64,000 nt of DNA from Cloacibacterium sp. (GTDB lineage: Bacteria > Bacteroidota > Bacteroidia > Flavobacteriales > Weeksellaceae): positions 290-64,289 of the forward strand of contig JBKBLE010000011.1 of the NCBI GenBank assembly GCA_046296655.1, written 5' to 3'. This document shows, one piece after another, positions 1 through 64,000 of the stretch (positions are counted from its first letter, which is position 1; each line of letters opens with the position of its first letter). A model generated the notes under the pieces. That model was given only the letters and a program-made list of their open reading frames with translations, ran no database searches and was not told the origin of the DNA. The position numbers and the translations under genes were made by a program.

Positions 1-1
1 T

Positions 2-739
2 CAAACTTTTTCTGGAACTCTTTTCATGCGAGATAAATCTTCTTTCTATCTCAACCAGATTTACGTTACCAATCTTAATGAACAAAGAACTTATCTTACT
101 TCTTATACTGGAGAATTTAAAATTCCTGCAAAAGTAGGAGATGTAATAAGATTTACCTCAATTGTTTCGGAGCGAAAAGACATCAAAATTACTCCTCAAT
201 TGCTTGAAAATCCTCGAAATTTGATAGAACTCGAAGTGGCTTATAGGGAAATTCAAGAAGTGATTTTGAGTAGATTTAAACCTACGGGAAACCTTAGAAA
301 AGATGTTCGTACTTTAGATTCTAAAAAATCTTCTCTTGAAATAGCAAAAATAATAGGTTTACCAGCTCCAAAAGGCGATGGAACTCCGCCAATAACTCCA
401 GTTGCAAGCTTAGCGAATGGTGGTTTAAGTATCGGTTTAGAAAGTCTTTATGATGTAATTTCTGGTCAAGCCAAGAAAAAACAAAGGCTTCAAGAATACG
501 AAAAGATGCAAATTGGTATTAAAAATATTAAAGCTTATTTAGGAGACGATTATTTTACTAGATTAAAGGTTCCTCTTCATTTAGTTGACAATTTTCTTCA
601 GTTTGTTTATACATCAGATAACTTGAAAATTTATTTAGATGTGGCTAATTATGAGGCTGTAAAAGTCTCTATAGAAAAATATTTGCCTATTTATCAAAAA
701 AGATTACGCAACTCTCACCTTCAAGAAGTTTTAAATTAA
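2..739 (+). CDS. 5'-truncated secreted/outer-membrane hypothetical protein with carboxypeptidase-regulatory-like N-terminal domain
   Basis: ORF 26..739. The frame is open from base 2 (QTFSGTLF-MRDK...), so the true start and signal peptide probably lie left of the window. The N-terminal pattern (IYVTNLN...GEFKIPAKVGDVIRFTSI) resembles CarboxypepD_reg-like domains. Confidence 0.55.
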   Translation, partial: QTFSGTLFMRDKSSFYLNQIYVTNLNEQRTYLTSYTGEFKIPAKVGDVIRFTSIVSERKDIKITPQLLENPRNLIELEVAYREIQEVILSRFKPTGNLRKDVRTLDSKKSSLEIAKIIGLPAPKGDGTPPITPVASLANGGLSIGLESLYDVISGQAKKKQRLQEYEKMQIGIKNIKAYLGDDYFTRLKVPLHLVDNFLQFVYTSDNLKIYLDVANYEAVKVSIEKYLPIYQKRLRNSHLQEVLN

Positions 740-792
740 ACTATGATAGGGCAATTCCATCTTCCTAATTTTTATTAAATTTAAAATAATTA

Positions 793-800
793 TATCTTTG
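793..800 (+). promoter_or_regulatory. Bacteroidota housekeeping -7 promoter box (TATCTTTG) for trmB
   Basis: Exact TAnnTTTG match 19 nt upstream of the GTG start. Confidence 0.65.
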
Positions 801-819
801 CTTTCTTAAAAATTGACTT

Positions 820-1503
820 GTGGGGAAGAATAAAATAGCAAGATTTGAAGAAAATAGAAGACTTCCAAATGTAATACAACCAACTAGAGAAGAAGCTTTA
901 GGTAATTTTGAACTTAAAGGTAAATGGAGAGAGAGGGTTTTTAAAAACAATAATCCTATTGTTTTAGAACTTGGTTGTGGGAAAGGTGAGTATAGTGTAG
1001 GAATGGCAAAAGCTTTTCCTGATAAAAATTTTATCGGAGTAGATATTAAAGGAGCAAGATTTTGGTTTGGAGCAAAAGAAGCTGTAGAAAAAGGTTTAAA
1101 TAACGCAGCTTTTTTACGCACCCAAATAGAATTGATAGATTGCTTTTTTGATGAAAATGAAGTTGATGAAATCTGGATTACCTTTCCAGACCCTCAGATT
1201 AAATACAGAAGAGGGAAACATAGACTTACCCATCCAGATTTTTTAAATCGCTACAAAAAAATTCTGAAACCTTCCGCAATTATTCATTTGAAAACAGATT
1301 CTGAGTTTCTGCATGGTTATACTTTGGGTATTTTACAAGGATATGGTCACGAAATTCTAACCGCTCATCATGATATATATGGAGCGCCAGAATATGAACC
1401 AGACACTCTCTATCTAAGGGAAATTAAAACTTATTATGAGGAATTGTTTTCTGCTAAAGGCAAAACGATTACCTATATTAAGTTTAGATTGAATCAAAAA
1501 TAA
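820..1503 (+). CDS. trmB: tRNA (guanine-N7)-methyltransferase
   Basis: LELGCGKGEY SAM motif, GVDIKGAR and ITFPDPQ signature. GTG start. Confidence 0.95.
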   Translation: MGKNKIARFEENRRLPNVIQPTREEALGNFELKGKWRERVFKNNNPIVLELGCGKGEYSVGMAKAFPDKNFIGVDIKGARFWFGAKEAVEKGLNNAAFLRTQIELIDCFFDENEVDEIWITFPDPQIKYRRGKHRLTHPDFLNRYKKILKPSAIIHLKTDSEFLHGYTLGILQGYGHEILTAHHDIYGAPEYEPDTLYLREIKTYYEELFSAKGKTITYIKFRLNQK

Positions 1504-1537
1504 AAAAAACTCTCAAGAATTTCTTGAGAGTTTTTTT
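1503..1537. terminator. Bidirectional intrinsic terminator between convergent trmB and rpsB
   Basis: AAAAAAACTCTCAAGAA-T-TTCTTGAGAGTTTTTTT perfect inverted repeat with A/T tails. Confidence 0.85.
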
Positions 1538-1557
1538 GTTGTATGATCTTCGAAAAA

Positions 1558-2316
1558 TTATTTAGCGTCAAAGTCTTTATCTGCATCAGCAGTTACTTTT
1601 TCACCTTCTTTAGATTTTTCTTTATCAGCTTTTCTTTGAGATTGACCTTCTTTGATAGATTCTGATACTACAGAAAGGATCATGTCAATAGATTTAGAAG
1701 CATCATCGTTTCCTGGAATTACGAAGTCTACTTTTCTAGGATCTGAGTTAGTATCTACGATACCAAATACAGGAATACCTAATTTTTTAGCTTCAGTTAC
1801 AGCAATGTGCTCTCTTAAAATATCTACTACGAATACAGCAGACGGAAGCCTCACCATATCAGCGATTGAACCAAGGTTTTTCTCAAGTTTTGCTCTCTGT
1901 CTGTCAACCTGAAGCCTCTCTTTTTTAGATAAAGTTTCGAATGTTCCATCTTTCTTCATTTTATCGATAGCGTTCATTTTCTTAACCGCTTTTCTGATTG
2001 TAACGAAGTTAGTTAACATTCCACCTGGCCATCTTTCAGTGATGTAAGGCATGTTAAGTTCTGATGCATGTTTTGCTACTACTTCTTTAGCTTGTTTTTT
2101 AGTAGCCACGAAAAGAACTTTTTTTCCTGCAGAAGTAATTTTTTCTAAAGCGTTGCAAGCTTCATCTAATTTCACTGCAGTTTTATGCAAATCGATAATG
2201 TGAATACCGTTTTTCTCCATGAAAATGTATGGAGCCATATTAGGATTCCACTTTCTAGTCATGTGACCAAAGTGTACGCCTGCTTCTAATAAGTCTTTAA
2301 CTTGTGCTTTTGCCAT
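1558..2316 (-). CDS. rpsB: 30S ribosomal protein S2
   Basis: LLEAGVHFGH, ERWPGGMLTN and GNDDA motifs. Confidence 0.99.
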   Translation of the reverse strand: MAKAQVKDLLEAGVHFGHMTRKWNPNMAPYIFMEKNGIHIIDLHKTAVKLDEACNALEKITSAGKKVLFVATKKQAKEVVAKHASELNMPYITERWPGGMLTNFVTIRKAVKKMNAIDKMKKDGTFETLSKKERLQVDRQRAKLEKNLGSIADMVRLPSAVFVVDILREHIAVTEAKKLGIPVFGIVDTNSDPRKVDFVIPGNDDASKSIDMILSVVSESIKEGQSQRKADKEKSKEGEKVTADADKDFDAK

Positions 2317-2329
2317 TTTTTTAATTTTT

Positions 2330-2410
2330 GTTAGTTTACGTTCCGCTTTTAAGCAATCAACTTTACGTTGGATGGGAGTAAAGTTTGGATGCTAAACATA
2401 ACGGGCAATT
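2330..2410 (-). promoter_or_regulatory. Candidate structured rpsB leader RNA
   Basis: Nested stems in the rpsI-rpsB spacer: AACTTTAC/GTAAAGTT (2359-2385), extended by AGCAATC/GATGCT, plus CCGTT/AGCGG on the minus strand. Confidence 0.45.
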
Positions 2411-2445
2411 TTTGTAATAATTTGTAAATAAACCGAGAAAAAAGA

Positions 2446-2832
2446 TTAACGTTTTGAGAATTGGAATCTCTTTCTTGCTTTTTTCTGACCTGGTTTTTTT
2501 CTTTCTACCATTCTAGCGTCTCTAGTAAGAAGACCAGCTGGCTTAAGCGCTAATCTGTTTTCTTCATTAATTGCACATAGTGCTCTAGAAATCCCTAGTC
2601 TAATTGCTTCAGCTTGACCTGTAATTCCACCACCGAAAACGTTTACAGTAACATCGTACTGACCTACAGTTTCAGTTAATAAGAACGGTTGGTTTACTTT
2701 ATATACTAACATGTCAGTACAGAAGTAAGTTTTTGCATCTTTACCATTTACAGTGATGTTACCAGTACCTGGTTTCACGTAAACTCTAGCTACAGAAGTT
2801 TTTCTTCTTCCAATCTTGTGAACTATAGACAT
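2446..2832 (-). CDS. rpsI: 30S ribosomal protein S9
   Basis: [11 protein letters not shown]-terminus and [11 protein letters not shown]-terminus. Confidence 0.99.
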
Positions 2833-2834
2833 AA

Positions 2835-3290
2835 TTACTTAATTTCGTTAAGGTTAATAACTTTTGGTTGCTGTGCTTCGTGCTTATGCTCAGACCCAGC
2901 GTATACATACAAATTCTTGTAGATAACACTTCCTAATTTGTTTTTTGGTAACATTCCTTTTACAGATTTTTCTACCAATTTACAATTGTCTTTTTTGTGC
3001 ACTTCTTCAGCAGTTAACGATTTTTGACCACCTGGATATCCAGTATGCCAAATGTATTCTTTGTCTGCCCACTTGTTGCCAGATAAAGCAACTTGTTCTG
3101 CATTCAAAACGATTACGTTATCACCACAGTCTACGTGTGGAGTGTAATTCGTTTTGTGCTTACCTCTCAAAATCTTTGCAACTTTAGAAGCTAATCTTCC
3201 TAAAGGTTGCCCAGCTGCATCTACCACAACCCATTCTTTCTTAGCGGTAGCTTTGTTAGCTGATACGGTTTTGTAACTTAATGTATTCAC
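2835..3290 (-). CDS. rplM: 50S ribosomal protein L13
   Basis: [24 protein letters not shown] and HTGYPGG motifs. GTG start. Confidence 0.99.
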
Positions 3291-3413
3291 TTATTATCGT
3301 TTACGATTAAACATAATTTTCCCCTAAAAAGGTGTGCAAAGGTATTAATTTTTTTTGGAATTGAAAAACTTTATCAAGATTTAAACGTAAATTTAACCTT
3401 AAAAAATTAATTT

Positions 3414-3746
3414 TCAATCTCTTAATGACTTGTTGTTTCTGAAACTTGCTAGTAAATAATACCCCACAAATACTATAGAAAACTTAAAAACAGAAGGTAA
3501 AGATTTTTCTAAATCAAAAATGAAAGCGCCAATCAGTACTAAAAAAATCATCGCGCCAAAAGAAATTCCTAGTTTTTTCGGCAAAGAAATAACGGGATTG
3601 TCTAAATAAAAAGCCATTCCCCAAGCTAACCCGAAAGCAAAACTGTAAAAAAGTTCTAGCCATAATCCGCCACTTTCTAATAAAAAATGATTGATTAAAA
3701 AACTGATTAAAGTTCCAGCTATCGTATATAATAAAGCCCTCTTCAT
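3414..3746 (-). CDS. Hypothetical membrane protein (about 4 TM helices)
   Basis: 110-aa hydrophobic ORF with a TAnnTTTG box upstream on the minus strand. Confidence 0.7.
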
Positions 3747-3826
3747 GTTTTAAAATTTTTACAAAAATACTTAAATTTTCAATTCTCGGGATTTTTCTAT
3801 ATTTGAGACCTATCGAAAAGTTATTT

Positions 3827-6800
3827 ATGGAAACCCAAAAATATCAACCTAAAAATAAGGTAAGAGTAGTTACAGCAGCCTCACTTTTTGACGGACACGA
3901 CGCTGCCATTAACATTATGCGAAGAGTGATTCAAGGAACAGGATGCGAAGTTATTCACCTTGGTCATGATAAATCCGCAGAAGAAGTAGTAAACTGTGCT
4001 ATTCAAGAAGATGCAAACGCTATTGCACTTACGTCTTATCAAGGCGGTCATAATGAATATTTTAAATACATCTATGATTTACTTCGTGAGAAGAACTCTC
4101 CTCAAATCAAAATTTTTGGTGGAGGTGGTGGAGTAATTCTTCCCGAAGAAATTAAAGATTTAATGGAGTACGGAATCGATAGAATTTATTCTCCAGATGA
4201 TGGTAGAGAAATGGGATTGCAAGGAATGATTGATGATTTGGTTCAAAAATCTGATTTTGCTACAGGCGAAAATATCACCGTTTCTGATATCGAAAATATC
4301 AAATTCGAAGATGCTAAATCTATCGCGCAAGTGATTTCTGCCGTGGAAAACTTCTCAGATGAGAAACCAGAATTGGTGGAAGCATTAAAAGAAAAAGCAA
4401 AAGATTTCAATATTCCCATCATCGGGATTACAGGAACTGGAGGTGCAGGTAAATCTTCGTTAACAGATGAATTGGTGCGTAGATTTTTAAGAGCAAATCC
4501 TGATAAAAAAATTGCGATTATTTCTGTAGATCCTTCTAAAAAGAAAACTGGAGGTGCGCTTCTCGGCGATAGAATCAGAATGAATTCCATCAATGATTCT
4601 AGAGTTTACATGCGTTCTATGGCTACTCGAGAGAATAATGTTTCGGTTTCGCCTTACATTCATTCTGCATTAGATGTTCTCAAAATTTCTAGTCCAGATA
4701 TTATTATTTTAGAAACTTCGGGAATTGGTCAATCTGGTTCTGAAATTACTGAAATTGCAGATATTTCTATGTATGTAATGACGCCAGAATATGGTGCTTC
4801 TACACAATTAGAAAAAATTGATATGCTAGATTATGCAGATTTAATCGCATTAAATAAATCTGACAAAAGAGGAGCTTTAGATGCCGTTCAAGCGGTGAGA
4901 AAACAGTTTCAGCGTAACCACCAATTGTGGGAAAAACCATTAGAAGAAATGCCAGTTTTTTCTACGAAGGCAAGTCAGTTTAACGATTGGGGAACTACCG
5001 TTTTGTATAATGCATTAATTGAAAAAGTAAATGCTAAATTCACTTCATTAGATCTAAAATCATACGAAGAACAAAACGTTTCGGAAGAATCTACCATTAT
5101 TCCACCGAAAAGAGTTCGTTATCTTTCTGAAATCGTAGATAATAATAAAAATTACGACAAGCAAGTTGAGGAACAAGCACTAATCGCTAAAAAAATGTAT
5201 CTCATCGATGGTGCTAAAGCACTGATTACAGATGATGAACATACTACTGATAAACTTGAAAAAGTTTTCCTAAAAATCAAAAAAGAACTTTCGGAAGAAA
5301 ACCGATTGTTTTTGCAAGGTTGGCATCATTTTAAAGAAGAAATGCAGCAAGATACCTTCTCTTACTTGGTTCGTGGCAAAGAAATAAAAGTAGAAACCAA
5401 ATACGAATCACTTTCTCATCTTAAAATTCCAAAAATTGCCTTACCGAAATACCACGATTGGGGCGATTTAATCCGTTGGAAAGGCCAGGAAAATGTTCCC
5501 GGAGCATTTCCATTCACCGCGGGAATTTATCCTTTCAAAAGAACCGGTGAAGATCCTACCAGAATGTTTGCAGGAGAAGGCGGGCCAGAACGTACCAACA
5601 GAAGATTCCACTTTGTTTCCGCAGAAATGCCTGCGAAAAGACTTTCTACAGCGTTTGATTCTGTGACTTTATATGGTCAAGATCCTGCTTTTCCACCAGA
5701 TATTTACGGAAAAATCGGGAACGCGGGAGTTTCCATTGCAACTTTGGACGATGCCAAAAAACTCTATTCCGGTTTTGATCTGATTAATGCTTTGACATCT
5801 GTTTCAATGACGATTAACGGTCCTGCTCCGATGCTATTGGCATTTTTTATGAACGCTGCGATTGATCAAAATTGTGAAAAATATATTGAAGAAAATAATC
5901 TTTGGGATAAAGTAGAACAAAAACTTAAAGAAAAATTTGACGATAAAGGTTTAAAAAGACCTTCCTACAACGGAGAATTGCCACCTTCCAACAATGGTTT
6001 AGGTTTAAAATTATTGGGAATTACCGGTGATGAAATTTTAGATGCTGAAACATACCAAAAGATAAAAGCAGAAACCATCGCAACTGTTCGTGGAACGGTT
6101 CAAGCAGATATTTTGAAGGAAGATCAAGCACAAAATACTTGTATTTTCTCTACGGAATTTGCTTTGAGATTAATGGGAGATGTTCAGGAATATTTCATTC
6201 AAAATAAAGTGAGAAATTTCTATTCGGTTTCTATTTCCGGGTATCACATTGCTGAAGCTGGCGCGAACCCAATTTCTCAGTTGGCATTTACTTTGGCAAA
6301 TGGTTTCACTTATGTAGAATATTATTTGAGCCGAGGAATGAATATTAATGATTTTGCTCCGAATCTTTCCTTCTTTTTCTCCAACGGTGTCGATCCCGAA
6401 TATGCCGTGATTGGACGCGTTGCCAGAAGAATCTGGGCGAAGGCTATGAAATACAAATATGGTGCTGATGAGCGTTCGCAAATGCTGAAATACCATATCC
6501 AAACGTCAGGACGTTCGCTTCACGCACAAGAAATCGATTTTAACGATATTAGAACTACGCTTCAAGCGTTGTATGCGATTTATGACAACTGTAATTCACT
6601 TCACACCAATGCTTACGACGAGGCAATTACCACACCAACCGAAGAATCGGTGCGTAGAGCAATGGCAATTCAGTTGATTATCAACAAAGAATTAGGTTTA
6701 GCGAAAAACGAAAATCCGCTGCAGGGTTCATTTATTATTGAAGAATTGACGGATTTGGTAGAAGAAGCGGTTTATGCAGAATTTGACAGAATTACAGAAC

Positions 6801-7189
6801 GTGGCGGAGTTTTAGGAGCAATGGAAACGATGTATCAGCGCTCGAAAATCCAGGAAGAATCAATGCATTATGAATGGTTAAAACATACAGGAGAATATCC
6901 AATTATCGGCGTGAATACTTTCCTCGGAAAAGACGGTTCACCTACAGTTTTACCAGGAGAAGTAATTCGTTCTACTGAAGAAGAAAAGCAACAACAAATT
7001 GAGAATTTGCAAAATTTTCAGAAATCCAACGAAGATAAAACTCAAGAATGGTTGAATAAATTGCAATTGGCTGCCATTAATCAACAAAATTTATTCGAAG
7101 TGATGATGGAAGCGGTGAAATATTGCTCTCTCGGACAGATTACCAACGCGCTTTTCGAAGTAGGCGGGAAGTATAGGAGGAATATGTAG
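3827..7189 (+). CDS. icmF: Fused B12-dependent acyl-CoA mutase (IcmF type: B12-binding + MeaB-like GTPase + mutase)
   Basis: [10 protein letters not shown]12 motif, [10 protein letters not shown]-loop, and mutase barrel ([19 protein letters not shown]). Start moved to ATG 3827 because the track's TTG 3803 lies inside the TATATTTG -7 box (3798-3805). Confidence 0.9.
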
Positions 7190-7213
7190 CCGAAGTTCGG
7201 CTTCCAAAAATTT

Positions 7214-7244
7214 AAAATCTCCAGAAATTTCTGGAGATTTTTTT
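7214..7244 (+). terminator. Intrinsic terminator after icmF
   Basis: AAAATCTCCAGAAA-T-TTCTGGAGATTTT followed by a T-run. Confidence 0.8.
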
Positions 7245-7426
7245 GTGTGTAATACAAATTTATTTTAAACAGCAATTTTGTTTATAGGTTATGAGTCTAT
7301 CTGTAAATGCTTTTTTAATTGTAATATTTTTAAACAAAGCGAAAATTTTAATAGAGTTTAACAATTATTTTTTGTGATAAATTAAAAATACATCTATATC
7401 TTTGAGCCGAAGAAAATTATTATGTA

Positions 7427-8482
7427 ATGAATAACGAAAACGAGATTGTAGAAGACCTTAAAAACTGGAAGGAAATCATCAAACCTTATGCTACACCAGA
7501 AATAAAATTAGCAAGAAAAGAAGTCTGGAAAACGGTTTTACCTTTCGGTTTGCTTTTTATAGCGGCAGCCATAGTTTATGAATTTCAATTTTGGGGCGCT
7601 TTAGGAATTTGCTTTTTGGCAGGATTATTTTTAACCAGAATTTTTATTATTCAGCATGATTGCGGGCATCAATCTTTTTTCCCGGACAGAACTAAAAATG
7701 ATAGAACAGGATTTCTAATGAGTTTGATGACGTGTATTCCATACAAATATTGGGCGCGTTCTCATAATCATCATCACGCACACCAAGGTCAATTAGATAC
7801 CAGAACCATCGGAGATGTTACTTTGTTGACGGTGAGAGAATACAATGAACTTTCTAATTGGGGAAAGATAAAATACAGAATTTATCGTTCGGTTCCTGTA
7901 ATGTTTGTTTTGGGGCCTATTTACTACATTTTTATTCACAACAGAATTCCTTTTATCAAATTTAAAGGTTGGGAAAAAGAGCGTTTAACGCTGTTGAGAA
8001 CCAATTTATACTTATTAGGATTTTTTGCCATTTTAGGAGTGATTTTAAGCTTGCCGACTTTTGACCTTATCGAAGGATTCAAAAAATTAGCACTTTTATA
8101 CATTCCTATTCTTATCACGTTTGCGTTTACAGCGATTTGGTTTTTTTACATGCAACATCAGCACGATCCAAATTACAAAGCATGGAAAGAAGATTGGCAA
8201 TATCTTTTAGCAGCAATTAAAGGAAGTTCTTATTATAAATTGCCAAAAATTTTCAACTTTTTTACAGGAAATATTGGGTATCATCACATTCATCATTTGG
8301 CTCCGAAAGTTCCTTTCTATAAATTAGAAAAATGCAGCAAAGAGAATCCTATTTTCCAAAAATATGTAACGACTATTACCTTATTAAGCAGTGTTAAATA
8401 TGCATTTTATACACTCTGGGACGAAGAAAATTACAGAATGATTACCTTCAGACAACTGAAAACCATCCCTGTAAAAGCATAA
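7427..8482 (+). CDS. Membrane fatty acid desaturase (Bacillus Des-like)
   Basis: Three His boxes: QHDCGH, HNHHHAH and HHIHH. TATCTTTG promoter box at 7397-7404. Confidence 0.9.
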   Translation: MNNENEIVEDLKNWKEIIKPYATPEIKLARKEVWKTVLPFGLLFIAAAIVYEFQFWGALGICFLAGLFLTRIFIIQHDCGHQSFFPDRTKNDRTGFLMSLMTCIPYKYWARSHNHHHAHQGQLDTRTIGDVTLLTVREYNELSNWGKIKYRIYRSVPVMFVLGPIYYIFIHNRIPFIKFKGWEKERLTLLRTNLYLLGFFAILGVILSLPTFDLIEGFKKLALLYIPILITFAFTAIWFFYMQHQHDPNYKAWKEDWQYLLAAIKGSSYYKLPKIFNFFTGNIGYHHIHHLAPKVPFYKLEKCSKENPIFQKYVTTITLLSSVKYAFYTLWDEENYRMITFRQLKTIPVKA

Positions 8483-8503
8483 ATTTATTTCACATGATAT
8501 TTC

Positions 8504-8533
8504 AAACCTTCAAGATTTTCTTGGAGGTTTTTT
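8504..8533 (+). terminator. Intrinsic terminator after the desaturase
   Basis: AAACCTTCAAGA-TTT-TCTTGGAGGTTT followed by a T-run. Confidence 0.75.
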
Positions 8534-8595
8534 GTTGAGGTTAAAGAAAAGCCCTACAAAAGATTTTGTATCTTTGAAAAGACAAATTCAGGAGG

Positions 8596-9645
8596 ATGAA
8601 AGACGTAAAAATAGAATTCAGAAAACCAATGTATCCTGTAAATTCAGAATTGATGGATTATTTGGAAAAAAACAATCGTCTCACCAATATTCGGTTTTAT
8701 TATGATGATTTATTGCGCTTTTCAGATTATATGCCCGTTCATGATAAAGATGGCAATGATACGCTTTGGCTCAATGTGTATTACCCTGAATTTGAACAAG
8801 CCGAAATCGAAGCCAATCTCAACAAAATTTACACGCTTTTACATTCTGATGGAGATGTAGATGTATTGCCTTTTCTTACGGTAGATTCTATTCACTTTTG
8901 TACGTTTGGGAATTCTAAACCGTTCAGAATAAGAGTAAGAAACATTCTGAATGATAATTATACCAATTTTTACATCAAAAAAGCAGATGCTTCTAGGATT
9001 TATGGTTTGGAACTAGAAGAAATTCTTTCGCCAAATCGTATTAATTTCCTTTTGTACAAAGACACTTTAATTGAGGAACATATTTTAGGAATTCCTGGAG
9101 ATGTCTTTATAGAAAAGCATTTAGACCAATGTTCACCTCAAGAAAAAGCTCAAATTGCCAAAGAATTTGTAAAATTTAATGAACGCTGTTTAATTGGTTT
9201 ATTAGGAGATATGCGTTCGTACAATTACGTGGTGATTCCTACGCATGATTTTGACCAAGTAGTGTATAGAATTCGTCCGATTGATTTTGACCAACAATGC
9301 TACGAAGGAAATCTCAAAATTTATCTGCCTCAATATTTCAAAGAAAATAAAAAAATGGTAGATATGGTTTATGATAAGCTAAAACCCAATTCCATCGAAC
9401 AATACCGAAAAGAAGTTCGTTCTGCCATTGCTAAACGCGCCAGTACAGACGGAAGGTTGCCTCATTTGTTAGAAATTATGAAAAGAGATGAGATTTCTAA
9501 ACCAGAACATGTAGAAGAATTGAAAAAAGGATTGCTGAAACTCACGTATAATTCTCAGTTCAAAAAGTGTGAAACAATGGGCGAAATTCTAGAAACAGGA
9601 CTTAATTTTGTGATTAGAAATTACAGAAGTTCTAATGTGAGGTAG
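8596..9645 (+). CDS. Conserved hypothetical protein, probable atypical (PI3K/HipA-like) kinase fold
   Basis: 349-aa ORF with its own TATCTTTG box (8569-8576). Ordered motifs: FGNSKP, YIKKAD, GDMRSYNYVV, IDFD. Confidence 0.6.
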   Translation: MKDVKIEFRKPMYPVNSELMDYLEKNNRLTNIRFYYDDLLRFSDYMPVHDKDGNDTLWLNVYYPEFEQAEIEANLNKIYTLLHSDGDVDVLPFLTVDSIHFCTFGNSKPFRIRVRNILNDNYTNFYIKKADASRIYGLELEEILSPNRINFLLYKDTLIEEHILGIPGDVFIEKHLDQCSPQEKAQIAKEFVKFNERCLIGLLGDMRSYNYVVIPTHDFDQVVYRIRPIDFDQQCYEGNLKIYLPQYFKENKKMVDMVYDKLKPNSIEQYRKEVRSAIAKRASTDGRLPHLLEIMKRDEISKPEHVEELKKGLLKLTYNSQFKKCETMGEILETGLNFVIRNYRSSNVR

Positions 9646-9682
9646 CTTTATTTCTAAAGAAAAAAATCTCTACATTTGCCCT

Positions 9683-10237
9683 ATGCAAGCCGAAAAAATC
9701 ATTTTGGGAATAGACCCGGGAACTTCTGTAATGGGTTTCGGGATAATTTCTGTTCATAAAGGAAAAATGAAACTCATTGCCATTGATGAATTGGTAATGA
9801 AAAAAGAACCCAATCATGAAACGAAACTCAAAAGTATTTTTGACAAAACTTTAGCCTTGATTGATGAATTTCACCCAGACGAAGTTGCGCTAGAAGCTCC
9901 TTTTTTCGGGAAAAATGTGCAATCTATGCTCAAACTAGGAAGAGCGCAAGGTGTGGCAATGGCTGCAAGTCTCCATCGTGATATTCCCATCACCGAATAT
10001 TCTCCCAAAAAAGTGAAAATGGCGATTACGGGAAACGGAAACGCCAGCAAAGAACAAGTAGCAGGAATGCTGCAAAATCTTCTAGCAATGAAAGAATTTC
10101 CTACCAAATATCTAGATGCTTCTGATGGTTTGGCAGTAGCGGTTTGTCACAGTTTCAATTTGGGAAAACCTGAAAATGATAAAAATTACACGGGTTGGGC
10201 AAGTTTTTTGAAACAAAATCCTGATAAAATTAAGTAA
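9683..10237 (+). CDS. ruvC: Holliday junction resolvase RuvC
   Basis: ILGIDPG, VALEAPF, GNGNASKEQV and DASDGLAVA motifs. Confidence 0.97.
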   Translation: MQAEKIILGIDPGTSVMGFGIISVHKGKMKLIAIDELVMKKEPNHETKLKSIFDKTLALIDEFHPDEVALEAPFFGKNVQSMLKLGRAQGVAMAASLHRDIPITEYSPKKVKMAITGNGNASKEQVAGMLQNLLAMKEFPTKYLDASDGLAVAVCHSFNLGKPENDKNYTGWASFLKQNPDKIK

Positions 10238-10268
10238 GCAACACGATTCCGTTTTTCTACAACTACAG

Positions 10269-10366
10269 ACCCGCTTTTTGCACTCGCTTTTTTATACAAT
10301 TAGCCAAAGCAAGTTCCGCGAAAATTGTATAAAAAGAGCTCAAACAAATGCTTCAATCGGGGCTAA
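10269..10366 (-). ncRNA. Flavo-1-like repeated RNA motif
   Basis: Minus strand reads TAGCCCCGATTGAAGC...long hairpin (TTTTTATACAATT/AATTGTATAAAAA)...GCGAGTGCAAAAAGCGGG. This matches my recollection of the Flavo-1 architecture; not checked with a covariance model. Confidence 0.6.
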
Positions 10367-10443
10367 ATTTCACGGGAAGTTTTTCTTTTCACTTTTCTAA
10401 ACTGCCACGTCTTCAAAAGTTATAAATTTTTGAATCTACCCTT

Positions 10444-10467
10444 GATTGCTTCGTTTCTCGCAATGAC
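10444..10467. repeat. GTCAT-headed REP-like palindromic element
   Basis: GATTGCTTCGTTTCTCGCAATGAC (reverse complement GTCATTGCGAGAAACGAAGCAATC). A GC-richer hairpin in AT-rich intergenic DNA. Confidence 0.55.
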
Positions 10468-10693
10468 TAGGGAATTTTGAAAATGTTCTTTATTTTGAAA
10501 ACAATTGACGCTCGCTTCGCTCGCGCCATTTTCTATAAAATTTAAAAAATGAAAATTGTAAATTAAATTTATAATCCACAGACATTCAGTCAGATAAAAT
10601 TGTAAAATCATTATACAAGTATTTTACTGTGTAAAACCTAATACTATTCGTAACATTGTTGCGTTATTATTCGACCAATCAAAAAATATTCCT

Positions 10694-11785
10694 ATGGAAA
10701 ATAAAACGCAAACTCCAGATAAAAATATTCCTACCAAAAACGGTATGTATCACCAGATGAACGGATTTCAGAAATTTCTGATGATGTGTTCTGGTTCTAA
10801 TCTTCATATTTTACAAAAATCGCCCAGCGAATGGAATAAATATGCAGGAATTGGTGGAATTGTACTTTTCACTGCTGTTTTTGCCACACTTTCAGCGAGT
10901 TATGCCATGTTTACAGTTTTCGAAGATGTTTGGATTTCGGCTGGATTTGGGATTTTATGGGGACTCATGATTTTTAATCTCGATAGATATATTGTCTCTT
11001 CCATTAAAAAAACGGGTAGTTTTTGGAATCAATTTTTCATGGCAGTTCCGCGTTTGATTTTGGCAACTTTTCTTGGAATTGTGATTTCAAAACCTTTGGA
11101 ATTGAAAATTTTTGAAAAAGAAGTCAATAAGCAGTTGAACACTATCATCCAAAGAAATAAAACGGAATTGCAGAAAACCATGAATGGTAGAATTTTGCAA
11201 CAATCTGGTCCTTTTGCAGAAGAAAAACAGAAAATTCAGAAACAAATTGCCACATATCAAGCTTCTTATGATTCTGCTGTGGTGGAATTAGAAAAAGAAA
11301 TTCTAGGAACAAAAACGGGATTAACTTCAGGAAAAGTAGGCTTCGGAACCAATGCTAAAAGAAAATCTGAATTGAAAGAACAACGCAGAAAAGATTTAGA
11401 AAATTATCAAAAACAAATGGAGCCGAGATTGAAATATTTGGATTCTCAAATTTCTGGAGTGTATCAAAATCTACAAACCGAACAGAGAAATTCTGAACAA
11501 GCAGAAAATAAATTTGATGGTTTTGCAGCGAGATTACAAGCTTTAGACGAACTTGGGAAAACCAATGAAATTATGGCTCTTGCGTCATTTTTCATTATGA
11601 TGATGTTTATTACACTAGAAATTTCGCCTGTTTTGGTGAAGCTAATTTCTTCAGTTGGGCCTTATGATTATCTTCTCGATAAAACCGAAAACGACTACCG
11701 ACTTTATTCTAAAGAAAAGATTGAAAAAGGAAATGCCGCTACAGATTTTAGAATAGAGAATTTTAAAAATAATCTGGGAAAATAA
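10694..11785 (+). CDS. DUF4407-like membrane/coiled-coil protein
   Basis: N-terminal TM helices with the FNLDRYIVSS motif, a long coiled coil and a C-terminal TM helix. Confidence 0.7.
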   Translation: MENKTQTPDKNIPTKNGMYHQMNGFQKFLMMCSGSNLHILQKSPSEWNKYAGIGGIVLFTAVFATLSASYAMFTVFEDVWISAGFGILWGLMIFNLDRYIVSSIKKTGSFWNQFFMAVPRLILATFLGIVISKPLELKIFEKEVNKQLNTIIQRNKTELQKTMNGRILQQSGPFAEEKQKIQKQIATYQASYDSAVVELEKEILGTKTGLTSGKVGFGTNAKRKSELKEQRRKDLENYQKQMEPRLKYLDSQISGVYQNLQTEQRNSEQAENKFDGFAARLQALDELGKTNEIMALASFFIMMMFITLEISPVLVKLISSVGPYDYLLDKTENDYRLYSKEKIEKGNAATDFRIENFKNNLGK

Positions 11786-11868
11786 AATTTCGAAAACCTG
11801 CGATAATTCAGCCACATAAAATTTCTGGAAGTTTTTTCAAGTGATAATTTTGCATCGTCAAATTATAT

Positions 11869-13104
11869 ATGAAAAGTGCTATGCAGAATTCGGGAAAAAG
11901 ATGGTTTATTGCCGTAATGGCGACCTTAGTACATCTGTGTTTAGGAACAGTTTACGCGTGGAGTTTTTTCCAGAAAACCGTCTCCGAAACTTTTGGCTGG
12001 AGCAATTCAGAAACAGCTTGGGCATTTAGTTTAGCCATTTTTATGTTGGGGGTAACTGCAAGTTGGGGTGGACAAAATTTACAGAAATTTGGGCCTAGAA
12101 AATTAGCGTTATTAGGAGCTTTTCTCTACGCTTTCGGTTATATTATTTCTTATTTCGCTTTACAAAACAAAAGTTTGTGGCTGCTGTATTTCGGGTATGG
12201 AATTGTGGGCGGAATTGGTTTAGGTTTGGCTTATGTAACGCCAGTTGCTACGGTTTCTAAATGGTTTCCAGACAAACAAGGTTTGGTTACTGGAATGGTG
12301 GTAATGGGATTTGGATTGGGCGCTTTACTCATGTCAAAACTTTTGGCTCCGATATTTTTAGAATATTTTGAAAAAGATTTAGCCAAAACTTTCCTTGCAA
12401 TTGGGATTACTCTTTTGGTTCTTCTTCCGTTTTTTGCCAATTTTTTGAACTTGCCAACAGAAGAAAAAGCTACAGAAATTTCAGCCGAAAAATTAAGTGC
12501 TGCCAAAGAGATTCTCTCTCCCAATTTTATTTTCATTTGGTTGATTTTCATGTTTAATGTAGTTGCAGGAATGATTTTTATATCGTTTCAATCACCTTTA
12601 TTACAAGACTTATTGAAAGCCGAAAACGTAAATATAGACACCGCAACGCTAGAAAAAAGTGGAGCTACATTAATTGCAATTAGTGCATTATTCAATGGTT
12701 TAGGAAGATTTTTCTGGGGAAGTATTTCAGATAAATTAGGAAGAGTAACCACTTTCAGATTATTACTTTTGATAGAAATGGGCGTTTTTGCTTCATTGAT
12801 TTTTATTAAATCACCCATTTTATTTTCTGTAGGAGTTTGTTTGATTTTACTTAATTATGGAGGAGGTTTCGGCGTTTTACCATCTTTAATCAAAGATTTT
12901 TTTGGAACAAAACTGATGCCGATAGTTTACGGAGCAGCACTTACAGCTTGGGGAGTTGGAGGAATTTTAGGTCCACAAATCACCGCTTACATGAAAGACC
13001 ATTTCGCCGAAAACGCAGGGTTATATGCTTATAAAGTAGCTTTGGTTTTAATAGCTTTGGGAATTGGGTTATCGTTTTTTGTGAAAAATAAAAAAGCTCA
13101 ATAA
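11869..13104 (+). CDS. MFS transporter, OFA (oxalate/formate antiporter-like) family
   Basis: About 12 TM helices. LGTVYAWS, KWFPDKQGL and GRFFWGSISDKLGR motifs. Confidence 0.9.
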   Translation: MKSAMQNSGKRWFIAVMATLVHLCLGTVYAWSFFQKTVSETFGWSNSETAWAFSLAIFMLGVTASWGGQNLQKFGPRKLALLGAFLYAFGYIISYFALQNKSLWLLYFGYGIVGGIGLGLAYVTPVATVSKWFPDKQGLVTGMVVMGFGLGALLMSKLLAPIFLEYFEKDLAKTFLAIGITLLVLLPFFANFLNLPTEEKATEISAEKLSAAKEILSPNFIFIWLIFMFNVVAGMIFISFQSPLLQDLLKAENVNIDTATLEKSGATLIAISALFNGLGRFFWGSISDKLGRVTTFRLLLLIEMGVFASLIFIKSPILFSVGVCLILLNYGGGFGVLPSLIKDFFGTKLMPIVYGAALTAWGVGGILGPQITAYMKDHFAENAGLYAYKVALVLIALGIGLSFFVKNKKAQ

Positions 13105-13116
13105 AAATTGAGCTTT
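13093..13116. terminator. Bidirectional hairpin between the convergent MFS and DoxX genes
   Basis: AAAGCTCAAT-AAAA-ATTGAGCTTT. Confidence 0.6.
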
Positions 13117-13122
13117 AGAATA

Positions 13123-13494
13123 TCAGTTCATCAATTGACTATATTTTTTTCTGTTTTCCCACAAAATCCAAAGTAAAATCACCGCGAAAACCAATCCTGG
13201 AACAATTCCGGCAGGATCATGGTAAAAATGATGCGCTAAAATTCCAATGATGATAGGCAATATTACTAATGCGCCAACTGCTCTAGTTTTTGGAAGTAAT
13301 ACTAAAAGTCCTCCTACAATTTCTGTAATCGCAACGAGAGGCATTAACCAACCAATTTTGCCAAAAGCATTGAACATTTCTAGTTGTTCTGGAGTTAGTT
13401 TTGGTGTTGGCATAAAGTTGAAAAATTTATTTGCCCCGAAAATAATCATTCCCACTCCGAAGAGAATGCATAAAATGTTGTAAACTGTTTTCAT
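13123..13494 (-). CDS. DoxX family membrane protein
   Basis: 4-TM pattern (GANKFFNFM...EIVGGLLVLLPKTR...HH). The likely start is the internal ATG at 13494. Confidence 0.8.
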   Translation of the reverse strand: MKTVYNILCILFGVGMIIFGANKFFNFMPTPKLTPEQLEMFNAFGKIGWLMPLVAITEIVGGLLVLLPKTRAVGALVILPIIIGILAHHFYHDPAGIVPGLVFAVILLWILWENRKKYSQLMN

Positions 13495-13524
13495 ATAATT
13501 TAATTTGATGTGAAATAAAGATAT

Positions 13525-13556
13525 AAAAAAATCTCTCAAAAATTTTTGAGAGATTT
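13525..13556 (-). terminator. Intrinsic terminator after guaB
   Basis: AAATCTCTCAAAA-A-TTTTGAGAGATTT with an A-run on the left (T-run on the minus strand). Confidence 0.75.
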
Positions 13557-13577
13557 CTATTTTAAAGTTTCTAAGAA

Positions 13578-15038
13578 TTATAGTGAATAATTCGGAGCTT
13601 CTTGCGTGATAATTACATCGTGAGGATGAGATTCCTTCAATCCAGAACCTGTAATCATTACCATTTTTCCTTCTTTTTGTAAAGTTTCGATGTCTTTAGT
13701 TCCGCAATAACCCATTCCAGCTCTGATTCCACCAGTCAATTGGAAGATAACGTCTTCTAATTTTCCTTTGTATGGAACTCGTCCTTCAATTCCTTCTGGA
13801 ACAAATTTTTTAGCTTCACTTTGGAAATATCTTTCTTTTCCACCACGTTTCATAGCAGAAAGACTTCCCATTCCTTGATAAGATTTGAATTTTCTACCTT
13901 GGAAAATAATTTCTTCACCTGGCGCTTCTTCCGTTCCTGCTAAAAGTGAACCGAGCATTACTGCGCCAGCTCCAGAAGCGATAGCTTTTACAATATCACC
14001 AGAAAGTTTAATTCCACCATCTGCAATTACGGCTACATTATATTCTTTAGCTTTTTCGTAAACGTTATAAATTGCCGAAAGTTGAGGAACGCCAACTCCA
14101 GCTACAACTCTGGTAGTACAGATAGAACCAGGACCTACTCCTACTTTTAGAACATTTGCGCCAGCTTTAATTAAAGCTTCGGCAGCATCTGCTGTTACGA
14201 TGTTTCCGCCTACAATATCTAAATCTGGGAAAGCATTTCTAATTTCTGTAATTTTATCAAGAACACCTTTAGAATGACCATGCGCAGAATCTACTGCTAT
14301 AATATCTACACCAGCTTCTACTAATGCTGCAACTCTAGTCATCGTATCATCTCCTACACCAACTCCAGCTCCTACGATTAATCTTCCGTTTTGGTCTTTA
14401 TTGGCTTGAGGATATTCTAACTGATTGTCTATATCTTTTATGGTAATTAATCCTACTAAATGATTTTCTGAATCTACAATCGGAAGTTTTTCTATTCTGT
14501 TTTTAAGCAAAATCTCTTTGGCTTGCTCTAAGTTGGTAGATTTATCAGAAGTGATAAGATTTTCTTTGGTCATCAATTCTTCTACTTTTGCAGAAAGATT
14601 TTCTTGATATTTTACATCACGATTGGTGATGATTCCAATTAATTTATTGTCTGTATCTACTACTGGAAGTCCAGAGATTTTATATTTCGCCATAAGTTCC
14701 TTAGCTTCAGCTAAAGTATGATCTTTAGAAAGCGTAATAGGATCAGCGATCATTCCGTTTTCTGAACGTTTTACACGGTTTACTTGTGCTGCTTGTTCTG
14801 GAATAGGCATATTTTTATGAATAAAACCTAAACCTCCAACTCTGGCAATAGCAATCGCCAAATCTGCTTCTGTAACGGTGTCCATCGCTGCGGAAACGAT
14901 AGGAACATTAAGCGTGATTTTGTCTGAAATTCTAGATTTAAGAGAAACTTGATTGGGTAAAACTTCTGAGTAAGAAGGGATAAGAAGCACATCATCGAAA
15001 GTGATGGCGGTTTCTACGATTTTGTTGTGAATAGACAT
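13578..15038 (-). CDS. guaB: IMP dehydrogenase
   Basis: [13 protein letters not shown] pair, catalytic loop GPGSICTTR and YQGMGS. Confidence 0.99.
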
Positions 15039-15099
15039 CTTTACTTTCTTTGCAAAATTAAACGTTTTTTTTTAATCATGAAAATTAAATTTTCTTAAT

Positions 15100-15129
15100 A
15101 AAAAATCTTCCTAAGTTTTAGGAAGATTT
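15100..15129 (-). terminator. Intrinsic terminator after the T9SS cargo gene
   Basis: AAATCTTCCTAA-GTT-TTAGGAAGATTT. Confidence 0.7.
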
Positions 15130-15138
15130 GTATAGTAT

Positions 15139-18100
15139 TTAGTTTCGGTTTTTTACAATAATCCAGTTTTTATAAGTAACCTTAGTGTTGGTATCAGGCT
15201 CCGTCCATTCTAAAACATACCAATATGAACCACTAGGAAGTTGTCTTCCGTTTTCTGTTCCATTCCAAATGTAATTGGATTGTTTTTCGCTAGAATATAC
15301 TTTTTTACCAAATCTATCAAAAATAGAAATTTTCACATCTTTTTTCACTCGTAAATCTGAGTAATCTAGGACGTCATTTAATCCATCACCATTTGGAGTA
15401 ATGGCATTGATAAGATTAATAATGGAAAATTCATATTCTATAGGAGTACAAATATTAGCGTCTCGTACATAGACTTTTTGTACGCCACGTCTTAAATTAT
15501 CAAAGAAATTGGATTTTTGCCAATTGATTTGGTCTAAAGAATATTCATAAGGCGCAGTTCCACCCGAAACATTTACGGTAATGCTGTTTCCTTGTTCTAT
15601 CACGCTGTCAATTACAGGGTCTACTGCTTCTGAAATCGTAAAATATTGCTTGTAAACACAACCATTTGTAGAAGTAAGTTCTACAGAATGCGTTCCTGCT
15701 CCATAAGTAGTGGTTTGTAATGTAGCACCTTCGGTTCCATTGCTCCACTTGTAATAGGTGAAACCAGTACCAGCGTCTACAACAGTAGTTGTATTCTTAC
15801 AAATTGTTTTATTTTGAAGAGTAGTCGAAGCTTTTGGTATTTTAATATTTACGGTAATTTTCGCCCAATTCGGACAAGAATTTGCTTTTTCGAATCTTAA
15901 GAAATAAGTTCCCGTTGAAGTAATATTTTGTGTGCTCGAAATAGGATTGATATTATTTTTCGCATCATTTTCAGAGTTGAAATAAGTGATGGAAACGCTA
16001 TTGTCTGTGGTAAAGAAAGACTCAAATGTTTTAAGATTCACAGATTTTATGGCGTCTAAATCATCATCACAAACCTCTTGAGAAAGAGTAGAAGTCAATA
16101 AAGTTAATCTATTCCCAAATTTAAAATCTAGAGGATAAATCTGAGCAGGACAATAATCAGATTCTACCCTTACAAAAATAGTGGTGTCTGTAGAAAATGA
16201 CCAAGAATTGTTTAAAACATTCGCGTTTCCAGTATTTGCATCGGTAATATTTGTGTAATATTTAACTCGATAGATTCCAGGATTGACAAGAATTGCAGAA
16301 GTGACATTGTTGAGATTTACTTCGATGGTTCCGTCTAAATTTTGGTCACAAATGGTAGTATTGAATTTAGAAATATCTACAATTGCTTTGGGAGATTCTA
16401 CAACTTTTACATTTTGAGTAAAAGTACACGAATTTGGAGAAGTCAGAAGTACAGAATAATCTCCTTTTCCTACAGTAATGGTTTGAGTTGTGGCTCCATT
16501 GCTCCATAGATAAGAAGAGAAACCAGTTCCTGCATCTAAAATTGTAGTACTTCCTTCGCAGACGGTAACTTGTGCTGGAAGTGTAGTAGATGTCTTGGGT
16601 TGCCCGAAATTAAGCGTAAGAGCAGCGATGTTATCACAAATTCCAGATTTTTTGATTCTTACATAGAAAGTAGTAGTTGAGGTTAAGTTCTGTGAAGAAG
16701 CAATAGGATTCTGTTCTAAATCTGCATCATTTTTGGTGAAATAAAATTGATGAGTATAACCTGTTTCTGAGGTAAGTTGAGGCAAATAAGTATCTAGATT
16801 TACGGCTTCTGTATTGTTAAAATCTCCATCACAAATTTGAGAAGTAGCGTCTGTAACCGAAAGTTTGTTTCCAATTTTAAAATCCAAAAAGCCAGTTGCG
16901 TTGGTACAACCATTTCTAGAAGCTACTAAAATGTAAACTCGGGTTGGTGTAGTATAAGTCCAATTTTTTGGTAACGCAGGGAAATTAAATCCAGGGTTGT
17001 CAAAATAATAAATGTCAAAATCTGCTGAATTATTTACAATGGTTTTAGAAATTTCATCAAAATCAGGTTCGTAAAGTCCGTCAAAATCAGTATCGCATAA
17101 AGTAGAATCAAATTTTAGCGTATCAATATTTGGAATAGGATAAAAATTCAAATTTATCTCTGCCATTTCTGTACAACCATAGCGGTTTGTCACTTTTGCA
17201 TAAATTGTTTTTGGGATAGAGTTATAGCTGGTGAAATTGGCAATAGGATTAGAGAACGTTTTCGTTGCGGCATCATAATTTTCAAAATATTCTACCGTAA
17301 TGTTGGTATCATTAGAAACTTTGGCTTGTGTAAGGTCAAAATCCCCTGTTTTATCGGGTTTAATACAAGCAAGCGCTTCACCAGTGATGGTTTTTAATCT
17401 ATTGACAATAATATTCACAGTTACAAATTCTGTATCTGGATAATTAGGGTCTGTGCCAGAAAAAGAATAGGTAAAAGTATCTGAAACTACAGTTGTATCC
17501 GTTAAAGTATAAGTTATTTCGCCTGTAGTAGCATCTATAGTAGCAGTTCCATAAGATGGAGCTTTTGTAATTTCTATAGAGCTAATATCTATAGTTTGGG
17601 TAGATGTAGAAAATTTAGGAGTGATTTTATAGGTAGGAGCACAGTCGCTTACTTCTATCGCTAATGTTGTTTTAAAAGGACATCTTTGAAATTTAAAAAT
17701 AGGAGAGTCTAGGCTTCCACAACTGGCTTTGGTAATTTTCACGTAGTAATCTCCACTTTCTGTTGGGGTGATGATGTAGGTGTTTGCTCCTGGTCCTGTA
17801 TAAGGATTACCGTTGTAATACCATTGATACCCATCATAAGTATTATCTACTTCGAGTGTTACATTTCCTTTTTCGCAATCGCCTCCTTTGGAAATAATGG
17901 GAACGGAATTGAATCCTGCGAAATAACCACCGTAACCTACTGCACCATTACCAGCAGCAATTCCCGCAGTAACAGATCTAGTAGATTTTATAGTAACATT
18001 TCCCGAAACATTGGGAACTACATATGTTTCCCAAGAAGAGTTTCCACTTAACGCAAATGGTCCAAAGCTGGAGTTAATTGGAATTGGAGTTTCGTTGATA

Positions 18101-19314
18101 GAAACAGTTGCTCCTTTTTCGGTAATAATATTGAGTTTTGTGTTATAATAATTTTCAAAATAAGAGCGATATGGCATTTCACTTACAAAACCTATTTCAT
18201 CTATACTACTCGGAAGATAACAGCTAAGTGCTGGAATAAAATTAAAACCGCCCGTTGCAAATTCTGGAGTTCCATCGGCTCCATCAGTTCCTGCTAAAAA
18301 CTGATATACATAAATGGGTTTGGTAGATTTAATATACAAGTTATAAATGTTGCCACTAGGATTATAAAAATTTCCTCTTATGAAATAAAATTGTCCTTTG
18401 CTAAGAGTAGTAATAGGTGTATTAGCTCCATTTACGTAAACTTCAGTGTTGTCTTCAGTGGCAATAACAAGAGATTTTTCTGTGTAACCATTGGTTAATC
18501 CATTTGCAGTTCCGTTACCTTTTAGCACTACATATTCTGTCCCTAATCTGTCTGTAGGTGCAGATTGGTCCATTAAAATATCATAATTCGCTTTATTTTC
18601 TGCAAGGCTAAGGAAATTTCCATTGGTCACCGAAACTGGCTTGTCAGCGGATAAGTTTGCACCAATAAGACCATCTAAATTGGCAGTTGCATCAGAAACA
18701 CGAGTTTCAAAAATATAAGATTCACCTTTATTAAGAATGATGGTTTTTTCATCATCAGTAGTTCCGTCTGAAAAGATAATATCTTTATTGTAACCACTAA
18801 GTTTTATCGTAGTATTGTTTTCTGTAGCGATTACACTCGCTATAGCGTTTAAAAGATTTCTATTAGCTATTCTAGTAGGAAGATATTGTTCTCCCATTCC
18901 TATATAGAAGTTTTTTCCTAATGCAGATTTTCCTTTAGAAGTTAGAATTTCTGCATGATTAGATACAGAGAATCTTAAATTGGCAAAGAATTTTTTTTCT
19001 CCTACTAGATGTAAGCCTAAGGTAGCTTTTGCATTGATTTCTGTATTATTACTCGTGATAATATATTCTCTGGGAATGTAAAATTTCTGAGGACTTCCTT
19101 TGCTTAGATTGTTGATGGTTCCTATGATGACATTATTGTTATAGATATCTACTTTAAAAGGAGTAGATTCATTAGTCGAGACATAAATATATTGTTGAGC
19201 TTCTGAACCATTAGAAGCATCAGCCATTGGTGCAAACCAATGTTCTGTATCGAATTGTGCATTAATATTTGTAAATAATGATAATAAAAATAAAATTGTG
19301 AATAATCTTTTCAT
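15139..19314 (-). CDS. Large T9SS-secreted surface protein (type B / gliding-motility-associated CTD) with IgGFc-binding-like N-terminal domain
   Basis: Sec signal (…NINA|Q). C-terminus NAITPNGDGLNDVL...IFDRFGKKVY...WNG...LPSGSYWYVL. Repeated Cys/Asp Ig-like modules. Confidence 0.85.
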   Translation of the reverse strand: MKRLFTILFLLSLFTNINAQFDTEHWFAPMADASNGSEAQQYIYVSTNESTPFKVDIYNNNVIIGTINNLSKGSPQKFYIPREYIITSNNTEINAKATLGLHLVGEKKFFANLRFSVSNHAEILTSKGKSALGKNFYIGMGEQYLPTRIANRNLLNAIASVIATENNTTIKLSGYNKDIIFSDGTTDDEKTIILNKGESYIFETRVSDATANLDGLIGANLSADKPVSVTNGNFLSLAENKANYDILMDQSAPTDRLGTEYVVLKGNGTANGLTNGYTEKSLVIATEDNTEVYVNGANTPITTLSKGQFYFIRGNFYNPSGNIYNLYIKSTKPIYVYQFLAGTDGADGTPEFATGGFNFIPALSCYLPSSIDEIGFVSEMPYRSYFENYYNTKLNIITEKGATVSINETPIPINSSFGPFALSGNSSWETYVVPNVSGNVTIKSTRSVTAGIAAGNGAVGYGGYFAGFNSVPIISKGGDCEKGNVTLEVDNTYDGYQWYYNGNPYTGPGANTYIITPTESGDYYVKITKASCGSLDSPIFKFQRCPFKTTLAIEVSDCAPTYKITPKFSTSTQTIDISSIEITKAPSYGTATIDATTGEITYTLTDTTVVSDTFTYSFSGTDPNYPDTEFVTVNIIVNRLKTITGEALACIKPDKTGDFDLTQAKVSNDTNITVEYFENYDAATKTFSNPIANFTSYNSIPKTIYAKVTNRYGCTEMAEINLNFYPIPNIDTLKFDSTLCDTDFDGLYEPDFDEISKTIVNNSADFDIYYFDNPGFNFPALPKNWTYTTPTRVYILVASRNGCTNATGFLDFKIGNKLSVTDATSQICDGDFNNTEAVNLDTYLPQLTSETGYTHQFYFTKNDADLEQNPIASSQNLTSTTTFYVRIKKSGICDNIAALTLNFGQPKTSTTLPAQVTVCEGSTTILDAGTGFSSYLWSNGATTQTITVGKGDYSVLLTSPNSCTFTQNVKVVESPKAIVDISKFNTTICDQNLDGTIEVNLNNVTSAILVNPGIYRVKYYTNITDANTGNANVLNNSWSFSTDTTIFVRVESDYCPAQIYPLDFKFGNRLTLLTSTLSQEVCDDDLDAIKSVNLKTFESFFTTDNSVSITYFNSENDAKNNINPISSTQNITSTGTYFLRFEKANSCPNWAKITVNIKIPKASTTLQNKTICKNTTTVVDAGTGFTYYKWSNGTEGATLQTTTYGAGTHSVELTSTNGCVYKQYFTISEAVDPVIDSVIEQGNSITVNVSGGTAPYEYSLDQINWQKSNFFDNLRRGVQKVYVRDANICTPIEYEFSIINLINAITPNGDGLNDVLDYSDLRVKKDVKISIFDRFGKKVYSSEKQSNYIWNGTENGRQLPSGSYWYVLEWTEPDTNTKVTYKNWIIVKNRN

Positions 19315-19365
19315 TTTTTAAAAATAGTGGACAGCAAATTTACTTTATTATTATCAATAATGCAT

Positions 19366-19401
19366 AAAAAAACTCTGTAAGAATTTCTTACAGAGTTTTT
19401 T
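19366..19401 (-). terminator. Intrinsic terminator after tsf
   Basis: AAAAAAACTCTGTAAGAA-T-TTCTTACAGAGTTTTTT. Confidence 0.85.
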
Positions 19402-19425
19402 ATGGGTTAAGTATTTAAAAAAGAA

Positions 19426-20250
19426 TTAAGAAAGAGCAACTCTCTTGAATCCTGTTACTTTTAAATCTCCGTTTACAGATTTTACGAAATCAGCTACAGA
19501 CATACCTCCATCTTTAATGAAAGCTTGGTGTACTAAAGTGTTTTCTTTGTAGAATTTCTGCATTTTTCCTTTAAGGATATTGTCAATAATATTTGCAGGT
19601 TTTCCTTCTTTAGTTAAGATTTCTCTTTCGATTTCTAATTCTTTGTCAATAACTTCTTGAGAAACTTGAGTTTCGTCTAAAGCGATTGGGTTCATAGCAG
19701 CTACTTGCATAGCTACAGATTTAGCAGCATCTTCTGCACCTTCTACATTAGCAGAAAGAGAAGTAAGAGTAGCGATTTTATTACCAGCGTGGATGTAAGA
19801 ACCTACAAAAGCACCATCAAGTCTTTCGAAAGCACCGATTTCAATTTTCTCGCCGATTACTCCTGTTTGTTCAATTAATTTTTCAGCAACTGAAATACCA
19901 TTATAGTCAGAAGCTAAGAAATCTTCTTTAGAGTCAAAATTAAGCGCTCTTTCAGCGAAATCATGAGCTAATTTTACGAAGCTTTCGTTTTTAGCAACGA
20001 AGTCAGTTTCGCAGTTTAATGCGATTATAACACCTGCAGTGTGGTCAGCATTTACTTTAGCAATTACAGCTCCTTCTGTAGATTCTCTATCTGCTCTGTT
20101 AGCAGCTACTTTTTGTCCTTTTTTTCTAAGGATTTCAATAGCTTTTTCGAAATCTCCTTCAGCTTCTGTAAGCGCTTTTTTGCAGTCCATCATACCTGCA
20201 CCTGTTGTGTTTCTAAGTTTAGCTACGTCTGCAGCAACTGGTGTATACAT
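19426..20250 (-). CDS. tsf: Elongation factor Ts
   Basis: LRNTTGAGMMDCKKAL, LNCETDFVAKN and MQVAAMNP. Own -7 box (CAAAGATA on plus, 20295-20302). Confidence 0.99.
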   Translation of the reverse strand: MYTPVAADVAKLRNTTGAGMMDCKKALTEAEGDFEKAIEILRKKGQKVAANRADRESTEGAVIAKVNADHTAGVIIALNCETDFVAKNESFVKLAHDFAERALNFDSKEDFLASDYNGISVAEKLIEQTGVIGEKIEIGAFERLDGAFVGSYIHAGNKIATLTSLSANVEGAEDAAKSVAMQVAAMNPIALDETQVSQEVIDKELEIEREILTKEGKPANIIDNILKGKMQKFYKENTLVHQAFIKDGGMSVADFVKSVNGDLKVTGFKRVALS

Positions 20251-20372
20251 AATTGAAATTTTTTGTTTATTATTGTGGTATAAATTTTGAGTTGCAAAGA
20301 TATGAAATTTCGTGTAAACTAAAAATAGGGTTTTTGCGTTATATTTCTAAAAATAATTGATAATAAACTGAA

Positions 20373-20948
20373 ATGAAAAACAAACTTTTACTTCTTATTT
20401 TGCTGGTCTTTTCCACCTTTTCGTTTTCGCAAACTTCTCAGGAATTAGACAAAGCAATGCTGAGTAAAGACCCTAATGTGATTGCAGAATTTATTAAAAA
20501 GTATCCTAATAATAAAAACACTCCTTTTCTTCAAAGAAAGCTAAACAGTATGACTGGGAGTGGAAATGCAGCCGCTAAACCGAGTATACAACCGTTGAAT
20601 ACCGAGAAATTAGAAAAACAGGTAGAAAAAAGTGAGGCAAAAGGAGAACCAGATGCTAAAGCAAAACGTACTGCCGAAGTTCTTACGCATTTATTTAATA
20701 ATGACCCCAATAAAAAAGATGCTTACGTTTTGATTAGAAATAAATCTGAATGTAACCTCATTGTAAAATTCGAAGGAAAAAAATTCTATAATCTAGATGT
20801 TCCTAAAATGGGTGAGAATTATATTCTGGTGCAGAAAGGAACGTACAGAATTACCACGATGATTTGTAATGCGCAATACGCATCGGTTAAAAATATAACA
20901 CAAGATTTAGAAATCAACTTGAATGCAGCAAAAAAAGTCAGAAAATAA
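20373..20948 (+). CDS. Secreted hypothetical protein (DUF6759-like)
   Basis: Sec signal (…FSFS|Q) and a beta-rich C-terminal domain. Followed by a terminator at 20931-20962. Confidence 0.6.
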   Translation: MKNKLLLLILLVFSTFSFSQTSQELDKAMLSKDPNVIAEFIKKYPNNKNTPFLQRKLNSMTGSGNAAAKPSIQPLNTEKLEKQVEKSEAKGEPDAKAKRTAEVLTHLFNNDPNKKDAYVLIRNKSECNLIVKFEGKKFYNLDVPKMGENYILVQKGTYRITTMICNAQYASVKNITQDLEINLNAAKKVRK

Positions 20949-20962
20949 TTTCTGACTTTTTT
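20931..20962. terminator. Bidirectional terminator between the secreted-protein gene and accA
   Basis: AAAAAAGTCAGAAA-ATAA-TTTCTGACTTTTTT. Confidence 0.75.
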
Positions 20963-20983
20963 ATTTCAATATTTTTAGAAAAA

Positions 20984-21940
20984 TTAACCTACAAATTTAC
21001 CCATTGCAATAAATTTCTCTTGTCTGTGATTTACTAATTCATCACCAGTGAAATTTTTGAGAGATTTAATATTGGTTAAAATATTTTTCTTCACATTATT
21101 ATAAGCTATTTGAGGGTCATAATGAGCTCCACCAAGTGGTTCTTCTATAATACCATCGATGATTTTTTCTTTTAGCATATCTTGTGGAGTAAGTTTTAAT
21201 GCATTGGCAGCAGTTTCTTTGTGTTCCCAGCTTCTCCATAAGATAGAAGAGCAACTTTCTGGTGCAATTACAGAATACCAAGTATTTTCTAGCATGTATA
21301 CTTTATTTCCTACACCAATTCCTAAAGCACCACCAGAAGCACCTTCTCCAATAATAATGGTGATAATAGGCGTCTTCATTTGGCACATTTCATAGATGTT
21401 TCTAGCAATGGCTTCACCTTGACCTCTTTCTTCGGCTTCTAAACCAGGATAAGCTCCAGGAGTGTCAATGAAAGTAACAATAGGGATTCTGAATTTTTCT
21501 GCTAATTTCATTAATCTAAGCGCTTTTCTGTAACCTTCAGGATTACTCATCCCGAATCTTCTGCGCTGTCTTTCCTTAGTTGTTCTTCCTTTTTGAGTTC
21601 CGATAATCATTACACTTTGACCGTCTATTTTTGCAAGACCTCCTACCATTGCAGGATCATCAGCAAAATTTCTATCACCGTGTAATTCTACAAAACTATC
21701 TTTATCTACTATTCCATTAATAAAATCTAATGTGTACGGTCTGTCTGGATGACGTGATAGCTGAACTCTTTGCCAAGGCGTAAGATTACCGTAGATTTCT
21801 TTCTTTTTTTCGATGATTTTGTCTTCAATTTGGCTACAAGCCAATTTCATATCTACACCGCTTTCTTTACCAACTAAAGAACAAGTTTGGTATTGTTCCA
21901 TTAACTCCTTAATTGGTAATTCAAAATCTAAATATTCCAT
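20984..21940 (-). CDS. accA: Acetyl-CoA carboxylase carboxyltransferase alpha subunit
   Basis: [20 protein letters not shown] and GEGASGGAL motifs. Confidence 0.98.
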
Positions 21941-21992
21941 TTTTGTTTAGAATTAATCCTTCAAATGTAGTAAAATTTCTTGTTTGAAAGAA

Positions 21993-23504
21993 TTATTTTA
22001 TTTTTTCTATGGCTAATTTTAGCCTTGTTAAACTTTCATCTTTGCCCAAAATTTCTAATAAATCTGGCACGTCTGGTCCTTTTAATTCCCCAACTAGAGC
22101 GAGTCTAAGTGGCATCATGACTTTCCCAAAACCTAAACCTTTTTCTTCTACAAAATGATGAATTTCTTCCTTCAAAATTTCGGATTTAAATTCTGTAGTG
22201 TTTAATTTTTCAGAAAGTTCTGTCATGATGGAAGCAGTTTCTTCGTTCCAAGCTTTTTTTATTGCTTTTTCATCATAAGCAGCAGGTGCTTCGAAAAAGA
22301 ATTTTCCTTGTGTATAAATATCTTTCACGAAAGTGGCTCTTTCTTTCATTAAACCAATGATTTTTAATAATTTTTCGTCTGAAAGATTGATGTTTTTGGT
22401 TTCTTCTAAATTTTTAAAACTTTCTAAAAGCTCTTCATTAGACTGTTTTTGAAGATATTGATGATTAAACCATTCTGCTTTTTCTTTAGAAAATCTTGCG
22501 CCTGCTTTGTGTACTTTATGCAAATCAAATTCTGCAGCCATTTCTTCTAGACTTAGGATTTCTTTATCATCTGAAGGTGACCAGCCCAAAAGCGCCAAGA
22601 AATTTACAAAAGCTTCTGGTAAATAACCTTCTTCTTTATAACCTTTGTATGTTTCGCCAGTTGCTTCGTCATAAAAATTCATCGGGAAAACTGGGAATCC
22701 AAATTTTGCGCCGTCTCTTTTGCTTAATTTCCCTTTTCCTTCTGGTTTTAGAATTAGAGAAAGGTGGGCAAATTTTGGAGCAGCCCAACCCATTGCTTCA
22801 TATAATAAAACATGTAAGGGCATTGAAGGAAGCCATTCTTCACCACGGATTACGTGAGTGATTTCCATTTCGTGGTCGTCTATAATATTGGCAAAATGAT
22901 AAGTTGGCATTCCATCATTTTTCACCAAAACTTTATCGTCTAAAGTATTGGTGTTCACAGAAGATTTTCCTCTGATGATGTCTTCTAGATTTACGATTCT
23001 ATCAATCGGCATTTTAAATCTTACTACGTAAGGAACGTTTTGATTGATGAGTTCTTGAGTTTCTTGTTCAGAAAGTGTAAGGCTATTTCTCATACTGTTT
23101 CTGGTGAAATTATTGTATGAAAAAACTTCGCCTTTTGCTTCGTATTCTGCTCTTACTTTTTCTAACTCTTCTGGCGTGTCAAAAGCGATGTACGCATAAT
23201 CCGTTTTCAGGATTTCTGCGGTGTATTTGTCGTAAATATCTCTTCTTTCTGATTGTCTATATGGTCCATAATTTCCTCCGTGAATAGGGGATTCATCTGG
23301 GATAATGCCGCACCATTCTAGAGCTTTCATAATGTATTCTTCTGCACCTTCTACATATCTTGCTGTATCTGTATCTTCTATTCTCAGCACGAAATCTCCA
23401 CCTTGATTTTTGGCAAAAAGATAATCATATAACGCTGTTCTTACACCACCTAAATGTAAAGGTCCAGTCGGACTTGGTGCAAAACGCACTCTTACTTTGC
23501 TCAT
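21993..23504 (-). CDS. gltX: Glutamate--tRNA ligase
   Basis: RFAPSPTGPLHLGG (HIGH), KLSKR (KMSKS) and HVIRGEEW. Confidence 0.98.
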   Translation of the reverse strand: MSKVRVRFAPSPTGPLHLGGVRTALYDYLFAKNQGGDFVLRIEDTDTARYVEGAEEYIMKALEWCGIIPDESPIHGGNYGPYRQSERRDIYDKYTAEILKTDYAYIAFDTPEELEKVRAEYEAKGEVFSYNNFTRNSMRNSLTLSEQETQELINQNVPYVVRFKMPIDRIVNLEDIIRGKSSVNTNTLDDKVLVKNDGMPTYHFANIIDDHEMEITHVIRGEEWLPSMPLHVLLYEAMGWAAPKFAHLSLILKPEGKGKLSKRDGAKFGFPVFPMNFYDEATGETYKGYKEEGYLPEAFVNFLALLGWSPSDDKEILSLEEMAAEFDLHKVHKAGARFSKEKAEWFNHQYLQKQSNEELLESFKNLEETKNINLSDEKLLKIIGLMKERATFVKDIYTQGKFFFEAPAAYDEKAIKKAWNEETASIMTELSEKLNTTEFKSEILKEEIHHFVEEKGLGFGKVMMPLRLALVGELKGPDVPDLLEILGKDESLTRLKLAIEKIK

Positions 23505-23613
23505 TTTATGAAATTTTAAGTTGCAAATTTACGATTTTTATAGTTTTCTGATTATTATACAGCACCTAAAATTTTTATTTCTTAGTTTTGCATTCTAATT
23601 TAAATTTAAAAGT

Positions 23614-23958
23614 ATGCTAGAAGTTGGAGAAAGACCTTGGGGAAAGTATTTTGTATTACAAGATGAGCCTAATTTTAAATTAAAGCGAATAGAAGTTTTG
23701 CCTAATCAAAGACTTTCTTATCAATACCATCATCATCGTCAAGAATTTTGGACAATCGTAGAAGGAGAGGCGGTAGTAGTATTAGATGGGGAAGAAAATT
23801 TCTTACAATATGGGCAGAGTATTTTTATTCCTCAAGGAGCTAAACATAGAATAGAGAATCGCAGTGATAAACTTTTGGTTTTTGTAGAAGTACAAACTGG
23901 AACTTATTTTGGCGAAGATGATATCGTAAGAATAGAAGACGATTACGAAAGAAATTAA
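23614..23958 (+). CDS. Stand-alone cupin, mannose-6-phosphate isomerase type II C-terminal-like
   Basis: ERPWG, LSYQYHHHRQEFW, EVQTG and EDDIVRIEDDY motifs. Confidence 0.85.
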   Translation: MLEVGERPWGKYFVLQDEPNFKLKRIEVLPNQRLSYQYHHHRQEFWTIVEGEAVVVLDGEENFLQYGQSIFIPQGAKHRIENRSDKLLVFVEVQTGTYFGEDDIVRIEDDYERN

Positions 23959-23963
23959 AATAG

Positions 23964-23992
23964 AAAATCCCGAAAATACTCGGGATTTTTTT
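23964..23992. terminator. Bidirectional terminator between the cupin gene and rocD
   Basis: AAAATCCCGA-AAATAC-TCGGGATTTT followed by a T-run. Confidence 0.8.
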
Positions 23993-25241
23993 ATTTTTTA
24001 TAATTCAAGATTACTTTTTCTATAATGGCTACACATTCTAACAGTTGTTCTTTGGTAATCACCAATGGTGGAGCAAGCCTTATAATATTGCCATGAGTAG
24101 GTTTGGCTAATAAACCATTTTCTGCAAATTGCATACAAAGATTCCATGCAGTAGGTGATTCTGGAGTATCATTCACCAAAATAGCATTCAATAAGCCTTT
24201 TCCTCTTACTTGATAAATCAAATCTGTCTTTGCAATAATTTTCTGAATTTCTGCACGGAAAAATTTCCCTAATTCTTCTGCTCTTTCTGATAGTTTTTCT
24301 TCTTCTACTACATCAAGGGCAGCTACTGCAACTGCGCAAGCTAATGGATTTCCTCCAAAAGTAGAACCATGCTGACCAGGATGAATTACTTTCATTATTT
24401 CATTATTTGCCAAAACAGCAGAAACAGGATACATGCCTCCAGAAAGTGCTTTCCCTAAGATAAGAATATCTGGCTGAACGTTTTCATGATGACAAGCGAT
24501 TAATTTTCCTGTTCTAGCAATACCCGTTTGAACTTCGTCTGCCACGAAAAGAACATTATGTTTTTTACATAATTCTGAAGCATTTTTTAAATATCCTTCA
24601 TCTGGAACATATACACCAGCTTCTCCTTGAATAGGCTCAACTAAAAATGCGGCGATGTGTTCTGCTTCATCTTCTAAAACCTTTGCTAGTGCTTCAATAT
24701 CGTTGTATGGAATTCTTAAAAATCCGGGTGTAAAAGGTCCATAATTATTGTGTGCATCTTTGTCATTAGAAAAAGAAATGATGGTGGTAGTTCTTCCGTG
24801 GAAGTTGTTTTCACAAACGATTATTTTAGCGTATCCGTCTTTAATTCCTTTGACTTCGTAACTCCATTTTCTAGCAAGTTTAATGGCAGTTTCTACTGCT
24901 TCTGCACCAGAATTCATGGGGAGAACTTTGTCAAATCCGAAAAGCGAAGTAATTTTTTTCTCGTATTCTCCTAAGTTTGAATTGTAGAACGCTCTAGAGG
25001 TAAGAGAAAGTTTATGAGCTTGTTCCGTAAGTGCTTTTACAATTTTTGGGTGAGAATGTCCTTGATTTACTGCAGAATATGCTGATAGAAAATCAAAATA
25101 TTGTTTCCCTTCTACATCCCAAACATATACACCTTCACCTTTTTCTAATACAACAGGAAGCGGATGATAGTTGTGAGCACCATGTTTATCTTCTAAATCT
25201 ATATAATATTGAGCGTTTTTGGTTTGTGTAGCTGTTGACAT
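23991..25241 (-). CDS. rocD: Ornithine--oxo-acid aminotransferase
   Basis: [30 protein letters not shown] and DEVQTG...GKALSGG. Confidence 0.96.
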
Positions 25242-25340
25242 AACTTTTATAATTTTTACAAATTTACATTTTAATTTTAGAATTTTTCAATAAAAAAAGT
25301 TGCCTTTTTCAAGACAACTTTTTCATTTATTTAAAATGTT

Positions 25341-26699
25341 TTAAATAATGTTTTCGTAAGATTTATCCATTACAAAATCTTCCATAAATTTAGTGGTGTA
25401 ATTTCCTGCAAGATAATCAGGATGCTCCATCAATTGTCTATGGAATGGGATTGTGGTTTTGATACCTTCAATGTAGAATTCTTCTAATGCGCGTTTCATT
25501 TTTGCAATTGCTTCTTCTCTAGTCTGTGCTGTAGTGATGATTTTGGCAATCATAGAGTCATAGTTAGAAGGAATGGTATATCCTTTGTAAACGTGAGTGT
25601 CTATTCTTACTCCGTGACCTCCAGGAATATTTAATTCAGTAATTTTTCCTGGACTCGGACGGAAATCATTAAAAGGATCTTCCGCATTAATTCTACATTC
25701 TATAGAGTGTAATTTTGGATAGTAATTTTTACCAGAAATTGGTTGACCAGCCGCCAATAAAATTTGCTCTTTAATCAAGTCAAAATCTACTACTTGTTCA
25801 GTAATAGGGTGCTCTACCTGAATTCTGGTATTCATTTCCATGAAATAGAAATTTCTATGTTTGTCTACTAAGAATTCTATAGTTCCTACCCCTTCATAAC
25901 CAATATATTCTGCAGCTTTTACAGCAGCTTCTCCCATTTTTTCTCTCAATTCTTCGGTCATGAATGGAGATGGAGTTTCTTCAGTTAGTTTTTGGTTTCT
26001 TCTCTGAACAGAGCAATCTCTTTCTGAAAGATGACAAGCTTTACCATATTGGTCTCCAGCAATTTGGATTTCGATATGTCTTGGTTCTTCAATAAGTTTT
26101 TCCATATACATACCTCCATTTCCGAAAGCTGCAGTAGCTTCTTGTACAGCAGAATCCCATAAATCTCTTAGGTTTTCGGCTTTCCAAACAGCACGCATTC
26201 CTTTTCCACCTCCACCAGCTGTAGCTTTAATCATTACAGGATAGCCAATTTCTTCGGCTAATTTAGCAGCGGTTTCATAGTTAGGAACTAAGCCATCAGA
26301 ACCAGGAACGCAAGGAACACCAGCTTCCTTCATGGTGGATTTAGCCGTAGCTTTATCTCCCATTTTTTCTATTTGCTCTGGAGTAGCACCAATGAATTTT
26401 ATTCCATTTTTTTGACAAATTCTTGAGAAATTTGCATTCTCTGATAAGAATCCGTAACCAGGATGGATAGCATCTGCATTGGTAATTTCTGCAGCAGCAA
26501 TGATATTAGAAATTTTAAGATAAGAATCTTTACTTACAGGTGGTCCTATACAAACAGCTTCGTCTGCGAATCTCACATGCAAGCTGTCTTTGTCTGCAGT
26601 AGAGTAAACTGCTACTGTTTTGATTCCCATCTCTTTACAAGTACGAAGAATCCTCATAGCAATCTCTCCACGATTGGCAATTAATATTTTTTTGAACAT
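25341..26699 (-). CDS. accC: Biotin carboxylase
   Basis: [31 protein letters not shown] and [10 protein letters not shown]. Confidence 0.99.
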
Positions 26700-26701
26700 C
26701 T

Positions 26702-26793
26702 TTTTAGAAATTTTAAATTTTAAATTTTTGAATTTTAAATTATTTTAAAATGAAAAAGATTCACTTAAAATCTATAATTTATAATTTAAAATT
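26702..26793. repeat. Degenerate 7-nt-period inverted repeat tract in the accB-accC spacer
   Basis: (AATTTTA)n-like left arm and (ATAATTT)n-like right arm. Very AT-rich, so chance cannot be excluded. Confidence 0.35.
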
Positions 26794-26795
26794 AC

Positions 26796-27275
26796 TTATG
26801 ATGGGTCTACTAAGAATAACGGTTGATCATATTCTACAGGAGAAGCGTCATCTACTAAAATTTTAACAATTTTACCAGAAACTTCTGCTTCAATCTGGTT
26901 GAATAATTTCATTGCTTCGATTACACAAACTACTGTGTCATTTTTTACTTCACTACCTACATTTACGAAAACATCTTTGTCTGGAGATGGTTTTCTGTAG
27001 AAAGTACCAATCATAGGAGACTTAATGGTGACGTATTTGCTGTCATCAGAAGTTGATTCAGTTTTTGTTTCGGCAGCAGGTGCAGCAGCAGGAGCGGCAA
27101 TTGGTGCAGCTGCAGGAGCTTGATAAGCTACAGGTTGAGGTACATAACTTACTGCTTCACTACCAGCAAGTGGAGTTTTTATGTTTATTTCGAAATCTTT
27201 TGTTTTGTATTTCACTTCAGAAACACCAGATTTTGCTACGAATCTTATAAGATTTAATAATTCTTTAGAGTCCAT
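26796..27275 (-). CDS. accB: Biotin carboxyl carrier protein
   Basis: Ala/Pro linker, SPMIGTFY and biotinyl-Lys motif EAMKLFN. Confidence 0.98.
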
Positions 27276-27391
27276 ATATATAATTTTTTACGGCTTCAAA
27301 TATAGTAATAAAACAACAAAAAACCATTCAATTTTTCATAAAAAGAGAATGGTTTTTTTATCAAAAAGAAAAAAGCTACGCTTTTTCTTAA

Positions 27392-27592
27392 TTAGTCTTC
27401 AGTAGTTTCTACTTGTTTCTCTAATACTACTTTTCCTCTGTAGTATAGTTTTCCTTCATGCCAATGTGCTCTGTGATACAAGTGTAATTCACCTGTAGTT
27501 GCATCTTTTGCTAATTGAGGAACCACAGCTTTGTAGTGAGTTCTTCTTTTATCTCTTCTAGTAGATGACTGTCTTCTTTTAGGATGTGCCAT
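27392..27592 (-). CDS. rpmF: 50S ribosomal protein L32 (no CxxC zinc ribbon)
   Basis: [19 protein letters not shown]...YYRG. Confidence 0.97.
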
Positions 27593-27623
27593 TTTGTAAT
27601 TCTTTAAACTTTATGTAAGATTT

Positions 27624-28148
27624 CTATTTTTTGTCTTTTAATTTTTTCAAAGCTTCCCAACGAGGATCTATTTCGTGGGTTTCTTCTTCTTCAATTTCTT
27701 TGGGACTGAATTTTTCGATGAGTTCAAAATCTTCTTCTTTTACATTAGGAGAGATTTTTTTCATAGGAATAGATAATATTACTGCTTCGTAACTTGCCTG
27801 AGAAATGTTAAAAGCACTATCTCCTTGTGGGATGATAATTACTTCTTCATTACTATCATCATATTTTTCTCCGAATTTTACCAAGAATTTTATTTCGTTT
27901 TCTATAGGATGAGTAAATGTTTCGCTGGTGATGTCACAAACTAAATTTACTGTTCCATGGATTTTAATCAGGAAATCTAAAAAGGTAGAGTGCTTTTCTA
28001 ATAGTACATCTACGTCTATTTTAGCGCCTGAAAACTCTTGTTCAGTCTCGAATAAATCAAAGAACGCTTGTTCTACTTCAAATTTAAATTCGTGCTTTCC
28101 AGTCTTAAGCCCTGAAAATGCTACGTCATAATTTCTAAATTTGTCCAT
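27624..28148 (-). CDS. yceD: YceD/DUF177 family protein
   Basis: CDIT...AVILSIPMKK...DPRWEALKKL, in the canonical position upstream of rpmF. Confidence 0.9.
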   Translation of the reverse strand: MDKFRNYDVAFSGLKTGKHEFKFEVEQAFFDLFETEQEFSGAKIDVDVLLEKHSTFLDFLIKIHGTVNLVCDITSETFTHPIENEIKFLVKFGEKYDDSNEEVIIIPQGDSAFNISQASYEAVILSIPMKKISPNVKEEDFELIEKFSPKEIEEEETHEIDPRWEALKKLKDKK

Positions 28149-28196
28149 AAAAAATGGTGTGCAAAAATAAGTTAATTTTTTTAAATAACAAAAGTT

Positions 28197-29285
28197 TTAT
28201 TCATTTTCTTCTGGTAAATCTTCATCTATACCATTGTCATGAGCTAAAACTCTTGGTTTCAAGCGGTTTTCTATGAGGTCTTGATACTCGTTTCTATTTT
28301 TAAAAATTTTAATTGCTGTAAAAATAGCCTCAGAAAAAGATTGCTCATTTGCTAAATTTTTCCCTGCAATGTCATACGCTACACCATGATCTGGTGAAGT
28401 TCTGATGAAAGGCAATCCTGCAGTGTAATTTACGCCTTCTTCATAAGCTAATGTTTTAAAAGGAGCTAATCCTTGGTCATGATACATTGCTAGAACAGCA
28501 TCAAATGAACTGTATTTCTCTGGTTGGAAGAAACTGTCTGCAGGGAAAGGGCCAAAAGCTAAAATTCCTTCATTAAATAATTCTTTGATAGCAGGTTCTA
28601 TAATTTCTATTTCTTCTTTGCCAATTGCACCGCCGTCTCCAGCATGAGGATTAAGGCCTAGAATAGCAATTTTCGGTTTTTGGATGCAGAAATCTTCAAT
28701 CAATGACTGATTAAGAACTCTTACTTGTTCTTTTATTTTTTGTTTAGAAATATTTTTAGAAATTTCTGAAACAGGAATATGATGCGTAGAAACGGCAACT
28801 TTTAATCCTTCTGTAACGAGGAACATAAGTCCTTTTTTGCCGAATTTTTCTTCAAAATAACCAGTATGACCAGCATGTTTGAAGCCTTGCTTCATCATCT
28901 CGTCTTTATTGATTGGTGCGGTTACCAAAACATCTATTTCGCCTTTCATTAAAGCATCTGTAGCGGCTTCTAGAGAATCTATAGCCATTTTAGTGGATTC
29001 TTCGGTGGGTGTCCCGAAGTTTACATTCACATTGTCTTTCCAAAGATTTACAATGTTGAGTTTTCCATTTGCTGCTTCTTTGGCAGTTTGTACATAATTA
29101 AAAATGGTGTTAATCTTAAACACATTTTTTTGGTAAGAAAATAATTTTCCCGACCCGAAAATTACTGGCGTGAAAAAGTCAGTAATGTTTTTGTCTTTCA
29201 GTGCTTTTAGGATGATTTCTACGCCTATTCCGTTAAAATCTCCTACTGAAATTCCTACCTTAATTTTGTGGTGTTTAGAACTCAT
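28197..29285 (-). CDS. pdxA: 4-hydroxythreonine-4-phosphate dehydrogenase
   Basis: GDFNGIG, TAPINK, GLNPHAGD, MYHDQGL and RTSPDHG. Confidence 0.96.
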   Translation of the reverse strand: MSSKHHKIKVGISVGDFNGIGVEIILKALKDKNITDFFTPVIFGSGKLFSYQKNVFKINTIFNYVQTAKEAANGKLNIVNLWKDNVNVNFGTPTEESTKMAIDSLEAATDALMKGEIDVLVTAPINKDEMMKQGFKHAGHTGYFEEKFGKKGLMFLVTEGLKVAVSTHHIPVSEISKNISKQKIKEQVRVLNQSLIEDFCIQKPKIAILGLNPHAGDGGAIGKEEIEIIEPAIKELFNEGILAFGPFPADSFFQPEKYSSFDAVLAMYHDQGLAPFKTLAYEEGVNYTAGLPFIRTSPDHGVAYDIAGKNLANEQSFSEAIFTAIKIFKNRNEYQDLIENRLKPRVLAHDNGIDEDLPEENE

Positions 29286-29392
29286 TTTTAATTATCTTTG
29301 AATTTTAAAAAAAGATTGTCACAAATTTAGTGATTTTTAATTTATAAATCTTTAATCTAATATTTTTAAACTTTAACTTATATAAACAAAAT

Positions 29393-29977
29393 ATGTTTAC
29401 AGGAATAATTGAAGCGACAGGAAAGGTAGAAAAATTGGAAAAACAAGGGACTAATGTTGTCTTTACTTTTAGAGGTCCTTTTACACAAGAACTTAAAGTA
29501 GACCAGAGTTTAGCGCATAATGGTTGTTGTCTTACTGTAGAATCAATAGATGGTGATTTGTACACGGTTACAGCGATTAATGAAACGCTAGAAAAAACCA
29601 ATTTGGGCGAATTGAAGGTAGGAAGCATAGTAAACTTAGAGCGTTGTTTGAAAATGGATGGCAGATTAGATGGTCATATTGTACAAGGACATGTAGATAA
29701 AACTGGCTCAATTGTTGCTATCGAAAATATTAACGGAAGTTATTATCTAACATTCACTTACGAAGAAGATGGTTCTTTTACCACAGTTCCGCAAGGTTCT
29801 ATTACTGTAAATGGAATTAGTTTGACTGTTGCTGATAGCAAAGAAAATCAGTTTTCTGTGGCGATAATTCCGTACACTTGGGAACATACCAATATGAATA
29901 CTTTAAAAGTGGGAGACCGTGTAAATTTAGAGTTCGATATTATTGGAAAATATGTAGCCAAGTTTATGAAGAGATAA
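29393..29977 (+). CDS. ribE: Riboflavin synthase (alpha chain)
   Basis: MFTGIIE N-terminus, VNLER...GHIVQGHVD and VNLEFDIIGKY. Confidence 0.97.
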   Translation: MFTGIIEATGKVEKLEKQGTNVVFTFRGPFTQELKVDQSLAHNGCCLTVESIDGDLYTVTAINETLEKTNLGELKVGSIVNLERCLKMDGRLDGHIVQGHVDKTGSIVAIENINGSYYLTFTYEEDGSFTTVPQGSITVNGISLTVADSKENQFSVAIIPYTWEHTNMNTLKVGDRVNLEFDIIGKYVAKFMKR

Positions 29978-29980
29978 AAG

Positions 29981-31432
29981 ATGGCATTACATAGCTATAG
30001 CTTAAGAACTAAAATTTTTATAGGATTTATGGTAGTCTGTTTTTTCAGTATCATAGGTTCTACAGCTATGTCTTATCTTATCATCAAAAAATCTACAGAT
30101 GAACAGAGCGTTACAGAAATGCAAAATAAGTTTGAAGCATTAATGAAAACGCTAGATTACGCAGTAAGCCATACTAATATTACTCAAGACAAAGATTTAG
30201 TCAATATTCTCCAAAACGAAATTTACGAGATTTCGGATATCAATAAACATGATGTAATTCTTTATGATTTACAAGGTAATTATTTAGTTTCGAATAAGGA
30301 ACTGAATCTTGTAGCGCAGAAAAAAATTCCTCATGAAACGTTAATGAATGTTTTGGAGTCTGACAAAAGAGTAGATGTACAAGAATACGATCAAAAAGTG
30401 GGCAGCAATGTCACCTCTTCTTATATGATTCTAAGGAATAACATGTTAGAGCCTATTGCGATTGTGTATTTCCCTTTTTATCATAATGATAATATTTATG
30501 CAGGTGCATTTAATAAATATGTTCAGTACATTATTTTGGTCAATCTTTTCCTCATTTTGTTGAGTATTTGGCTAAGTTGGGTGATTTCTAAAAATTTGAC
30601 CAAAACGATTACAAGAATTTCAGAACTCATTACCAGAACTACGCTTTTTGGTAGAGAAATGAAACCGATTAAGTATTTTCAAAATGATGAATTAAGTGGT
30701 TTGGTAAAATCTTATAACAAAATGATTTACCAAATTGAAGATCAAAAAATGCTTTTGGCTAATAAAGAAAGAGAAGAAGCATGGAGAGAAATGGCAAAAC
30801 AAGTTGCCCACGAAGTGAAAAATCCGCTCACGCCAATGAAGTTGCTCATTCAGAATTTTGAGAGGAAATTTGATAAAAATGATCCAGAAATTGACCAAAA
30901 AGTAAGAAATCTAAGTCGAAGTTTGGTTGATCAAATCGATTTAGTAGCTACTGTAGCAAGTGCTTTTTCAGAATTTGCCAAGTTGCCTCCCAAAAATGAT
31001 GAATATTTTAACTTAAAAGAAGAATTAGAAAATTTGGTAAGAGTTTTCAATGATGATGGCAATATTTATTTCCATGCGAATAAAGATATGATGCCGGTGA
31101 GAATGGATAGAATTTATCTTTCTAGGATTTTCACCAATTTGATTACCAATGCAAAACAAGCGGTTTCTGAACAAAGAAAATCCATTATCAATATAGATGC
31201 AGAACTTTTCAATAAGAAAATCATCATCGTTATAGAAGACAATGGAATTGGTATTCCTAAAGATAAATTAGAGCAAATCTTCGAGCCTAATTTTACGACC
31301 AAAAATTCTGGAATGGGACTCGGTTTAACCATGGTCAAAAAAATGATAGAAGAGTATAAAGGCGATATTTCTGTGAAATCCGAAGAAGGAAAAGGAACTA
31401 AATTCACCATTATTCTTCCAACAAACGTTTAA
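29981..31432 (+). CDS. Membrane sensor histidine kinase (HAMP-HisKA-HATPase), orphan
   Basis: Two TM helices, AWREMAKQVAHEVKNPLTP H-box, NLITNAKQA, DNGIG and GMGLGL. Confidence 0.93.
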   Translation: MALHSYSLRTKIFIGFMVVCFFSIIGSTAMSYLIIKKSTDEQSVTEMQNKFEALMKTLDYAVSHTNITQDKDLVNILQNEIYEISDINKHDVILYDLQGNYLVSNKELNLVAQKKIPHETLMNVLESDKRVDVQEYDQKVGSNVTSSYMILRNNMLEPIAIVYFPFYHNDNIYAGAFNKYVQYIILVNLFLILLSIWLSWVISKNLTKTITRISELITRTTLFGREMKPIKYFQNDELSGLVKSYNKMIYQIEDQKMLLANKEREEAWREMAKQVAHEVKNPLTPMKLLIQNFERKFDKNDPEIDQKVRNLSRSLVDQIDLVATVASAFSEFAKLPPKNDEYFNLKEELENLVRVFNDDGNIYFHANKDMMPVRMDRIYLSRIFTNLITNAKQAVSEQRKSIINIDAELFNKKIIIVIEDNGIGIPKDKLEQIFEPNFTTKNSGMGLGLTMVKKMIEEYKGDISVKSEEGKGTKFTIILPTNV

Positions 31433-31468
31433 CTTTTTTACTTTTCTCATTTACTATATTCCTTTAAA

Positions 31469-32164
31469 ATGAAACCTTTTCGATTTCAAAAATTTGATAT
31501 TGTACAGCATGAAAATGTTTTTCGAGTAGGAACAGACGGTGTTTTGCTGGGAGCTTTGTGTCAAGTTGAAAACGCTCAGAAAATCTTGGAAGTTGGAACG
31601 GGAACAGGTTTGATTTCTCTAATGCTCGCTCAGCGAAATGCAAATGCTAAAATTACTGCTTTAGATTTAAATGAAGATGCGGTGAAATTGGCCCAAGAAA
31701 ATTTTAAAAATTCTCCGTTTTCAGAAAGGTTGCAAGTTTTTCATCAAGATTTTAAAACTTTTGCATCGCAAAAAGAATATGATTTTGTGGTTTGTAATCC
31801 ACCTTTTTTTGAGGAAAATAATTCTGTGAAAGATATTTTAGCGAGACAACAAGTAGAACTTACTTTTAGAAATTTAATAGAAAAAGCTTCGAAAATTTTA
31901 TCTTCAGAAGGAATTTTTTCGGTAATTATTCCATCGGAATCTGTACAAGAATTTGAAAACTTAGCTGAAGATTTTGATTTATATTTGGTAAGAAAAGTAA
32001 ATATTTTCGGTATTGAAAACGGTGTTTTAAAACGAAATGTTTTAGAATTTTCTAAGAAAAAATCAGCATTGGAAACTCTTGATTTTACGATAGAAAAAAG
32101 TCCGAGAAAATACTCGGACCAATATTTAGAACTCACCAAAGAGTTTCATGTTTTTGGAAAATAA
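31469..32164 (+). CDS. tRNA1(Val) A37-N6 methyltransferase (YfiC-like)
   Basis: KPFRFQKF...RVGTDGVLLGA, LEVGTGTG and VCNPPFF. Confidence 0.88.
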   Translation: MKPFRFQKFDIVQHENVFRVGTDGVLLGALCQVENAQKILEVGTGTGLISLMLAQRNANAKITALDLNEDAVKLAQENFKNSPFSERLQVFHQDFKTFASQKEYDFVVCNPPFFEENNSVKDILARQQVELTFRNLIEKASKILSSEGIFSVIIPSESVQEFENLAEDFDLYLVRKVNIFGIENGVLKRNVLEFSKKKSALETLDFTIEKSPRKYSDQYLELTKEFHVFGK

Positions 32165-32167
32165 GAT

Positions 32168-32878
32168 TTATTCAAAAAGTTCTACGGTATTCATTACCTT
32201 AACTCTGCCATCTTCGCATTTAATCGCTTCTCCAGGGAAATTTTGAATCATGTGATAATCGTGAGTTGCCATCAGAACTGCACAGTTTCTTTCTAAAGAT
32301 ACTTTTTTCAATAAATTCATAATATCGTAAGATGTTTCTGGGTCTAGGTTTCCTGTAGGTTCGTCTGCAAGAATCAATTCTGGATGATTTAGTAAAGCTC
32401 TTGCGATTGCGATACGCTGTTGTTCACCGCCAGAAAGTTCATGAGGCATTTTGTGTTTTTTCGTTTTCATGTCTACACTGTCTAGAACCTCGTTTATTCT
32501 GTCGTCCATCAGATTTTTATCCTTCCAACCAGTAGCTTCTAGTACGAAGCGTAGGTTTCTTTCTACACTTCTATCCGTCAATAATTGAAAATCTTGAAAA
32601 ACGATACCTAATCTTCTTCTAAGGTTAGGAATATCTGATGCTCTTAATTTCTGTAAATCAAATCCTACTACTTCTCCTTTTCCTTCTTTTAGAGGCAAGT
32701 GTCCGTACAAAACTTTTAACAATGAACTTTTTCCAGAGCCTGTTTTACCAATAAGGTAACAGAAAGTACCTCTCTTAATGTGTAAATTCACATGAGATAA
32801 AACGGTAAAGTTTTTTTGTACAATTTTCGCGTCTTGCAGCGTAATAATGTCTTCTCCGTAGGTGTTATGATGTGGCAT
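32168..32878 (-). CDS. ftsE: FtsE-like ABC ATP-binding protein
   Basis: GKTGSGKSS, LRRRLGIVFQDF, LSGGEQQR and LADEPTGNLDP. No ftsX is adjacent. Confidence 0.75.
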   Translation of the reverse strand: MPHHNTYGEDIITLQDAKIVQKNFTVLSHVNLHIKRGTFCYLIGKTGSGKSSLLKVLYGHLPLKEGKGEVVGFDLQKLRASDIPNLRRRLGIVFQDFQLLTDRSVERNLRFVLEATGWKDKNLMDDRINEVLDSVDMKTKKHKMPHELSGGEQQRIAIARALLNHPELILADEPTGNLDPETSYDIMNLLKKVSLERNCAVLMATHDYHMIQNFPGEAIKCEDGRVKVMNTVELFE

Positions 32879-33057
32879 AATGATTATAAATGATGGTTGA
32901 TTTTTCTTGGTTGATAATAAAGCCTACTTTTTTATCAACTTTCAAAAATAAGGAAAACCTTTTTTTTATCCTAAATTTTAAGGAAATTTTAACAACAAAA
33001 AATGCTCGGAAAGTAAATTTCCAAGCATGTCTTTTATAATAAAATCAAAAGAAATTA

Positions 33058-33213
33058 TTATCTTTTAGCTCTCGCGTCGCTAATAGTTAATCTCTTTCTG
33101 CCTTTTGCTCTTCTAGCAGCTAATACTCTTCTACCATTTGGAGTAGACATTCTTTCTCTGAAACCGTGTTTGTTTCTTTTCTTTCTTTCTGATGGCTGGA
33201 ATGTTCTTTTCAT
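33058..33213 (-). CDS. rpmH: 50S ribosomal protein L34 (absent from the ORF track, 51 aa)
   Basis: Manual translation: [51 protein letters not shown]. Confidence 0.98.
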
Positions 33214-33503
33214 TACTTCAATTTATAATGGGTCCGTAATTATTCTTCTTTTTGAGGTTGCAAAGATATGTTTTTTTTTATTTTCTGCAAATTAATTTTA
33301 GAAATAATTAAGTTTTTTTTGAGTAAAAGGAATGAAACTTTTCTCAATGACTATTTTCAAGCGATTTTAATGATTGTACTTCTTTGAATTCTGTTTAATA
33401 TGATTCTGAAAATCATTTTATAAATGTTGAGCGTTCAAACATCATCTTTGAGGTTTCGGGATTTTGGAGTAAAAAAATTATCTTTGCACCATAAATTTTT
33501 ACA

Positions 33504-34508
33504 ATGTTTACAGAAAACCAACTTACAGAAATCAAAAGCCTTTTGCAACCGAATAAAAATGTAGTGATTATCACGCATTACAATCCAGATGGTGATGCAA
33601 TTGGGAGTAGTCTTGGTTTAAAACATTTTCTTAAAAATTTAGGAGTTGATGCTACGGTAATTGTTCCGAATGATTTCCCGAAATTTCTAAAATGGATGCC
33701 CGAAGCAAAAAAAATAGTCATCGCAGAATATAAACGTAAAATTGCTGCCGAAACGATTTATCATGCAGATGTAATTTTTTGTTTAGATTTTAATGCTCCT
33801 TCTAGAATTGGAATGTTGGGAGATTGGCTCACAAAATCTTGGGCGAAAAAAATCTTGATAGACCATCATCAGCAACCAGAACATTTCGATTTTGTGTATT
33901 CTAATACCAGTATTCCTGCAACTTGTCAAATGGTGTATCATTTCATTGAAGCATTGGGAAAAGAGGATTTGGTAAATCAAGACGTGGCAGAATGTCTTTA
34001 CACAGGAATTATGACGGATACTGGAGGTTTCCGTTTTCGTTCTACTTCTGCAGATACGCACCGAATTGTAGCGAATTTAATAGAAAAAGGTGCTGATCCG
34101 TCTATGATTACGTCTAATACTTTGGACACTAATACCGTTTCTAGATTACATCTTTTGTCGTTGATTTTAGGAAGAATAGAATTGGTAAAAGACGGAAAAG
34201 TGGCGATTCTTTATCTAAAACGTGACGAATTAAAAGAATTTGGTTTCGAAAAAGGCGATACAGAAGGTTTTGTAAACTACGGATTGAGTATTGCAGGAAC
34301 TAAAATGTCTGCTTTTTTCATGGAAGATTTATATGAAGATTTCATCAAAATTTCTTTCCGAAGCAAAGACGATGTAGATACCAATGCATTTGCGAGAGCA
34401 CATTTCCACGGAGGTGGACATATCAATGCATCTGGAGGTAAATATTTTAAAAATATCCACGAAACGATTGAAGATTTTAAAGAAAAAATAGAAAATGAAG
34501 ATTTTTAA
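33504..34508 (+). CDS. DHH/DHHA1 phosphoesterase (NrnA-like nanoRNase/pAp phosphatase)
   Basis: THYNPDGDAIGS, IDHH, GIMTDTGGF and GGGHINASG. Confidence 0.92.
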   Translation: MFTENQLTEIKSLLQPNKNVVIITHYNPDGDAIGSSLGLKHFLKNLGVDATVIVPNDFPKFLKWMPEAKKIVIAEYKRKIAAETIYHADVIFCLDFNAPSRIGMLGDWLTKSWAKKILIDHHQQPEHFDFVYSNTSIPATCQMVYHFIEALGKEDLVNQDVAECLYTGIMTDTGGFRFRSTSADTHRIVANLIEKGADPSMITSNTLDTNTVSRLHLLSLILGRIELVKDGKVAILYLKRDELKEFGFEKGDTEGFVNYGLSIAGTKMSAFFMEDLYEDFIKISFRSKDDVDTNAFARAHFHGGGHINASGGKYFKNIHETIEDFKEKIENEDF

Positions 34509-34785
34509 ACAATTTTTCGAAGATTTAAAAGACTACATTTCTGAATTTCTAAATGGTAGCCGTGAAGAATGGCTGTATAGAATCTCTGGTTTGATTGGTG
34601 TTTTGTCCATTTTACCATTTATATTTTTTATATGGAAACCTTATGAACCAGATTTTGTTAAAAGTTTGTCAAGATTTTATCAAAAATTTATAAGATATGC
34701 TTCGGCTCTAGCTTTTTATTTTTTAGTATTTCATTTATCACAGTTTCTTTTGAAATCATTTTTTAATAAGAAAATTAAGAAATAA
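34495..34785 (+). CDS. Small hypothetical membrane protein (2 TM helices)
   Basis: 96-aa ORF overlapping the DHH stop, with two hydrophobic segments. Confidence 0.6.
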   Translation: MKIFKQFFEDLKDYISEFLNGSREEWLYRISGLIGVLSILPFIFFIWKPYEPDFVKSLSRFYQKFIRYASALAFYFLVFHLSQFLLKSFFNKKIKK

Positions 34786-34790
34786 AAATC

Positions 34791-34895
34791 TTAACAAATC
34801 CTAGGCAATTGCTCTCCAATTAAAGGATTTACCACGCGTTTTCCGCCAAAAGCACTTTTCATAATGAATTTTCCGGCATGTTCTTCAGTGATTTT
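34791..34895 (-). pseudogene. hypE: 3'-terminal remnant (34 codons) of hydrogenase maturation protein HypE
   Basis: Minus strand translates KITEEHAGKFIMKSAFGGKRVVNPLIGEQLPRIC*. GEQLPRIC is the hallmark HypE C-terminus. An in-frame TAG lies immediately upstream. Confidence 0.85.
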
Positions 34896-34987
34896 CTAAG
34901 TTACAAGCCAGTTTGGTAATCATTTCTTCTATACTTTGTATCGTTTACGGTGGAAAAGTGGTGGTTGAAAATTTAGGTTTTCTTTAG
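34892..34987 (+). pseudogene. 3'-terminal remnant of a membrane protein, possibly a UreH/NiCoT-like nickel transporter
   Basis: Plus strand translates FSKLQASLVIISSILCIVYGGKVVVENLGFL*, one TM helix with no start. The family assignment is from memory and context. Confidence 0.45.
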
Positions 34988-34990
34988 AAT

Positions 34991-35773
34991 TTAGAGCAAA
35001 AAATGTTTCGGTAAATTATGCAACAATTCCGTATTGATAATTTCTGCACAAATCGTTGGTTTTTCCCAATGTCCGTTGTGACCGCAATCTAAAACATAGG
35101 TTTTGATGTTCGTCTTTTCAGGGATAATTTTGAGAAGATTTTCGGTTTTTACCGCATTGTCATATTTCCCAGCAATGATGAGGATTTTTGCATCTAAATT
35201 TTCTAAAATTTCAGTTCGGTCTGGTCTTTCTGCCATTCCTAATTGAGCTGCTTTTACGCCTTTTTTATTGGTAGATTTTGCTATATTTTTCGCCAATTCT
35301 ATTTTGCCTTCTAAAATATCTTTTTCATTATTGCTAAAAAGATTAGGGATAGAAGTTTTGACGAAAGTTTCAAAATTTTCATCAATTACGGCAATACTTC
35401 TTCTTCGGATTGCTTTTTTTTCTTCATCATCTGCAACTGTAGTCGAGAAAAATAAAGTCATGCTTTCTAAAATTTCAGGAAAATTTTCAGCAAAAGCCAG
35501 AGAAACATAACCTCCCAAAGAATGTCCTAGCAAATTGATTTTCTCTAATTTTAGAGCATCAATAACTTCTTTTACTTTTTCTGCCATCAATTCTACGGTG
35601 TGTATTTCTTGATAAACTTTAGATTTTCCATGTCCGGGTAAATCTATTTTAATCAATGTGAAATCTTTAGAAAGATGAGCTTCCATTTCATTCCAAATGG
35701 TAGTGTTTTCCATGAAACCATGAAGTAAAACCAATGGTTTTTTGCCGTTTCCTGAAATTTCGTGATGTAGCAT
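34991..35773 (-). CDS. Alpha/beta hydrolase
   Basis: LLHGF, IDLPGHG, nucleophile GHSLGG and C-terminal GHNGH. Confidence 0.92.
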   Translation of the reverse strand: MLHHEISGNGKKPLVLLHGFMENTTIWNEMEAHLSKDFTLIKIDLPGHGKSKVYQEIHTVELMAEKVKEVIDALKLEKINLLGHSLGGYVSLAFAENFPEILESMTLFFSTTVADDEEKKAIRRRSIAVIDENFETFVKTSIPNLFSNNEKDILEGKIELAKNIAKSTNKKGVKAAQLGMAERPDRTEILENLDAKILIIAGKYDNAVKTENLLKIIPEKTNIKTYVLDCGHNGHWEKPTICAEIINTELLHNLPKHFLL

Positions 35774-35787
35774 AATTTTTAATTTTT

Positions 35788-35822
35788 TAGATGAGAGATT
35801 TGAGATACGAGATTAAAGATTT
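35788..35822. repeat. 7-nt-period tandem tract (TAGATGA GAGATTT GAGATAC GAGATTA AAGATTT)
   Basis: Five degenerate heptamers directly adjacent to the hexamer array. Confidence 0.55.
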
Positions 35823-35829
35823 CAAATTT

Positions 35830-35943
35830 TTCAACCTTTACCTTTGCCTTTACCTTTACAATTACCTTTGTCTTTACCTTTGTCTTTACCTTTGCCTTTA
35901 CCTTTGTCTTTACCTTTGTCTTTACCTTTACCTTTACCTCAAC
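35830..35943. repeat. Hexamer tandem array, 19 units (CTTTAC/CTTTGT/CTTTGC) capped by TTCAAC and CTCAAC
   Basis: Counted unit by unit: 114 bp. Confidence 0.95.
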
Positions 35944-36447
35944 TTATTTCCAAATATCGATATAATCTACAAAACCTTGAGCGTTTATTTTCTGTTGAAG
36001 TCTGAAAAAATCTCCTTTTCCTTCATCTCTGAATGTATTGCTGTTGCTCTTAGATTCTGTTTTACCATTAATGGTTTGTGTAATTTTTCCGTAAAAATTG
36101 ATGTGTTTTGGCGATACTCTATCAGCTTTTCCGTCAATGATGAGGATGTTTTTTCCAGATTTTGCATTTCCTTTTACTTCGTAACCATCACTCATGATTT
36201 TTGTAAAATTCACGGTTCCAGTTAATGAAACGCCATCATCAGATACGAAAGTAAGTTTATGTTTTCCGCTTAAATCGCCAAATTTATTTTTGTTGTTCAA
36301 TGCTCTGATGCTGTCATTGTACTTCATTCTCACCGCATTGATGGAATCAATAATCTTAGTGCTGTCTACATCTTTAGCATTATTTTCTCCAGTTTTATTG
36401 CACGAGAAAGCGATGAGAATCAAAGGAATAAAAAATAGTTTTTTCAT
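35944..36447 (-). CDS. Hypothetical lipoprotein
   Basis: Lipobox IAFS|C after a K-K-hydrophobic signal. Confidence 0.75.
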   Translation of the reverse strand: MKKLFFIPLILIAFSCNKTGENNAKDVDSTKIIDSINAVRMKYNDSIRALNNKNKFGDLSGKHKLTFVSDDGVSLTGTVNFTKIMSDGYEVKGNAKSGKNILIIDGKADRVSPKHINFYGKITQTINGKTESKSNSNTFRDEGKGDFFRLQQKINAQGFVDYIDIWK

Positions 36448-36511
36448 GGTTATCGAATTAATTTGTATTGATTGAAAACAAATTTAACCAAACTTTTTAT
36501 TCTTTCAACAC

Positions 36512-37438
36512 TTACTTCAAAAATTCTAAAACAGCGTAAAGTGAAATGCTAGAAATGAAAATCCAAAGAATAATTCCTAAAAGAAGAGGTTTAATACCTA
36601 TATTTTTGAGATTTTGTAAAGATAATCCTGCTCCAATTAAGAAAAGAGCAACCTTGAGTGTGTCTCTGGAAATTTCAGAAATGATAGAATTGAAATTTTG
36701 TAAAAATGGAAGATAGGTTCCCGCTAAAATCGCTAAAACAAAGAAGCCAATGAAATAAGGAATCTTAATTTTTCCTTCACTTTTGGTGAAAATAGAAATA
36801 AGAAAAGCCAACGGAATAATCCATAAAGCTCGTGCTAATTTTACGGTGGTGGCAATCTGTAATGCTTCGTTGCCGTATTTACTTGCAGCGCCAACTACAG
36901 AACTTGTGTCATGAATAGAGATAGCGCTCCAAATTCCAAACTGATTTTGACTTAAATTAAAAAAATGCCCAATTTCTGGGAAAATAAAAAGTGCAACAGC
37001 ATTCAAGACAAAAATAATTCCTAATGCTACAGAAGTTTGTTTGCTATTGGCTTTTAAAATAGGTGCAACTGCTGCGATGGCGCTTCCTCCACAGATTGCG
37101 GTTCCTGCGGAAATGAGTTGAGCAATGGTTTTGTCAATTTTTAAAATTTTGGCTAATAATAAACCGAAAATCATGACCAAAGCTATCGTAGAAACGGTAA
37201 AAAGAAAACCTTGACTTCCTGCTTCTATTGCGGTGTTCAGGTTAATGCCGAAACCTAATCCAATAATAGAATATTGCAATAATTTTTTGACAAAAGTATC
37301 TGTCTCTAGAACTTTCCCGAATATATTCACAAAAAGAATTCCGAATAATAAAGCAATTGGCGGAGAAACAATTGGTGAAAAAGATAAAACAGCGAGTGCT
37401 AAAAATAGGAGTTGAAGAAGTAATTTTTTTTGGAGCAT
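36512..37438 (-). CDS. YeiH / putative sulfate exporter family membrane protein
   Basis: GTAICGGSAIAAVAP, IHDTSSVVGA and VKLARALWIIP. Confidence 0.92.
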   Translation of the reverse strand: MLQKKLLLQLLFLALAVLSFSPIVSPPIALLFGILFVNIFGKVLETDTFVKKLLQYSIIGLGFGINLNTAIEAGSQGFLFTVSTIALVMIFGLLLAKILKIDKTIAQLISAGTAICGGSAIAAVAPILKANSKQTSVALGIIFVLNAVALFIFPEIGHFFNLSQNQFGIWSAISIHDTSSVVGAASKYGNEALQIATTVKLARALWIIPLAFLISIFTKSEGKIKIPYFIGFFVLAILAGTYLPFLQNFNSIISEISRDTLKVALFLIGAGLSLQNLKNIGIKPLLLGIILWIFISSISLYAVLEFLK

Positions 37439-37489
37439 GTTCTTTCTGAATTATCGAACGCGAAATTATTCAAAACCAAAATTTGCTAT

Positions 37490-37505
37490 TGTAACTTTTG
37501 TTACA
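37490..37505. promoter_or_regulatory. Perfect palindrome TGTAAC-TTTT-GTTACA (TGTA-N8-TACA, CRP/FNR-family-like site)
   Basis: Lies between the divergent YeiH and rhodanese genes, 21 nt upstream of TAGTTTTG (37527-37534). Confidence 0.55.
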
Positions 37506-37549
37506 TAAGAACTCTCGCTAATGAAATAGTTTTGTAAAAAATAGAAAAA

Positions 37550-37936
37550 ATGAAAAAGTTAATATCAATATTGAGCTTAGGAGCTTTAGTTATTATAGGA
37601 ACACAGTGTTCTTTTCCTAAACCAGCAGAAAGTAATGCTCAAACTGAAGCCCAAAAAGAAGTTTCAATCAAGGAACAAGTTGCAAACGGAGCATTATTAG
37701 TAGATGTAAGAACGCCACAAGAATTTGCGGAAGGAAGTGTAAAAGGAGCCGTGAATATTCCGCTTGATGAAGTAGAAAGTAGATTGAATGAATTCAAAGG
37801 AAAACCTTCTGTAATTGTTTTTTGTAGAACAGGAAACAGAAGCGGACAAGCGAAAGCGATTCTAGAATATAATGGAATAAAAAATGTAACCAACGGAATC
37901 AATACCAAAACGGTAAACGAAGAATTGGCAAAATAA
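37550..37936 (+). CDS. Exported rhodanese-like sulfurtransferase (probable lipoprotein)
   Basis: LLVDVRTPQEF, GAVNIP and active-site loop FCRTGNRS. Signal peptide with Cys20. Confidence 0.88.
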   Translation: MKKLISILSLGALVIIGTQCSFPKPAESNAQTEAQKEVSIKEQVANGALLVDVRTPQEFAEGSVKGAVNIPLDEVESRLNEFKGKPSVIVFCRTGNRSGQAKAILEYNGIKNVTNGINTKTVNEELAK

Positions 37937-37970
37937 AAATTCGTTTTAATGTTCTATTTACTAAAAATAA

Positions 37971-38003
37971 AAAAGCTTTCAAAATTTTGAAAGCTTTCTT
38001 TTT
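37971..38003. terminator. Bidirectional terminator between rhodanese and dsbD
   Basis: AAAGCTTTCAAAA/TTTTGAAAGCTTT with A/T tails. Confidence 0.7.
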
Positions 38004-38022
38004 TATCCATGAAATGTTGATT

Positions 38023-40071
38023 CTATTTCTGTTTTTTATAAAACTCGATTCCACATTCTAAGAATTTTTTGAAATCTTCTTTCGGCATATAACCAGAAAC
38101 AGGAGTGTTAATCACTTTTCCTTCTGGAGTTACCAAAACGTAATGCGGTTGAGAATTATTATTAAAATTCACTTGTTGGAACATACTCCATTTATCACCA
38201 ATGGTTTTAATGCGTTTCATTTGTCCGTTTCCTAAATCTACTTTGGTTTGTTCTGCTTCTGGCAATTCTTCTTTGTCGTCTACATAAAGAGAAGCAAGAA
38301 TGACTTCGTTTTGTAAAGTTGGGAGAATATCAGGTTCACTCCACACAAATTCTTCCATCTTTCTACAGTTTTCGCAACCATAACCTGTGAAATCTATTAA
38401 AACGGGCTTGTTTTCTTTCTTTGCCAATGCTATCGCTTTGAAATAATCATGTTCTGGATGCATTCCTAGAATTCCGTCTTTTTCATCATGAAGATAACTC
38501 ACATTAATTGGAGGCAAAATCCCTGAAAGCATTTGTAATTTCGGTCTTTCTGCAGGAAATAAACCTTGAACTAAATAAATCACAAAACCAATTCCTAAAA
38601 CGCCAAAGATTTTTCGGGTAACAGAAATTTTTTGGTTTTTATCATCATGTGGAAATCTGATTTTTCCAAATAAATAAAGCACTAAACCGATGGTGATGAT
38701 TATCCAAATCGCGATAAAAAGTTCACGTTTTAGTAAGAATGTTTTAGAAACTAAATCTGCTTTTGACAAGAATTTCAGTGCTAAAGCCAATTCTACGAAA
38801 CCTAGAACTACTTTTACGGTATTCATCCAACCGCCAGATTTTGGCAAACTCTGTAACGCTTGCGGAAATAATGCCAATAATCCGAAAACAATTGCCCAAC
38901 TTAAACCAAATCCTGCTAAAGCGAAGGTTAATAACATCGGAACATTTGCAGAACCCGTAACAGCGCTTCCTAATAAACTTCCTAAAATTGGTCCAGTACA
39001 AGAGAATGAAACAATTACTAAGGTTAAAGCCATAAAGAAAATTCCGATGATTCCTCCTGCTTCTTCTGCTTTTGAAGATTTATTGGCGATAGAACTTGGC
39101 AATGTAATATCATAATATCCAAAGAAACTTCCTGCGAAGAATAAGAAGATTAAGAAAAATGCAATATTTAAGCTAACTGATGTAGAAATTTGATTAAAAA
39201 TATTTCCCGCAATTCCATCAATAATGTGAAACGGAACGCTCAATAAAACGAAGATTAAAAGAATGAAAAATCCGTAAATGAATGCGTCTCTTTTTCCTTT
39301 TGCTTTGTCTTTTTGCCCTTTGGTAAAGAACGAAACCGTTAATGGAATCATTGGGAAAACGCAAGGCGTTAACAAAGCGATTAATCCGCCCAAAAACCCT
39401 AAAAATAAATAAGTGAGGTAGTTTTCAGAATTTTTTTCTTTTGCTACGCCACAGTCTGTTAAAGGATTTTCGAAATCCAATGAAGAAACCTTTAATCCTT
39501 CTTGTTGAGGAGCAATTTCTGTGTTTTCAGTTGTTATAGGAATAGTAGCCGCTACAGATTTTGTAGAGTCTAAATTCTGTACATCTTCTTTATTTTCCTC
39601 AGTTTTTACAACTGCTGAACCAGCTATTGTTTTTTCAAATTCTAAAGATTCAGGAGCCAGACAAACTCTGTCATCACAAGTTTGATAGGTAAACTCTGCA
39701 ATTACATTGGCTGGTTTTTCAGGATTTTTGAGTTTGAATTTTTGCTTAATCGTCACATTTCCAGACAAGAAAATCAAATCTGTACCGAAAGCTTCAGAAA
39801 ATTCAGTTTTTCTACTGCCTGTTTCTACAGGTTTTCCAATGAGTTGAATGTCTTTAGAATTCAGCTTCAGTTCTGTGGGAATAGCTCCAGATTCTGGGTC
39901 GATGTCTTTAGAATAAATATGCCATCCTTTGTCAATGTTAGCCGTAATTACTGCTTCGTATTCGTTATTTGGGAGTGATTTTACATCGTATTTTATCGTG
40001 ACGTGTTTCTGAATTTGCGCAGAGAACAATGAGGTAACAGCGATAAAAAGTAAAAGCAAAAACTTCTTCAT
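38023..40071 (-). CDS. dsbD: Protein-disulfide reductase DsbD (N-terminal, TM and thioredoxin domains)
   Basis: YQTCDDRVC, LTPCVFP, SFSCTGP and C-terminal GCENC. Confidence 0.93.
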   Translation of the reverse strand: MKKFLLLLFIAVTSLFSAQIQKHVTIKYDVKSLPNNEYEAVITANIDKGWHIYSKDIDPESGAIPTELKLNSKDIQLIGKPVETGSRKTEFSEAFGTDLIFLSGNVTIKQKFKLKNPEKPANVIAEFTYQTCDDRVCLAPESLEFEKTIAGSAVVKTEENKEDVQNLDSTKSVAATIPITTENTEIAPQQEGLKVSSLDFENPLTDCGVAKEKNSENYLTYLFLGFLGGLIALLTPCVFPMIPLTVSFFTKGQKDKAKGKRDAFIYGFFILLIFVLLSVPFHIIDGIAGNIFNQISTSVSLNIAFFLIFLFFAGSFFGYYDITLPSSIANKSSKAEEAGGIIGIFFMALTLVIVSFSCTGPILGSLLGSAVTGSANVPMLLTFALAGFGLSWAIVFGLLALFPQALQSLPKSGGWMNTVKVVLGFVELALALKFLSKADLVSKTFLLKRELFIAIWIIITIGLVLYLFGKIRFPHDDKNQKISVTRKIFGVLGIGFVIYLVQGLFPAERPKLQMLSGILPPINVSYLHDEKDGILGMHPEHDYFKAIALAKKENKPVLIDFTGYGCENCRKMEEFVWSEPDILPTLQNEVILASLYVDDKEELPEAEQTKVDLGNGQMKRIKTIGDKWSMFQQVNFNNNSQPHYVLVTPEGKVINTPVSGYMPKEDFKKFLECGIEFYKKQK

Positions 40072-40100
40072 TTTTAATTTTTTAGGTTTACAAAAATATG

Positions 40101-40135
40101 AAAAAGGACTGGATTAATGAGTTAAAACAGTCCTT
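40101..40135 (-). terminator. Intrinsic terminator after the His/Cys peptide gene
   Basis: AAGGACTG...CAGTCCTT stem followed by a T-run on the minus strand. Confidence 0.6.
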
Positions 40136-40155
40136 AAATTACAGTAATAAAATGC

Positions 40156-40389
40156 TTACATTTTACAAGAAGCATCACAGACGTGTCTTTTCTCACCATG
40201 TTTGTAAACGTGTTTTCCTGATGTGTGACACGCTTCTGTACAAACATGTTTTTTTAGTTTATGAGCTTTTTTACAAGATTTTCTGCATTCTTTGGTGCAA
40301 ACATGTTTCTGTGGAGTTTCTTGTGCGTTCATAGTGAATGCAAATCCCGAGATTAGAAGCATTAAGCTTAATTTTTTTAGTGTTTTCAT
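40156..40389 (-). CDS. Small secreted His/Cys-rich repeat peptide
   Basis: Sec signal (…FTMNA|Q). The mature ~55 aa has 7 Cys, 7 His and three (K/R)HVCxxxC repeats. Confidence 0.8.
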   Translation of the reverse strand: MKTLKKLSLMLLISGFAFTMNAQETPQKHVCTKECRKSCKKAHKLKKHVCTEACHTSGKHVYKHGEKRHVCDASCKM

Positions 40390-40410
40390 AAATTATATAT
40401 TTTTAAGTTC

Positions 40411-40447
40411 TATTAATAAGTTCCTGTATTGAAAAAAAATCACCCAA
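40411..40447 (-). promoter_or_regulatory. Candidate alternative-sigma promoter, copy B
   Basis: Minus strand TTGGGTGA-TTTTTTTT-CAATACA-GGAACTTATTAATA, 21 nt upstream of the peptide ATG. Same spacing as copy A. Confidence 0.6.
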
Positions 40448-41492
40448 CTAAACTTAATTTTCTTAATTTTTTTTCAATTTTTAGATTTTCGGTCAAGATT
40501 TTTATTCCGTCTTTTAGAGTGAGATTCTCAGTGCCAGATTTTTTATTTATTGCTGCAATTTTGCTCATAATTTTCCAGTGTTTATAGATTTCTTTCCAGG
40601 CGAAAAAAAGAGAATGTTTAGGATCATACATATGTGTAGGTTCGCTTTTGCTACCGTTAAGTTCTATAATTTTAAAATTTTGCCCTTGTTTTAGCAGCGC
40701 CAGATTATCATACATAATATCTAATCTGCCATAGTAAAAACCATCTATTTCTTTACAAATTTCATCTATTTTTGCTTCTAGATTTTCATCTATTTCATGA
40801 GAAATATCTATAAATTCAGCTCCACGAGTGTGGCTTCCGAAAGGCATTAAATCTATTTTTTTATTTTCGGGAATAATAATATTCCATTCTTTAGAAAATC
40901 TTTTCTGCAAGGTTTTAAAATGAATTTCGCTTCTGGGATTTTGTTTTATGAGTTCTGCTAAAGTGTTTTGTCCGTTTCCTGTTACGTTTAAAAAATTTTT
41001 CTTTACCACGCCGGTAATTTTTCCCTTTTTATGATGAGGAAAACGATGATAAAAAACACCAATTTCATTTGTGAATTCAATTTTTTCCTGAATAATAAAA
41101 TCATAATCGCAGGTCAATAAATATTGCTGCAGATCATTTTTGTTGTCTAAAATTTCTACACCTAAACCTTTTAAACCAATATCTGGTTTTATAATGAGAG
41201 GAAATGTGATTTCTTTTTTCTGAATTTGATTGATGACAGTTTCCGGCGCTGATTTTTTTCTGAAAAATAAAGTTTTCGGAATGTGTTTTTCTGGGATGAT
41301 GTTGTAAATAAGTGCTTTAGAATCCATTGCCATTCCACCGAAAGGTAATGCAGGATTTGCTTGGTGAAAGAAAAATAAAGATTTTGCTCTGCAAGAAAGA
41401 TAAAGCCAAAAAGGAAGCATAGGAATATAGATTGCTGGTGTACTCCAATATTCCCAATTTTTTAGTTGATGTATTTTTAGTTTAAAACTCAT
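40440..41492 (-). CDS. ATP-grasp protein (Ddl-like fold, function unknown)
   Basis: FPLIIKPDIGLKGLGV, FIIQEKI, YYGRLDI and IIELNG. Confidence 0.8.
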   Translation of the reverse strand: MSFKLKIHQLKNWEYWSTPAIYIPMLPFWLYLSCRAKSLFFFHQANPALPFGGMAMDSKALIYNIIPEKHIPKTLFFRKKSAPETVINQIQKKEITFPLIIKPDIGLKGLGVEILDNKNDLQQYLLTCDYDFIIQEKIEFTNEIGVFYHRFPHHKKGKITGVVKKNFLNVTGNGQNTLAELIKQNPRSEIHFKTLQKRFSKEWNIIIPENKKIDLMPFGSHTRGAEFIDISHEIDENLEAKIDEICKEIDGFYYGRLDIMYDNLALLKQGQNFKIIELNGSKSEPTHMYDPKHSLFFAWKEIYKHWKIMSKIAAINKKSGTENLTLKDGIKILTENLKIEKKLRKLSLVG

Positions 41493-42189
41493 GTTGCAAT
41501 TTTGTGTTTTTTTCTAGCGTAACTTGGTTTTCATATTCCCAATGTTTAATGTAAATTTCTTCTGAAATAATAATTTGAGTGGTACTAATGGTTTTTACCA
41601 GATTGTTTCGGTTCATCATAATTCCGTTTTCGGTATCATTGGTTTTGTTTTGATGAAATGCCAAAATATTTTCAGCGTTTGTTTCTTTGTCTAAGAAAAA
41701 ATCAGTGAACCAAGTCTCTCGTTTTTCTTTTGCTGCAGTATTATACAAAGTAGAAGAAGACCAAATGTGTTTTTCTGAAAAATCTAGCTCTCTGAAAAAT
41801 TTTTCTTCGCCATTCCAGCGAAATTCTACTAAATTTTTGTTGAAGAAAATAATTAATGTGAATGGTTCTATCAAATAAAGGTCTAGTTCTTCTATTGCAG
41901 AAATGATATTGTTTTTTTCTAAAATTTCAAGTACAATTAAACCTCTGCTTTTTCTGTAGTTTTTATTTTTTTCATGTTTTGTAAAAGCACCGTTCAGTAA
42001 AATAACAGCGTTTCCTTTTTCTGAAACTGCACACCAAGTTCCGCCTGCTTTTTCGTCTTTAGGAAAGAAAAACTTCTGTTGGTTTATATTTTTTTCTTCT
42101 AAGATAATTGCAGAGCGTTTTGGTTGTTCGTCTCGGTTAGAAGTAAGAATAAAACCTTCTTTGGTGTTAAAAAAAGTTACGGTGCACAT
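41482..42189 (-). CDS. NRDE/TANGO2 family protein (Ntn-hydrolase-like)
   Basis: N-terminal MCTV, SNRDE, KAGGTW and SRG motifs. Confidence 0.92.
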   Translation of the reverse strand: MCTVTFFNTKEGFILTSNRDEQPKRSAIILEEKNINQQKFFFPKDEKAGGTWCAVSEKGNAVILLNGAFTKHEKNKNYRKSRGLIVLEILEKNNIISAIEELDLYLIEPFTLIIFFNKNLVEFRWNGEEKFFRELDFSEKHIWSSSTLYNTAAKEKRETWFTDFFLDKETNAENILAFHQNKTNDTENGIMMNRNNLVKTISTTQIIISEEIYIKHWEYENQVTLEKNTKLQHEF

Positions 42190-42689
42190 TATGAAATATT
42201 TTGTTTTCTGTATAAAACGGTAGAAGCAGCTACACCAAAATCATCTGTTACCAAATGTTCTATGTTTAATTCTTTTACTGCTACTTTTACCAGAGCTTGA
42301 TGATGTATGCAGTGTTCTATATTATAAAGCAATTCTCGGTCAAAATTGGTAATAATATCCACAGAATTATGTGTAAGAGTCATTTCTTTATTGGGCAAAT
42401 CAATTTTAGAAAGTATTTCTTTGATTTTTGTAACAGCAAATTCTGTATTGTTTTCTAAGGTTTTATTTCTCTCTCTAGCATCATATTCTACAATGCCAGA
42501 ATTATATGAGCTTAAGAGTAAATCTAGAAATTCTATCATGTGTCTTGTATGTCCGCCAATTGTAGAAGAGTTAAGTGTGAAAATAGGTTTAGTATATTCT
42601 AAATCAGAAATTTTTTCTAAAAGAAAAATGTGTTCAGACAGAACATTTATCAAAGCATTAAAAAGTGTATTATTCTGAGATTTTTGCAT
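42189..42689 (-). CDS. DinB family protein
   Basis: IGGHTRH and RELLYNIEHCIHH metal-ligand histidines, four-helix pattern. Confidence 0.85.
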   Translation of the reverse strand: MQKSQNNTLFNALINVLSEHIFLLEKISDLEYTKPIFTLNSSTIGGHTRHMIEFLDLLLSSYNSGIVEYDARERNKTLENNTEFAVTKIKEILSKIDLPNKEMTLTHNSVDIITNFDRELLYNIEHCIHHQALVKVAVKELNIEHLVTDDFGVAASTVLYRKQNIS

Positions 42690-43047
42690 GTTTTAAATTT
42701 TTATAAACCAATATTAAACAAAATATGGCGGTTGTTATAGCCAGATAAAATAATTTTCCGTTGTCATTATTTGTTTCAATTCCCAAAATAAAAATGTGTG
42801 AAACAATAGCACCTATCATTGTGAAAAAGCCTAATAATGCTCCCCAGAAAGTAGTTTTCGGGTTTAGGATTAATATAGCAGTAATTAGCTCCAAAACTCC
42901 AGAAAAAACCCTCCCGAAAGGTTCTGCGTGAAGCTTAGAAAAAATGGCAACAGAGTCTGGATGTGCTGTAAATTTAAAAAATAAAGTCTGTAGTAAAATA
43001 ATGGCAGGAACTAATCGCAATGCCCAATTAATAAAATTTTTCATCAT
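42670..43047 (-). CDS. DoxX family membrane protein
   Basis: ILLQTLFFKFT...GVLELITAILIL...GAIVSH. Start at ATG 43047/43044 rather than the track's 43173, which overlaps the DM13 gene. Confidence 0.85.
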   Translation of the reverse strand: MMKNFINWALRLVPAIILLQTLFFKFTAHPDSVAIFSKLHAEPFGRVFSGVLELITAILILNPKTTFWGALLGFFTMIGAIVSHIFILGIETNNDNGKLFYLAITTAIFCLILVYKNLKHAKISE

Positions 43048-43054
43048 TTGTGTA

Positions 43055-43483
43055 TTATAATTTTTGAAGTAATGCGTAAGAAAATAAATGATTGTATTGT
43101 TGGCAATGAACAACGGCGTATTTGTAATCGTCGAAATTGATTGCACTTGTGAACGTGTATGTTTGTCCACCATTCACAGATTTTAGTCTTCCAAGTGAAA
43201 CAAATTGAGTTGGTTGCTGTTCTTTGCTTACATAAACATACAAATCCGGACCGTTATTGATGGTAAAACTATCATTGAAAACTAATGTGAAAATGCCATT
43301 TTTTTCGTAAATCTCGGCTTTTCCGTTCACGTTATTTCCGTAAGGTCCTTGCGTAAAGTTTCCCGAATATTTCAAAATAGCATTTTCGGGAGCCATTTCC
43401 ATCAGATCTTCTGTAGAGGTGTTTTCTCTGATGCAAGAAACTAAAAGAAATGATGTTATCAGTAAAGTAAGAAATGCTTTCAT
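43055..43483 (-). CDS. DM13 domain lipoprotein
   Basis: Lipobox LLVS|C, GPDLYVYVS, LGRLK and VVHCQQYNHLFSYA. Confidence 0.85.
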   Translation of the reverse strand: MKAFLTLLITSFLLVSCIRENTSTEDLMEMAPENAILKYSGNFTQGPYGNNVNGKAEIYEKNGIFTLVFNDSFTINNGPDLYVYVSKEQQPTQFVSLGRLKSVNGGQTYTFTSAINFDDYKYAVVHCQQYNHLFSYALLQKL

Positions 43484-43487
43484 AATT

Positions 43488-43940
43488 CTACTTTGTAGTT
43501 ATCTTTTTCCAATTTTGATCGGCTTGTTTTTTTAGTGTTTCTTCATTTTTGTTCCAAGAATTGAGCGTGTTGGTGAACAATTTATTGTAGAAAAGATAAG
43601 TTTTGCCATTAATTATTTTAAAAGTAGTTGGGTTAATTTCTACTTTCTCACCATTATCTCCCATTGCAAAAGCACACCAACCTCCATAAACAGGCTCATA
43701 TTTTGAGGGATTTTTTGTAAGAAGTTCTTTGTTTTTGGCAGAAGAAGTGTAGTAAATAGCTCCATTTACATTTACTGCAAAATCTTTTTTCCCTTTTACC
43801 GCTTTTTTTTGCTCAATATATGCAACAGGATCATAACCCTGAATTGCTAATTTGTTTTCTAAATTTCTATGCTCTGTTTTTTGAGAAAAAGCAAAAAAAT
43901 GAACTAAGAAAACGAGAATAATTGCGATGTGTTTTTTCAT
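43488..43940 (-). CDS. Exported YHS-domain protein
   Basis: AIQGYDPVAY, PSKYEPVYGGWCAFAM and GKTYLFYN. Sec signal. Confidence 0.88.
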   Translation of the reverse strand: MKKHIAIILVFLVHFFAFSQKTEHRNLENKLAIQGYDPVAYIEQKKAVKGKKDFAVNVNGAIYYTSSAKNKELLTKNPSKYEPVYGGWCAFAMGDNGEKVEINPTTFKIINGKTYLFYNKLFTNTLNSWNKNEETLKKQADQNWKKITTK

Positions 43941-43949
43941 AAATTTTAA

Positions 43950-44912
43950 TTAAAGTTGTTTTAAAATATCTTCTAATGAAGCTCTCACTTTATAATCGGG
44001 GTTGAAGTGTCGCCAAATAATTTTTTGATTTTCATCTAATATATAAGTAGCAGAAACAGGGAGTCTTCCAGTTTCGTCTGAACGGCTTTTTTTGAAATCG
44101 TCTCCTAAATGTTTTTCGTATAAGTCTAAAGTTTTTCTTTCAGGAATGTAGAGTACATCAAAAAGTTCTGCGATTTTATAATTTTCATCATACAAAACAG
44201 AATATGAAGTTTTGGTTTTATCGATGGTTTTTGCAATGAACTCGGGCTTTTCGGGTGAAATAATTACCAGTTGTGTATTTTTAGATTCTAATTCAGGAGC
44301 AATATTTTGAAGACTTTCTACATACTTATTGCAGTAAGGACACCATTGTCCACGAATGAAAACCAAAACTGTTTTCTTTTTTTCCTGAGACAGAGAAAAT
44401 GTATTGCCAAACTGATCTTGTGCAGTAAAATCTGGGATAGTTTCGCCTACCAATTTACCTTTTACCTCAGCTAAAGTTGGCGTTTTGTTACCTAAATTTC
44501 TTTTTTCTAAAACCGAATATCCAACAGTAAGAAACTGTTTTGCGTTGTAATATCCATAATCGTACTGTACCAGTTCACCATTTTTATCTAAGAAAAGAAA
44601 AGAGGGATAATTTACAATTTTGAATTTTTTGGCAAGATCTACACCTTCTTTTTCGGCATCAATGTAAAGGCTGATAAAATTTTTGTTGAAAAATGCTCCC
44701 AATTCTGCATCAGGAAATGTATTCTTTTTCATTAGCTTGCAAGGTCCGCACCATGTAGTGTACAAGTCAATGAAAATGAGTTTGTTTTCTTGCTGAGCCA
44801 GTTTCTTGGCTTCTTCTAAATTTTTAGTCTGAAAATTGATTCCGTCTTTGCTTTGTGCATTAAATGAAATACCAACTAAAAATAAAACGGTATAAATGAT
44901 TTTTGTAAACAT
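43950..44912 (-). CDS. Exported fusion: thioredoxin (WCGPC) + AhpC/TSA peroxiredoxin-like domain (WCPYC)
   Basis: IDLYTTWCGPCK and FIRGQWCPYC. C-terminal LPVSATYILD...DYKVRAS. Confidence 0.85.
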   Translation of the reverse strand: MFTKIIYTVLFLVGISFNAQSKDGINFQTKNLEEAKKLAQQENKLIFIDLYTTWCGPCKLMKKNTFPDAELGAFFNKNFISLYIDAEKEGVDLAKKFKIVNYPSFLFLDKNGELVQYDYGYYNAKQFLTVGYSVLEKRNLGNKTPTLAEVKGKLVGETIPDFTAQDQFGNTFSLSQEKKKTVLVFIRGQWCPYCNKYVESLQNIAPELESKNTQLVIISPEKPEFIAKTIDKTKTSYSVLYDENYKIAELFDVLYIPERKTLDLYEKHLGDDFKKSRSDETGRLPVSATYILDENQKIIWRHFNPDYKVRASLEDILKQL

Positions 44913-44925
44913 AAAATAAATGATT

Positions 44926-44962
44926 TATTATTAAGTTCCAAAAAGCAAAAAAAATCACCCAA
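44926..44962 (-). promoter_or_regulatory. Candidate alternative-sigma promoter, copy A
   Basis: Minus strand TTGGGTGA-TTTTTTTT-GCTTTTT-GGAACTTAATAATA, 13 nt upstream of the ATG at 44912. The upstream half overlaps a terminator-like hairpin behind the sigma gene. Confidence 0.6.
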
Positions 44963-45011
44963 TGAAAAGGTGATTTTTTAAAATATATATGTAAATTATT
45001 GATAATCAGGA

Positions 45012-45575
45012 TTAAAAATTATCTTCTTTTTTTATTTTCCGAATCTGCTCTACGCATTTATGTTTTTGATTTTGAGCATTATGTTTGCTAGAATACTTAT
45101 ATTTTTCCTGAATTTCATCAATATTTTTGTTCTTCATAAAAATATCGTGAATGAGATTTTGGCAATGTGCAGAAATTTCATTGATGTAATCATTCAGTTT
45201 GTCCCAATAATTCCTTTCGTTTTCTATTGCCAGATTTATTTCTTCTTTATTTTCAAAGTAATAACTTTCATAGACTTCTACAGAAAAATTTCTATTTCGC
45301 AGTTTTTTTAACCAAAGGTTTTTAGAAATTCCGGTTACATAATTTGCGAGGCAAGTGTAGGCTTTGAAATGATCATCGTATAGTTTTTCATACAAAATAA
45401 TCAACGCATCCTGAAAAACATCTTCTGCATCTTCCAGGTTTCCTTTGTTTTCGAGAACAAATTTCCGAGTGTAGCCAAAATATTTTTTATAAAGAATTCC
45501 AAAAGCAATATTATTATCTTTCTGGAAATCTTCTATTGCCAAAGAATTCGTAGTTCTTTTATTCATCTTTTTCAT
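45012..45575 (-). CDS. ECF-type RNA polymerase sigma-70 factor
   Basis: Region 2 (DAEDVFQDALIILYEK...KNLWLKKLR) and region 4 (HCQNLI...IDEIQEK...AQNQKHKC). 187 aa. Confidence 0.88.
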   Translation of the reverse strand: MKKMNKRTTNSLAIEDFQKDNNIAFGILYKKYFGYTRKFVLENKGNLEDAEDVFQDALIILYEKLYDDHFKAYTCLANYVTGISKNLWLKKLRNRNFSVEVYESYYFENKEEINLAIENERNYWDKLNDYINEISAHCQNLIHDIFMKNKNIDEIQEKYKYSSKHNAQNQKHKCVEQIRKIKKEDNF

Positions 45576-46518
45576 GCTTTTTTTTACAATAGATTTCTTT
45601 TCTCTTAATGCTGATTTCGTGGGAGTTGCTTCTAAAGAATTTCCCGTTTTCAGAAAAGATTACTTTTTCTATTTCAATGCCCGTGAAGCCAAGTTTTCTA
45701 ATAATTTCTACAATTATTGTTTTGTGTTTTTTTAGTAATTTTTCTTTGTCTAAAACAAATTCTTTTTCGTCTCCACTTATTAAGATTTCTTCAAATGTTT
45801 TTTGAATTTCTTCTTGAAAAAACTGGTTTGCACTATTAAGATATGAAAGACTTTCTTGAAATTGATTCAAAAAATTAGGAAAAATTTCTAATAATTTGGG
45901 CGTTAGATGATGTCTGATTTTATTTCTCAGATAATCATCTTTTTGGTTGCTTTTATCTTCTCTAAAATCGATGTTGTTTTCTTCTGCAAAAGCATAAATT
46001 TCGGATTTTGAGAAGGTCAAAAACGGGCGCAAAATTCGGTTTTCATTTTTAGGAATTCCGCTCAATCCTTTAATTCCCGAACCTCTGGAAAGATTGATGA
46101 TAAAGGTTTCTAATTCATCATTGAGATGGTGTGCCGTAACAATATAGTCCAAGTTTTCTTCTTCTAAAATTTTAAAAAAGAAATCATACCTCAATTCTCT
46201 CGCCCAATTTTGAAGCGATTTCATTTGAGCTTTTTCTTCTTCTGAAACATCTTTTAGATGAAATTTGATGTCATTTTTTTTGCAAAAATCTTCTACCAAT
46301 TTTTGGTCAAGATTAGAATCTTCTCCTCGGAAATGATAGTTTACATGAGCTACTTGGAACTCTAGACCTTTGTCATTTTGAGCGGAGTCGAAAAATCTAA
46401 ACAAGTGCGAAAGCACCATAGAATCTGCACCACCCGAAACAGCCAAAAGAAATTTTTTAGAAAAAATGTCTTCTCCTAAAACTTCTAAATTTTCCTTAAA
46501 ATTGTTAAAATCTAACAA
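45559..46518 (-). CDS. tilS: tRNA(Ile)-lysidine synthetase
   Basis: AVSGGADSMVL PP-loop, TAHHLNDELET and RNKIRH. TTG start; overlaps the sigma start by 17 bp. Confidence 0.95.
   Translation of the reverse strand: MLDFNNFKENLEVLGEDIFSKKFLLAVSGGADSMVLSHLFRFFDSAQNDKGLEFQVAHVNYHFRGEDSNLDQKLVEDFCKKNDIKFHLKDVSEEEKAQMKSLQNWARELRYDFFFKILEEENLDYIVTAHHLNDELETFIINLSRGSGIKGLSGIPKNENRILRPFLTFSKSEIYAFAEENNIDFREDKSNQKDDYLRNKIRHHLTPKLLEIFPNFLNQFQESLSYLNSANQFFQEEIQKTFEEILISGDEKEFVLDKEKLLKKHKTIIVEIIRKLGFTGIEIEKVIFSENGKFFRSNSHEISIKRKEIYCKKKHEKDE
46371..46398. repeat. GTCAT-headed REP-like remnant inside tilS
   Basis: TGTCATTTTGAGCGGAGTCGAAAAATCT, translated on the minus strand as RFFDSAQND in a loop after the PP-loop helix. 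Confidence 0.6.
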
Positions 46519-46606
46519 AACTGCCTATTTTTAGGCAAATATAATTCTTCTTGTGGAATGAATTTTGTAATTTTGGTAACAATAATTTTAAAAAGATAAA
46601 AGCTTT

Positions 46607-47443
46607 ATGAAAATTTTAAAAATTTTTGCTGTTGGAGCAATCGCACTTACGCTTACTTCATGTGTGAGCAAAAAGCAATATGATGCATTAAATCTTAATT
46701 ACAAACAATGTATTGAGAATGCAGGAGAGAGACAAAGACAAATTCAAGATTTACAAGCAGCTAATGCAGGTTTGACCAGTGAAAACAATTTATTAAGAGA
46801 CCAAAATGGTGCACTTAAATCTTCACTAGACGCTTGTTTGGAAAACGCAGGAAAAGGTTCTGCTAATATTGATAAATTAATTGGAGAGATTAATGCTTCT
46901 AACTCTTACATTAAGCGTTTGATTTCTACCAATTCTAGAAATGACAGTTTAAATTTAGCTTTATCTAATAAATTGAAAAGAAGTTTAGATAATGTAGCAG
47001 ATGCAGATGTAGACGTAAAAGTTCTAAAAGGAGTAGTGATGATTTCACTTTCTGACAAAATGCTTTACAAAACAGGAGATTACAATGTTTTACCAGCTGC
47101 TCAAGAAGTTCTAGGAAAAGTGGCTAAAGTGATTAATGATTATGACACTTACAGTGTTCTCATAGAAGGAAATACAGATAACGTTCCTTTAGCAAGTGCT
47201 AATTTACCAAAAGACAACTGGGATTTATCTGCACTTAGAGCTACTTCTGTTGCGAGAATTTTACAAACACAATTTGGGGTAAATCCTAGCAGAATCACAG
47301 CAGGAGGTAGAAGCGAGTACAATCCTAAAACGACCAATGCTTCCGTTTCTGGACGTGCAGAAAACCGTAGAACGGAAATTATCATCATGCCTAAGCTAGA
47401 TGAATTCATGAAACTAATGGACATCGCTCCAGTAAAAAAATAA
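46607..47443 (+). CDS. OmpA/MotB-like peptidoglycan-binding lipoprotein with coiled coil
   Basis: Lipobox LTS|C, IEGNTD, NWDLSALRA and NRRTEIII. Confidence 0.9.
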   Translation: MKILKIFAVGAIALTLTSCVSKKQYDALNLNYKQCIENAGERQRQIQDLQAANAGLTSENNLLRDQNGALKSSLDACLENAGKGSANIDKLIGEINASNSYIKRLISTNSRNDSLNLALSNKLKRSLDNVADADVDVKVLKGVVMISLSDKMLYKTGDYNVLPAAQEVLGKVAKVINDYDTYSVLIEGNTDNVPLASANLPKDNWDLSALRATSVARILQTQFGVNPSRITAGGRSEYNPKTTNASVSGRAENRRTEIIIMPKLDEFMKLMDIAPVKK

Positions 47444-47465
47444 ATTTGCTTTTTCGCAATGAACC

Positions 47466-47501
47466 AAACCTTCAAGGATTCTAAATCCTTGAAGGTTTTT
47501 T
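47466..47501 (+). terminator. Intrinsic terminator after the OmpA-like gene
   Basis: AAACCTTCAAGGATT-CTA-AATCCTTGAAGGTTT followed by a T-run. Confidence 0.85.
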
Positions 47502-47558
47502 ATTTTCAAAAAATCATTAGAAATTCTGTAATTTTGTAAAAAATCATCACATCGATCC

Positions 47559-48203
47559 ATGAGTTATTTCGAAGAATTGCATCCAGAAATGGATAGATAT
47601 TTAGAAGATACCGCTTCTGCAGAACCAGAAATTTTGAAAAGATTGCGCAAAGAAACTTTTCAGAAAACTACACAACCGCACATGATTTCTGGTTATCTCC
47701 AAGGAAGATTGCTTTCTTTGATTTCAAAAATGATTTCACCGAAAAACATTCTAGAAATTGGAACTTTCACTGGTTATGCAGCGCTTTGTTTGGCTGAAGG
47801 TTTACAGAAAGACGGGAAATTAACCACTTTAGATGTTAATGAAGATTTGGCTTATTTACCTCAAAAATATTTTGCCCAAAGTGAATTTGCTTCTCAAATA
47901 GACTTTAAATTACAAGATGCTAAAGAATTTTTAAAAAATTCTAGCGAAACCTTTGATTTGATTTTCATTGATGCAGACAAAGAAAACTATCCAGAATATT
48001 TACAATTGGTGAAACCCCGAATGAAATCAGGGAGTGTTTTGATGATTGATAATGTACTTTGGTACGGAAAAGTGCTCGATGAAAAGGGAAATAAGCAAAC
48101 CGAACAGATAAAACTCGTGAATAAATTAGTTGCTGAAGATGCGGATTTTGAAAATGTAATTTTACCTTTGCGAGACGGAATTCATTTAGTTCGTAAAAAA
48201 TAA
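47559..48203 (+). CDS. SAM-dependent O-methyltransferase (Methyltransf_3 type)
   Basis: LEIGTFTGYA, FIDADK, DNVLWYG and LPLRDG. Confidence 0.92.
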   Translation: MSYFEELHPEMDRYLEDTASAEPEILKRLRKETFQKTTQPHMISGYLQGRLLSLISKMISPKNILEIGTFTGYAALCLAEGLQKDGKLTTLDVNEDLAYLPQKYFAQSEFASQIDFKLQDAKEFLKNSSETFDLIFIDADKENYPEYLQLVKPRMKSGSVLMIDNVLWYGKVLDEKGNKQTEQIKLVNKLVAEDADFENVILPLRDGIHLVRKK

Positions 48204-48206
48204 ATT

Positions 48207-48452
48207 CTCGCAGATTGAGCAGATTTTGCTGACTTAAAAATTATAATAGAAATAAATTTGTTTTCACATTATGAGTTAAATTAAAAACTCTCGCAGATTG
48301 AGCAGATTTGGCGGATTATAAAAATTGTAATAAAAATAAATCTGTTTTAACATTATGAGATAAATTAAAAATTCTCGCAGATTGAGCAGATTATGCTGAT
48401 TTTAAAATTGCATAGAAAAAATCTGCTTAATTCGCAAAATCAGCGAGAGATA
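48207..48452. repeat. Three ~83-84-bp tandem units headed by CTCGCAGATTGAGCAGATT, closed by an inverted arm (9-nt period)
   Basis: Heads at 48207, 48290 and 48374. Inverted arm AATCTGC...AATCAGCGAGAG at 48419-48449. Confidence 0.9.
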
Positions 48453-48497
48453 TAAAAATAAGAATAGATTTCAAATAAAAAACTTATAAAAACCACA

Positions 48498-48878
48498 ACC
48501 GAAAATGATATTTCTTATTTAATAAGAAAAGCAATATTTAATGTTTATAACGGATTAGGTCCGGGTTTGCTAGAGTCTGTTTATCAAAAAGTTCTAATAT
48601 ATGAGCTTGAAGATTTAGGTTTATAAGTGAAATGTGAAGTTCCTATTCCAATTGTATATAATGATATAGTTTTTGATTGTAACTTTAGAATTGATATTTT
48701 AGTAGAAGATTTGGTTATCATTGAATTAAAATCTGTAAAAGAATTAGAAGATGTGCACTATAAGCAAGTTTCAACTTATTTAAAACTTTCGAATAAGAAA
48801 CTGGGAATTTTAGTGAATTTTAATACTGATAAGATTTTAAATTCTATTAAAAGAATTGTCAATAAATTTGAAGATTAG
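48498..48878 (+). pseudogene. GxxExxY family (PD-(D/E)xK-like) pseudogene
   Basis: TENDISYLIRKAIFNVYNGLGPGLLESVYQK...LGL*VKCEVPI...RIDILVEDLVIIELKS...QVSTYLK...GILVNF. In-frame TAA at 48624-48626, and no in-frame ATG at the expected start. Confidence 0.88.
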
Positions 48879-48911
48879 AATCTGCCCAATCAGCAAAATC
48901 AGCGAGAGATA
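48879..48911. repeat. 9-nt-period repeat arm downstream of GxxExxY
   Basis: AATCTGCCCAATCAGCAAAATCAGCGAGAGATA. The 19 nt at 48893-48911 are identical to 48434-48452. Confidence 0.85.
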
Positions 48912-48917
48912 AGACTT

Positions 48918-49622
48918 ATGGAAAAATACTACTGCAGCGTATCTGTTTCACCGATGAGAACCGAAGTTTCAGAAAAATCTGAAATGATTTCTCAGATTTT
49001 ATATGGTGAAACCTGCGAAATTTTAGAAACGGAAGGGAATTTCAGTAAAATCAAAATGGATTTTGATGGCTATGAAGGTTGGATAAATACTTCAGTTTTG
49101 AAAAAACAAAATGCTGAAATTTCTAAAAATTTGGTGACGCAGTCTTTTGGTGAATTTAATTTGCCAGAAGGAAAAAGTTTACTTTCCATAGGAAGTGAAG
49201 TCGGTTTTGCAACAGAAAATACTATTGATACAAATAACCTGCGAGAAAGTTTAGTAGCAACGGCCAAAAAATTCTTGAATGTCCCTTTTTTATGGGGAGG
49301 AAGAAGTTTTTTTGGAATAGATGATAGCGGATTTGTGCAGTTGTTGTATAAAGTTCACGGAATTACTTTACCGAGAGATCCAAAACAACAGGCTTTACAA
49401 GGAACAGCTCGTGATTTTGTAGAAGAAAGCGAAGCAGGAGATTTAGCGTTTTTTGAAGATGCAGAAGGAAAAATTATTCATGTAGGTTTGGTATTGTCAC
49501 CTTTTGAAATCATTCATGCAAGTGGAAAAGTGAGAATAGATTCTCTAGATTTTTCTGGAATTTATAATGCAGAACAAAATAAGCACACGCACAAATTGAG
49601 GTTTGTGAAAACAATGATTTAA
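48918..49622 (+). CDS. SH3 + NlpC/P60 (C40) protein lacking the catalytic Cys
   Basis: SEMISQILYGE, PFLWGGRS, GIDDSG (Cys to Asp), HVG and IIHASG. Confidence 0.85.
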   Translation: MEKYYCSVSVSPMRTEVSEKSEMISQILYGETCEILETEGNFSKIKMDFDGYEGWINTSVLKKQNAEISKNLVTQSFGEFNLPEGKSLLSIGSEVGFATENTIDTNNLRESLVATAKKFLNVPFLWGGRSFFGIDDSGFVQLLYKVHGITLPRDPKQQALQGTARDFVEESEAGDLAFFEDAEGKIIHVGLVLSPFEIIHASGKVRIDSLDFSGIYNAEQNKHTHKLRFVKTMI

Positions 49623-49678
49623 TTAAAAATTGGAAGTTGTGAATTAATGACTAAGTTTTAAAAAAATATTTTTATTAA

Positions 49679-50143
49679 ATGATAAACTACAAAAACATTA
49701 ATAAACTACTGTTAATTATTCAAGTTCTATTGTTTTTATTTTTATGGATTTTCACAATAATTCATTTTTCTGAACTTCCCGAAATAATTCCTCAACATTA
49801 TGGATTTGATGGAAAACCAAATGTTTATGGAAACAAAAGCATGATTTGGACTTTGCCTATTATAGGGAGTTTACTTTTTCTTTTGCTCAATCATGTCTCA
49901 AAAAATACAGATTCAGAATTACTAAATATATCTCCAAAAATAAAAGCAAAGCCCGAATTAGCAAGAACTTTTGTAAATGCACTATTAGTTTTTATTCTAT
50001 TCTTGTTTTCCAGAATTTTATTTGAAGAAATAAAAATTATTAAAGGATTTCAAGAAAGTTTATCTTTTTTTGTCCATACAATAATTATTGTTATGTTGGT
50101 TTCTATTGTTGGTTTTAATACCTATTATCATTACAAAAAATAA
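49679..50143 (+). CDS. DUF1648 (SdpI-like) membrane protein
   Basis: LPEIIPQHYGFDGKPN motif and 4 TM helices. Confidence 0.75.
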   Translation: MINYKNINKLLLIIQVLLFLFLWIFTIIHFSELPEIIPQHYGFDGKPNVYGNKSMIWTLPIIGSLLFLLLNHVSKNTDSELLNISPKIKAKPELARTFVNALLVFILFLFSRILFEEIKIIKGFQESLSFFVHTIIIVMLVSIVGFNTYYHYKK

Positions 50144-50158
50144 AATTACATTCTCACA

Positions 50159-51400
50159 TTGAAATTTCTCTACAACATATCCATCTTTCACCTTGAGTTA
50201 GCGTTCAAGGTTTTGTCGTGGTTTAATGATAAGATTAAACGTGGTTTAGAAGGCAGGAAGAAATCTTTGGAAATTGTAAAATCTAAAATAAAAAATGAGG
50301 ACAAAGTCCTCTGGATGCACGCTGCAAGTTTGGGAGAATACGAACAAGGTTTGCCTGTTTTAGAAAAATTGAAAGAAAAATATCCTAATCATAAAGTTTT
50401 AATTACTTTCTTCTCGCCTTCTGGTTATGAAAACGTGGTGAAAAAGAATAAAGAAGATATTTTGTGTTATCTACCTTTTGATAAAAAATCTACGATTTCA
50501 GAATTTGTAAAAGCGGTTCATCCTGAAATTTTCTTTACTGTAAAATATGATTTTTGGTATCATCTTTTAGACGAATTAAAAAAGATAAATGCTAAAGTTT
50601 TTGTGATTTCAGCATTGTTTTATGAAAATCAAGTTTATTTTAAGCCCCAAGGAAAATGGTTTGTAAACGAACTGAAAAAAAATGTGGATTGGATTTTTCA
50701 TCAAACAGAAAAATCTCTTTCTTTAGCTCAAAAAGTTGGTTTAACCAAAGGTTCGGTTTCTGGCGATACTCGTTTTGACCGAGTGAAACAAATCAAAAAC
50801 CGAGATAATTTCGTAGAGTTTATTTCTGAATTTAAAGCCGAAAAAAAACTGTTAGTTTTCGGAAGCTCTTGGGAAGCCGAAGAAAAAATGGCTCAAATTC
50901 TTTCTCAAAAATTAGAAAATTTCAAAATTCTCATTGCTCCTCACGATTTGAAAAGAGTTCAAAATTTAAAACAAATATTTCCTAATGCTATTCTTTATAG
51001 TGAATTGAAAACTTCCAGCTTCCAGCTTCCAGCTTCCAGCATTTTAATTATTGATTGTATTGGTTTGCTTTCAAAATTGTATTCTTATGCTGATATTGCA
51101 GTTGTAGGTGGTGGTTTTCACGATAAAGGTTTGCACAATATTTTAGAAGCGGCAACTTTCGGTGTTCCTGTAATTTTTGGAAATCAATACAAGAAAAATC
51201 CAGAAGCAGATGCTTTAATTGCCCAAAATGGAGGGAAATCTTTTGCTCAAGTAGAATTGGCAGCTGATTTTGTTATTGAATTGGCTCAAAATCAAAATTT
51301 ATTATTTGAAATGAGCGAAAATGCAGGAAATTTTGTTCATTCTCAACCGAATTCTTCCGAGATTATTTTGAAGAAAATTTTAGAAATTGTAAAGTTGTGA
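50159..51400 (+). CDS. waaA: 3-deoxy-D-manno-octulosonic acid transferase
   Basis: WMHAASLGEYEQ, TFFSPSG, GDTRFDRV, IAPH and HNILEAA. TTG start. Confidence 0.95.
   Translation: MKFLYNISIFHLELAFKVLSWFNDKIKRGLEGRKKSLEIVKSKIKNEDKVLWMHAASLGEYEQGLPVLEKLKEKYPNHKVLITFFSPSGYENVVKKNKEDILCYLPFDKKSTISEFVKAVHPEIFFTVKYDFWYHLLDELKKINAKVFVISALFYENQVYFKPQGKWFVNELKKNVDWIFHQTEKSLSLAQKVGLTKGSVSGDTRFDRVKQIKNRDNFVEFISEFKAEKKLLVFGSSWEAEEKMAQILSQKLENFKILIAPHDLKRVQNLKQIFPNAILYSELKTSSFQLPASSILIIDCIGLLSKLYSYADIAVVGGGFHDKGLHNILEAATFGVPVIFGNQYKKNPEADALIAQNGGKSFAQVELAADFVIELAQNQNLLFEMSENAGNFVHSQPNSSEIILKKILEIVKL
51012..51039 (+). repeat. (CTTCCAG)x4 microsatellite inside waaA
   Basis: Four perfect heptamers, encoding TSSFQLPASS. 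Confidence 0.9.
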
Positions 51401-51446
51401 AGATGTGAAGTCGTTTTAGCGGTTTTACAACTTTACGAATCATCAA
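51387..51446. repeat. 8-nt-period inverted repeat element between convergent waaA and GT2
   Basis: Left arm TTGTAAAG-TTGTGAAG-ATGTGAAG; right arm TTTTACAA-CTTTACGA-ATCATCAA. Confidence 0.5.
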
Positions 51447-51459
51447 CTTTGCAGAAAAT

Positions 51460-52212
51460 CTAATTAAAAATCTTCGAATATTTCTTAAATCCATTGAAAG
51501 CCCAATTCGCGGTATAATATAAAGACTTTAGCGTGGAAAAATTCATGTGTTCTTTGTAAACCAAATATTGGTCTTTCATGATATTGGTTTTATTTCGGGA
51601 AACACTTCCTTCTCGCATTCTGTATTTAGCCAAAGTTTTTTTAAGAGGCTTTCCGTAAGGGATTTTTTTAAGTAAATTGAGCCACATAACATGGTCTTCG
51701 CGTTTGCTTCCTTCTGGGAAAAATTCTTTGCCCACTCTTTCAGAATCGTACATAGAAGCGAGGAGAGAAAGTCTGCAAGTTTTGAGCAAATTATCAAAAT
51801 TCACCTCAATGTCTGCCTCGAAATCTACAATTTTGGGTTGTAAATGTTCATCACATCTTGCATAAGTGCAATATGCCAATTCTGCGTTTTCAGATTGCAT
51901 AAAAGAAATCATTTCTGATAAGAAATTGGGTTCCCAATAATCATCCGCATCTAGAAAAGTAATGTATCTACCCGTCGCTTTTTCTAGAGCAAGATTTCGA
52001 GCATGTCCAGCTCCTCCGTTTTTTTCGGCTTCTATTAAAATAATTCTAGAATCTTGGTGCTTTTTAATGATTTCTACGGAATTGTCTGTGGACTTGTCAT
52101 CGGTAATAATCCATTCCCAATCCTGAAAAGTTTGTGACAGGACAGATTTTATGGTGTCTTCTATAAATTTTGAAGAATTATAACATGGAGTAATAATGGA
52201 AACTTTTGACAT
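51460..52212 (-). CDS. Family 2 glycosyltransferase (TuaG-like)
   Basis: VSIITPCYNS, TDDKSTD, FLDADD and EDHVMWL. Confidence 0.92.
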   Translation of the reverse strand: MSKVSIITPCYNSSKFIEDTIKSVLSQTFQDWEWIITDDKSTDNSVEIIKKHQDSRIILIEAEKNGGAGHARNLALEKATGRYITFLDADDYWEPNFLSEMISFMQSENAELAYCTYARCDEHLQPKIVDFEADIEVNFDNLLKTCRLSLLASMYDSERVGKEFFPEGSKREDHVMWLNLLKKIPYGKPLKKTLAKYRMREGSVSRNKTNIMKDQYLVYKEHMNFSTLKSLYYTANWAFNGFKKYSKIFN

Positions 52213-52374
52213 TTATTGTTGCTTAGTGCTTTGCAAAAATACTAATTTTAAAAATTTCATTGAATGTGAATGCATTTCTTTTAAAAAACTTAAATTTGTG
52301 CATCAAAATTCACTTTGTCAAAGTTTAAAATCATTGACAGAGTTTTTTATAATTTTAAAATTTCATATAAAATA

Positions 52375-55188
52375 ATGTTCTACAATCATCAAGAAATAGA
52401 AAAAAAATGGCAGAAGTTTTGGGAAGAAAACCAAACTTATAAAACTGAAAATAATTCTACAAAACCTAAATTCTACGTTCTAGATATGTTTCCTTATCCT
52501 TCTGGAGCGGGTTTACACGTAGGTCACCCTCTGGGTTATATCGCCTCGGATATTTATGCAAGGTTCAAGAGACATCAAGGTTTTAACGTTTTGCACCCTA
52601 TTGGTTATGATTCTTTCGGTTTGCCAGCAGAACAATACGCCATTCAAACTGGGCAACATCCTGCGATTACTACAGAGCAAAATATTTCCAGATACGAAGA
52701 ACAATTGCGCAAAATTGGCTTCTCTTTCGATTGGAGCAGAGAAGTCAGAACTTCTGATGCTTCATATTATAAATGGACGCAATGGATTTTTATAGAATTG
52801 TTTCATTCTTGGTACAATAAAACTTCTGATAAAGCAGAATCTATCGAAACTTTGGTAGAACATTTTTCAAAATTTGGGACAGAAAACTTAAATGCTGTTC
52901 AGAATGATGAATTAAACTTCACCGCAGAAGAATGGAATGCTGCTGATGAAAACAAAAAACAAGATATTTTACTCAATTACAGATTGGCGTACAGAGCCGA
53001 AACTACGGTAAACTGGTGTCCTGCTCTCGGAACGGTTTTAGCGAATGATGAAGTTAAAGACGGAAAATCTGAACGTGGAGGTTACCCTGTTTTTCAGAAA
53101 AAAATGATGCAATGGAGCATGAGAATCACTGCGTATTCTGAAAGACTTTTAAATGGGTTAAAGACCCTAGATTGGCCACAACCATTGAAGGATTCTCAAG
53201 AATATTGGATTGGAAAATCTCAAGGAGCTGCTGTAAAATTCAAAGTTTCTGGAATGGATGAGAAGATTGAAGTTTTCACCACTCGTCCTGATACTATTTT
53301 TGGGGTAACTTTTATGGTTTTAGCACCAGAAAATCCTTTGGTGGAGAAATTAACAACGGCAGAGCAAAAATCTGAAGTTGAAAATTATATAGAAGAAACT
53401 TCTAAAAAAACAGAACGTGATAGAATGGCAGACGTGAAAAACGTTTCTGGAGCTTTCACAGGAAGTTATGCCATAAATCCTTTCACAGGGAAAAATATCC
53501 CAATTTATATTTCAGATTACGTTTTGATGGGTTACGGAACTGGCGCTGTAATGGCAGTTCCTGCGCATGATGAACGCGACCACCGTTTTGCTAAAAAATT
53601 CGGTTTAGAAATCATCAACGTTATTGAAAATGATGTTGATATTCAAGAAGAATCTTATGATTCTAAAGATTCAGTTTGTGTAAATTCTGAATTTTTGAAC
53701 GGACTGAATTATAATGACGCAAAAGCAAAAATTATTTCAGAAATCGAAAAAATGGGAATCGGTCACGGAACTACCAATTACAGACAACGAGATGCGATTT
53801 TCTCTCGTCAAAGATATTGGGGAGAACCAGTTCCTGTCTATTATAAAGAAGGAATGCCTTATACTTTACCAGTTTCTGCATTGCCTTTAGAATTGCCAGA
53901 AGTAGAGAAATATTTGCCAACAGAAGACGGTGATCCACCATTAGGAAACGCAAAAAATTTCGCTTGGGATGAGGTTAATCAAAAAGTAGTTTCTGTAGAT
54001 TTAATTGATGAAAAAACCGTTTTCCCAATGGAACTTTCTACAATGCCAGGTTGGGCAGGAAGTTCTTGGTATTTCTTGAGATATATGGATCCGAAAAATG
54101 ATGGAGAATTCTGTGCAAAAGATTTATCAGATTATTGGGGACAAGTAGATTTATACATTGGAGGAAGCGAACACGCAACTGGTCACTTATTGTATTCTAG
54201 ATTTTGGAATATGTTCTTAAAAGACAGAGGTTACATTAACCAAGATGAGCCTTTCCAAAAATTGATTAATCAAGGAATGATTTTGGGAATGAGCGCTTTT
54301 GTTTACAGAATTGATGGAACGAATCAATTTGTTTCGAAAAGTTTAGCCAAAGATTATCAAACTCAAAAAATCCACGTTGATGTTTCTTTATTAAAAGGAA
54401 CTACAGATGAACTGGATATTGAAGCATTTAAAAAATGGAGAGCAGAATTTGCTGATGCAGAATTTATTTTAGAAGACGGAAAATATATCTGTGAACGCGA
54501 AGTAGAAAAAATGTCCAAGTCTAAATACAACGTTGTCAATCCAGATGATATTTGTGAAGAATACGGAGCAGATTGTTTAAGATTGTACGAAATGTTTTTG
54601 GGACCTTTAGAACAATCAAAACCTTGGAATACACAAGGTTTAAGCGGTGTTTACGGATTTTTGAAAAAATTCTATAACCTTTATTTTGATGGAGATAACT
54701 TCTCAGTTTCAGACGAAGAGCCAACCAAAGCAGAATTGAAGGTGCTGCATACTTTGATTAAGAAATTTACGTTTGATATTCAGAATTTCTCATTCAATAC
54801 TTCGGTTTCGCAGTTTATGATTGCTGTAAACGAGTTGCAAAAAATGAAATGCAATAAAAGAGCGATTTTAGAACCTTTAGCGGTTATTATTTCGCCTTAT
54901 GCGCCACATATTTGCGAAGAATTGTGGGAGAAACTAGGAAATAATACTTCTATAGAATTCGAGAAATTGCCAGAATTAAATGAAGCGTATTTGGTAGAAG
55001 ATGAGATTAACTATCCGGTAAGTTTCAATGGTAAAATGAAGTTTACCTTGGCTTTAGCAGCGGATTTAGATGCTAAACAAATTGAAGAAATAGCGATGAG
55101 TAATGAAAAGGTTCAAGAGATTTTAGCGGGAGCAACTCCTAAAAAAATAATTATTGTGCCAAAGAAGATTATCAATATCGTTTTTTAA
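52375..55188 (+). CDS. leuS: Leucine--tRNA ligase
   Basis: MFPYPSGAGLHVGH, FTTRPDT and KMSKS. ATG 52375 is preferred over the track's TTG 52315. Confidence 0.98.
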   Translation: MFYNHQEIEKKWQKFWEENQTYKTENNSTKPKFYVLDMFPYPSGAGLHVGHPLGYIASDIYARFKRHQGFNVLHPIGYDSFGLPAEQYAIQTGQHPAITTEQNISRYEEQLRKIGFSFDWSREVRTSDASYYKWTQWIFIELFHSWYNKTSDKAESIETLVEHFSKFGTENLNAVQNDELNFTAEEWNAADENKKQDILLNYRLAYRAETTVNWCPALGTVLANDEVKDGKSERGGYPVFQKKMMQWSMRITAYSERLLNGLKTLDWPQPLKDSQEYWIGKSQGAAVKFKVSGMDEKIEVFTTRPDTIFGVTFMVLAPENPLVEKLTTAEQKSEVENYIEETSKKTERDRMADVKNVSGAFTGSYAINPFTGKNIPIYISDYVLMGYGTGAVMAVPAHDERDHRFAKKFGLEIINVIENDVDIQEESYDSKDSVCVNSEFLNGLNYNDAKAKIISEIEKMGIGHGTTNYRQRDAIFSRQRYWGEPVPVYYKEGMPYTLPVSALPLELPEVEKYLPTEDGDPPLGNAKNFAWDEVNQKVVSVDLIDEKTVFPMELSTMPGWAGSSWYFLRYMDPKNDGEFCAKDLSDYWGQVDLYIGGSEHATGHLLYSRFWNMFLKDRGYINQDEPFQKLINQGMILGMSAFVYRIDGTNQFVSKSLAKDYQTQKIHVDVSLLKGTTDELDIEAFKKWRAEFADAEFILEDGKYICEREVEKMSKSKYNVVNPDDICEEYGADCLRLYEMFLGPLEQSKPWNTQGLSGVYGFLKKFYNLYFDGDNFSVSDEEPTKAELKVLHTLIKKFTFDIQNFSFNTSVSQFMIAVNELQKMKCNKRAILEPLAVIISPYAPHICEELWEKLGNNTSIEFEKLPELNEAYLVEDEINYPVSFNGKMKFTLALAADLDAKQIEEIAMSNEKVQEILAGATPKKIIIVPKKIINIVF

Positions 55189-55455
55189 GGAATTGTTAAA
55201 TATTTTTTAAAAATTTATAAAAATTTCTTTGAATATTTGAAAAAAAATAAGGCTAAAAATTTTGTAGTTTTTATGATTTTAACATTATGTGAAAATATCT
55301 CACAAAAATTATAAAATATATTGTTAAATCTGTAATCTACAATGGTTTTCGAGAAACAAAAAATTTATCATAGTTTGATTTTTTAACTTGCATTTTCCAA
55401 TAAAATAGCTTTATTTTACAGCCTCAAAAAATTAACAATTATAATTTAGTTTAAT

Positions 55456-56319
55456 ATGGAAATGAATGTTTCAACACAAGAGGAGCAATTAGTTGCTAAA
55501 AAGTCAGGAGGTCTTAATCCTGCAATTGTATTACCTATTTTATTAGCAATAGGTGTATTAATTTATTTATTCGTTTTAGGAAATCCTGCAAACTTCAAAG
55601 CGGATTCTAGACTTACGGGTGGATCAGTAGCTTTAGCAGACATAGAGTCTAAAGAATTGCACCCAGAATCTTTCATGGGAATTATTTACATGGGAGGTCC
55701 AGTTGTACCTATTTTGATTACTTTCATGATTACGGTAATCGTTTTCTCTTTTGAGCGTTTCTTTGTTTTAAGAAAAGCAGCAGGAACTGGTAATTTAGAG
55801 AATTTTGTTGTTAAGGTGAGAAGTCTATTAAACAAAAACAAAGTAGATGAGGCTATTGAAGAGTGTGATGCGCAGAAAGGTTCAGTAGGAAATGTTGTGA
55901 AAGAAGGTCTTACTACTTATAAAGCTTTAGCTCATGATACAACTCTTAATAAAGAGCAAAAAATGGTAGCGCTTACTAAATCAATTGAAGAAGCTACTAC
56001 ATTAGAAATGCCAATGTTAGAAAAGAACATGATGATTCTTTCTACTCTAGGTACAGTTGCTACATTAGTTGCGTTATTAGGAACCGTAATCGGGATGATT
56101 AAAGCATTCTTCGCTTTAGGTTCTGGTGGTGGTACACCAGATGCTGCTGCGTTATCAATCGGTATTTCTGAGGCACTTATTAATACTGCATTAGGTATTG
56201 GTACTTCTGCTATCGCTATTATCCTTTATAACTTCTTTACTTCTAAAATTGACGGTCTTACATACAAGATTGACGAAATCGGTATGTCTATCCAACAATC
56301 TTTTGCAGAATTCCACTAA
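55456..56319 (+). CDS. exbB: MotA/TolQ/ExbB proton channel
   Basis: LGTVATLVALLGTVIGMIKAF and GISEALINTALG. Confidence 0.93.
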   Translation: MEMNVSTQEEQLVAKKSGGLNPAIVLPILLAIGVLIYLFVLGNPANFKADSRLTGGSVALADIESKELHPESFMGIIYMGGPVVPILITFMITVIVFSFERFFVLRKAAGTGNLENFVVKVRSLLNKNKVDEAIEECDAQKGSVGNVVKEGLTTYKALAHDTTLNKEQKMVALTKSIEEATTLEMPMLEKNMMILSTLGTVATLVALLGTVIGMIKAFFALGSGGGTPDAAALSIGISEALINTALGIGTSAIAIILYNFFTSKIDGLTYKIDEIGMSIQQSFAEFH

Positions 56320-56404
56320 TAAGTCGGTATTTGGCAAATTATTTGCAGTTTCTTTTATGGGGAATTGCAGAGAAATAGAAGTTTAATTAAAATAAAAAAA
56401 AATA

Positions 56405-56995
56405 ATGGCGAGAGTAAAACCTAAAAGACATGGTGTTGTAACAGACATGACAGCAATGTGTGATGTTGCATTCCTTTTGCTTACATTCTTTATCTTAACT
56501 ACACAGTTTAAGAAACCAGATGTAGAGCAAATTAAACCGCCATCTTCTATTTCAGAAAAACTACTTCCTGATGGTAATTTAATGACTATTAGTATTACGC
56601 CAGAAGGTAAGTTCTATTTTTCACCTGTAGATAATTTTAAAGAAAGATCACAGCTTCTTGATATTATGGGTAAAAAATACAATATGACTTTTTCTGATGA
56701 AGATAAAATAGCTTTCTACAAAACTCAGGCTTTCGGAGTTCCAATGAATCAATTAAAAGGATTCTTGAAAATGTCTGAAGATGAAAGAAAGTTGGCGAAA
56801 CAAAGTGGAATTCCTCTTGATAGTGTAAATAAACAAATGATAGATTGGGTAAGTTCTAGCTTAGAAATTAATCCAGAATATAAATTGGCTATCAAAGGAG
56901 ATGGGGCTACTAATTACCCGAAAGTGAAAAATCTATTCGAGGGACTTAGAGACATAGAGTATTATAAATTTTGGTTGATTACCACTCAAGAATAA
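56405..56995 (+). CDS. exbD: ExbD/TolR family protein
   Basis: DMTAMCDVAFLLLTFFILT and IKGD. Confidence 0.92.
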   Translation: MARVKPKRHGVVTDMTAMCDVAFLLLTFFILTTQFKKPDVEQIKPPSSISEKLLPDGNLMTISITPEGKFYFSPVDNFKERSQLLDIMGKKYNMTFSDEDKIAFYKTQAFGVPMNQLKGFLKMSEDERKLAKQSGIPLDSVNKQMIDWVSSSLEINPEYKLAIKGDGATNYPKVKNLFEGLRDIEYYKFWLITTQE

Positions 56996-57007
56996 ACAAC
57001 GAAAGAA

Positions 57008-57571
57008 ATGGCAGAAGTACAAGTACAAGAAAAAGGCGAAAAAGGCGGGAAAGTCCGCTCGAAAAAGCAGAGTACTAGAGTCGATATGACTCCTATGGTG
57101 GACTTAGGTTTTCTTTTGATTACGTTCTTTATGTTTACTACTACTTTTAGTAAACCGAATGTAATGGATCTTGGGTTACCAGCAAAACCAAAACCAAATG
57201 CAGTAAAACCACCACCAACAGAAATTGACCTATCAAATTCAATTTCATTAATTATTGGTAAAGATGATAGAATTTTCTATCACCAGTTAGATCAAGCTGG
57301 TCTTAATGAACAGACTTTACAAGAAACTACTTATGATAGAGAAGGGATTACAAAAGTAATCGAGCAAGCAAAACGTAATGCTAAAGATGTTACTAAATTT
57401 ACAGTAATTATCAAGCCTACAGATGATGCAGTATATAAAAATTTCGTAGATATTCTTGATGAAATGGCTATAACTAAGTCAGAACAATATGGTGTTACAG
57501 ACATTAAGCCATGGGAAAAAGCAATCTATGATAAAAAAATTGCAGGTTCTTCACCAGCACCAGCAAAATAA
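57008..57571 (+). CDS. exbD: Second ExbD/TolR family protein
   Basis: DMTPMVDLGFLLITFFMFT and VDILDEM. Confidence 0.92.
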   Translation: MAEVQVQEKGEKGGKVRSKKQSTRVDMTPMVDLGFLLITFFMFTTTFSKPNVMDLGLPAKPKPNAVKPPPTEIDLSNSISLIIGKDDRIFYHQLDQAGLNEQTLQETTYDREGITKVIEQAKRNAKDVTKFTVIIKPTDDAVYKNFVDILDEMAITKSEQYGVTDIKPWEKAIYDKKIAGSSPAPAK

Positions 57572-57587
57572 TTAATTCAAAATTTAT

Positions 57588-58427
57588 TTGAATATTATGG
57601 AAAATGAAAATTTAAATTACAATCCATCATTAGATGAAATTGTATTTGAACATAGAAATAGAGAGTATGGTGCTTATGATTTAAGAACAAGTTACAGAAA
57701 AATCTTAACAAGATCTTTAATCATTGGAACAGTTCTATTTTGCTTAGCAGCAATTACACCTTTTGTAATTATGAAGATTAAGCAATTAGCTGCTCCAGAC
57801 AAGACTGAGATTGATGCTAAGTTAATCGAAATTCTTCCAGAAGAAGAGGTGAAAGAAGAAATCGTGGAAAAAGAAGAAACTCCACCACCACCACCTCCAA
57901 AAGTAGAAGAAAAGATTGAAATTTTACAAAATGTAGTACCTGAACCAGTAAAGGCACCTAAAGTGGAAACTCCACCTCCGCCAATTTCTGAGCAGTTAAA
58001 AACTACTACGGGGCTTATAAATCAAGAAGGGGTAAAACAAACTACTTATGCACCACCTCCAGTTGCGGCTCCACCAAAAGCAGCAGCGGTAGAGTCTAAA
58101 GCTCCAAGTACTACAGAGGTTTATGAGTCTGTAGACCAAGAAGCAGAATTCCCAGGAAGTTTAAACTCTTTTAGAAATAAAATCCTAGAGAATTTTGATA
58201 ATTCTGCATTGGAAGGAGGAGAAGGAACGCTTAAAACTACAGTTACCTTTATTGTAGAAAGAGATGGTACAATTTCTGATGTTAAAGCATCAGGTTCTAA
58301 CTCAGATTTTAATAGTGAAGCTGTAAGAACAGTGAAAAGTATTAAAACAAAATGGGTTCCTGCAAAAATCAATGGTCAACCAGTAAGACAGAGATTCAGG
58401 CTGCCATTAACTATGAATTTTGAATAA
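57588..58427 (+). CDS. tonB: Energy transducer TonB
   Basis: FEHRNREYGAY N-terminus, single TM helix, Pro/Glu-rich linker and C-terminal FIVERDG...WVPAKINGQPVR. Confidence 0.92.
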   Translation: MNIMENENLNYNPSLDEIVFEHRNREYGAYDLRTSYRKILTRSLIIGTVLFCLAAITPFVIMKIKQLAAPDKTEIDAKLIEILPEEEVKEEIVEKEETPPPPPPKVEEKIEILQNVVPEPVKAPKVETPPPPISEQLKTTTGLINQEGVKQTTYAPPPVAAPPKAAAVESKAPSTTEVYESVDQEAEFPGSLNSFRNKILENFDNSALEGGEGTLKTTVTFIVERDGTISDVKASGSNSDFNSEAVRTVKSIKTKWVPAKINGQPVRQRFRLPLTMNFE

Positions 58428-58445
58428 ACTTACCAATTTTCATAT

Positions 58446-58474
58446 AAAAAGAGAAGCGTAAGCTTCTCTTTTTT
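58446..58474 (+). terminator. Intrinsic terminator after tonB
   Basis: AAAAAGAGAAGC-GTAA-GCTTCTCTTTTTT. Confidence 0.8.
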
Positions 58475-58497
58475 ATGTAACTTAATAAATATTAAAC

Positions 58498-58692
58498 ATG
58501 TTTAATTACTTATCTATTTTAGTTGGTATATTTTATATCGCATTAGGGGTTTTTGTGATGGTGTATAAATTCTTTTTAAATCCATTAGAAGGAATTACAT
58601 CATATTTATTAGGTGGTTTACTTATCATTTATGGCGTTTTTAGAATAGGAAGAGCAATTTATTATATTAGAAAAAAAGAAGAAGATGTTTAA
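58498..58692 (+). CDS. Small 2-TM membrane protein
   Basis: 64 aa with a YGVFRIGR motif; overlaps the next gene's start. Confidence 0.7.
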   Translation: MFNYLSILVGIFYIALGVFVMVYKFFLNPLEGITSYLLGGLLIIYGVFRIGRAIYYIRKKEEDV

Positions 58693-59545
58693 TAAAATCG
58701 TTTTATTTATATTATTTTTTTCTCTAGTTGCATGTTCTAAAAGCGAAGCAGATGCACCTAATAAAGGTGAAATAGTCATTGCTGCAGATGAATCTTTTAG
58801 AAACGTAACAGAAGCTTTGGCAGAAAGATATGTTGCGCATTATCCAGAAACTAAACTTCATCTTAAATTTCAGAAAGAAGACTATGCCTTAATGGATTTA
58901 TTGAAGCGAAACGTAAGAGTTATCGTGATGTCTAGAGAACTTACAGAAAAAGAAAAAAAACTCTATGAAGAAATGGTAGACTTGCCATTACAACCTGCAA
59001 AATTTGCTGGTGATGCTGTGGTTTTTGTAGTAGCAAAAAATTCACCTAGAAATTCAATTAGTGTACAAGAAATTAAAGATGAATTACAATCTGATGAAAA
59101 AAATGTAATCTTTGATGGAGTTAACGCAAGTAATTTCAATTTTGTAGCTCAGAAATTAAATTTAAAACCTCAGAATATAAAATATTCATTGATCAAAGGC
59201 AATAAAGCAATTGTAGAGCAGATTAATAAATTTCCAAATAGTATAGGGGTTATTAGTCTTAATACCATCTCGAATCCTTACTCTCGCGAAGCTGAAAATT
59301 TAAGGAAACAAATAAAAATCCTTCCTGTAAAAGATAATAATGTGGCCTATGAACCGAATAGACAGAACATTAGATACATGAAGTATCCTTTTACAAGAAT
59401 TTTGTATTTCTTAACAAATGAAGGATATTTTGGTTTGGGTAACGGTTTTATCAGATTCTCTTGCACTCAAAAAGGTCAAATAGTGGTAAGTAAAGAAGGA
59501 CTTCAACCTTATAATATTTATAAGAGAGAAGTAATGATGAGATAA
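58685..59545 (+). CDS. PstS-like (PBP-like) substrate-binding lipoprotein
   Basis: Lipobox LVA|C, IAADESF, MSRELT and YPFTRILY...GFIRF...GQIVV. Confidence 0.8.
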   Translation: MFNKIVLFILFFSLVACSKSEADAPNKGEIVIAADESFRNVTEALAERYVAHYPETKLHLKFQKEDYALMDLLKRNVRVIVMSRELTEKEKKLYEEMVDLPLQPAKFAGDAVVFVVAKNSPRNSISVQEIKDELQSDEKNVIFDGVNASNFNFVAQKLNLKPQNIKYSLIKGNKAIVEQINKFPNSIGVISLNTISNPYSREAENLRKQIKILPVKDNNVAYEPNRQNIRYMKYPFTRILYFLTNEGYFGLGNGFIRFSCTQKGQIVVSKEGLQPYNIYKREVMMR

Positions 59546-59639
59546 AAAATTTTTAATTTTAAGAGATTTAATTTAATTTTGGAACAGAAATTGTGTATTA
59601 GTATTTAACATAATGCATTAACAATAAAAAAATAGAAAA

Positions 59640-61301
59640 ATGAAATATAGATTCGGACTTCCTAAAAAAATAGTTTTTGGTGCAGCGGCAACCTTTCTAT
59701 TAAGTTTTGCAAGCGCACAAACAGTGTCAGAAGGGATTATTTATTTAGATAGCCACAAATATGCAAAGGCTAAGGAAATTTTTAATCAGATGATTGCTAA
59801 ATCACCTACTGCAGAAAACTATTATTATTTAGGATACGCATATTTAAGTCAGTTTGAACCAAATTTTGAACTAGCTAAAGAAAATTTCGATAAAGGTTTA
59901 GCAATTGATTCTAAAAGCTATCTTAATAAAATTGGTCTTGCTACCATTAAATTAGGGAAAGGTCAAAAAGCTTCAGCAATCGCTGAACTTACTCAGGTTG
60001 CAAAAGAGTCTAAAGAAAAAGACGCAGAAGTTCTTTATAGAATTGGAGAAGCGCTTACCATGTTCGAAAATAACAATGATCCAGCTTTAGCCATTACTTA
60101 TATCAATAAAGCAATTGAAAAAGCACAAAAATACGGTGTTCCTGCTTATTATTACTACACTTTAGGAGATGCATACAGATTAACTAGAGATCCAGGTAAT
60201 GCCATGACTGCTTATGATAGAGCTTCTGAAGTTGCTAAAAATAAAGCTTCTGTTTTCTACAGAATGGCAACATTGTGGATGGCTGCTAAACAATACAAAA
60301 AAGCAGAAGAAAACATTGCTAAAGCAATCAATACAGATTCGACTTATGCTCCAGCGTACAAAGCACAAGCTCAGTATAATAAAATTTTCCAAAGACATGA
60401 GGAAACTACACAGAGTTTGATTAATTATACTAAGTATGCAGATGAAGATCCAAGTACATTATTAGAAATTGCGAAGTTATACTTTATTAATAGTGATTTC
60501 GAAGAGTCAAAAGCTACTCTAGACAAGGTTTTTGATAAAGTAAATGATCCAATTAAGTTTAAGTTAAGAGCTTATTTACAATATAATGAAAATGATTTTG
60601 CAAACGCTAAAGCTAATCTAGAAACTTATTATGCAAAAGTTGAGCAGTCTAGAATCATCCCGAGTGATGCAGGTTTAGAAGCTGTGATTTATGCAGGATT
60701 GGCATCTAAAGAAGCAGACGCTGCTACAAAAGCTGCTTTAATGCAAAAAGCTAAAGAAAAATTAGCGGTTGTAAAAGCTGCTAAAGATGATACCTTAGAT
60801 TGGGATTCAGAATTCGCAAAAGCATCAAGTGGTGCTGCAGAACTTCAAGCAAAAGCAGACGCAGGTCCTTCTAATGACAACATCGTGGCTCTTAAAAAAC
60901 AAGTAGCTGCAAACAAAGAAGATACTACTGCGTTGTTCAATTTAGCAATGGCTTATCAAGAAGTAGGTAACTGGGATGGTGCTGCTCTAGCATGGCAAAA
61001 GATGAATGATCTTCTTCCAACTTGGGAACCGGCTTATTATAGCAAAGGTTATGCATTACAACAAGCTGGTTATAAAGAATTAGCTGCTGTAGCTTTCCAG
61101 AAATATATAGATGTAGCATTAACTAAAACTCCAGCAGAACAACAAGCTTTACAAGAAACATTATTTGGAGCTTACTATTCTGTAGCTTACTTGTTACACA
61201 CTACGGATAAAGTAAAGGCAAATGAAGCTTTACAAAAAGCTTTAGCAATGAAACCAAACGATAAAAACTCACTTCTTTTACAAAAAGAATTAATGAAATA
61301 A
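59640..61301 (+). CDS. Exported tetratricopeptide repeat protein
   Basis: Sec signal (…ASA|Q) and multiple TPR-like helical repeats. Followed by a hairpin and T-run at about 61301-61333. Confidence 0.88.
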   Translation: MKYRFGLPKKIVFGAAATFLLSFASAQTVSEGIIYLDSHKYAKAKEIFNQMIAKSPTAENYYYLGYAYLSQFEPNFELAKENFDKGLAIDSKSYLNKIGLATIKLGKGQKASAIAELTQVAKESKEKDAEVLYRIGEALTMFENNNDPALAITYINKAIEKAQKYGVPAYYYYTLGDAYRLTRDPGNAMTAYDRASEVAKNKASVFYRMATLWMAAKQYKKAEENIAKAINTDSTYAPAYKAQAQYNKIFQRHEETTQSLINYTKYADEDPSTLLEIAKLYFINSDFEESKATLDKVFDKVNDPIKFKLRAYLQYNENDFANAKANLETYYAKVEQSRIIPSDAGLEAVIYAGLASKEADAATKAALMQKAKEKLAVVKAAKDDTLDWDSEFAKASSGAAELQAKADAGPSNDNIVALKKQVAANKEDTTALFNLAMAYQEVGNWDGAALAWQKMNDLLPTWEPAYYSKGYALQQAGYKELAAVAFQKYIDVALTKTPAEQQALQETLFGAYYSVAYLLHTTDKVKANEALQKALAMKPNDKNSLLLQKELMK

Positions 61302-61379
61302 AAAATGAGCTTCTCTATTGAGAAGCTTTTTTTAATTCTAAATTTGAAAATTTAATTTTAATTTCTGTATTTTTGACCT

Positions 61380-62099
61380 ATGAAAGTAGATATTTTAGCA
61401 ATAGGAGCACATCCTGATGACGTAGAGTTAGGCTGTGGAGGAACTATAGCAAAATTAATTTCCGAAGGAAAAAAAGTAGCCATCATAGACCTTACCGAAG
61501 GCGAGTTAGGAACCAGAGGAACTAATGAAACCAGAGCGCAAGAAGCAGCAATTGCATCTGAAATTTTAGGAATTTCTGCTAGAGAAAATCTTAAAATGAA
61601 AGATGGTTTTATCATCAATTCTCAAGAATATCAGTTTAGAATCATTGAAATGATTAGGAAATACCAACCAGAAATCGTACTTTGTAATGCGATAGATGAT
61701 AGACATCCTGATCATGCGAAAGCAGCAAAATTAGTTTCAGATGCGTGTTTTTTATCAGGATTGGTAAAGATAAAAACCGATTATGAAGGTGAATCTCAAA
61801 AATTTTGGAGACCAAAACAAGTTTTTCATTACATTCAGTGGAAAAATATTGAACCGGATTTTGTAATGGATATTTCTGGATTTTTAGACAAAAAAATAGA
61901 AGCTTGTTTAGCATATAAAACTCAGTTTTATGACCCAACTTCCACAGAACCAATGACTCCCATCGCGACAAAAGATTTTTTAGAAAGCTTAACTTATAGA
62001 GCGCAAGATTTAGGAAGATTGAGTGGAGTAGAATATGCAGAAGGTTTCACAACTGAAAAGTTATTAGCATTTAAAAATTTTGAAGGATTTATTTGTTAA
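61380..62099 (+). CDS. bshB1: Bacillithiol biosynthesis deacetylase BshB1
   Basis: GAHPDDVELGCGG, DLTEGELGTRG, DRHPDH, KACLAYKTQF and YAEGF. Confidence 0.9.
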   Translation: MKVDILAIGAHPDDVELGCGGTIAKLISEGKKVAIIDLTEGELGTRGTNETRAQEAAIASEILGISARENLKMKDGFIINSQEYQFRIIEMIRKYQPEIVLCNAIDDRHPDHAKAAKLVSDACFLSGLVKIKTDYEGESQKFWRPKQVFHYIQWKNIEPDFVMDISGFLDKKIEACLAYKTQFYDPTSTEPMTPIATKDFLESLTYRAQDLGRLSGVEYAEGFTTEKLLAFKNFEGFIC

Positions 62100-62137
62100 T
62101 TGTTTTAAAAATTTTATATATTTGCACACGCAAAAAC

Positions 62138-62212
62138 GGTGATTGTAGCTCAGTTGGTTAGAGCGTCGGATTGTGGTCCCGAAGGTCGTGGGTTCGAGAC
62201 CCATCATTCACC
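62138..62212 (+). tRNA. tRNA-His (GTG)
   Basis: Cloverleaf with G-1/C73, anticodon GTG at 62173-62175 and TTCGAGA T-loop. CCA is not fully encoded. Promoter TATATTTG at 62117-62124. Confidence 0.95.
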
Positions 62213-62213
62213 C

Positions 62214-62247
62214 AAAAAAAGCATCCAAATTTTGGATGCTTTTTTAT
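62214..62247. terminator. Bidirectional terminator between tRNA-His and dtd
   Basis: AAAAAAAGCATCCAAA/TTTTGGATGCTTTTTTT. Confidence 0.85.
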
Positions 62248-62268
62248 TTTATGGATGTCTTAGAAATT

Positions 62269-62718
62269 CTACGCTTTGGTGATGCTGTCCAGAACCAGAG
62301 TTACAGGACCATCATTCAGTAAAGATACTTTCATATCTGCCCCGAAAATCCCACTTTCTATTTTTAATCCAGATTTAGCAATCTCAGATTTAAAATATTC
62401 AAATAAAGGAATGGCTTTTTCAGGTTTAGCTGCTTTTATATAAGAAGGTCTATTGCCTTTTTTGTAATCAGAGATTAAAGTAAATTGGCTGATGCATAAA
62501 ATCTCTCCCGCTACATCTTTTACAGAAAGATTCATTTTTCCTTCAGAATCAGAAAAAATCCTTAAGTCTACCACTTTTTTTATTAACCAATTGGCATCTT
62601 CTTGAGTATCGTTTTCATCTACACCGATGAGAAGGAGTAAGCCTTGAGAAATTTCTCCTACAATTTTTCCTTCTACTGCTACAGATGCTTCTTTTACACG
62701 TTGAACTACTATTTTCAT
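62269..62718 (-). CDS. dtd: D-aminoacyl-tRNA deacylase
   Basis: VVQRV, SQFTL, FGADM and NDGPVT. Confidence 0.97.
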   Translation of the reverse strand: MKIVVQRVKEASVAVEGKIVGEISQGLLLLIGVDENDTQEDANWLIKKVVDLRIFSDSEGKMNLSVKDVAGEILCISQFTLISDYKKGNRPSYIKAAKPEKAIPLFEYFKSEIAKSGLKIESGIFGADMKVSLLNDGPVTLVLDSITKA

Positions 62719-62727
62719 GCCTCTAAA

Positions 62728-63180
62728 TTAATTATAAATATTTAAAATGTTGGTAGAAGAATTATAATTATAAAAATATTGTTTCAGAGGATAAGGACTT
62801 ACAGAAGCGGGTGCTCCAGAATTGAGAAACCATTTTGCATTGTCTTTTTTGCAAATAACCAAACTGCCATTTTCTACTTCTAATGTAGTGTCTGTGGAAG
62901 GACAAATATGTGGCGCGTTTCTATCATAAATTTTGAAACCATCATTGGTTCTATAAACGATTAAGCCTCTGGTTCCAGATTGCTGTTCTGAGACGTAAAT
63001 CCAGCCTCCAATATTGTTAAGAGGATAATAAGAAGGTAGGCTTAAATTGAGCTGAACAGAAATAAATTGATTGGGAAAACAACTGGTAGTTTCTTCTCTG
63101 TTAGAACAAGAGTTAAGCGTTTTTAATGCGCTGAAAGCCAGTAAAATTGGGATAATTATTTTTAAAAGGCTTGGTTTCAT
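62728..63180 (-). CDS. Hypothetical exported protein/lipoprotein, degenerate Rieske-like fold
   Basis: LNS|C lipobox-like site; DRNAPHIC and ICKKD where Rieske proteins have CxH and CxxH. Start at MKPS (63180) is preferred. Confidence 0.55.
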   Translation of the reverse strand: MKPSLLKIIIPILLAFSALKTLNSCSNREETTSCFPNQFISVQLNLSLPSYYPLNNIGGWIYVSEQQSGTRGLIVYRTNDGFKIYDRNAPHICPSTDTTLEVENGSLVICKKDNAKWFLNSGAPASVSPYPLKQYFYNYNSSTNILNIYN

Positions 63181-63282
63181 ATTAAAATTAATCATATCTT
63201 TGTAACTCGAAATTTTAATGAATATTGTCCGGCAAAGGTCGGATTATTTTTTTATATTAACATTAACGCAAAATAACCAGAT

Positions 63283-63762
63283 ATGAGTAAAGTAATAAAT
63301 TATGTAACCAAAGAAGGTTTGGAAAAAATGAAGGCAGAGTTAGAACTACTCGAAAGCATAGAAAGGCCTAAAATTACTCAACAAATCGCAGAAGCAAGAG
63401 ACAAAGGAGATTTATCTGAAAATGCAGAATATGACGCAGCGAAAGAAGCGCAAGGTTTGCTAGAAATGAAAATCTCTAAAATTAAAGATGCTATCGCAAA
63501 CTCTAAAGTGATTGACGAAAGTCAATTAGACACTTCTAAAGTTTCTATTCTTTGTACCGTTCGTCTTAAAAATAATGCGACCAAACAAGAACAAAAATTC
63601 ACATTGGTTCCCGATAATGAGTCTGACATTAAAGCAGGAAAAATTTCTGTAAATACTCCTATTGCAAAAGGATTATTAGGTAAAGCTGTAGGCGAAACTG
63701 CGGAGATTGTTTTACCAAACGGTAATAAACTTTCTTTTGAAGTTTTAGAAATTTCATTGTAA
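63283..63762 (+). CDS. greA: Transcription elongation factor GreA
   Basis: YVTKEG, GDLSENAEYDAAKE and ISVNTPIAKGLLGK. Promoter TATCTTTG at 63195-63202. Confidence 0.98.
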   Translation: MSKVINYVTKEGLEKMKAELELLESIERPKITQQIAEARDKGDLSENAEYDAAKEAQGLLEMKISKIKDAIANSKVIDESQLDTSKVSILCTVRLKNNATKQEQKFTLVPDNESDIKAGKISVNTPIAKGLLGKAVGETAEIVLPNGNKLSFEVLEISL

Positions 63763-63788
63763 TTTTAATCTTTAAAAAATTACAAATT

Positions 63789-64000
63789 ATGAGTTCTATA
63801 TTCACCAAAATTGTAAACGGAGAAATTCCTTGCTACAAAATCGCTGAAGACGAAAATTATTTGGCTTTTTTAGATGTAATGCCATTAGCAAAAGGTCATA
63901 CTTTAGTGATTCCAAAGAAAGAGGTAGATTTAATCTTTGATTTAGAATCAGAAGATTTTAAAAATCTCTGGGGATTTGCTCAACAAGTAGCCAAAAAAGT
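63789..64000 (+). CDS. HIT family protein (3'-truncated by the window edge)
   Basis: Manual translation: MSSIFTKIVNGEIPCYKIAEDENYLAFLDVMPLAKGHTLVIPKKE... Confidence 0.9.
   Translation, partial: MSSIFTKIVNGEIPCYKIAEDENYLAFLDVMPLAKGHTLVIPKKEVDLIFDLESEDFKNLWGFAQQVAKK

Follow-up and report, generated by a model that had tools for sequence, protein, structure and literature searches.

The spacer between an NrnA-like gene and a hydrolase gene in Cloacibacterium sp. as the almost certain scar of a deleted [NiFe]-hydrogenase island

The 200-base spacer that separates the small gene p96 from an alpha/beta hydrolase gene in Cloacibacterium sp. is almost certainly an inert deletion scar, which marks the place where a [NiFe]-hydrogenase island of ~17 kb formerly lay between the NrnA-like and the alpha/beta hydrolase genes. 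Two homologies, syntenic intact islands in relatives, a junction common to diverged populations and the faster divergence of the scar, all of them observed directly, form the basis of this reading, while the recombination outlined below is the probable mechanism of the deletion. In the window, i.e., the whole 64-kb stretch of DNA that was analysed, the spacer reaches from the stop codon of the 96-codon ORF (34783-34785) to that of the alpha/beta hydrolase gene (34991-34993) and holds two stop-to-stop frames, one on the minus strand (34791-34895) and one on the plus strand (34892-34987; Table 1). A preliminary description of this DNA had recognised both fragments and had proposed that a multi-kb hydrogenase/maturation island had been deleted, leaving only the ends of its outermost genes. 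Both fragments are indeed present in the sequence where they had been placed, and the proposal of a deleted island is confirmed by relatives that carry the intact island between the same flanking genes.

Table 1. Features at and around the scar, in coordinates of the window
Feature	Position	Strand	Remarks
NrnA-like DHH/DHHA1 phosphoesterase, 334 aa, left conserved flank	33504..34508	+	NCBIfam NF053633 NrnA; Pfam DHH, DHHA1
p96, small hydrophobic ORF, 96 aa	34495..34785	+	overlaps the NrnA stop by 14 nt
hypE remnant	34791..34892	-	codons 300-332 and stop (TAA 34791-34793), ending in GEQLPRIC
Deletion junction	34893..34894		TT, orphan bases between hypE-derived and NicO-derived DNA
NicO-family nickel/cobalt transporter remnant	34895..34987	+	last ~30 codons and stop (TAG 34985-34987)
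Alpha/beta-fold hydrolase, 260 aa, right conserved flank	34991..35773	-	Pfam Abhydrolase_1, _6

HypE is a dehydratase of the PurM superfamily that makes thiocyanate on its own C-terminal cysteine for the CN ligands of the NiFe centre. The minus-strand frame translates to KITEEHAGKFIMKSAFGGKRVVNPLIGEQLPRIC, a peptide that aligns with the extreme C-terminus of TIGR02124, the equivalog model of HypE, covering positions 300-332 of the 332 in the profile (E = 2.9e-6); its score of 26.5 bits lies below the curated cut-off of 251.6 bits and is that of a fragment, not of a full-length match, and the intact HypE of a relative reaches 426 bits over positions 2-332. Over 33 residues, the fragment is 94% identical to the intact, syntenic 332-aa HypE of two relatives, L001 and L002, and compared with the intact hypE of L083, L084, and L085, it shows 89-91% nucleotide and 94% amino acid identity. 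The end of the peptide, with the PRIC motif of the family and the terminal cysteine, is the same as in four intact orthologues. The preliminary assignment of this frame to the C-terminal codons of HypE can thus be specified as the last 33 codons and the stop. With only 33 of 332 residues left, no start codon, and nothing of the N-terminal and central AIRS/AIRS_C body, this is a gene remnant rather than a member protein and does not represent an expressible gene. Its frame is shut by a stop codon directly upstream (34896-34898), and the homology stops at 34892.

NicO/HoxN-type nickel-cobalt transporters (PF03824) are often encoded in hydrogenase clusters and carry an H-x4-D-H metal-binding signature in an early transmembrane helix. 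The plus-strand frame (34892-34987) translates to FSKLQASLVIISSILCIVYGGKVVVENLGFL. When searched alone, this 31-aa fragment matched no family model, including that of NicO (PF03824); the hits to symport_access (E 0.011) and tify (E 0.037) were rejected as noise. Its identity as NicO therefore comes solely from syntenic relatives, in which the island ends with a NicO gene: by tblastn, residues 173-201 of that 201-residue protein match the fragment with 96.6% identity, and at the nucleotide level the remnant is 90.6% identical to positions 11692-11787 of L089. In L089 and L090, NicO has the C-terminus SKKLQASLVIISSILCIVYGGKVVVENLGLL, and the full-length protein of L090 scores 32.6 bits against PF03824 (cut-off 27.7). 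Thus, the membrane fragment, for which the C-terminus of a real protein, possibly a nickel transporter, had been guessed, corresponds to the last hydrophobic segment at the C-terminus of its orthologue in the relatives, a protein of 201-202 aa, and has one Lys codon fewer. All other hydrophobic segments are absent from the window, as is the H-x4-D-H signature, which is present in L089 and L090 (HAFEADH, within LEHAFEADHLL) and was deleted here together with everything except residues ~172-201.

The junction itself was defined by a three-way comparison in which the window was set against intact loci, with L083, L084, and L001 representing hypE and L089 and L090 representing NicO. Homology to hypE extends up to 34892 (…GGTGAT) and homology to NicO begins at 34895 (TCT AAG TTA…), with the two T residues between them having no assignable origin; no repeat or microhomology of at least 3 nt was found at the breakpoints in this comparison. 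As identity to the nearest intact references is only ~83-91%, the exact breakpoint may deviate from this position by 1-4 nt. The earlier estimate of the junction (approx. 34892-34896) therefore stands, whereas the bases that the two fragments seemed to share are not truly shared, since the 4-nt overlap of the stop-to-stop frames exists only because these frames happen to remain open across the junction. A single illegitimate recombination, acting without a repeat or usable microhomology, would have fused hypE codon 300 to approximately codon 171 of NicO, the two genes lying on opposite strands; such an event would have eliminated 13-14 genes entirely and left the two outermost ones truncated. 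Deletion scars left by reductive genome evolution are a general and well-known phenomenon, and there is no categorical difference between these and the present case, in which the truncated 3' ends of the two outermost genes abut, the junction lacks repeats, and the remnant drifts neutrally. The scar is a product of ordinary gene loss and reveals no new mechanism or biology, yet it is an unusually clean example, as both of its ends are readable and the intact state is still alive in sister species.

The intact state was found by using the NrnA-like gene as a synteny anchor in a scan of one genome per prokaryote species, which yielded 80 loci. The nearest of these belong to a Cloacibacterium sp. 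MAG (L002) and to Flavobacteriales UBA1937 (L001), whose NrnA proteins are 86-87% identical to that of the window, and these are also the only two of the 80 loci with a match to the HypE fragment, which lies on the opposite strand, directly downstream of NrnA and within an intact hypE. The L002 contig was annotated and then walked via exact-protein look-ups, with each island gene assigned by NCBIfam or Pfam. In this relative, the NrnA gene (plus strand) is followed by hypE, hypC, hypB, and hypA on the minus strand; then, on the plus strand, by genes for the small subunit, the large subunit, a b-type cytochrome, a HyaD-type protease, HypF, an FKBP-type isomerase, NikR, and a TonB-dependent receptor; and, at the right end, by a CLC channel gene (minus), hypD and the gene of a NicO-family transporter (both plus), and the alpha/beta hydrolase gene (minus). 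The gene order is the same in a second intact lineage, represented by the ENA scaffold L083/L090. An intact hyp/[NiFe]-hydrogenase cluster is thus located exactly between the DHH gene and the alpha/beta hydrolase gene, in the orientation predicted by the fragments, in L001, L002/L084/L089, and L083/L090. Computed from record coordinates, the deleted span corresponds to 16,595 bp on the L084/L089 contig and to 17,372 bp on the L083/L090 scaffold. Short repeat elements of the GCCACGAA… type are scattered among these genomes (L001 10180-10274, L002 ~11010-11060, L092 ~10050-10095); one of them lies inside the L001 hypF reading frame, which it leaves unbroken, and high-depth copies occur in the organism of the window.

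The island encodes a membrane-bound group-1 H2-uptake [NiFe]-hydrogenase, HypABCDEF, an FKBP-type (SlyD-like) isomerase, a nickel module (NikR, TonB-dependent receptor, and NicO), and a CLC channel. The large subunit of the relatives is closest to PDB entries 3myr, 4c3o, and 3uqy, which are solved group-1 membrane-bound uptake hydrogenases. Operons of this group, such as E. coli hya/Hyd-1, Salmonella Hyd-5, Allochromatium vinosum MBH, and Cupriavidus MBH with its hyp genes, resemble the island of the relatives in combining the small and large subunits, cytochrome b, the protease, and hypABCDEF. However, the Bacteroidota island adds NikR, the TonB-dependent receptor, NicO, the FKBP isomerase, and the CLC channel, and this whole unit is absent from the window. 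A search of the literature on Cloacibacterium and hydrogenase returned nothing specific.

For the left flank, NF053633 (NrnA) is the best NCBIfam match (E 3.5e-32, below the model cut-off), and the best NCBIfam matches of the hydrolase are alpha/beta-fold hydrolase models (MenH and PcaD), all below their cut-offs. The hydrolase stop codon lies 3 nt from the NicO stop codon in the window, exactly as in the intact locus of L090 (NicO 11769-12377, plus strand; hydrolase 12381-13163, minus strand). The p96 protein apparently has two membrane-spanning segments and matched no family in the family scans; L083, a relative with an intact locus, has a homologue with 88% identity at this position, and L001 and L002 lack the gene. 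Hence, p96 is not part of the island, and its position is variable among strains. Several further observations concern the edges of the island, both of which are indel hot spots. The p96 alleles diverge strongly in otherwise 98%-identical genomes (window 34495-34785; L092 9150-9440; L083 3240-3530): the allele of L092, which is itself a scar bearer, has 37% amino acid identity, with the alleles being alike only over the first ~38 nt, and a minor variant matching this allele is present in the source run (depth ~130 vs. 673). A second, smaller deletion (~647 bp) lies beside the scar (window 34786-34790 vs. L083 3530-4176 and L092 9441-10093); between p96 and hypE, the intact L083 and also the scar-bearing L092 have an ORF of 177 aa, whose N-terminus is like a signal peptide and which weakly resembles DUF3575; this ORF is missing from the window and L093. 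At the other edge, Cloacibacterium sp. 5N004 (L089 11785-12354) carries, between nicO and the hydrolase gene, an additional gene of 189 aa that weakly matches GNAT, as well as ~280 bp, neither of which occurs in L090 or in the window. Positions 35835-35939 of the window, upstream of the hydrolase gene, hold 8.8 copies of a 12-bp tandem repeat (CCTTTACCTTTG), and the Logan contig of the source run stops inside this array.

If the island had been excised here and persisted elsewhere in the genome or on a plasmid, H2 oxidation would have been retained. Such a translocation is highly improbable. Within the 64-kb window, no further homologue of any island protein was found. Contigs of X1, the best-matching run and a hot-spring metagenome, were compared with L002 and L001, which served as two diverged references for the island, at a nucleotide identity of at least 80%, over the part of the references that ends at the start of the FKBP gene, with hypD, nikR, nicO, and other genes of the right-hand part lying beyond it. 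On both references, the NrnA flank and the scar appear at a depth of ~700 and the island is represented only by contigs of other organisms (depth 2-13); no relocated copy at the depth of the organism was seen at this identity up to the FKBP start, the only matches at a depth of ~700 being the scar and short stretches that are AT-rich or belong to repeat elements. The high-depth spikes on L002 (at ~13.4, 15.0, and 18.2 kb) and on L001 (9.6-10.9 kb) were considered as relocated genes and rejected, as they consist of short AT-rich matches; a further cause of spikes is a GCCACGAAGTGGCG-type repeat element inserted in the L001 hypF reading frame rather than hydrogenase genes. Moreover, a relocated copy would need new intact 3' ends for both hypE and nicO. 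These results lend indirect support to a loss of H2 metabolism: the organism can probably no longer oxidise H2, although it may have a distant second hydrogenase of less than 80% nucleotide identity.

It might also be argued that the tails were retained for a function, either as a 3' UTR or terminator for the convergent p96 and hydrolase genes or as small peptides, given that both short frames are still open and that the 197 bp have no indels in any scar bearer. This reading is extremely improbable. No promoter or terminator, including a terminator-like hairpin, was predicted in the scar, and in the reading frame of its parent gene, each fragment lacks a start codon. Instead, among scar bearers the scar shows 7-9% divergence, compared with 2-4% in the flanking genes, i.e., it diverges 2.5-4 times faster. 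Differences among four intact hypE tails and between two intact nicO tails are all synonymous, whereas the remnants in the window have accumulated three replacements (V to F and E to K in HypE, and L to F in NicO) at positions that are invariant in the functional copies, which for HypE number four. The scar is unconstrained DNA that has been drifting since the deletion, and selection on it is relaxed.

An assembly artefact, in which the MAG fused two contig ends and the real genome keeps the island at this locus, has a probability close to nil. It is true that the window is of metagenome origin (hot-spring runs X1 and X2) and that, in wastewater runs with junction unitigs, loose ends continue into the intact hypE and intact nicO of other populations. 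Nonetheless, an independent Logan contig from X1 is 100% identical to positions 34490-35891 of the window, with 0 differences at a depth of 673, and island DNA in this run reaches a depth of only 2-13. The second hot-spring run, X2, contains two junction-spanning haplotypes, one of which has 13 differences in 202 nt. In total, with assembled unitigs and contigs serving as the read evidence, the junction is spanned in the Logan data of six runs (X1, X2, X3, X4, X5, and X7), five of them in addition to X1 and including other studies, with junction-spanning unitigs in wastewater, sediment, and other metagenomes of different studies. Three metagenome contigs that were assembled by others and found by an exact-pattern scan (L092, L093, and L094) carry the identical junction without indels, and their flanking genes are 96-98% identical to those of the window. 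Hence, a misassembly, against which the locus was checked, is contradicted by independent assemblies across the junction. Finally, chance can be dismissed altogether as the reason why short ORFs of an AT-rich spacer look like HypE and a transmembrane tail: although each fragment has only ~30 codons and the transmembrane one alone has no family-model match, they share 94% and 96.6% identity with orthologous C-termini, occupy the syntenic position on the right strands and at the right distances to the flanking stop codons, and in the case of HypE align with the last 33 positions of the model (E = 2.9e-6).

With the spacer accepted as the scar of a deleted island, the order of events can be reconstructed. 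In 57 other Weeksellaceae species (Chryseobacterium, Kaistella, Epilithonimonas, and others), the gap between the NrnA and hydrolase genes measures 14-3390 bp and contains no hydrogenase genes; because the flanks adjoin without a hydrogenase in these species, the island must have been gained in a Cloacibacterium-like ancestor and lost later. L001 and L002 are 82% identical (~18% difference) in flanks and island alike, and this even divergence indicates vertical inheritance of the island. The window represents the derived state, as gene fragments cannot precede genes. The loss had been thought to be recent and confined to one strain, but this does not hold, because the identical junction occurs in diverged hot-spring, wastewater, and sediment strains, which differ by 2-4% in the flanks and by 7-9% in the scars. 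Taken together, the common junction, the scar divergence, and the replacements point to a single inherited deletion followed by unconstrained drift of the scar. This single deletion predates the diversification of a species-level lineage, which has inherited it, and, given that diverged strains share an identical junction, it is a fixed character of that lineage.

Annotation of the spacer should name two pseudogene remnants. Wastewater metagenomes that contain the scar also contain continuations into intact hypE and nicO, and the presence or absence of the island may, in a tentative and rather doubtful reading, define niches between co-occurring Cloacibacterium-like species, with the fixed deletion reflecting an adaptive move away from aerobic H2 scavenging, or from the cost of its nickel import, in the lineage that dominates the hot-spring sample. 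If this were true, the scar would be a one-read marker that distinguishes H2-oxidising from non-oxidising populations. In ecological terms, Cloacibacterium-like populations with and without the island can be told apart in wastewater and hot-spring metagenomes by the junction sequence. The scar provides a base-resolved, single-origin record of the loss, by a flavobacterial lineage, of a complete H2-uptake hydrogenase along with the genes for its maturation and nickel supply, on an island that is seen to have been first gained between two anciently adjacent genes.

Follow-up and report, generated by a model that had tools for sequence, protein, structure and literature searches.

Organization of the gene array

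The analyzed stretch of DNA (the window, 64,000 nucleotides from Cloacibacterium sp.) harbors an array of nine genes, which encode in this order a sigma factor, a thioredoxin/peroxiredoxin (Trx/Prx) fusion, a YHS-type protein, a DM13 lipoprotein, a DoxX-family protein, a DinB-like protein, an NRDE protein, an ATP-grasp ligase and a His/Cys repeat peptide (Table 1). An earlier note had described this array from the sequence, and all nine ORFs were recovered on the minus strand at the positions given in it. The tight packing from the Trx fusion to the ATP-grasp gene was likewise recovered, with spacings of +9, +4, +7, -20, -1 and -11 nt, the DoxX and DinB genes overlapping by 20 nt. Within this segment, hairpin scan and ORF spacing revealed neither a terminator-like site nor intergenic space. 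The ATP-grasp gene is followed after 50 nt by the peptide gene and this after 84 nt by dsbD; at the other side, the end of tilS and the sigma gene overlap. Gene callers place the sigma start at 45566, resulting in 184 aa, and the listed DoxX ORF extends to 43173. Signal peptides and the DM13 lipobox were called by eye. Profile scores agreed with the domain assignments proposed earlier; DinB was assigned by its AF2/Foldseek fold, and the Sigma70_r2 match is sub-threshold.

Table 1. Features of the array and of the genes downstream, with window coordinates.
Feature	Position	Strand	Evidence or detail
Divergent sigma-70 family (ECF-like) factor, 184-187 aa	45012..45575	-	Sigma70_r2, TIGR02985
Hairpin and motif copy 1	44926..44979	-	hairpin 44949-44979; GGGTGA-N15-GGAACT at 44934-44960
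Trx + AhpC/TSA (peroxiredoxin-like) fusion, exported, two CxxC motifs	43950..44912	-	
YHS-type exported protein	43488..43940	-	NF041384 YHS_seleno_dom 123 bits (cut-off 70)
DM13-domain lipoprotein	43055..43483	-	PF10517 51.6 bits; lipobox LLVSC
DoxX-family membrane protein, 125 aa	42670..43047	-	DoxX_2 26.8 bits (cut-off 26.3)
DinB-fold metalloprotein, distinct subfamily	42189..42689	-	AF2, Foldseek
NRDE/TANGO2-family Cys N-terminal-nucleophile (Ntn) hydrolase	41482..42189	-	PF05742 TANGO2 57.9 bits
ATP-grasp amide ligase, GshF/cyanophycin-synthetase-like	40440..41492	-	RimK ATP-grasp 23.1 bits (cut-off 21)
Motif copy 2, GGGTGA-N15-GGAACT	40411..40447	-	overlaps ATP-grasp stop codon
His/Cys repeat peptide, exported, 77 aa	40156..40389	-	3x HVCxxxC + GKHVYKHGEK
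Terminator-like hairpin and U-run after peptide gene	40104..40135	-	-13 kcal/mol, z -2.9
DsbD, thiol:disulfide electron importer	38023..40071	-	Pfam DsbD_N, DsbD_TM, Trx
Rhodanese	37550-37936	+	
YeiH	36512-37438		

Contigs from wastewater metatranscriptomes cover the whole cluster and span the sigma/Trx junction, DoxX-DinB-NRDE, and ATP-grasp-peptide up to the start of dsbD. The depth of these assembled contigs, which possibly include DNA, drops about 10-20-fold from Trx/Prx to DoxX..ATP-grasp. For dsbD, contig depth in the metatranscriptomes was 10-100x above that of the upstream genes. Since dsbD has no copy of the bipartite motif described below, follows a terminator-like hairpin and has this much higher depth, it probably forms a separate transcription unit. 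The three downstream genes named in the earlier note are all present; dsbD is syntenic in Chryseobacterium, but rhodanese and YeiH are not part of a conserved neighborhood in relatives. DsbD could plausibly supply reductant to the exported CxxC proteins.

The enzymes DinB, NRDE and ATP-grasp

The DinB-like protein reached 18.1 bits with the DinB profile (cut-off 23), and a sequence search of the PDB returned no match for its subfamily. The fold was confirmed because the AF2 model has a pLDDT of 94 and all top PDB matches are DinB/YfiT proteins (YjoA, BH3987, YizA, DR0053, YfiT, MST and MDMPI in Foldseek). Invariant residues are H47, H50, H126, H129, H130, R49, R72, R74 and R118. In the NRDE protein, C2, R19, D20, E21 and N66 are invariant and the catalytic set is intact; its profile matched human TANGO2 (8sv7) with E 1.5e-4 over the N-terminal 60 residues only.

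The AF2 model of the ATP-grasp protein (pLDDT 88.6) shows an aromatic-rich N-terminal helical extension. Foldseek ranked GshF (3ln6, E 9e-12) first, followed by CphA1/2 and Ddl, and the PDB profile matches were 8fxh, 7ta5 and 3ln6. Identity to GshF/CphA is 15-23%; K102, D258, E277 and N279 are invariant. The family comprises 1411 clusters at E<=1e-30. NRDE and ATP-grasp are fused in three genera, Pedobacter, Dyadobacter and Siphonobacter, and in some organisms the ligase is fused to LysE or DedA (DedA/VTT) membrane proteins.

These fusions and the aromatic-rich helix, together with the proposal that TANGO2 acts on fatty-acyl amides or acyl-CoA (PMC13044924), would fit a pathway in which ATP-grasp and NRDE make and cut an N-acyl amino-acid-type lipid or a lipid-linked head group instead of a soluble thiol. 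We regard this as improbable: hydropathy averages only about 1.0 over the N-terminal segment, the closest ligase structures use peptide or amino-acid carboxylates, and recurrent acyltransferase or lipid genes were not found in the neighborhoods.

Conservation across Bacteroidota

DinB, NRDE and ATP-grasp genes are neighbors on the same strand in 79 of 80 species loci from several Bacteroidota lineages (Flavobacteriia, Chitinophagia, Cytophagia, Saprospiria, Sphingobacteriia). DinB occurs in all 80 loci and NRDE in 79, directly upstream and on the same strand in 78 of the latter. This triad is an ancient, phylum-wide part of the array. YHS adjoins it in 59-60 loci, a LysE exporter, not found in the window, accompanies it in 53/80 and DoxX in 32/80. 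DM13 is present in 14/80 loci and cleanly missing from strains L001-L004, which are about 97% identical. Distant Chitinophagaceae and Flavobacterium succinicans again have DM13 and Trx/Prx together with the triad; both are patchy accessories. The overwhelming majority of genes recruited next to the triad in other lineages are of the thiol or oxidative-stress kind: YpdA/bacillithiol-disulfide reductase (TIGR04018, 491 bits) adjoins it in 27 loci, and further neighbors are glutathione peroxidase, AhpD-like, YceI, Crp/Fnr and a second, bona fide ECF sigma factor. Loci of the Maribacter/Arenibacter type have the triad next to a true ECF sigma factor and a small HxxxCxxC protein.

Co-occurrence of the array genes in other genomes goes far beyond chance. 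The single nine-gene unit of the earlier note, however, did not hold: what recurs throughout the phylum is DinB-NRDE-ATP-grasp, accompanied or not by YHS, DoxX and LysE. The array consists of three layers differing in age: the three-enzyme core, the exported thiol-redox proteins, and a probably undescribed sigma factor with its own conserved promoter-like motif.

Sigma factor and bipartite motif

The window's sigma factor reached 20 bits with Sigma70_r2 (cut-off 24) and 43.6 bits with TIGR02985; among 275 homologues, many have recorded PF04542 matches. Two Cys and several His of its own C-terminal region are invariant; the segment HNAQNQKHKC.EQI and H134-C135 do not vary (alignment A8). An anti-sigma factor was not found beside the gene.

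The non-housekeeping promoter motif which had been noted twice proved to be a conserved bipartite element preceding both the operon and the peptide gene, with exact shared copies at 44926-44962 and 40411-40447. The Trx/Prx ATG lies 22 nt downstream of the copy 1 element, and copy 2 precedes the peptide ATG by 37 nt. GGTGA-N13-18-GGAAC matched three times in the window (0.25 expected), a number reached in 0 of 100 shuffles. Copy 1 is kept in nine Chryseobacterium/Epilithonimonas loci, copy 2 is confined to the window's lineage (window and L001-L010). Furthermore, GGGTGA-N15-GG[AT]A[CT]T adjoins every examined sigma homologue (49-56% identical) in six non-orthologous contexts, preceding Trx, Prx, His/Cys-peptide or DinB-NRDE genes; the variant in L096 is GGTATA, and the strict pattern reports none there. 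Off-target matches numbered only two in 1.77 Mb, both strands. The element looks like the cognate promoter of the sigma factor. The half GGAACT is similar to a classical ECF -35 element, yet occupies the place expected for a -10. GGGTGA of copy 1 forms the 3' arm of the terminator-like hairpin (-12.6 kcal/mol, z -4.9), and conservation may therefore be partly structural.

Sigma factor and triad occur together in only 8/80 loci, all from Chryseobacterium and Epilithonimonas, leaving 72 triad loci without it. In Chryseobacterium sp. 52 the sigma gene lies with Trx/Prx and DsbD, and the triad is missing. The array could accordingly consist of two or three independent abutting units without a common pathway, namely a sigma-Trx/Prx-(DsbD) envelope disulfide island into which a separate YHS-DoxX-DinB-NRDE-ATP-grasp operon was inserted in some Weeksellaceae. 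The low count of shared loci fits this explanation, as do L099 (tilS-sigma-Trx/Prx-305aa-DsbD, without the rest), L093 (sigma-CxxC protein-TilS-DsbD), the steep fall of contig depth inside the array, and identities to Chryseobacterium of 80-92% for sigma..DoxX and only 48-58% for DinB, NRDE and ATP-grasp. However, the genes from Trx/Prx to ATP-grasp follow one another without intergenic space or terminator-like site, DoxX and DinB overlapping by 20 nt, Trx/Prx or Prx rejoin the triad in the unrelated loci L041, L065, L070, L075, L079, L080 and L088, and L096 (YceI-Trx-Trx9-Prx-CMD-DinB-NRDE) independently connects this sigma family with DinB-NRDE. We consider independent units a possible but doubtful explanation.

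Exported and membrane proteins

The Trx fusion carries the motifs WCGPC and WCPYC (AhpC-TSA 95 bits, Thioredoxin_2 66 bits in Pfam); its NCBIfam matches, ResA-like and SelL-related, are both below cut-off. In Elizabethkingia, a split Trx + Redoxin pair stands behind the same motif. The Pfam YHS profile itself is sub-threshold for the YHS protein, which contains one invariant Cys in GGxCA (alignment A7); some family members have selenocysteine in its place, and a GxU selenoprotein form has been listed (PMC13188914).

A helper for heme handling and cytochrome c maturation, with NRDE as heme chaperone of the TANGO2/HtpA type and a ResA/CcmG-like Trx/Prx reducing apocytochrome cysteines together with DsbD, appears very improbable. 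The Shewanella NRDE protein HtpA reportedly traffics heme, with partial complementation by a Tenacibaculum homologue (PMC10470608), ResA is the best NCBIfam match of the Prx half, and dsbD is adjacent. However, with a score of 61 the ResA match falls far short of its cut-off of 170, ccm or ccs genes were not found in the examined neighborhoods, and NRDE is fused to a ligase in three genera. The invariant Cys-Ntn set fits the interpretation of the TANGO2 structure as that of a hydrolase (PMC13044924), and the heme role is contested (PMC12782551).

The His/Cys peptide was not found in any of the 80 related loci; it is lineage-specific. In L097, a 105-aa relative comes first, immediately after a sigma homologue and the bipartite motif. 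Such peptides could point to detoxification of Cu, Hg or Cd as in bufferin/gig systems, with periplasmic sequestration of soft metals by peptide and YHS and with cytoplasmic enzymes that modify a peptide or make a chelator. This would agree with the HxCxxxC and GKHxYxHGEK repeats, the metal-binding YHS fold family, the L097 arrangement, the location of the Elizabethkingia sigma homologue and its motif-led Trx + Redoxin pair on an ICE beside a mer operon, and the pairing of an exported Cys peptide with DoxX in SigF-controlled bufferin operons (PMC11626156). However, MNIO/DUF692 and DUF2063 genes were not found at the locus, the ligase is GshF/CphA-like, and recruited neighbors are mostly peroxide or thiol enzymes. 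Because none of the 80 triad loci carries the peptide, a role of the triad as its dedicated modifier is excluded. Metal detoxification is thus rather unlikely.

Proposed function

With a probability slightly better than even (about 0.55), we favor a composite stress operon, driven by the sigma factor, which joins envelope redox proteins to an enzyme triad acting on an amide-linked metabolite. On comparative evidence, the sigma factor would recognize GGGTGA-N15-GG[A/T]A[C/T]T; the copy just behind its gene would drive Trx/Prx-YHS-DM13-DoxX-DinB-NRDE-ATP-grasp as one translationally coupled transcript, and the second copy the peptide gene. Judging from their families, Trx/Prx, YHS, DM13, the peptide and membrane-bound DoxX may repair or buffer thiol-reactive envelope damage by oxidants or soft metals, with neighboring DsbD presumably giving reducing power. 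DoxX was dispensable in the single comparable system tested (PMC11626156). The triad, with its observed co-conservation and fusions, would act at the inner face of the membrane on a single small amide-linked metabolite: an amide bond may be formed by ATP-grasp and one may be cut by the TANGO2-like Cys-Ntn hydrolase, and the His-triad DinB protein could catalyze a metal-dependent step, probably thiol transfer. Export of the product would fall, in most other lineages, to a LysE-type exporter that is sometimes fused to the ligase.

We infer that this composite operon most likely serves a low-molecular-weight thiol or peptide cycle (make, conjugate, recycle) feeding the envelope redox proteins, analogous to glutathione, bacillithiol and mycothiol pathways. 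The earlier note had proposed a stress regulon for such a metabolite, coupled to periplasmic redox or metal detoxification; its observation was confirmed and its interpretation partly supported. A literature search found no description of the triad, of the sigma motif or of the system, which is probably undescribed, as previously suggested.

Comparison with known systems

The SigF-NrsF bufferin (gig/buf) operons of Caulobacter and relatives, which serve envelope metal stress, share with the window an alternative sigma factor, a Sec-exported Cys-rich peptide and DoxX (PMC11626156). In contrast, the window has no MNIO (DUF692), DUF2063 or anti-sigma gene, its cytoplasmic enzymes are DinB, NRDE and ATP-grasp, and its peptide is dispensable for the conserved core.

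The window's NRDE protein shares with human TANGO2 and Shewanella HtpA a PF05742 match above the Pfam threshold and the Cys2 and N-R-D-E catalytic constellation, but it is distant, stands in an operon with a ligase and is fused to it in some genera.

Bacillithiol and mycothiol detoxification employs DinB-fold S-transferases (BstA/YfiT, MST), the amidases Bca/Mca and the ligases BshC/MshC. The triad similarly combines a DinB-fold His-triad protein with an amide hydrolase and an ATP-dependent ligase, has a product exporter in most lineages, and is adjoined by YpdA in the loci mentioned above. Its amidase, however, is of the Cys-Ntn TANGO2 type instead of the LmbE type, its ligase is ATP-grasp and not BshC/MshC-type, and its DinB subfamily is distinct.

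Glutathione is synthesized by GshF/GshB and turned over by Ntn hydrolases (GGT, Dug3, EgtC); Ntn hydrolases cleaving gamma-glutamyl amides are a precedent for a possible NRDE role. The GshF ATP-grasp domain is the closest solved structure to the window's ligase, but identity is only 23% over 254 columns, two helices replace the usual N-domain, and a gamma-glutamylcysteine ligase was not found near the triad.

In Actinobacteria, the group-4-like sigma factor of SigR-RsrA controls thioredoxin-type and low-molecular-weight-thiol genes. The window's sigma factor is also associated with thioredoxin-type genes, and the Maribacter/Arenibacter-type triads adjoin a true ECF sigma factor and an HxxxCxxC protein; unlike SigR, the window's factor has no anti-sigma partner, and the invariant Cys and His sit in its own C-terminal region.

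Organization of the gene array

The array belongs to an uncultured Chryseobacterium relative with a G+C content of approximately 33%, which occurs in wastewater, activated-sludge, and hot-spring metagenomes. Nine co-oriented open reading frames were located on the minus strand at 40156-45575, exactly as an earlier note on this DNA had described them, and the tight spacing it had reported from the Trx fusion to the ATP-grasp gene was found as well. Domain identities were likewise in agreement by Pfam and NCBIfam, with sub-threshold scores for DinB (18.1 bits, cut-off 23) and Sigma70_r2 (20 bits, cut-off 24). The YHS protein clearly belongs to the 'YHS domain-containing (seleno)protein' family (123.2 bits, cut-off 70), and the cysteine of its GGxCA motif, invariant in the alignment, is aligned with the Sec position; the Sec motif GxU is listed for this family (PMC13188914). 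A search of the whole window against Rfam at gathering threshold revealed no known RNA element in the cluster. The sole match in the window was a tRNA gene at 62139-62212.

Genes of the array and its flanks, in minus-strand order
Gene	Position	Strand	Junction or context
tilS	45559-46518	minus	overlaps start of sigma-like gene
Sigma-like, 184-187 aa	45012-45575 (also given as 45012-45566)	minus	flanked by tilS and Trx/Prx
Trx+AhpC/TSA fusion (Trx/Prx)	43950-44912	minus	99 nt after sigma-like gene
YHS	43488-43940	minus	+9 nt with Trx fusion; NF041384 member
DM13	43055-43483	minus	+4 nt with YHS
DoxX	42670-43047	minus	+7 nt with DM13
DinB-like	42189-42689	minus	-20 nt (overlap) with DoxX
NRDE	41482-42189	minus	-1 nt with DinB-like
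ATP-grasp	40440-41492	minus	-11 nt with NRDE
77-aa His/Cys peptide	40156-40389	minus	50 nt past ATP-grasp
dsbD	38023-40071	minus	another 84 nt beyond peptide gene

Conservation of the neighborhood

Neighborhoods were collected with the ATP-grasp protein as anchor (80 loci, one per species, 10-kb flanks) and searched by tblastn with the proteins of the window. DinB was present in 80/80 loci, NRDE in 79/80, and YHS in 60/80; DoxX followed with 32, DM13 and Trx/Prx with 14 each, sigma with eight, and DsbD with five loci. DinB and NRDE were encoded on the same strand and immediately upstream of ATP-grasp in 78 of the 79 loci where each clustered. This triad of DinB, NRDE, and ATP-grasp genes is phylum-wide, the loci including Chryseobacterium, Epilithonimonas, many marine Flavobacteriaceae, Flavobacterium, Chitinophagaceae, Saprospiraceae, Algoriphagus, and Sphingobacteriales. 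Clustering of all neighboring open reading frames additionally revealed a LysE-type exporter in 53/80 loci, directly before DinB or directly after ATP-grasp.

The earlier note had postulated one nine-gene thiol system. A co-conserved gene set does exist, with DinB, NRDE, and YHS recurring around ATP-grasp as expected, but the evolutionary unit is smaller, namely the triad with or without YHS, DoxX, and LysE. Sigma (8/80) and the 77-aa peptide (0/80) had to be given up as fixed members, as had rhodanese and YeiH, whose homologs were found within 10 kb in 3/80 and 0/80 loci, respectively. In the near-identical strain locus L001, an ExbD gene absent from the window is inserted between dsbD and rhodanese (13663-14175); dsbD and rhodanese are therefore no fixed pair.

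Accessory genes recur beside the triad in unrelated lineages, as indicated by the orders YHS-DoxX-OMP-DM13-YceI-triad in Sediminibacterium-type genomes, DM13-Trx/Prx-YHS-DoxX-triad in one Chitinophagaceae MAG, and DM13-Trx/Prx-YHS-YHS-DoxX-triad-LysE in Flavobacterium succinicans. The recurrent neighbors besides LysE are redox genes or regulators. They include the bacillithiol-disulfide reductase YpdA (TIGR04018, 491 bits) in 27 loci, glutathione peroxidase, an AhpD-like peroxidase-related protein, YceI and, in Flavobacterium, a Prx-only gene behind a Crp/Fnr regulator. Neither LysE nor YpdA nor the remaining recurrent neighbors were present in the 64-kb window.

Maribacter- and Arenibacter-type genomes harbor a bona fide ECF sigma factor near the triad (r2 70.8 bits, r4_2 28.9 bits) together with a small HxxxCxxC protein; HxxxCxxC is the motif of zinc-binding anti-sigma factors. 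In five loci (L018, L020, L021, L045, and L063), a cluster of tRNA_anti-like, YceI, LysE, DinB, NRDE, and ATP-grasp genes is divergent to a different, canonical ECF sigma gene located at about -4700 to -3500 from ATP-grasp. An HxxxCxxC protein of about 92 aa adjoins this sigma factor in all five (identified by eye; no Pfam match).

Comparison of related loci showed that the DM13 gene (L006 1141-1569) is precisely present or absent among strains that share about 97% identity across the locus. Where it is absent (L001-L004; L001 8444-8449), the DoxX ATG occupies the exact site of the DM13 ATG of the window (ATGAAA..ATGAAA), and the YHS region next to this site is 89.5% identical as compared to 95-98% elsewhere. 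Between the window and the full arrays of Chryseobacterium and Epilithonimonas (L011-L019), identity amounts to 80-92% for sigma, Trx/Prx, YHS, DM13, and DoxX (42670-45575), as against 48-58% for DinB, NRDE, and ATP-grasp (40440-42689) and 46 to 84% for flanking genes. This contrast may reflect horizontal exchange of the module from sigma to DoxX or very unequal constraint. In Chryseobacterium sp. 52, where the array is absent, sigma is 71% and Trx/Prx 68% identical to the proteins of the window.

The ATP-grasp ligase and its fusions

The ATP-grasp protein matches Pfam RimK (23.1 bits, cut-off 21). Its AF2 model (pLDDT 88.6) gave 446 PDB fold matches at E<=1e-3, with GshF, CphA, and Ddl at the top. 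The closest structure is the glutathione-synthetase domain of GshF (E 9e-12, 23% identity), followed by cyanophycin synthetase G domains, with Ddl behind. K102, D258, E277, and N279, comprising the ATP-grasp lysine and the Mg-binding acidic and Asn residues, are invariant. According to the model, two aromatic-rich helices stand in for most of the usual N-domain; the hydropathy of the N-terminal helix is too low for a classical transmembrane segment. The NCBI record names the protein 'D-alanine--D-alanine ligase'; this identity was rejected because NF002378 scored 15.3 bits against a cut-off of 243, Ddl structures rank under GshF and CphA, and the usual N-domain is missing.

When 1.84 billion representatives were searched with a profile, 1411 clusters of the ligase family were obtained at E<=1e-30, natural fusions among them. 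NRDE-ATP-grasp fusions occur in Pedobacter sp. Hv1, Dyadobacter sp. OTU695, and Siphonobacter aquaeclarae, and LysE-ATP-grasp fusions in Psychroserpens and others; hydrolase, ligase, and membrane exporter are thus independently tied to one process. A DedA/VTT-ATP-grasp fusion from a Leptospiraceae MAG and an ATP-grasp-YqcI/YcgG fusion indicate that the family reaches beyond Bacteroidota with other partners, the reach outside the phylum resting on the one Leptospiraceae protein. Among the representatives with DedA/VTT membrane domains or YqcI/YcgG (P0444, P0465, P0389), one DedA/VTT protein also contains an alpha/beta-hydrolase domain.

The NRDE and DinB-like proteins

TANGO2 is a human disease gene with a disputed biochemical role as heme carrier, acyl-CoA binder, or Cys-Ntn hydrolase. 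The NRDE protein belongs to the same family (PF05742, 57.9 bits, cut-off 22.6), and its profile retrieves human TANGO2 (8sv7) with E 1.5e-4. Throughout 20 sequences, C2, R19, D20, E21, and N66 do not vary, and most of them also have N18; the equivalents of the five invariant residues were proposed to be catalytic in the crystal structure of human TANGO2 (PMC13044924). A function of NRDE as heme chaperone, after PMC10470608, fits poorly, given the invariant catalytic residues and the NRDE-ligase fusions; the heme-chaperone reading itself is disputed (PMC12782551). The bacterial family member studied here shares an operon of very strong conservation with an amide ligase, to which it is sometimes fused, and is linked to a putative DinB metalloprotein and an exporter. 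This context makes the hydrolase hypothesis and the substrate directly testable in culturable Flavobacterium, Chryseobacterium, and Pedobacter. Culturable carriers include Chryseobacterium taihuense and C. gambrini with the full array, and F. succinicans and F. psychrophilum with the triad.

For the DinB-like protein, an AF2 model with a pLDDT of 94.2 supports the four-helix-bundle DinB fold. Its top 14 Foldseek matches in the PDB are all DinB/YfiT-like (probability 1.0, TM 0.55-0.66), the best neighbors including bacillithiol transferase YfiT, mycothiol S-transferase, and MDMPI. A PDB sequence search with the DinB profile returned His-tag artefacts only. Five histidines (H47, H50, H126, H129, H130) and four arginines are invariant in the family, and a His triad for a putative metal is conserved as in the DinB/YfiT superfamily.

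The sigma factor and its promoter-like element

Besides its sub-threshold Sigma70_r2 score, the sigma-like protein showed no region-4 Pfam match, 30.8 bits for TIGR02937 (cut-off 42.9), and weak phmmer similarity to region 2 of E. coli sigma-E (E 0.26). Its 275 homologs, 49-56% identical, are distributed across Bacteroidota and include recorded PF04542 matches. The C-terminal segment HNAQNQKHKC.EQI is invariant, as is His134-Cys135. Both His134-Cys135 and His162...His169-Lys-Cys171 are kept in 22 homologs down to 47% identity. Judged from conservation, these residues (134-135, 162-171) may let the protein itself sense redox state or metals, or may simply belong to the promoter-recognition helix. 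The window, in which the neighbors of the sigma gene are tilS and Trx/Prx, contains no anti-sigma candidate; DUF6789 or small proteins adjoin some homologs.

The shared promoter-like motif noticed earlier, TTGGGTGATTTTTTTT-N7-GGAACTTAWTAATA, was indeed found exactly twice, at 44926-44962 and 40411-40447. Contexts of seven sigma homologs were examined, and GGGTGA-N15-GG[A/T]A[C/T]T precedes the next gene in all of them, in L096 as a GGTATA variant. Only two off-target matches occurred in 1.77 Mb on both strands. The motif is, by sequence, a conserved, family-specific, bipartite promoter-like element near the sigma gene. The first copy overlaps a terminator-like hairpin behind this gene (-12.6 kcal/mol, z -4.9) and the second the ATP-grasp stop codon; an additional hairpin follows the peptide gene. 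GGAACTT was excluded as a classical ECF -35 box for the Trx/Prx gene, being located just 22 nt ahead of its ATG. Distances from motif to start codon range from 22 nt to >50 nt among loci, which fits a -35/-10 pair and not GGAACT as -35 box; a -10-like role of the GGAACT half would be the better fit across loci. A near-palindrome, CTGATTATCA(A/G), is located right behind the sigma stop codon and upstream of the hairpin (44985-45010, minus strand) and is kept in the window and all Chryseobacterium and Epilithonimonas loci; another regulator could use it as operator.

The gene orders behind the homologs are sigma, exported CxxC protein, TilS, DsbD (L093); sigma, then a motif copy and an unannotated open reading frame (L095); sigma-YceI-Trx-Trx9-Prx-CMD-DinB-NRDE (L096), with DinB and NRDE of the same subfamilies and 41-42% identical to those of the window; sigma, a 105-aa relative of the His/Cys peptide, DUF6789 (L097); sigma, P460-like protein, DUF6789 (L098); and tilS-sigma-Trx/Prx-305aa-DsbD, with the triad absent, in Chryseobacterium sp. 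52 (L099). In Elizabethkingia, a mer operon and a Trx+Redoxin pair adjoin the homolog, which is encoded on a conjugative-element-like region (RteC, DUF1896). In Elizabethkingia anophelis (L091/L092, 1-8500), the homolog is 51% identical and the region includes a large methylase-helicase; ArsR-MerT/HMA-MerA-like genes are located next to sigma, and GGGTGA-N15-GGAATT lies ahead of the Trx and Redoxin genes. The sigma factor is a putative lineage-specific controller tied more tightly to Trx/Prx genes. Together with GGGTGA-N15-GGWAYT it constitutes a candidate regulon for Bacteroidota, where alternative promoters are poorly known, and the pair is also carried by the Elizabethkingia conjugative element beside mercury-resistance genes.

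The exported 105-aa peptide of L097 (7635-7952), directly behind sigma, contains four HxCTxxC and two GKH[VI]YAHGEK repeats. By their repeats, it and the 77-aa peptide of the window constitute a small, unannotated His/Cys repeat peptide family.

Transcription of the array

Two wastewater metatranscriptomes (X12 and X17) contain 84-89% of the words of the locus. Contigs span the sigma/Trx junction, DoxX-DinB-NRDE, and ATP-grasp with the peptide gene and the dsbD start. Assembler depths, which possibly include DNA, were 100-120 in X12 and 230-355 in X17 for tilS, sigma, and Trx/Prx, 26 and 89 for YHS, 24 and 46 for DM13, 5-13 and 5-20 from DoxX to the peptide gene, and 146-358 and 890-1540 for dsbD. 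This profile indicates expression of the array with strong polarity; dsbD is probably a transcription unit of its own. A contig in both runs joins 40765 to 44901, thereby skipping 4135 nt from within ATP-grasp to the start of Trx/Prx. Its shorter side measures only 21 nt, microhomology is lacking, and it represents either a chimera of the assembly or a deletion variant.

Proposed function and relation to known systems

Full-text literature searches for the gene combinations gave nothing relevant, in accordance with the earlier note, which knew of no functional characterization. The system is real and, as far as the literature searched shows, undescribed. We propose that the sigma factor would initiate transcription at GGGTGA-N15-GG[A/T]A[C/T]T and that DsbD would feed the exported CxxC proteins. 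The triad would make, cleave, and transfer a small amide-linked, probably thiol-bearing metabolite, which the LysE exporter, where present, would carry to the envelope. A more far-reaching reading is that DinB-NRDE-ATP-grasp(-LysE) would make, process, and export a novel low-molecular-weight thiol or peptide of Bacteroidota with the TANGO2-family member as dedicated amidohydrolase. The sigma factor would represent a new family that lacks an anti-sigma factor and senses thiol or metal stress by means of invariant Cys/His residues of its own. We give this second, doubtful reading roughly a one-in-five chance; if true, a class of natural substrates would for the first time be known for the TANGO2 family.

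Several known systems differ from the locus in their defining components. A role of the ATP-grasp protein as RiPP modifier of the His/Cys peptide was rejected, since the ligase is GshF/CphA-like and the peptide absent from all 80 related loci. The conserved precursor defining graspetide (microviridin) clusters is thus lacking, and the L097 relative of the peptide occurs without any ATP-grasp. Ddl is set apart by its own profile and structures. No MNIO/DUF692 or DUF2063 domain, MNIO and DUF2063 being the hallmarks of bufferin clusters, was found among cluster proteins or recurrent neighbors. SigF-controlled bufferin operons resemble the locus in pairing an exported Cys peptide with DoxX (PMC11626156), and SigR-RsrA regulation is an analog of its sigma control. 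The triad itself is analogous to bacillithiol and mycothiol detoxification, which combines a DinB S-transferase, an amidase, and a ligase, and its ligase and NRDE may be compared with the glutathione pathway with synthesis by GshF or GshB and turnover by an Ntn-hydrolase.

Follow-up and report, generated by a model that had tools for sequence, protein, structure and literature searches.

We found two copies of a bipartite motif on the minus strand of the 64 kb stretch of DNA analysed here (the window), and both very probably serve as promoters for RNA polymerase in complex with a divergent ECF-type sigma factor, whose gene lies at 45012-45575 on the same strand. This reading is based on a motif that tracks the sigma family and stands upstream of sigma paralogues, an invariant helix in the protein alongside an invariant GGGTGA box in the DNA, RNA-like contigs from a relative, recurrence of the second copy in other species ahead of homologous small genes, an ECF sigma fold in the protein, and the lack of a sigmaA -7 box between 40098 and 46536 while the tilS and dsbD units each have one. 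The initial annotation had proposed the two halves as the -35 and -10 elements of the adjacent ECF sigma factor, and comparative evidence supports that proposal, as the motif follows orthologues of the sigma gene and is absent at unrelated ECF loci.

Copy A (TTGGGTGATTTTTTTTGCTTTTTGGAACTTAATAATA; 44926-44962) and copy B (TTGGGTGATTTTTTTTCAATACAGGAACTTATTAATA; 40411-40447) were recovered as exact matches at the positions and on the strand first reported for them. With up to three mismatches (<=3) allowed, the full pattern has these two sites only in the 64 kb window, where 0.01 matches are expected by chance and where none of 100 shuffles gave two. Either half alone was not above chance in the window, so the signal lies in the combination of both. 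The copies are identical at 30 of 37 positions, and of the seven mismatched positions six are in the central 7 nt of the spacer (identity 1/7 there vs 29/30 elsewhere), a pattern that would be expected of two constrained boxes rather than of one recent duplication. A dispersed repeat or mobile element (REP, MITE) was considered and rejected: there are only two copies in 64 kb, and copies in other genomes are found at orthologous places adjoining the sigma gene.

Within promoter A, the predicted -35 box GGGTGA (44955-44960) has TT before it and a T8 tract (44947-44954) after it, and the predicted -10 box GGAAC lies at 44935-44939. The corresponding boxes of promoter B are at 40440-40445 and 40420-40424, and the TGA of its -35 box terminates the ATP-grasp ORF (40440-41492), as had been noted originally along with the distances of 13 nt (copy A) and 21 nt (copy B) from the end of the motif to the ATG, which are also correct. 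The 14-nt downstream half first delimited was too long: GGAAC(T) and the final TA are conserved in relatives and the remainder is not. We correct the putative core boxes to GGGTGA(TT) and GG(A/T)A(C/T). Transcription had been expected to start a few nucleotides after GGAACT; the predicted start is instead the last A of the 14-mer, at 44926 (14-nt leader to the ATG at 44912) and at 40411 (22-nt leader).

Conservation in relatives had been suggested as a check on the motif, and GGGTGA(TT)-N15/16-GG(A/T)A(C/T) is present on the strand of the sigma gene in 30+ loci with a sigma orthologue at 40-92% identity, from Epilithonimonas/Chryseobacterium, Flavobacterium, Formosa, Saprospiraceae, Chitinophagales and Aquirufa. 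Co-occurrence was measured in a sample gathered around the sigma gene, 536 kb of family loci, which has 39 sites of GGGTGA-Nx-GGWAY at a spacing of 15 (28 sites) or 16 (11 sites) and 0-1 sites at each other x. Control loci around unrelated ECF sigmas (398 kb) contained no GGGTGA-N15/16-GGWAY site. When GGGTGATT was used as the anchor, GGWAY followed 15/16 nt on in 35 of 44 family-locus occurrences vs 0 of 9 control occurrences. All listed sites outside the window are on the + strand of their locus, which is the strand of the sigma match; the two sites in the window are on the minus strand, like the whole cluster there. Most sites come directly after the sigma gene, and the second box is 21-78 nt from the next ATG (mostly 21-57) in the measured sites with 15-nt spacing.

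Across 37 unique sites the boxes read GGGTGA (-35) and GGWAY (-10), and GGGTGATT is invariant, also where no hairpin can form (z ~0). T is found at +12 in 27/37 and A at +13 in 32/37, a step matching the pyrimidine(-1)/purine(+1) rule for start sites (PMC7776599) and consistent with start sites at about 44926 and 40411. The orthologous position carries a conserved promoter A in L001-L017 and in ~33 metagenome contigs. At L031:8741 and L033:810 the motif is directly upstream of a sigma paralogue, in what appears to be a classical autoregulation layout. The close relatives L067 and L001 lack both promoter B and its small gene; in L139-L142, GGGTGA-N16-aGAAC stands ahead of the homologous small genes, with TA at +12/13 and the ATP-grasp stop inside GGGTGA. 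In a metagenome scan, no other members of the regulon were found beyond the sigma locus. The variation of the -10 box (GGAAC vs GGTAT) tracks sigma2 residues imperfectly, with L025 combining a GGTAT-type sigma and a GGAAC box.

Because the association of motif and sigma gene is one of genomic proximity, the motif might be the operator of a different DNA-binding regulator, encoded elsewhere or being the GDCCVxC protein, that is merely linked to the sigma gene. Distant family members do carry a Cys-rich GDCCVxC gene between sigma and motif. However, the window's clade has the motif and no such gene, the boxes are neither palindromic nor direct repeats, and there is no sigmaA -7 box at the site to be regulated. 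The fixed orientation to the downstream gene, the 15-16 nt spacing and the T-A step at a promoter-like distance also argue against an operator, and we regard a linked regulator as a quite unlikely cause of the co-occurrence.

The promoter reading is also consistent with the protein itself. The sigma gene probably starts at 45566, with an ATG that overlaps the stop codon of tilS. Pfam Sigma70_r2 was found in 15 of 15 family members, which places region 2 in the family; the window's own protein scored E = 6e-4, under the gathering score, and the best family member 2.5e-9. No Pfam region-4 match was found in any of the 15. A PDB profile search returned only ECF sigmas, and the AlphaFold model (pLDDT 87.6) has two helical bundles and a linker, with SigL, sigmaE, SigW, BldN and AlgU as top Foldseek matches and full-length ECF sigmas matched at probability ~1.0. 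The C-terminal domain of the model superposes on sigma4 of SigL (3hug) at 1.1-1.4 A over 58 residues and also matches sigma4 of SigD (3vfz). A sigma4 domain thus appears to be present by predicted fold and not by sequence profile, in a family of two-domain proteins of 184-198 aa without regions 1.1 and 3. The predicted recognition helix (S-K-H-N-A-Q-N-Q-K-H/Y-K-C) is invariant, like GGGTGA. We found no anti-sigma gene beside the sigma gene, whose neighbours are tilS upstream and the Trx/AhpC gene downstream.

Seven genes assigned by Pfam and NCBIfam make up the minus-strand operon placed under promoter A (40440-44912): a Trx/AhpC fusion (43950-44912), YHS (43488-43940), DM13 (43055-43483), DoxX (42670-43047), DinB-like (42189-42689), TANGO2/NRDE (41482-42189) and ATP-grasp (40440-41492) proteins. 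Relatives have the same gene set downstream of sigma. The predicted target of promoter B (40156-40389, minus strand) encodes a secreted peptide of 77 aa, bearing a signal peptide and three HVCxxxC motifs, which has only five clusters in the protein database and whose gene is always positioned between the ATP-grasp and DsbD genes. A terminator-like hairpin with a U-run closes this small unit (40104-40135, minus strand; -11.9 kcal/mol, z = -3.6), and analogous hairpins of different sequence are found in L139 and L141. Upstream of the sigma gene, tilS (45559-46518, minus strand) is predicted to be co-transcribed with it, and this linkage is conserved in L001-L017 and L139. The sigmaA-type -7 box TATATTTG lies in front of tilS (46536-46543) and another, TATTTTTG, lies in front of dsbD (40091-40098; gene at 38023-40071), both on the minus strand. 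The latter, with the counterpart TACTTTTG in L067 and L001, appears to mark dsbD as the next, independent transcription unit. Between 40098 and 46536 the minus strand contains no TAnnTTTG, and the earlier statement that neither spacer has one holds.

Coverage data were evaluated from contigs, as all runs with this DNA consist of contigs rather than reads. In four runs of one study on a relative (organism B), runs that are probably RNA although their type is a guess, a contig of depth 20-44 begins at L010:8657-8682, which is 15-40 nt past the predicted start (8642; the ATG is at 8656). Upstream fragments of sigma and tilS in these runs have depths of 2.4-4.5, the operon contig is 8-10 times as deep as the sigma gene, and 8460-8656 is uncovered. 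The contig is 5.5 kb long, from the Trx start to the 3' end of the ATP-grasp gene, and in two of the four runs it ends inside that 3' end, at 14148. Contigs from wastewater metatranscriptomes of the window's own species cross the sigma-Trx intergenic region with no boundary, from either read-through or DNA carry-over. These spanning contigs, and a hairpin that could serve as an attenuator, would suit an RNA leader within a tilS-sigma-operon read-through transcript instead of a promoter. We consider this very unlikely, as there is no Rfam match, no conserved structure outside one sub-clade, and no RNA-like coverage over the motif in the relative ahead of the rise just past it.

That hairpin (44949-44979, minus strand; 12 pairs, 7-nt loop, T-run; -12.6 kcal/mol, z = -3.9) has the features of an intrinsic terminator, with a 12-bp stem and T8, 33 nt past the sigma stop codon, and is placed to end the transcript of tilS and the sigma gene. 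Promoter A overlaps it, with its -35 box serving as the 3' arm and its T-tract as the T-run, which agrees with the original description of the upstream half of copy A as embedded in such a structure. The region of copy B forms an A-U only stem (z = -1.95). Conserved with G-U-compatible changes in the Epilithonimonas/Chryseobacterium sub-clade only (L001-L013; z -2.8 to -5.4), the copy A hairpin could suggest that GGGTGATTTTTTTT is the mere 3' half of a terminator, with GGAACTT an unrelated element and copy B, which with its small gene is an insertion relative to L067 and L001, derived by DNA duplication. However, the hairpin is absent from the C. viscerum group and distant members, and GGGTGATT is still invariant in members that lack it (L014, L017, L008-L033; z ~0). 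The same box also precedes sigma paralogues, the second box keeps its distance across the phylum, and the differences between the copies cluster in the spacer, which leaves a terminator half extremely unlikely. We therefore read the hairpin as an addition confined to one clade, in which the -35 box is put to a second use, since GGGTGA is invariant without it.

GGAACTT looks like a classical ECF -35 box and by its position appears to be the -10 box here; the reverse assignment, a sigmaE-type promoter (GGAACTT-N16-TCTGA) with its -10 box further downstream, has in its favour identity to the textbook sigmaE -35 heptamer and is scarcely credible, as GGAACTT is only 20 nt before the conserved ATG in copy A (a -10 box at 16-17 nt would put the start inside the gene), nothing is conserved downstream at -10 distance, and most of the family has GGTAT or GGTAC at this box, downstream of an invariant GGGTGA.

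For promoters read by this sigma factor, we infer the following mechanism. The sigma gene would be transcribed from the housekeeping tilS promoter, and the hairpin with the -35 box of promoter A as its 3' arm would terminate the tilS-sigma transcript, so that the operon would rely on sigma and not on read-through. The sigma4 half would bind the -35 box (T)GGGTGA(TT) through the invariant helix, and the sigma2 half would open the DNA at the -10 box (T/G)GG(A/T)A(C/T), 15-16 nt downstream; written as a hexamer, this box would be TATTAA or AACTTA at 17-18 nt. The transcript would begin ~13 nt past the first G of the -10 box, at 44926 and 40411. Promoter A would drive the seven genes from Trx/AhpC to ATP-grasp, an exported-redox operon, and promoter B a single-gene unit encoding a secreted peptide rich in Cys and His. 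From its genomic positions the motif appears to precede redox and metal-stress genes across the phylum, and the inducing signal, judged from the regulon, is probably thiol-reactive or metal stress. A broader and rather doubtful proposal is that the family is a phylum-wide, anti-sigma-independent sensor of thiol-reactive stress (Hg(II), Cu, oxidants) that substitutes for MerR in some mer operons of Bacteroidota. Its sigma4 half has invariant His-Cys pairs (H137-C138, H165, K173-C174), which might then switch GGGTGA binding directly. In the window's clade, the -35 box, being also a terminator arm, would insulate the operon as well as activate it.

To our knowledge, very few Bacteroidota ECF sigmas have an experimentally established promoter. 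The phylum has ~22 ECF sigmas per genome (PMC7826278); the main text of that report mentions no ECF group matching this family, and our search yielded no published description. For this sigma family, which is conserved in lineages ranging from Chryseobacterium to Saprospiraceae and Chitinophagales, our analysis provides a consensus that can be tested: GGGTGATT-N13/14-GGWAY, with the start ~13 nt further on. The analysis also ties recurrent, poorly understood exported redox proteins into one candidate regulon (Trx/AhpC, YHS, DM13, DoxX, DinB-like, TANGO2, ATP-grasp, YceI, DUF302 and OsmC, with MerTP-MerA in one lineage), opens both what these genes do and how the sigma senses its signal to direct study, and offers Bacteroidota genetics an orthogonal promoter/sigma pair.

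The predicted promoters share general properties of ECF (group IV) promoters (PMC7776599, PMC7826278), with two short boxes, a spacer rigid to +/-1 nt, a pyrimidine/purine start step, a small regulon beside the sigma gene and a sigma2-sigma4 protein. They differ in following the sigma gene in most members, in the lack of an adjacent anti-sigma gene and in a sigma4 domain that Pfam does not detect. The usual ECF consensus has AAC in the -35 box and CGT in the -10 box; the E. coli sigmaE promoter is GGAACTT-N16-TCTGA and the B. subtilis sigmaW promoter is TGAAAC-N16-CGTA. In contrast, GGGTGA has no AAC and GGWAY no CGT, the canonical consensus was not found in the 37 unique sites, and GGAACTT is in the -10 rather than the -35 position.

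In Streptomyces, SigR and its ZAS anti-sigma RsrA control a thiol-oxidative stress regulon. Here too an ECF sigma apparently controls thioredoxin-family and thiol-homeostasis genes, but with no ZAS anti-sigma gene, a different promoter consensus, and targets most of which are exported or located in the membrane (Trx/AhpC with a signal peptide, YHS, DM13, DoxX, YceI). The MerR operator of mer operons lies between the -35 and -10 boxes; the motif likewise precedes merTP-merA in L025, where control would be by a dedicated sigma and not by a MerR operator. Housekeeping sigmaA promoters of Bacteroidota, with TTTG at -33 and TAnnTTTG at -7 (PMC9723704), belong to the same organism group and have similarly short AT-rich leaders, whereas neither motif copy has the TAnnTTTG box that the tilS and dsbD units possess. 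In the dCas12f-sigmaE system of Bacteroidota, too, an ECF-type sigma lacks a classical anti-sigma partner, but that system works without a promoter motif, and its defining components are a guide RNA and a dcas12f gene (PMC13472631), whereas the sigma family described here is accompanied by a fixed two-box motif and stands beside tilS and redox genes.

The motif GGGTGA-N15-GGAAC(T), which the initial annotation had read as the -35 and -10 elements of the adjacent ECF sigma factor, occurs on the minus strand as copy A (44926-44962) and copy B (40411-40447), and both sequences match the annotated ones exactly. With up to three mismatches allowed, the whole pattern was found at these two places only in the 64 kb (0.01 expected), while the number of matches to each half alone was at chance level in the window search. 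A relaxed scan of the window (up to two mismatches) returned seven further places, which is also chance level (mean of 6.4 hits in shuffled sequence). The copies agree at 30 of 37 positions; of the seven mismatches, six sit in mid-spacer. Copy A ends 13 nt and copy B 21 nt before an ATG. As had been described, the ATP-grasp ORF terminates on the TGA of copy B, and the upstream half of copy A forms the 3' arm of a hairpin, which has a 12-bp stem followed by T8 (-12.6 kcal/mol, z = -3.9). A scan for E. coli-type promoters was set aside as uninformative in Bacteroidota. Elsewhere in the window, a pattern search found six copies of a short tandem repeat whose unit is 12 nt long (35839-35918, plus strand), every unit carrying TACCTTTG.

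The minus-strand cluster begins with tilS (45559-46518), followed by the gene for a sigma-70-family protein of 184-187 aa (45012-45575), whose start codon, probably the ATG at 45566, shares bases with the tilS stop codon (ATGAATAA). Copy A lies between the sigma gene and an operon encoding, in order, a Trx/AhpC fusion with a signal peptide and YHS, DM13, DoxX, DinB-like, TANGO2/NRDE, and ATP-grasp proteins. Copy B follows the ATP-grasp gene and precedes the gene for a 77-aa secreted peptide with three HVCxxxC motifs (40156-40389), after which come a terminator-like hairpin and, last, dsbD. The TAnnTTTG box, the -7 element of Bacteroidota housekeeping promoters, lies directly 5' of tilS (46536-46543) and of dsbD (40091-40098). 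This box, noted earlier as absent from the two spacers, was found nowhere on the minus strand between these two sites, and both motif-preceded units are therefore without a housekeeping promoter signal. Because its ATG overlaps the tilS stop, the sigma factor is probably made constitutively along with tilS. The window TilS has 319 aa vs. 432-455 aa in the Chryseobacterium orthologues beside the same sigma gene, and would be a short form or one that has lost its C-terminal domain.

Protein look-ups supplied orthologous loci L001-L009, and a single scan across species-representative genomes supplied L010-L063. Sigma identity places the organism near Epilithonimonas hispanica (92%) and Chryseobacterium aquaticum (91%). 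At the orthologous loci, the motif was kept at the equivalent place in close and distant relatives alike. Within the Epilithonimonas/Chryseobacterium clade, the copy A hairpin, GGGTGA, the T-run, and GGAAC are retained about 20 nt 5' of the ATG while the other intergenic bases drift. In distant members, whose sigma proteins are 40-56% identical, the equivalent place reads GGGTGATTTTTT-N9-GGTAT(T/A)AA; these distant members include Flavobacterium, Formosa, Pseudozobellia, Saprospiraceae, Chitinophagales, Aquirufa, and one Sphingobacteriales genome. Across 536 kb of family loci, GGGTGA-Nx-GGWAY occurred 28 times at x = 15 and 11 times at x = 16, with 0-1 occurrences at other spacings, and it was absent at x = 15 or 16 from 398 kb around unrelated ECF sigmas. 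With GGGTGATT alone as the anchor, GGWAY stood at the right distance in 35 of 44 cases in family loci vs. none of nine in the controls. Several positions that the search did not impose were also conserved, namely a T 5' of GGGTGA, TT(T/A)4 3' of it, and T/G before the GG of the second box.

A T-A step likewise recurred among the unique sites, at positions +12 (T in 27/37) and +13 (A in 32/37) counted from the first G in the second box. Bacterial start sites prefer a pyrimidine at -1 and a purine at +1 (PMC7776599). The step, which forms the last two bases of the 14-mer described in the initial annotation, fits this preference, and transcription is thus predicted to start at 44926 for copy A and 40411 for copy B. 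A metagenome scan with GGGTGATTTTTTN{9,10}GGAACTT returned 75 loci, of which about 33 were sigma-adjacent orthologues of copy A. The remainder were G+C-rich coding sequences resembling chance matches, so the scan added no further regulon member.

Other roles for the two halves were weighed against these alignments. The stable A-run/TCACC...GGGTGA/T-run hairpin is confined to the sub-clade of the window (z -2.8 to -5.4) and is missing from the C. viscerum group and every distant member (z about 0), where GGGTGATT is nonetheless invariant; a role as a terminator arm is therefore not why GGGTGA is conserved. The hairpin is a secondary feature of copy A: in one clade an upstream complement arose, by which the predicted -35 box and its T-tract also came to terminate the tilS-sigma transcript. 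The classical sigmaE -35 heptamer is likewise GGAACTT, yet here this sequence cannot act as a -35 box: it stands 20 nt from the conserved start codon, nothing is conserved 16-17 nt beyond it, and most of the family has GGTAT or GGTAC at that place instead. GGAACTT is the downstream box of the motif. Known RNA families were excluded, as no Rfam family overlaps the motif region.

RNA data for the window's own species came from Logan contigs of wastewater metatranscriptomes, which span the intergenic region and contain no transcript ends. A single study supplied four runs, guessed to be RNA, for a relative near L010; each gave a contig of depth 20-44 starting at L010:8657-8682, against a predicted start at 8642 and an ATG at 8656. 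In the same runs, upstream sigma/tilS sequence was present just as fragments (depth 2.4-4.5), and coverage of 8460-8656 was nil. In two of the four, the contig measured 5.53 kb and stopped at 14148, still within the 3' end of the ATP-grasp gene, and dsbD was almost bare. A fifth run with the same organism label had flat depth and resembles DNA. This coverage fits a separate transcription unit running from the motif across the whole operon, and does not give the start to the base.

Profile searches detected sigma region 2 in all 15 family members and, by Pfam, region 4 in none of them. Against the PDB, the family profile matched ECF sigmas only, and an AlphaFold model of the sigma factor (pLDDT 87.6) matched SigL, sigmaE, SigW, BldN, and AlgU; superposition of its C-terminal domain on SigL sigma4 gave 1.1-1.4 A. 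Family members hardly differ in the predicted recognition helix, Y-S/T-x-K-H-N-A-Q-N-Q-K-H/Y-K-C, in parallel with the invariance of GGGTGA. No clean co-variation was seen between -10 box variants and sigma2 residues, and L025 breaks the pattern. The aligned C-terminal halves contain invariant His-Cys pairs (H137-C138, H165, K173-C174), and these residues are candidates for direct sensing of metals or redox state. In distant members (L008:8556-8771, L020, L024, L028), a gene for a 71-aa GDCCVxC-domain protein (NF041374, 106 bits) directly follows the sigma gene and precedes the motif. Its product may act as a partner or sensor, and the window's clade does not have it.

Neither copy B nor the small peptide gene occurs in L001 or in the close relative L067 (sigma 100% identical, 95.8% nucleotide identity), where the ATP-grasp genes end ...GTTGATTAA with the dsbD promoter directly after. 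The 77-aa peptide formed just five clusters in a 5.8-billion-protein database, its gene always lying between those for ATP-grasp and dsbD, and it is plausibly a metal-binding or redox peptide. Loci L139-L142 have GGGTGA-N16-aGAAC 5' of the peptide gene, with TA at +12/13 and the ATP-grasp stop codon inside GGGTGA. Because this repeats the copy B layout, we regard the arrangement as a putative conserved internal promoter rather than an isolated duplication. The Aquirufa locus (L032) also has a second motif site after the ATP-grasp gene, 5' of an OsmC gene. Compared with window 40095-43483, L067 lacks the DM13 gene (43055-43483) as well as the small peptide, and its DinB/TANGO2/ATP-grasp segment is divergent. 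The window ATP-grasp protein is just 55-56% identical to the versions in L001 and L010-L012, the sigma proteins of L010-L012 being about 91-92% identical. The operon's central part is a strain-variable cassette that has probably been exchanged.

Genes 3' of the motif across the family encode small thioredoxins, YceI, DUF302, DUF6789, DUF6799, OsmC, tRNA_anti-like, DinB-like, TANGO2, ATP-grasp, and DM13 proteins. From this content we infer that the inducing signal may be thiol-reactive or metal stress. In the Sphingobacteriales genome (L025:5185-7662), GGGTGA-N15-GGAAC stands ahead of merTP (282 bits) and merA (495 bits), both above curated cut-offs, and the sigma gene lies downstream of them. 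The layout resembles a mer operon controlled by a sigma factor instead of MerR. A sigma paralogue immediately 3' of the motif in L031 and L033 suggests autoregulation. The Flavobacteriaceae locus L031:4076-11731 carries two sigma paralogues and four motif sites with a spacing of 16 (4710, 6343, 8741, 11200), preceding M23 peptidase, methyltransferase-like, second sigma, and small thioredoxin-like genes. YceI-type targets (L018, L019, L021, L026, L029, L032) have a common 5'-UTR hairpin about 10-45 nt past the -10 box, starting near the predicted start site and showing compensatory base changes between genera; it had no Rfam match. The DinB-like, TANGO2/NRDE, and ATP-grasp trio (window 40440-42689, minus strand) recurs in the distant regulons L007, L032, L139, and L141, and the window ATP-grasp protein has weak similarity to GshAB. 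Synthesis or use of a low-molecular-weight thiol is a possible function for the trio.

The reading of the motif as a -35/-10 pair for the adjacent ECF-type sigma factor is thus supported by strong comparative and suggestive expression evidence, the exact start and sigma dependence being predictions. Full-text literature searches yielded no description of a GGGTGA/ECF pair and nothing relevant on GDCCVxC or sigma-linked Bacteroidetes mer operons. Among the matches listed from the Flavobacterium psychrophilum start-site tables, none had GGGTGATT at -35, and the six motifs of that study (SM1-6) are all unlike ours. The main text of the ECF re-classification paper (PMC7826278) contained no matching group, and the RNA-guided dCas12f-sigmaE system was considered and does not apply. 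The architecture is that of an ECF sigma factor and its promoter, and so of a kind already known. It departs from known ECF systems in that the AAC and CGT hallmarks of the ECF consensus are missing from the motif, the sigma4 half of the family escapes Pfam, no anti-sigma gene adjoins the sigma gene, and the promoter usually lies after the sigma gene rather than before it.
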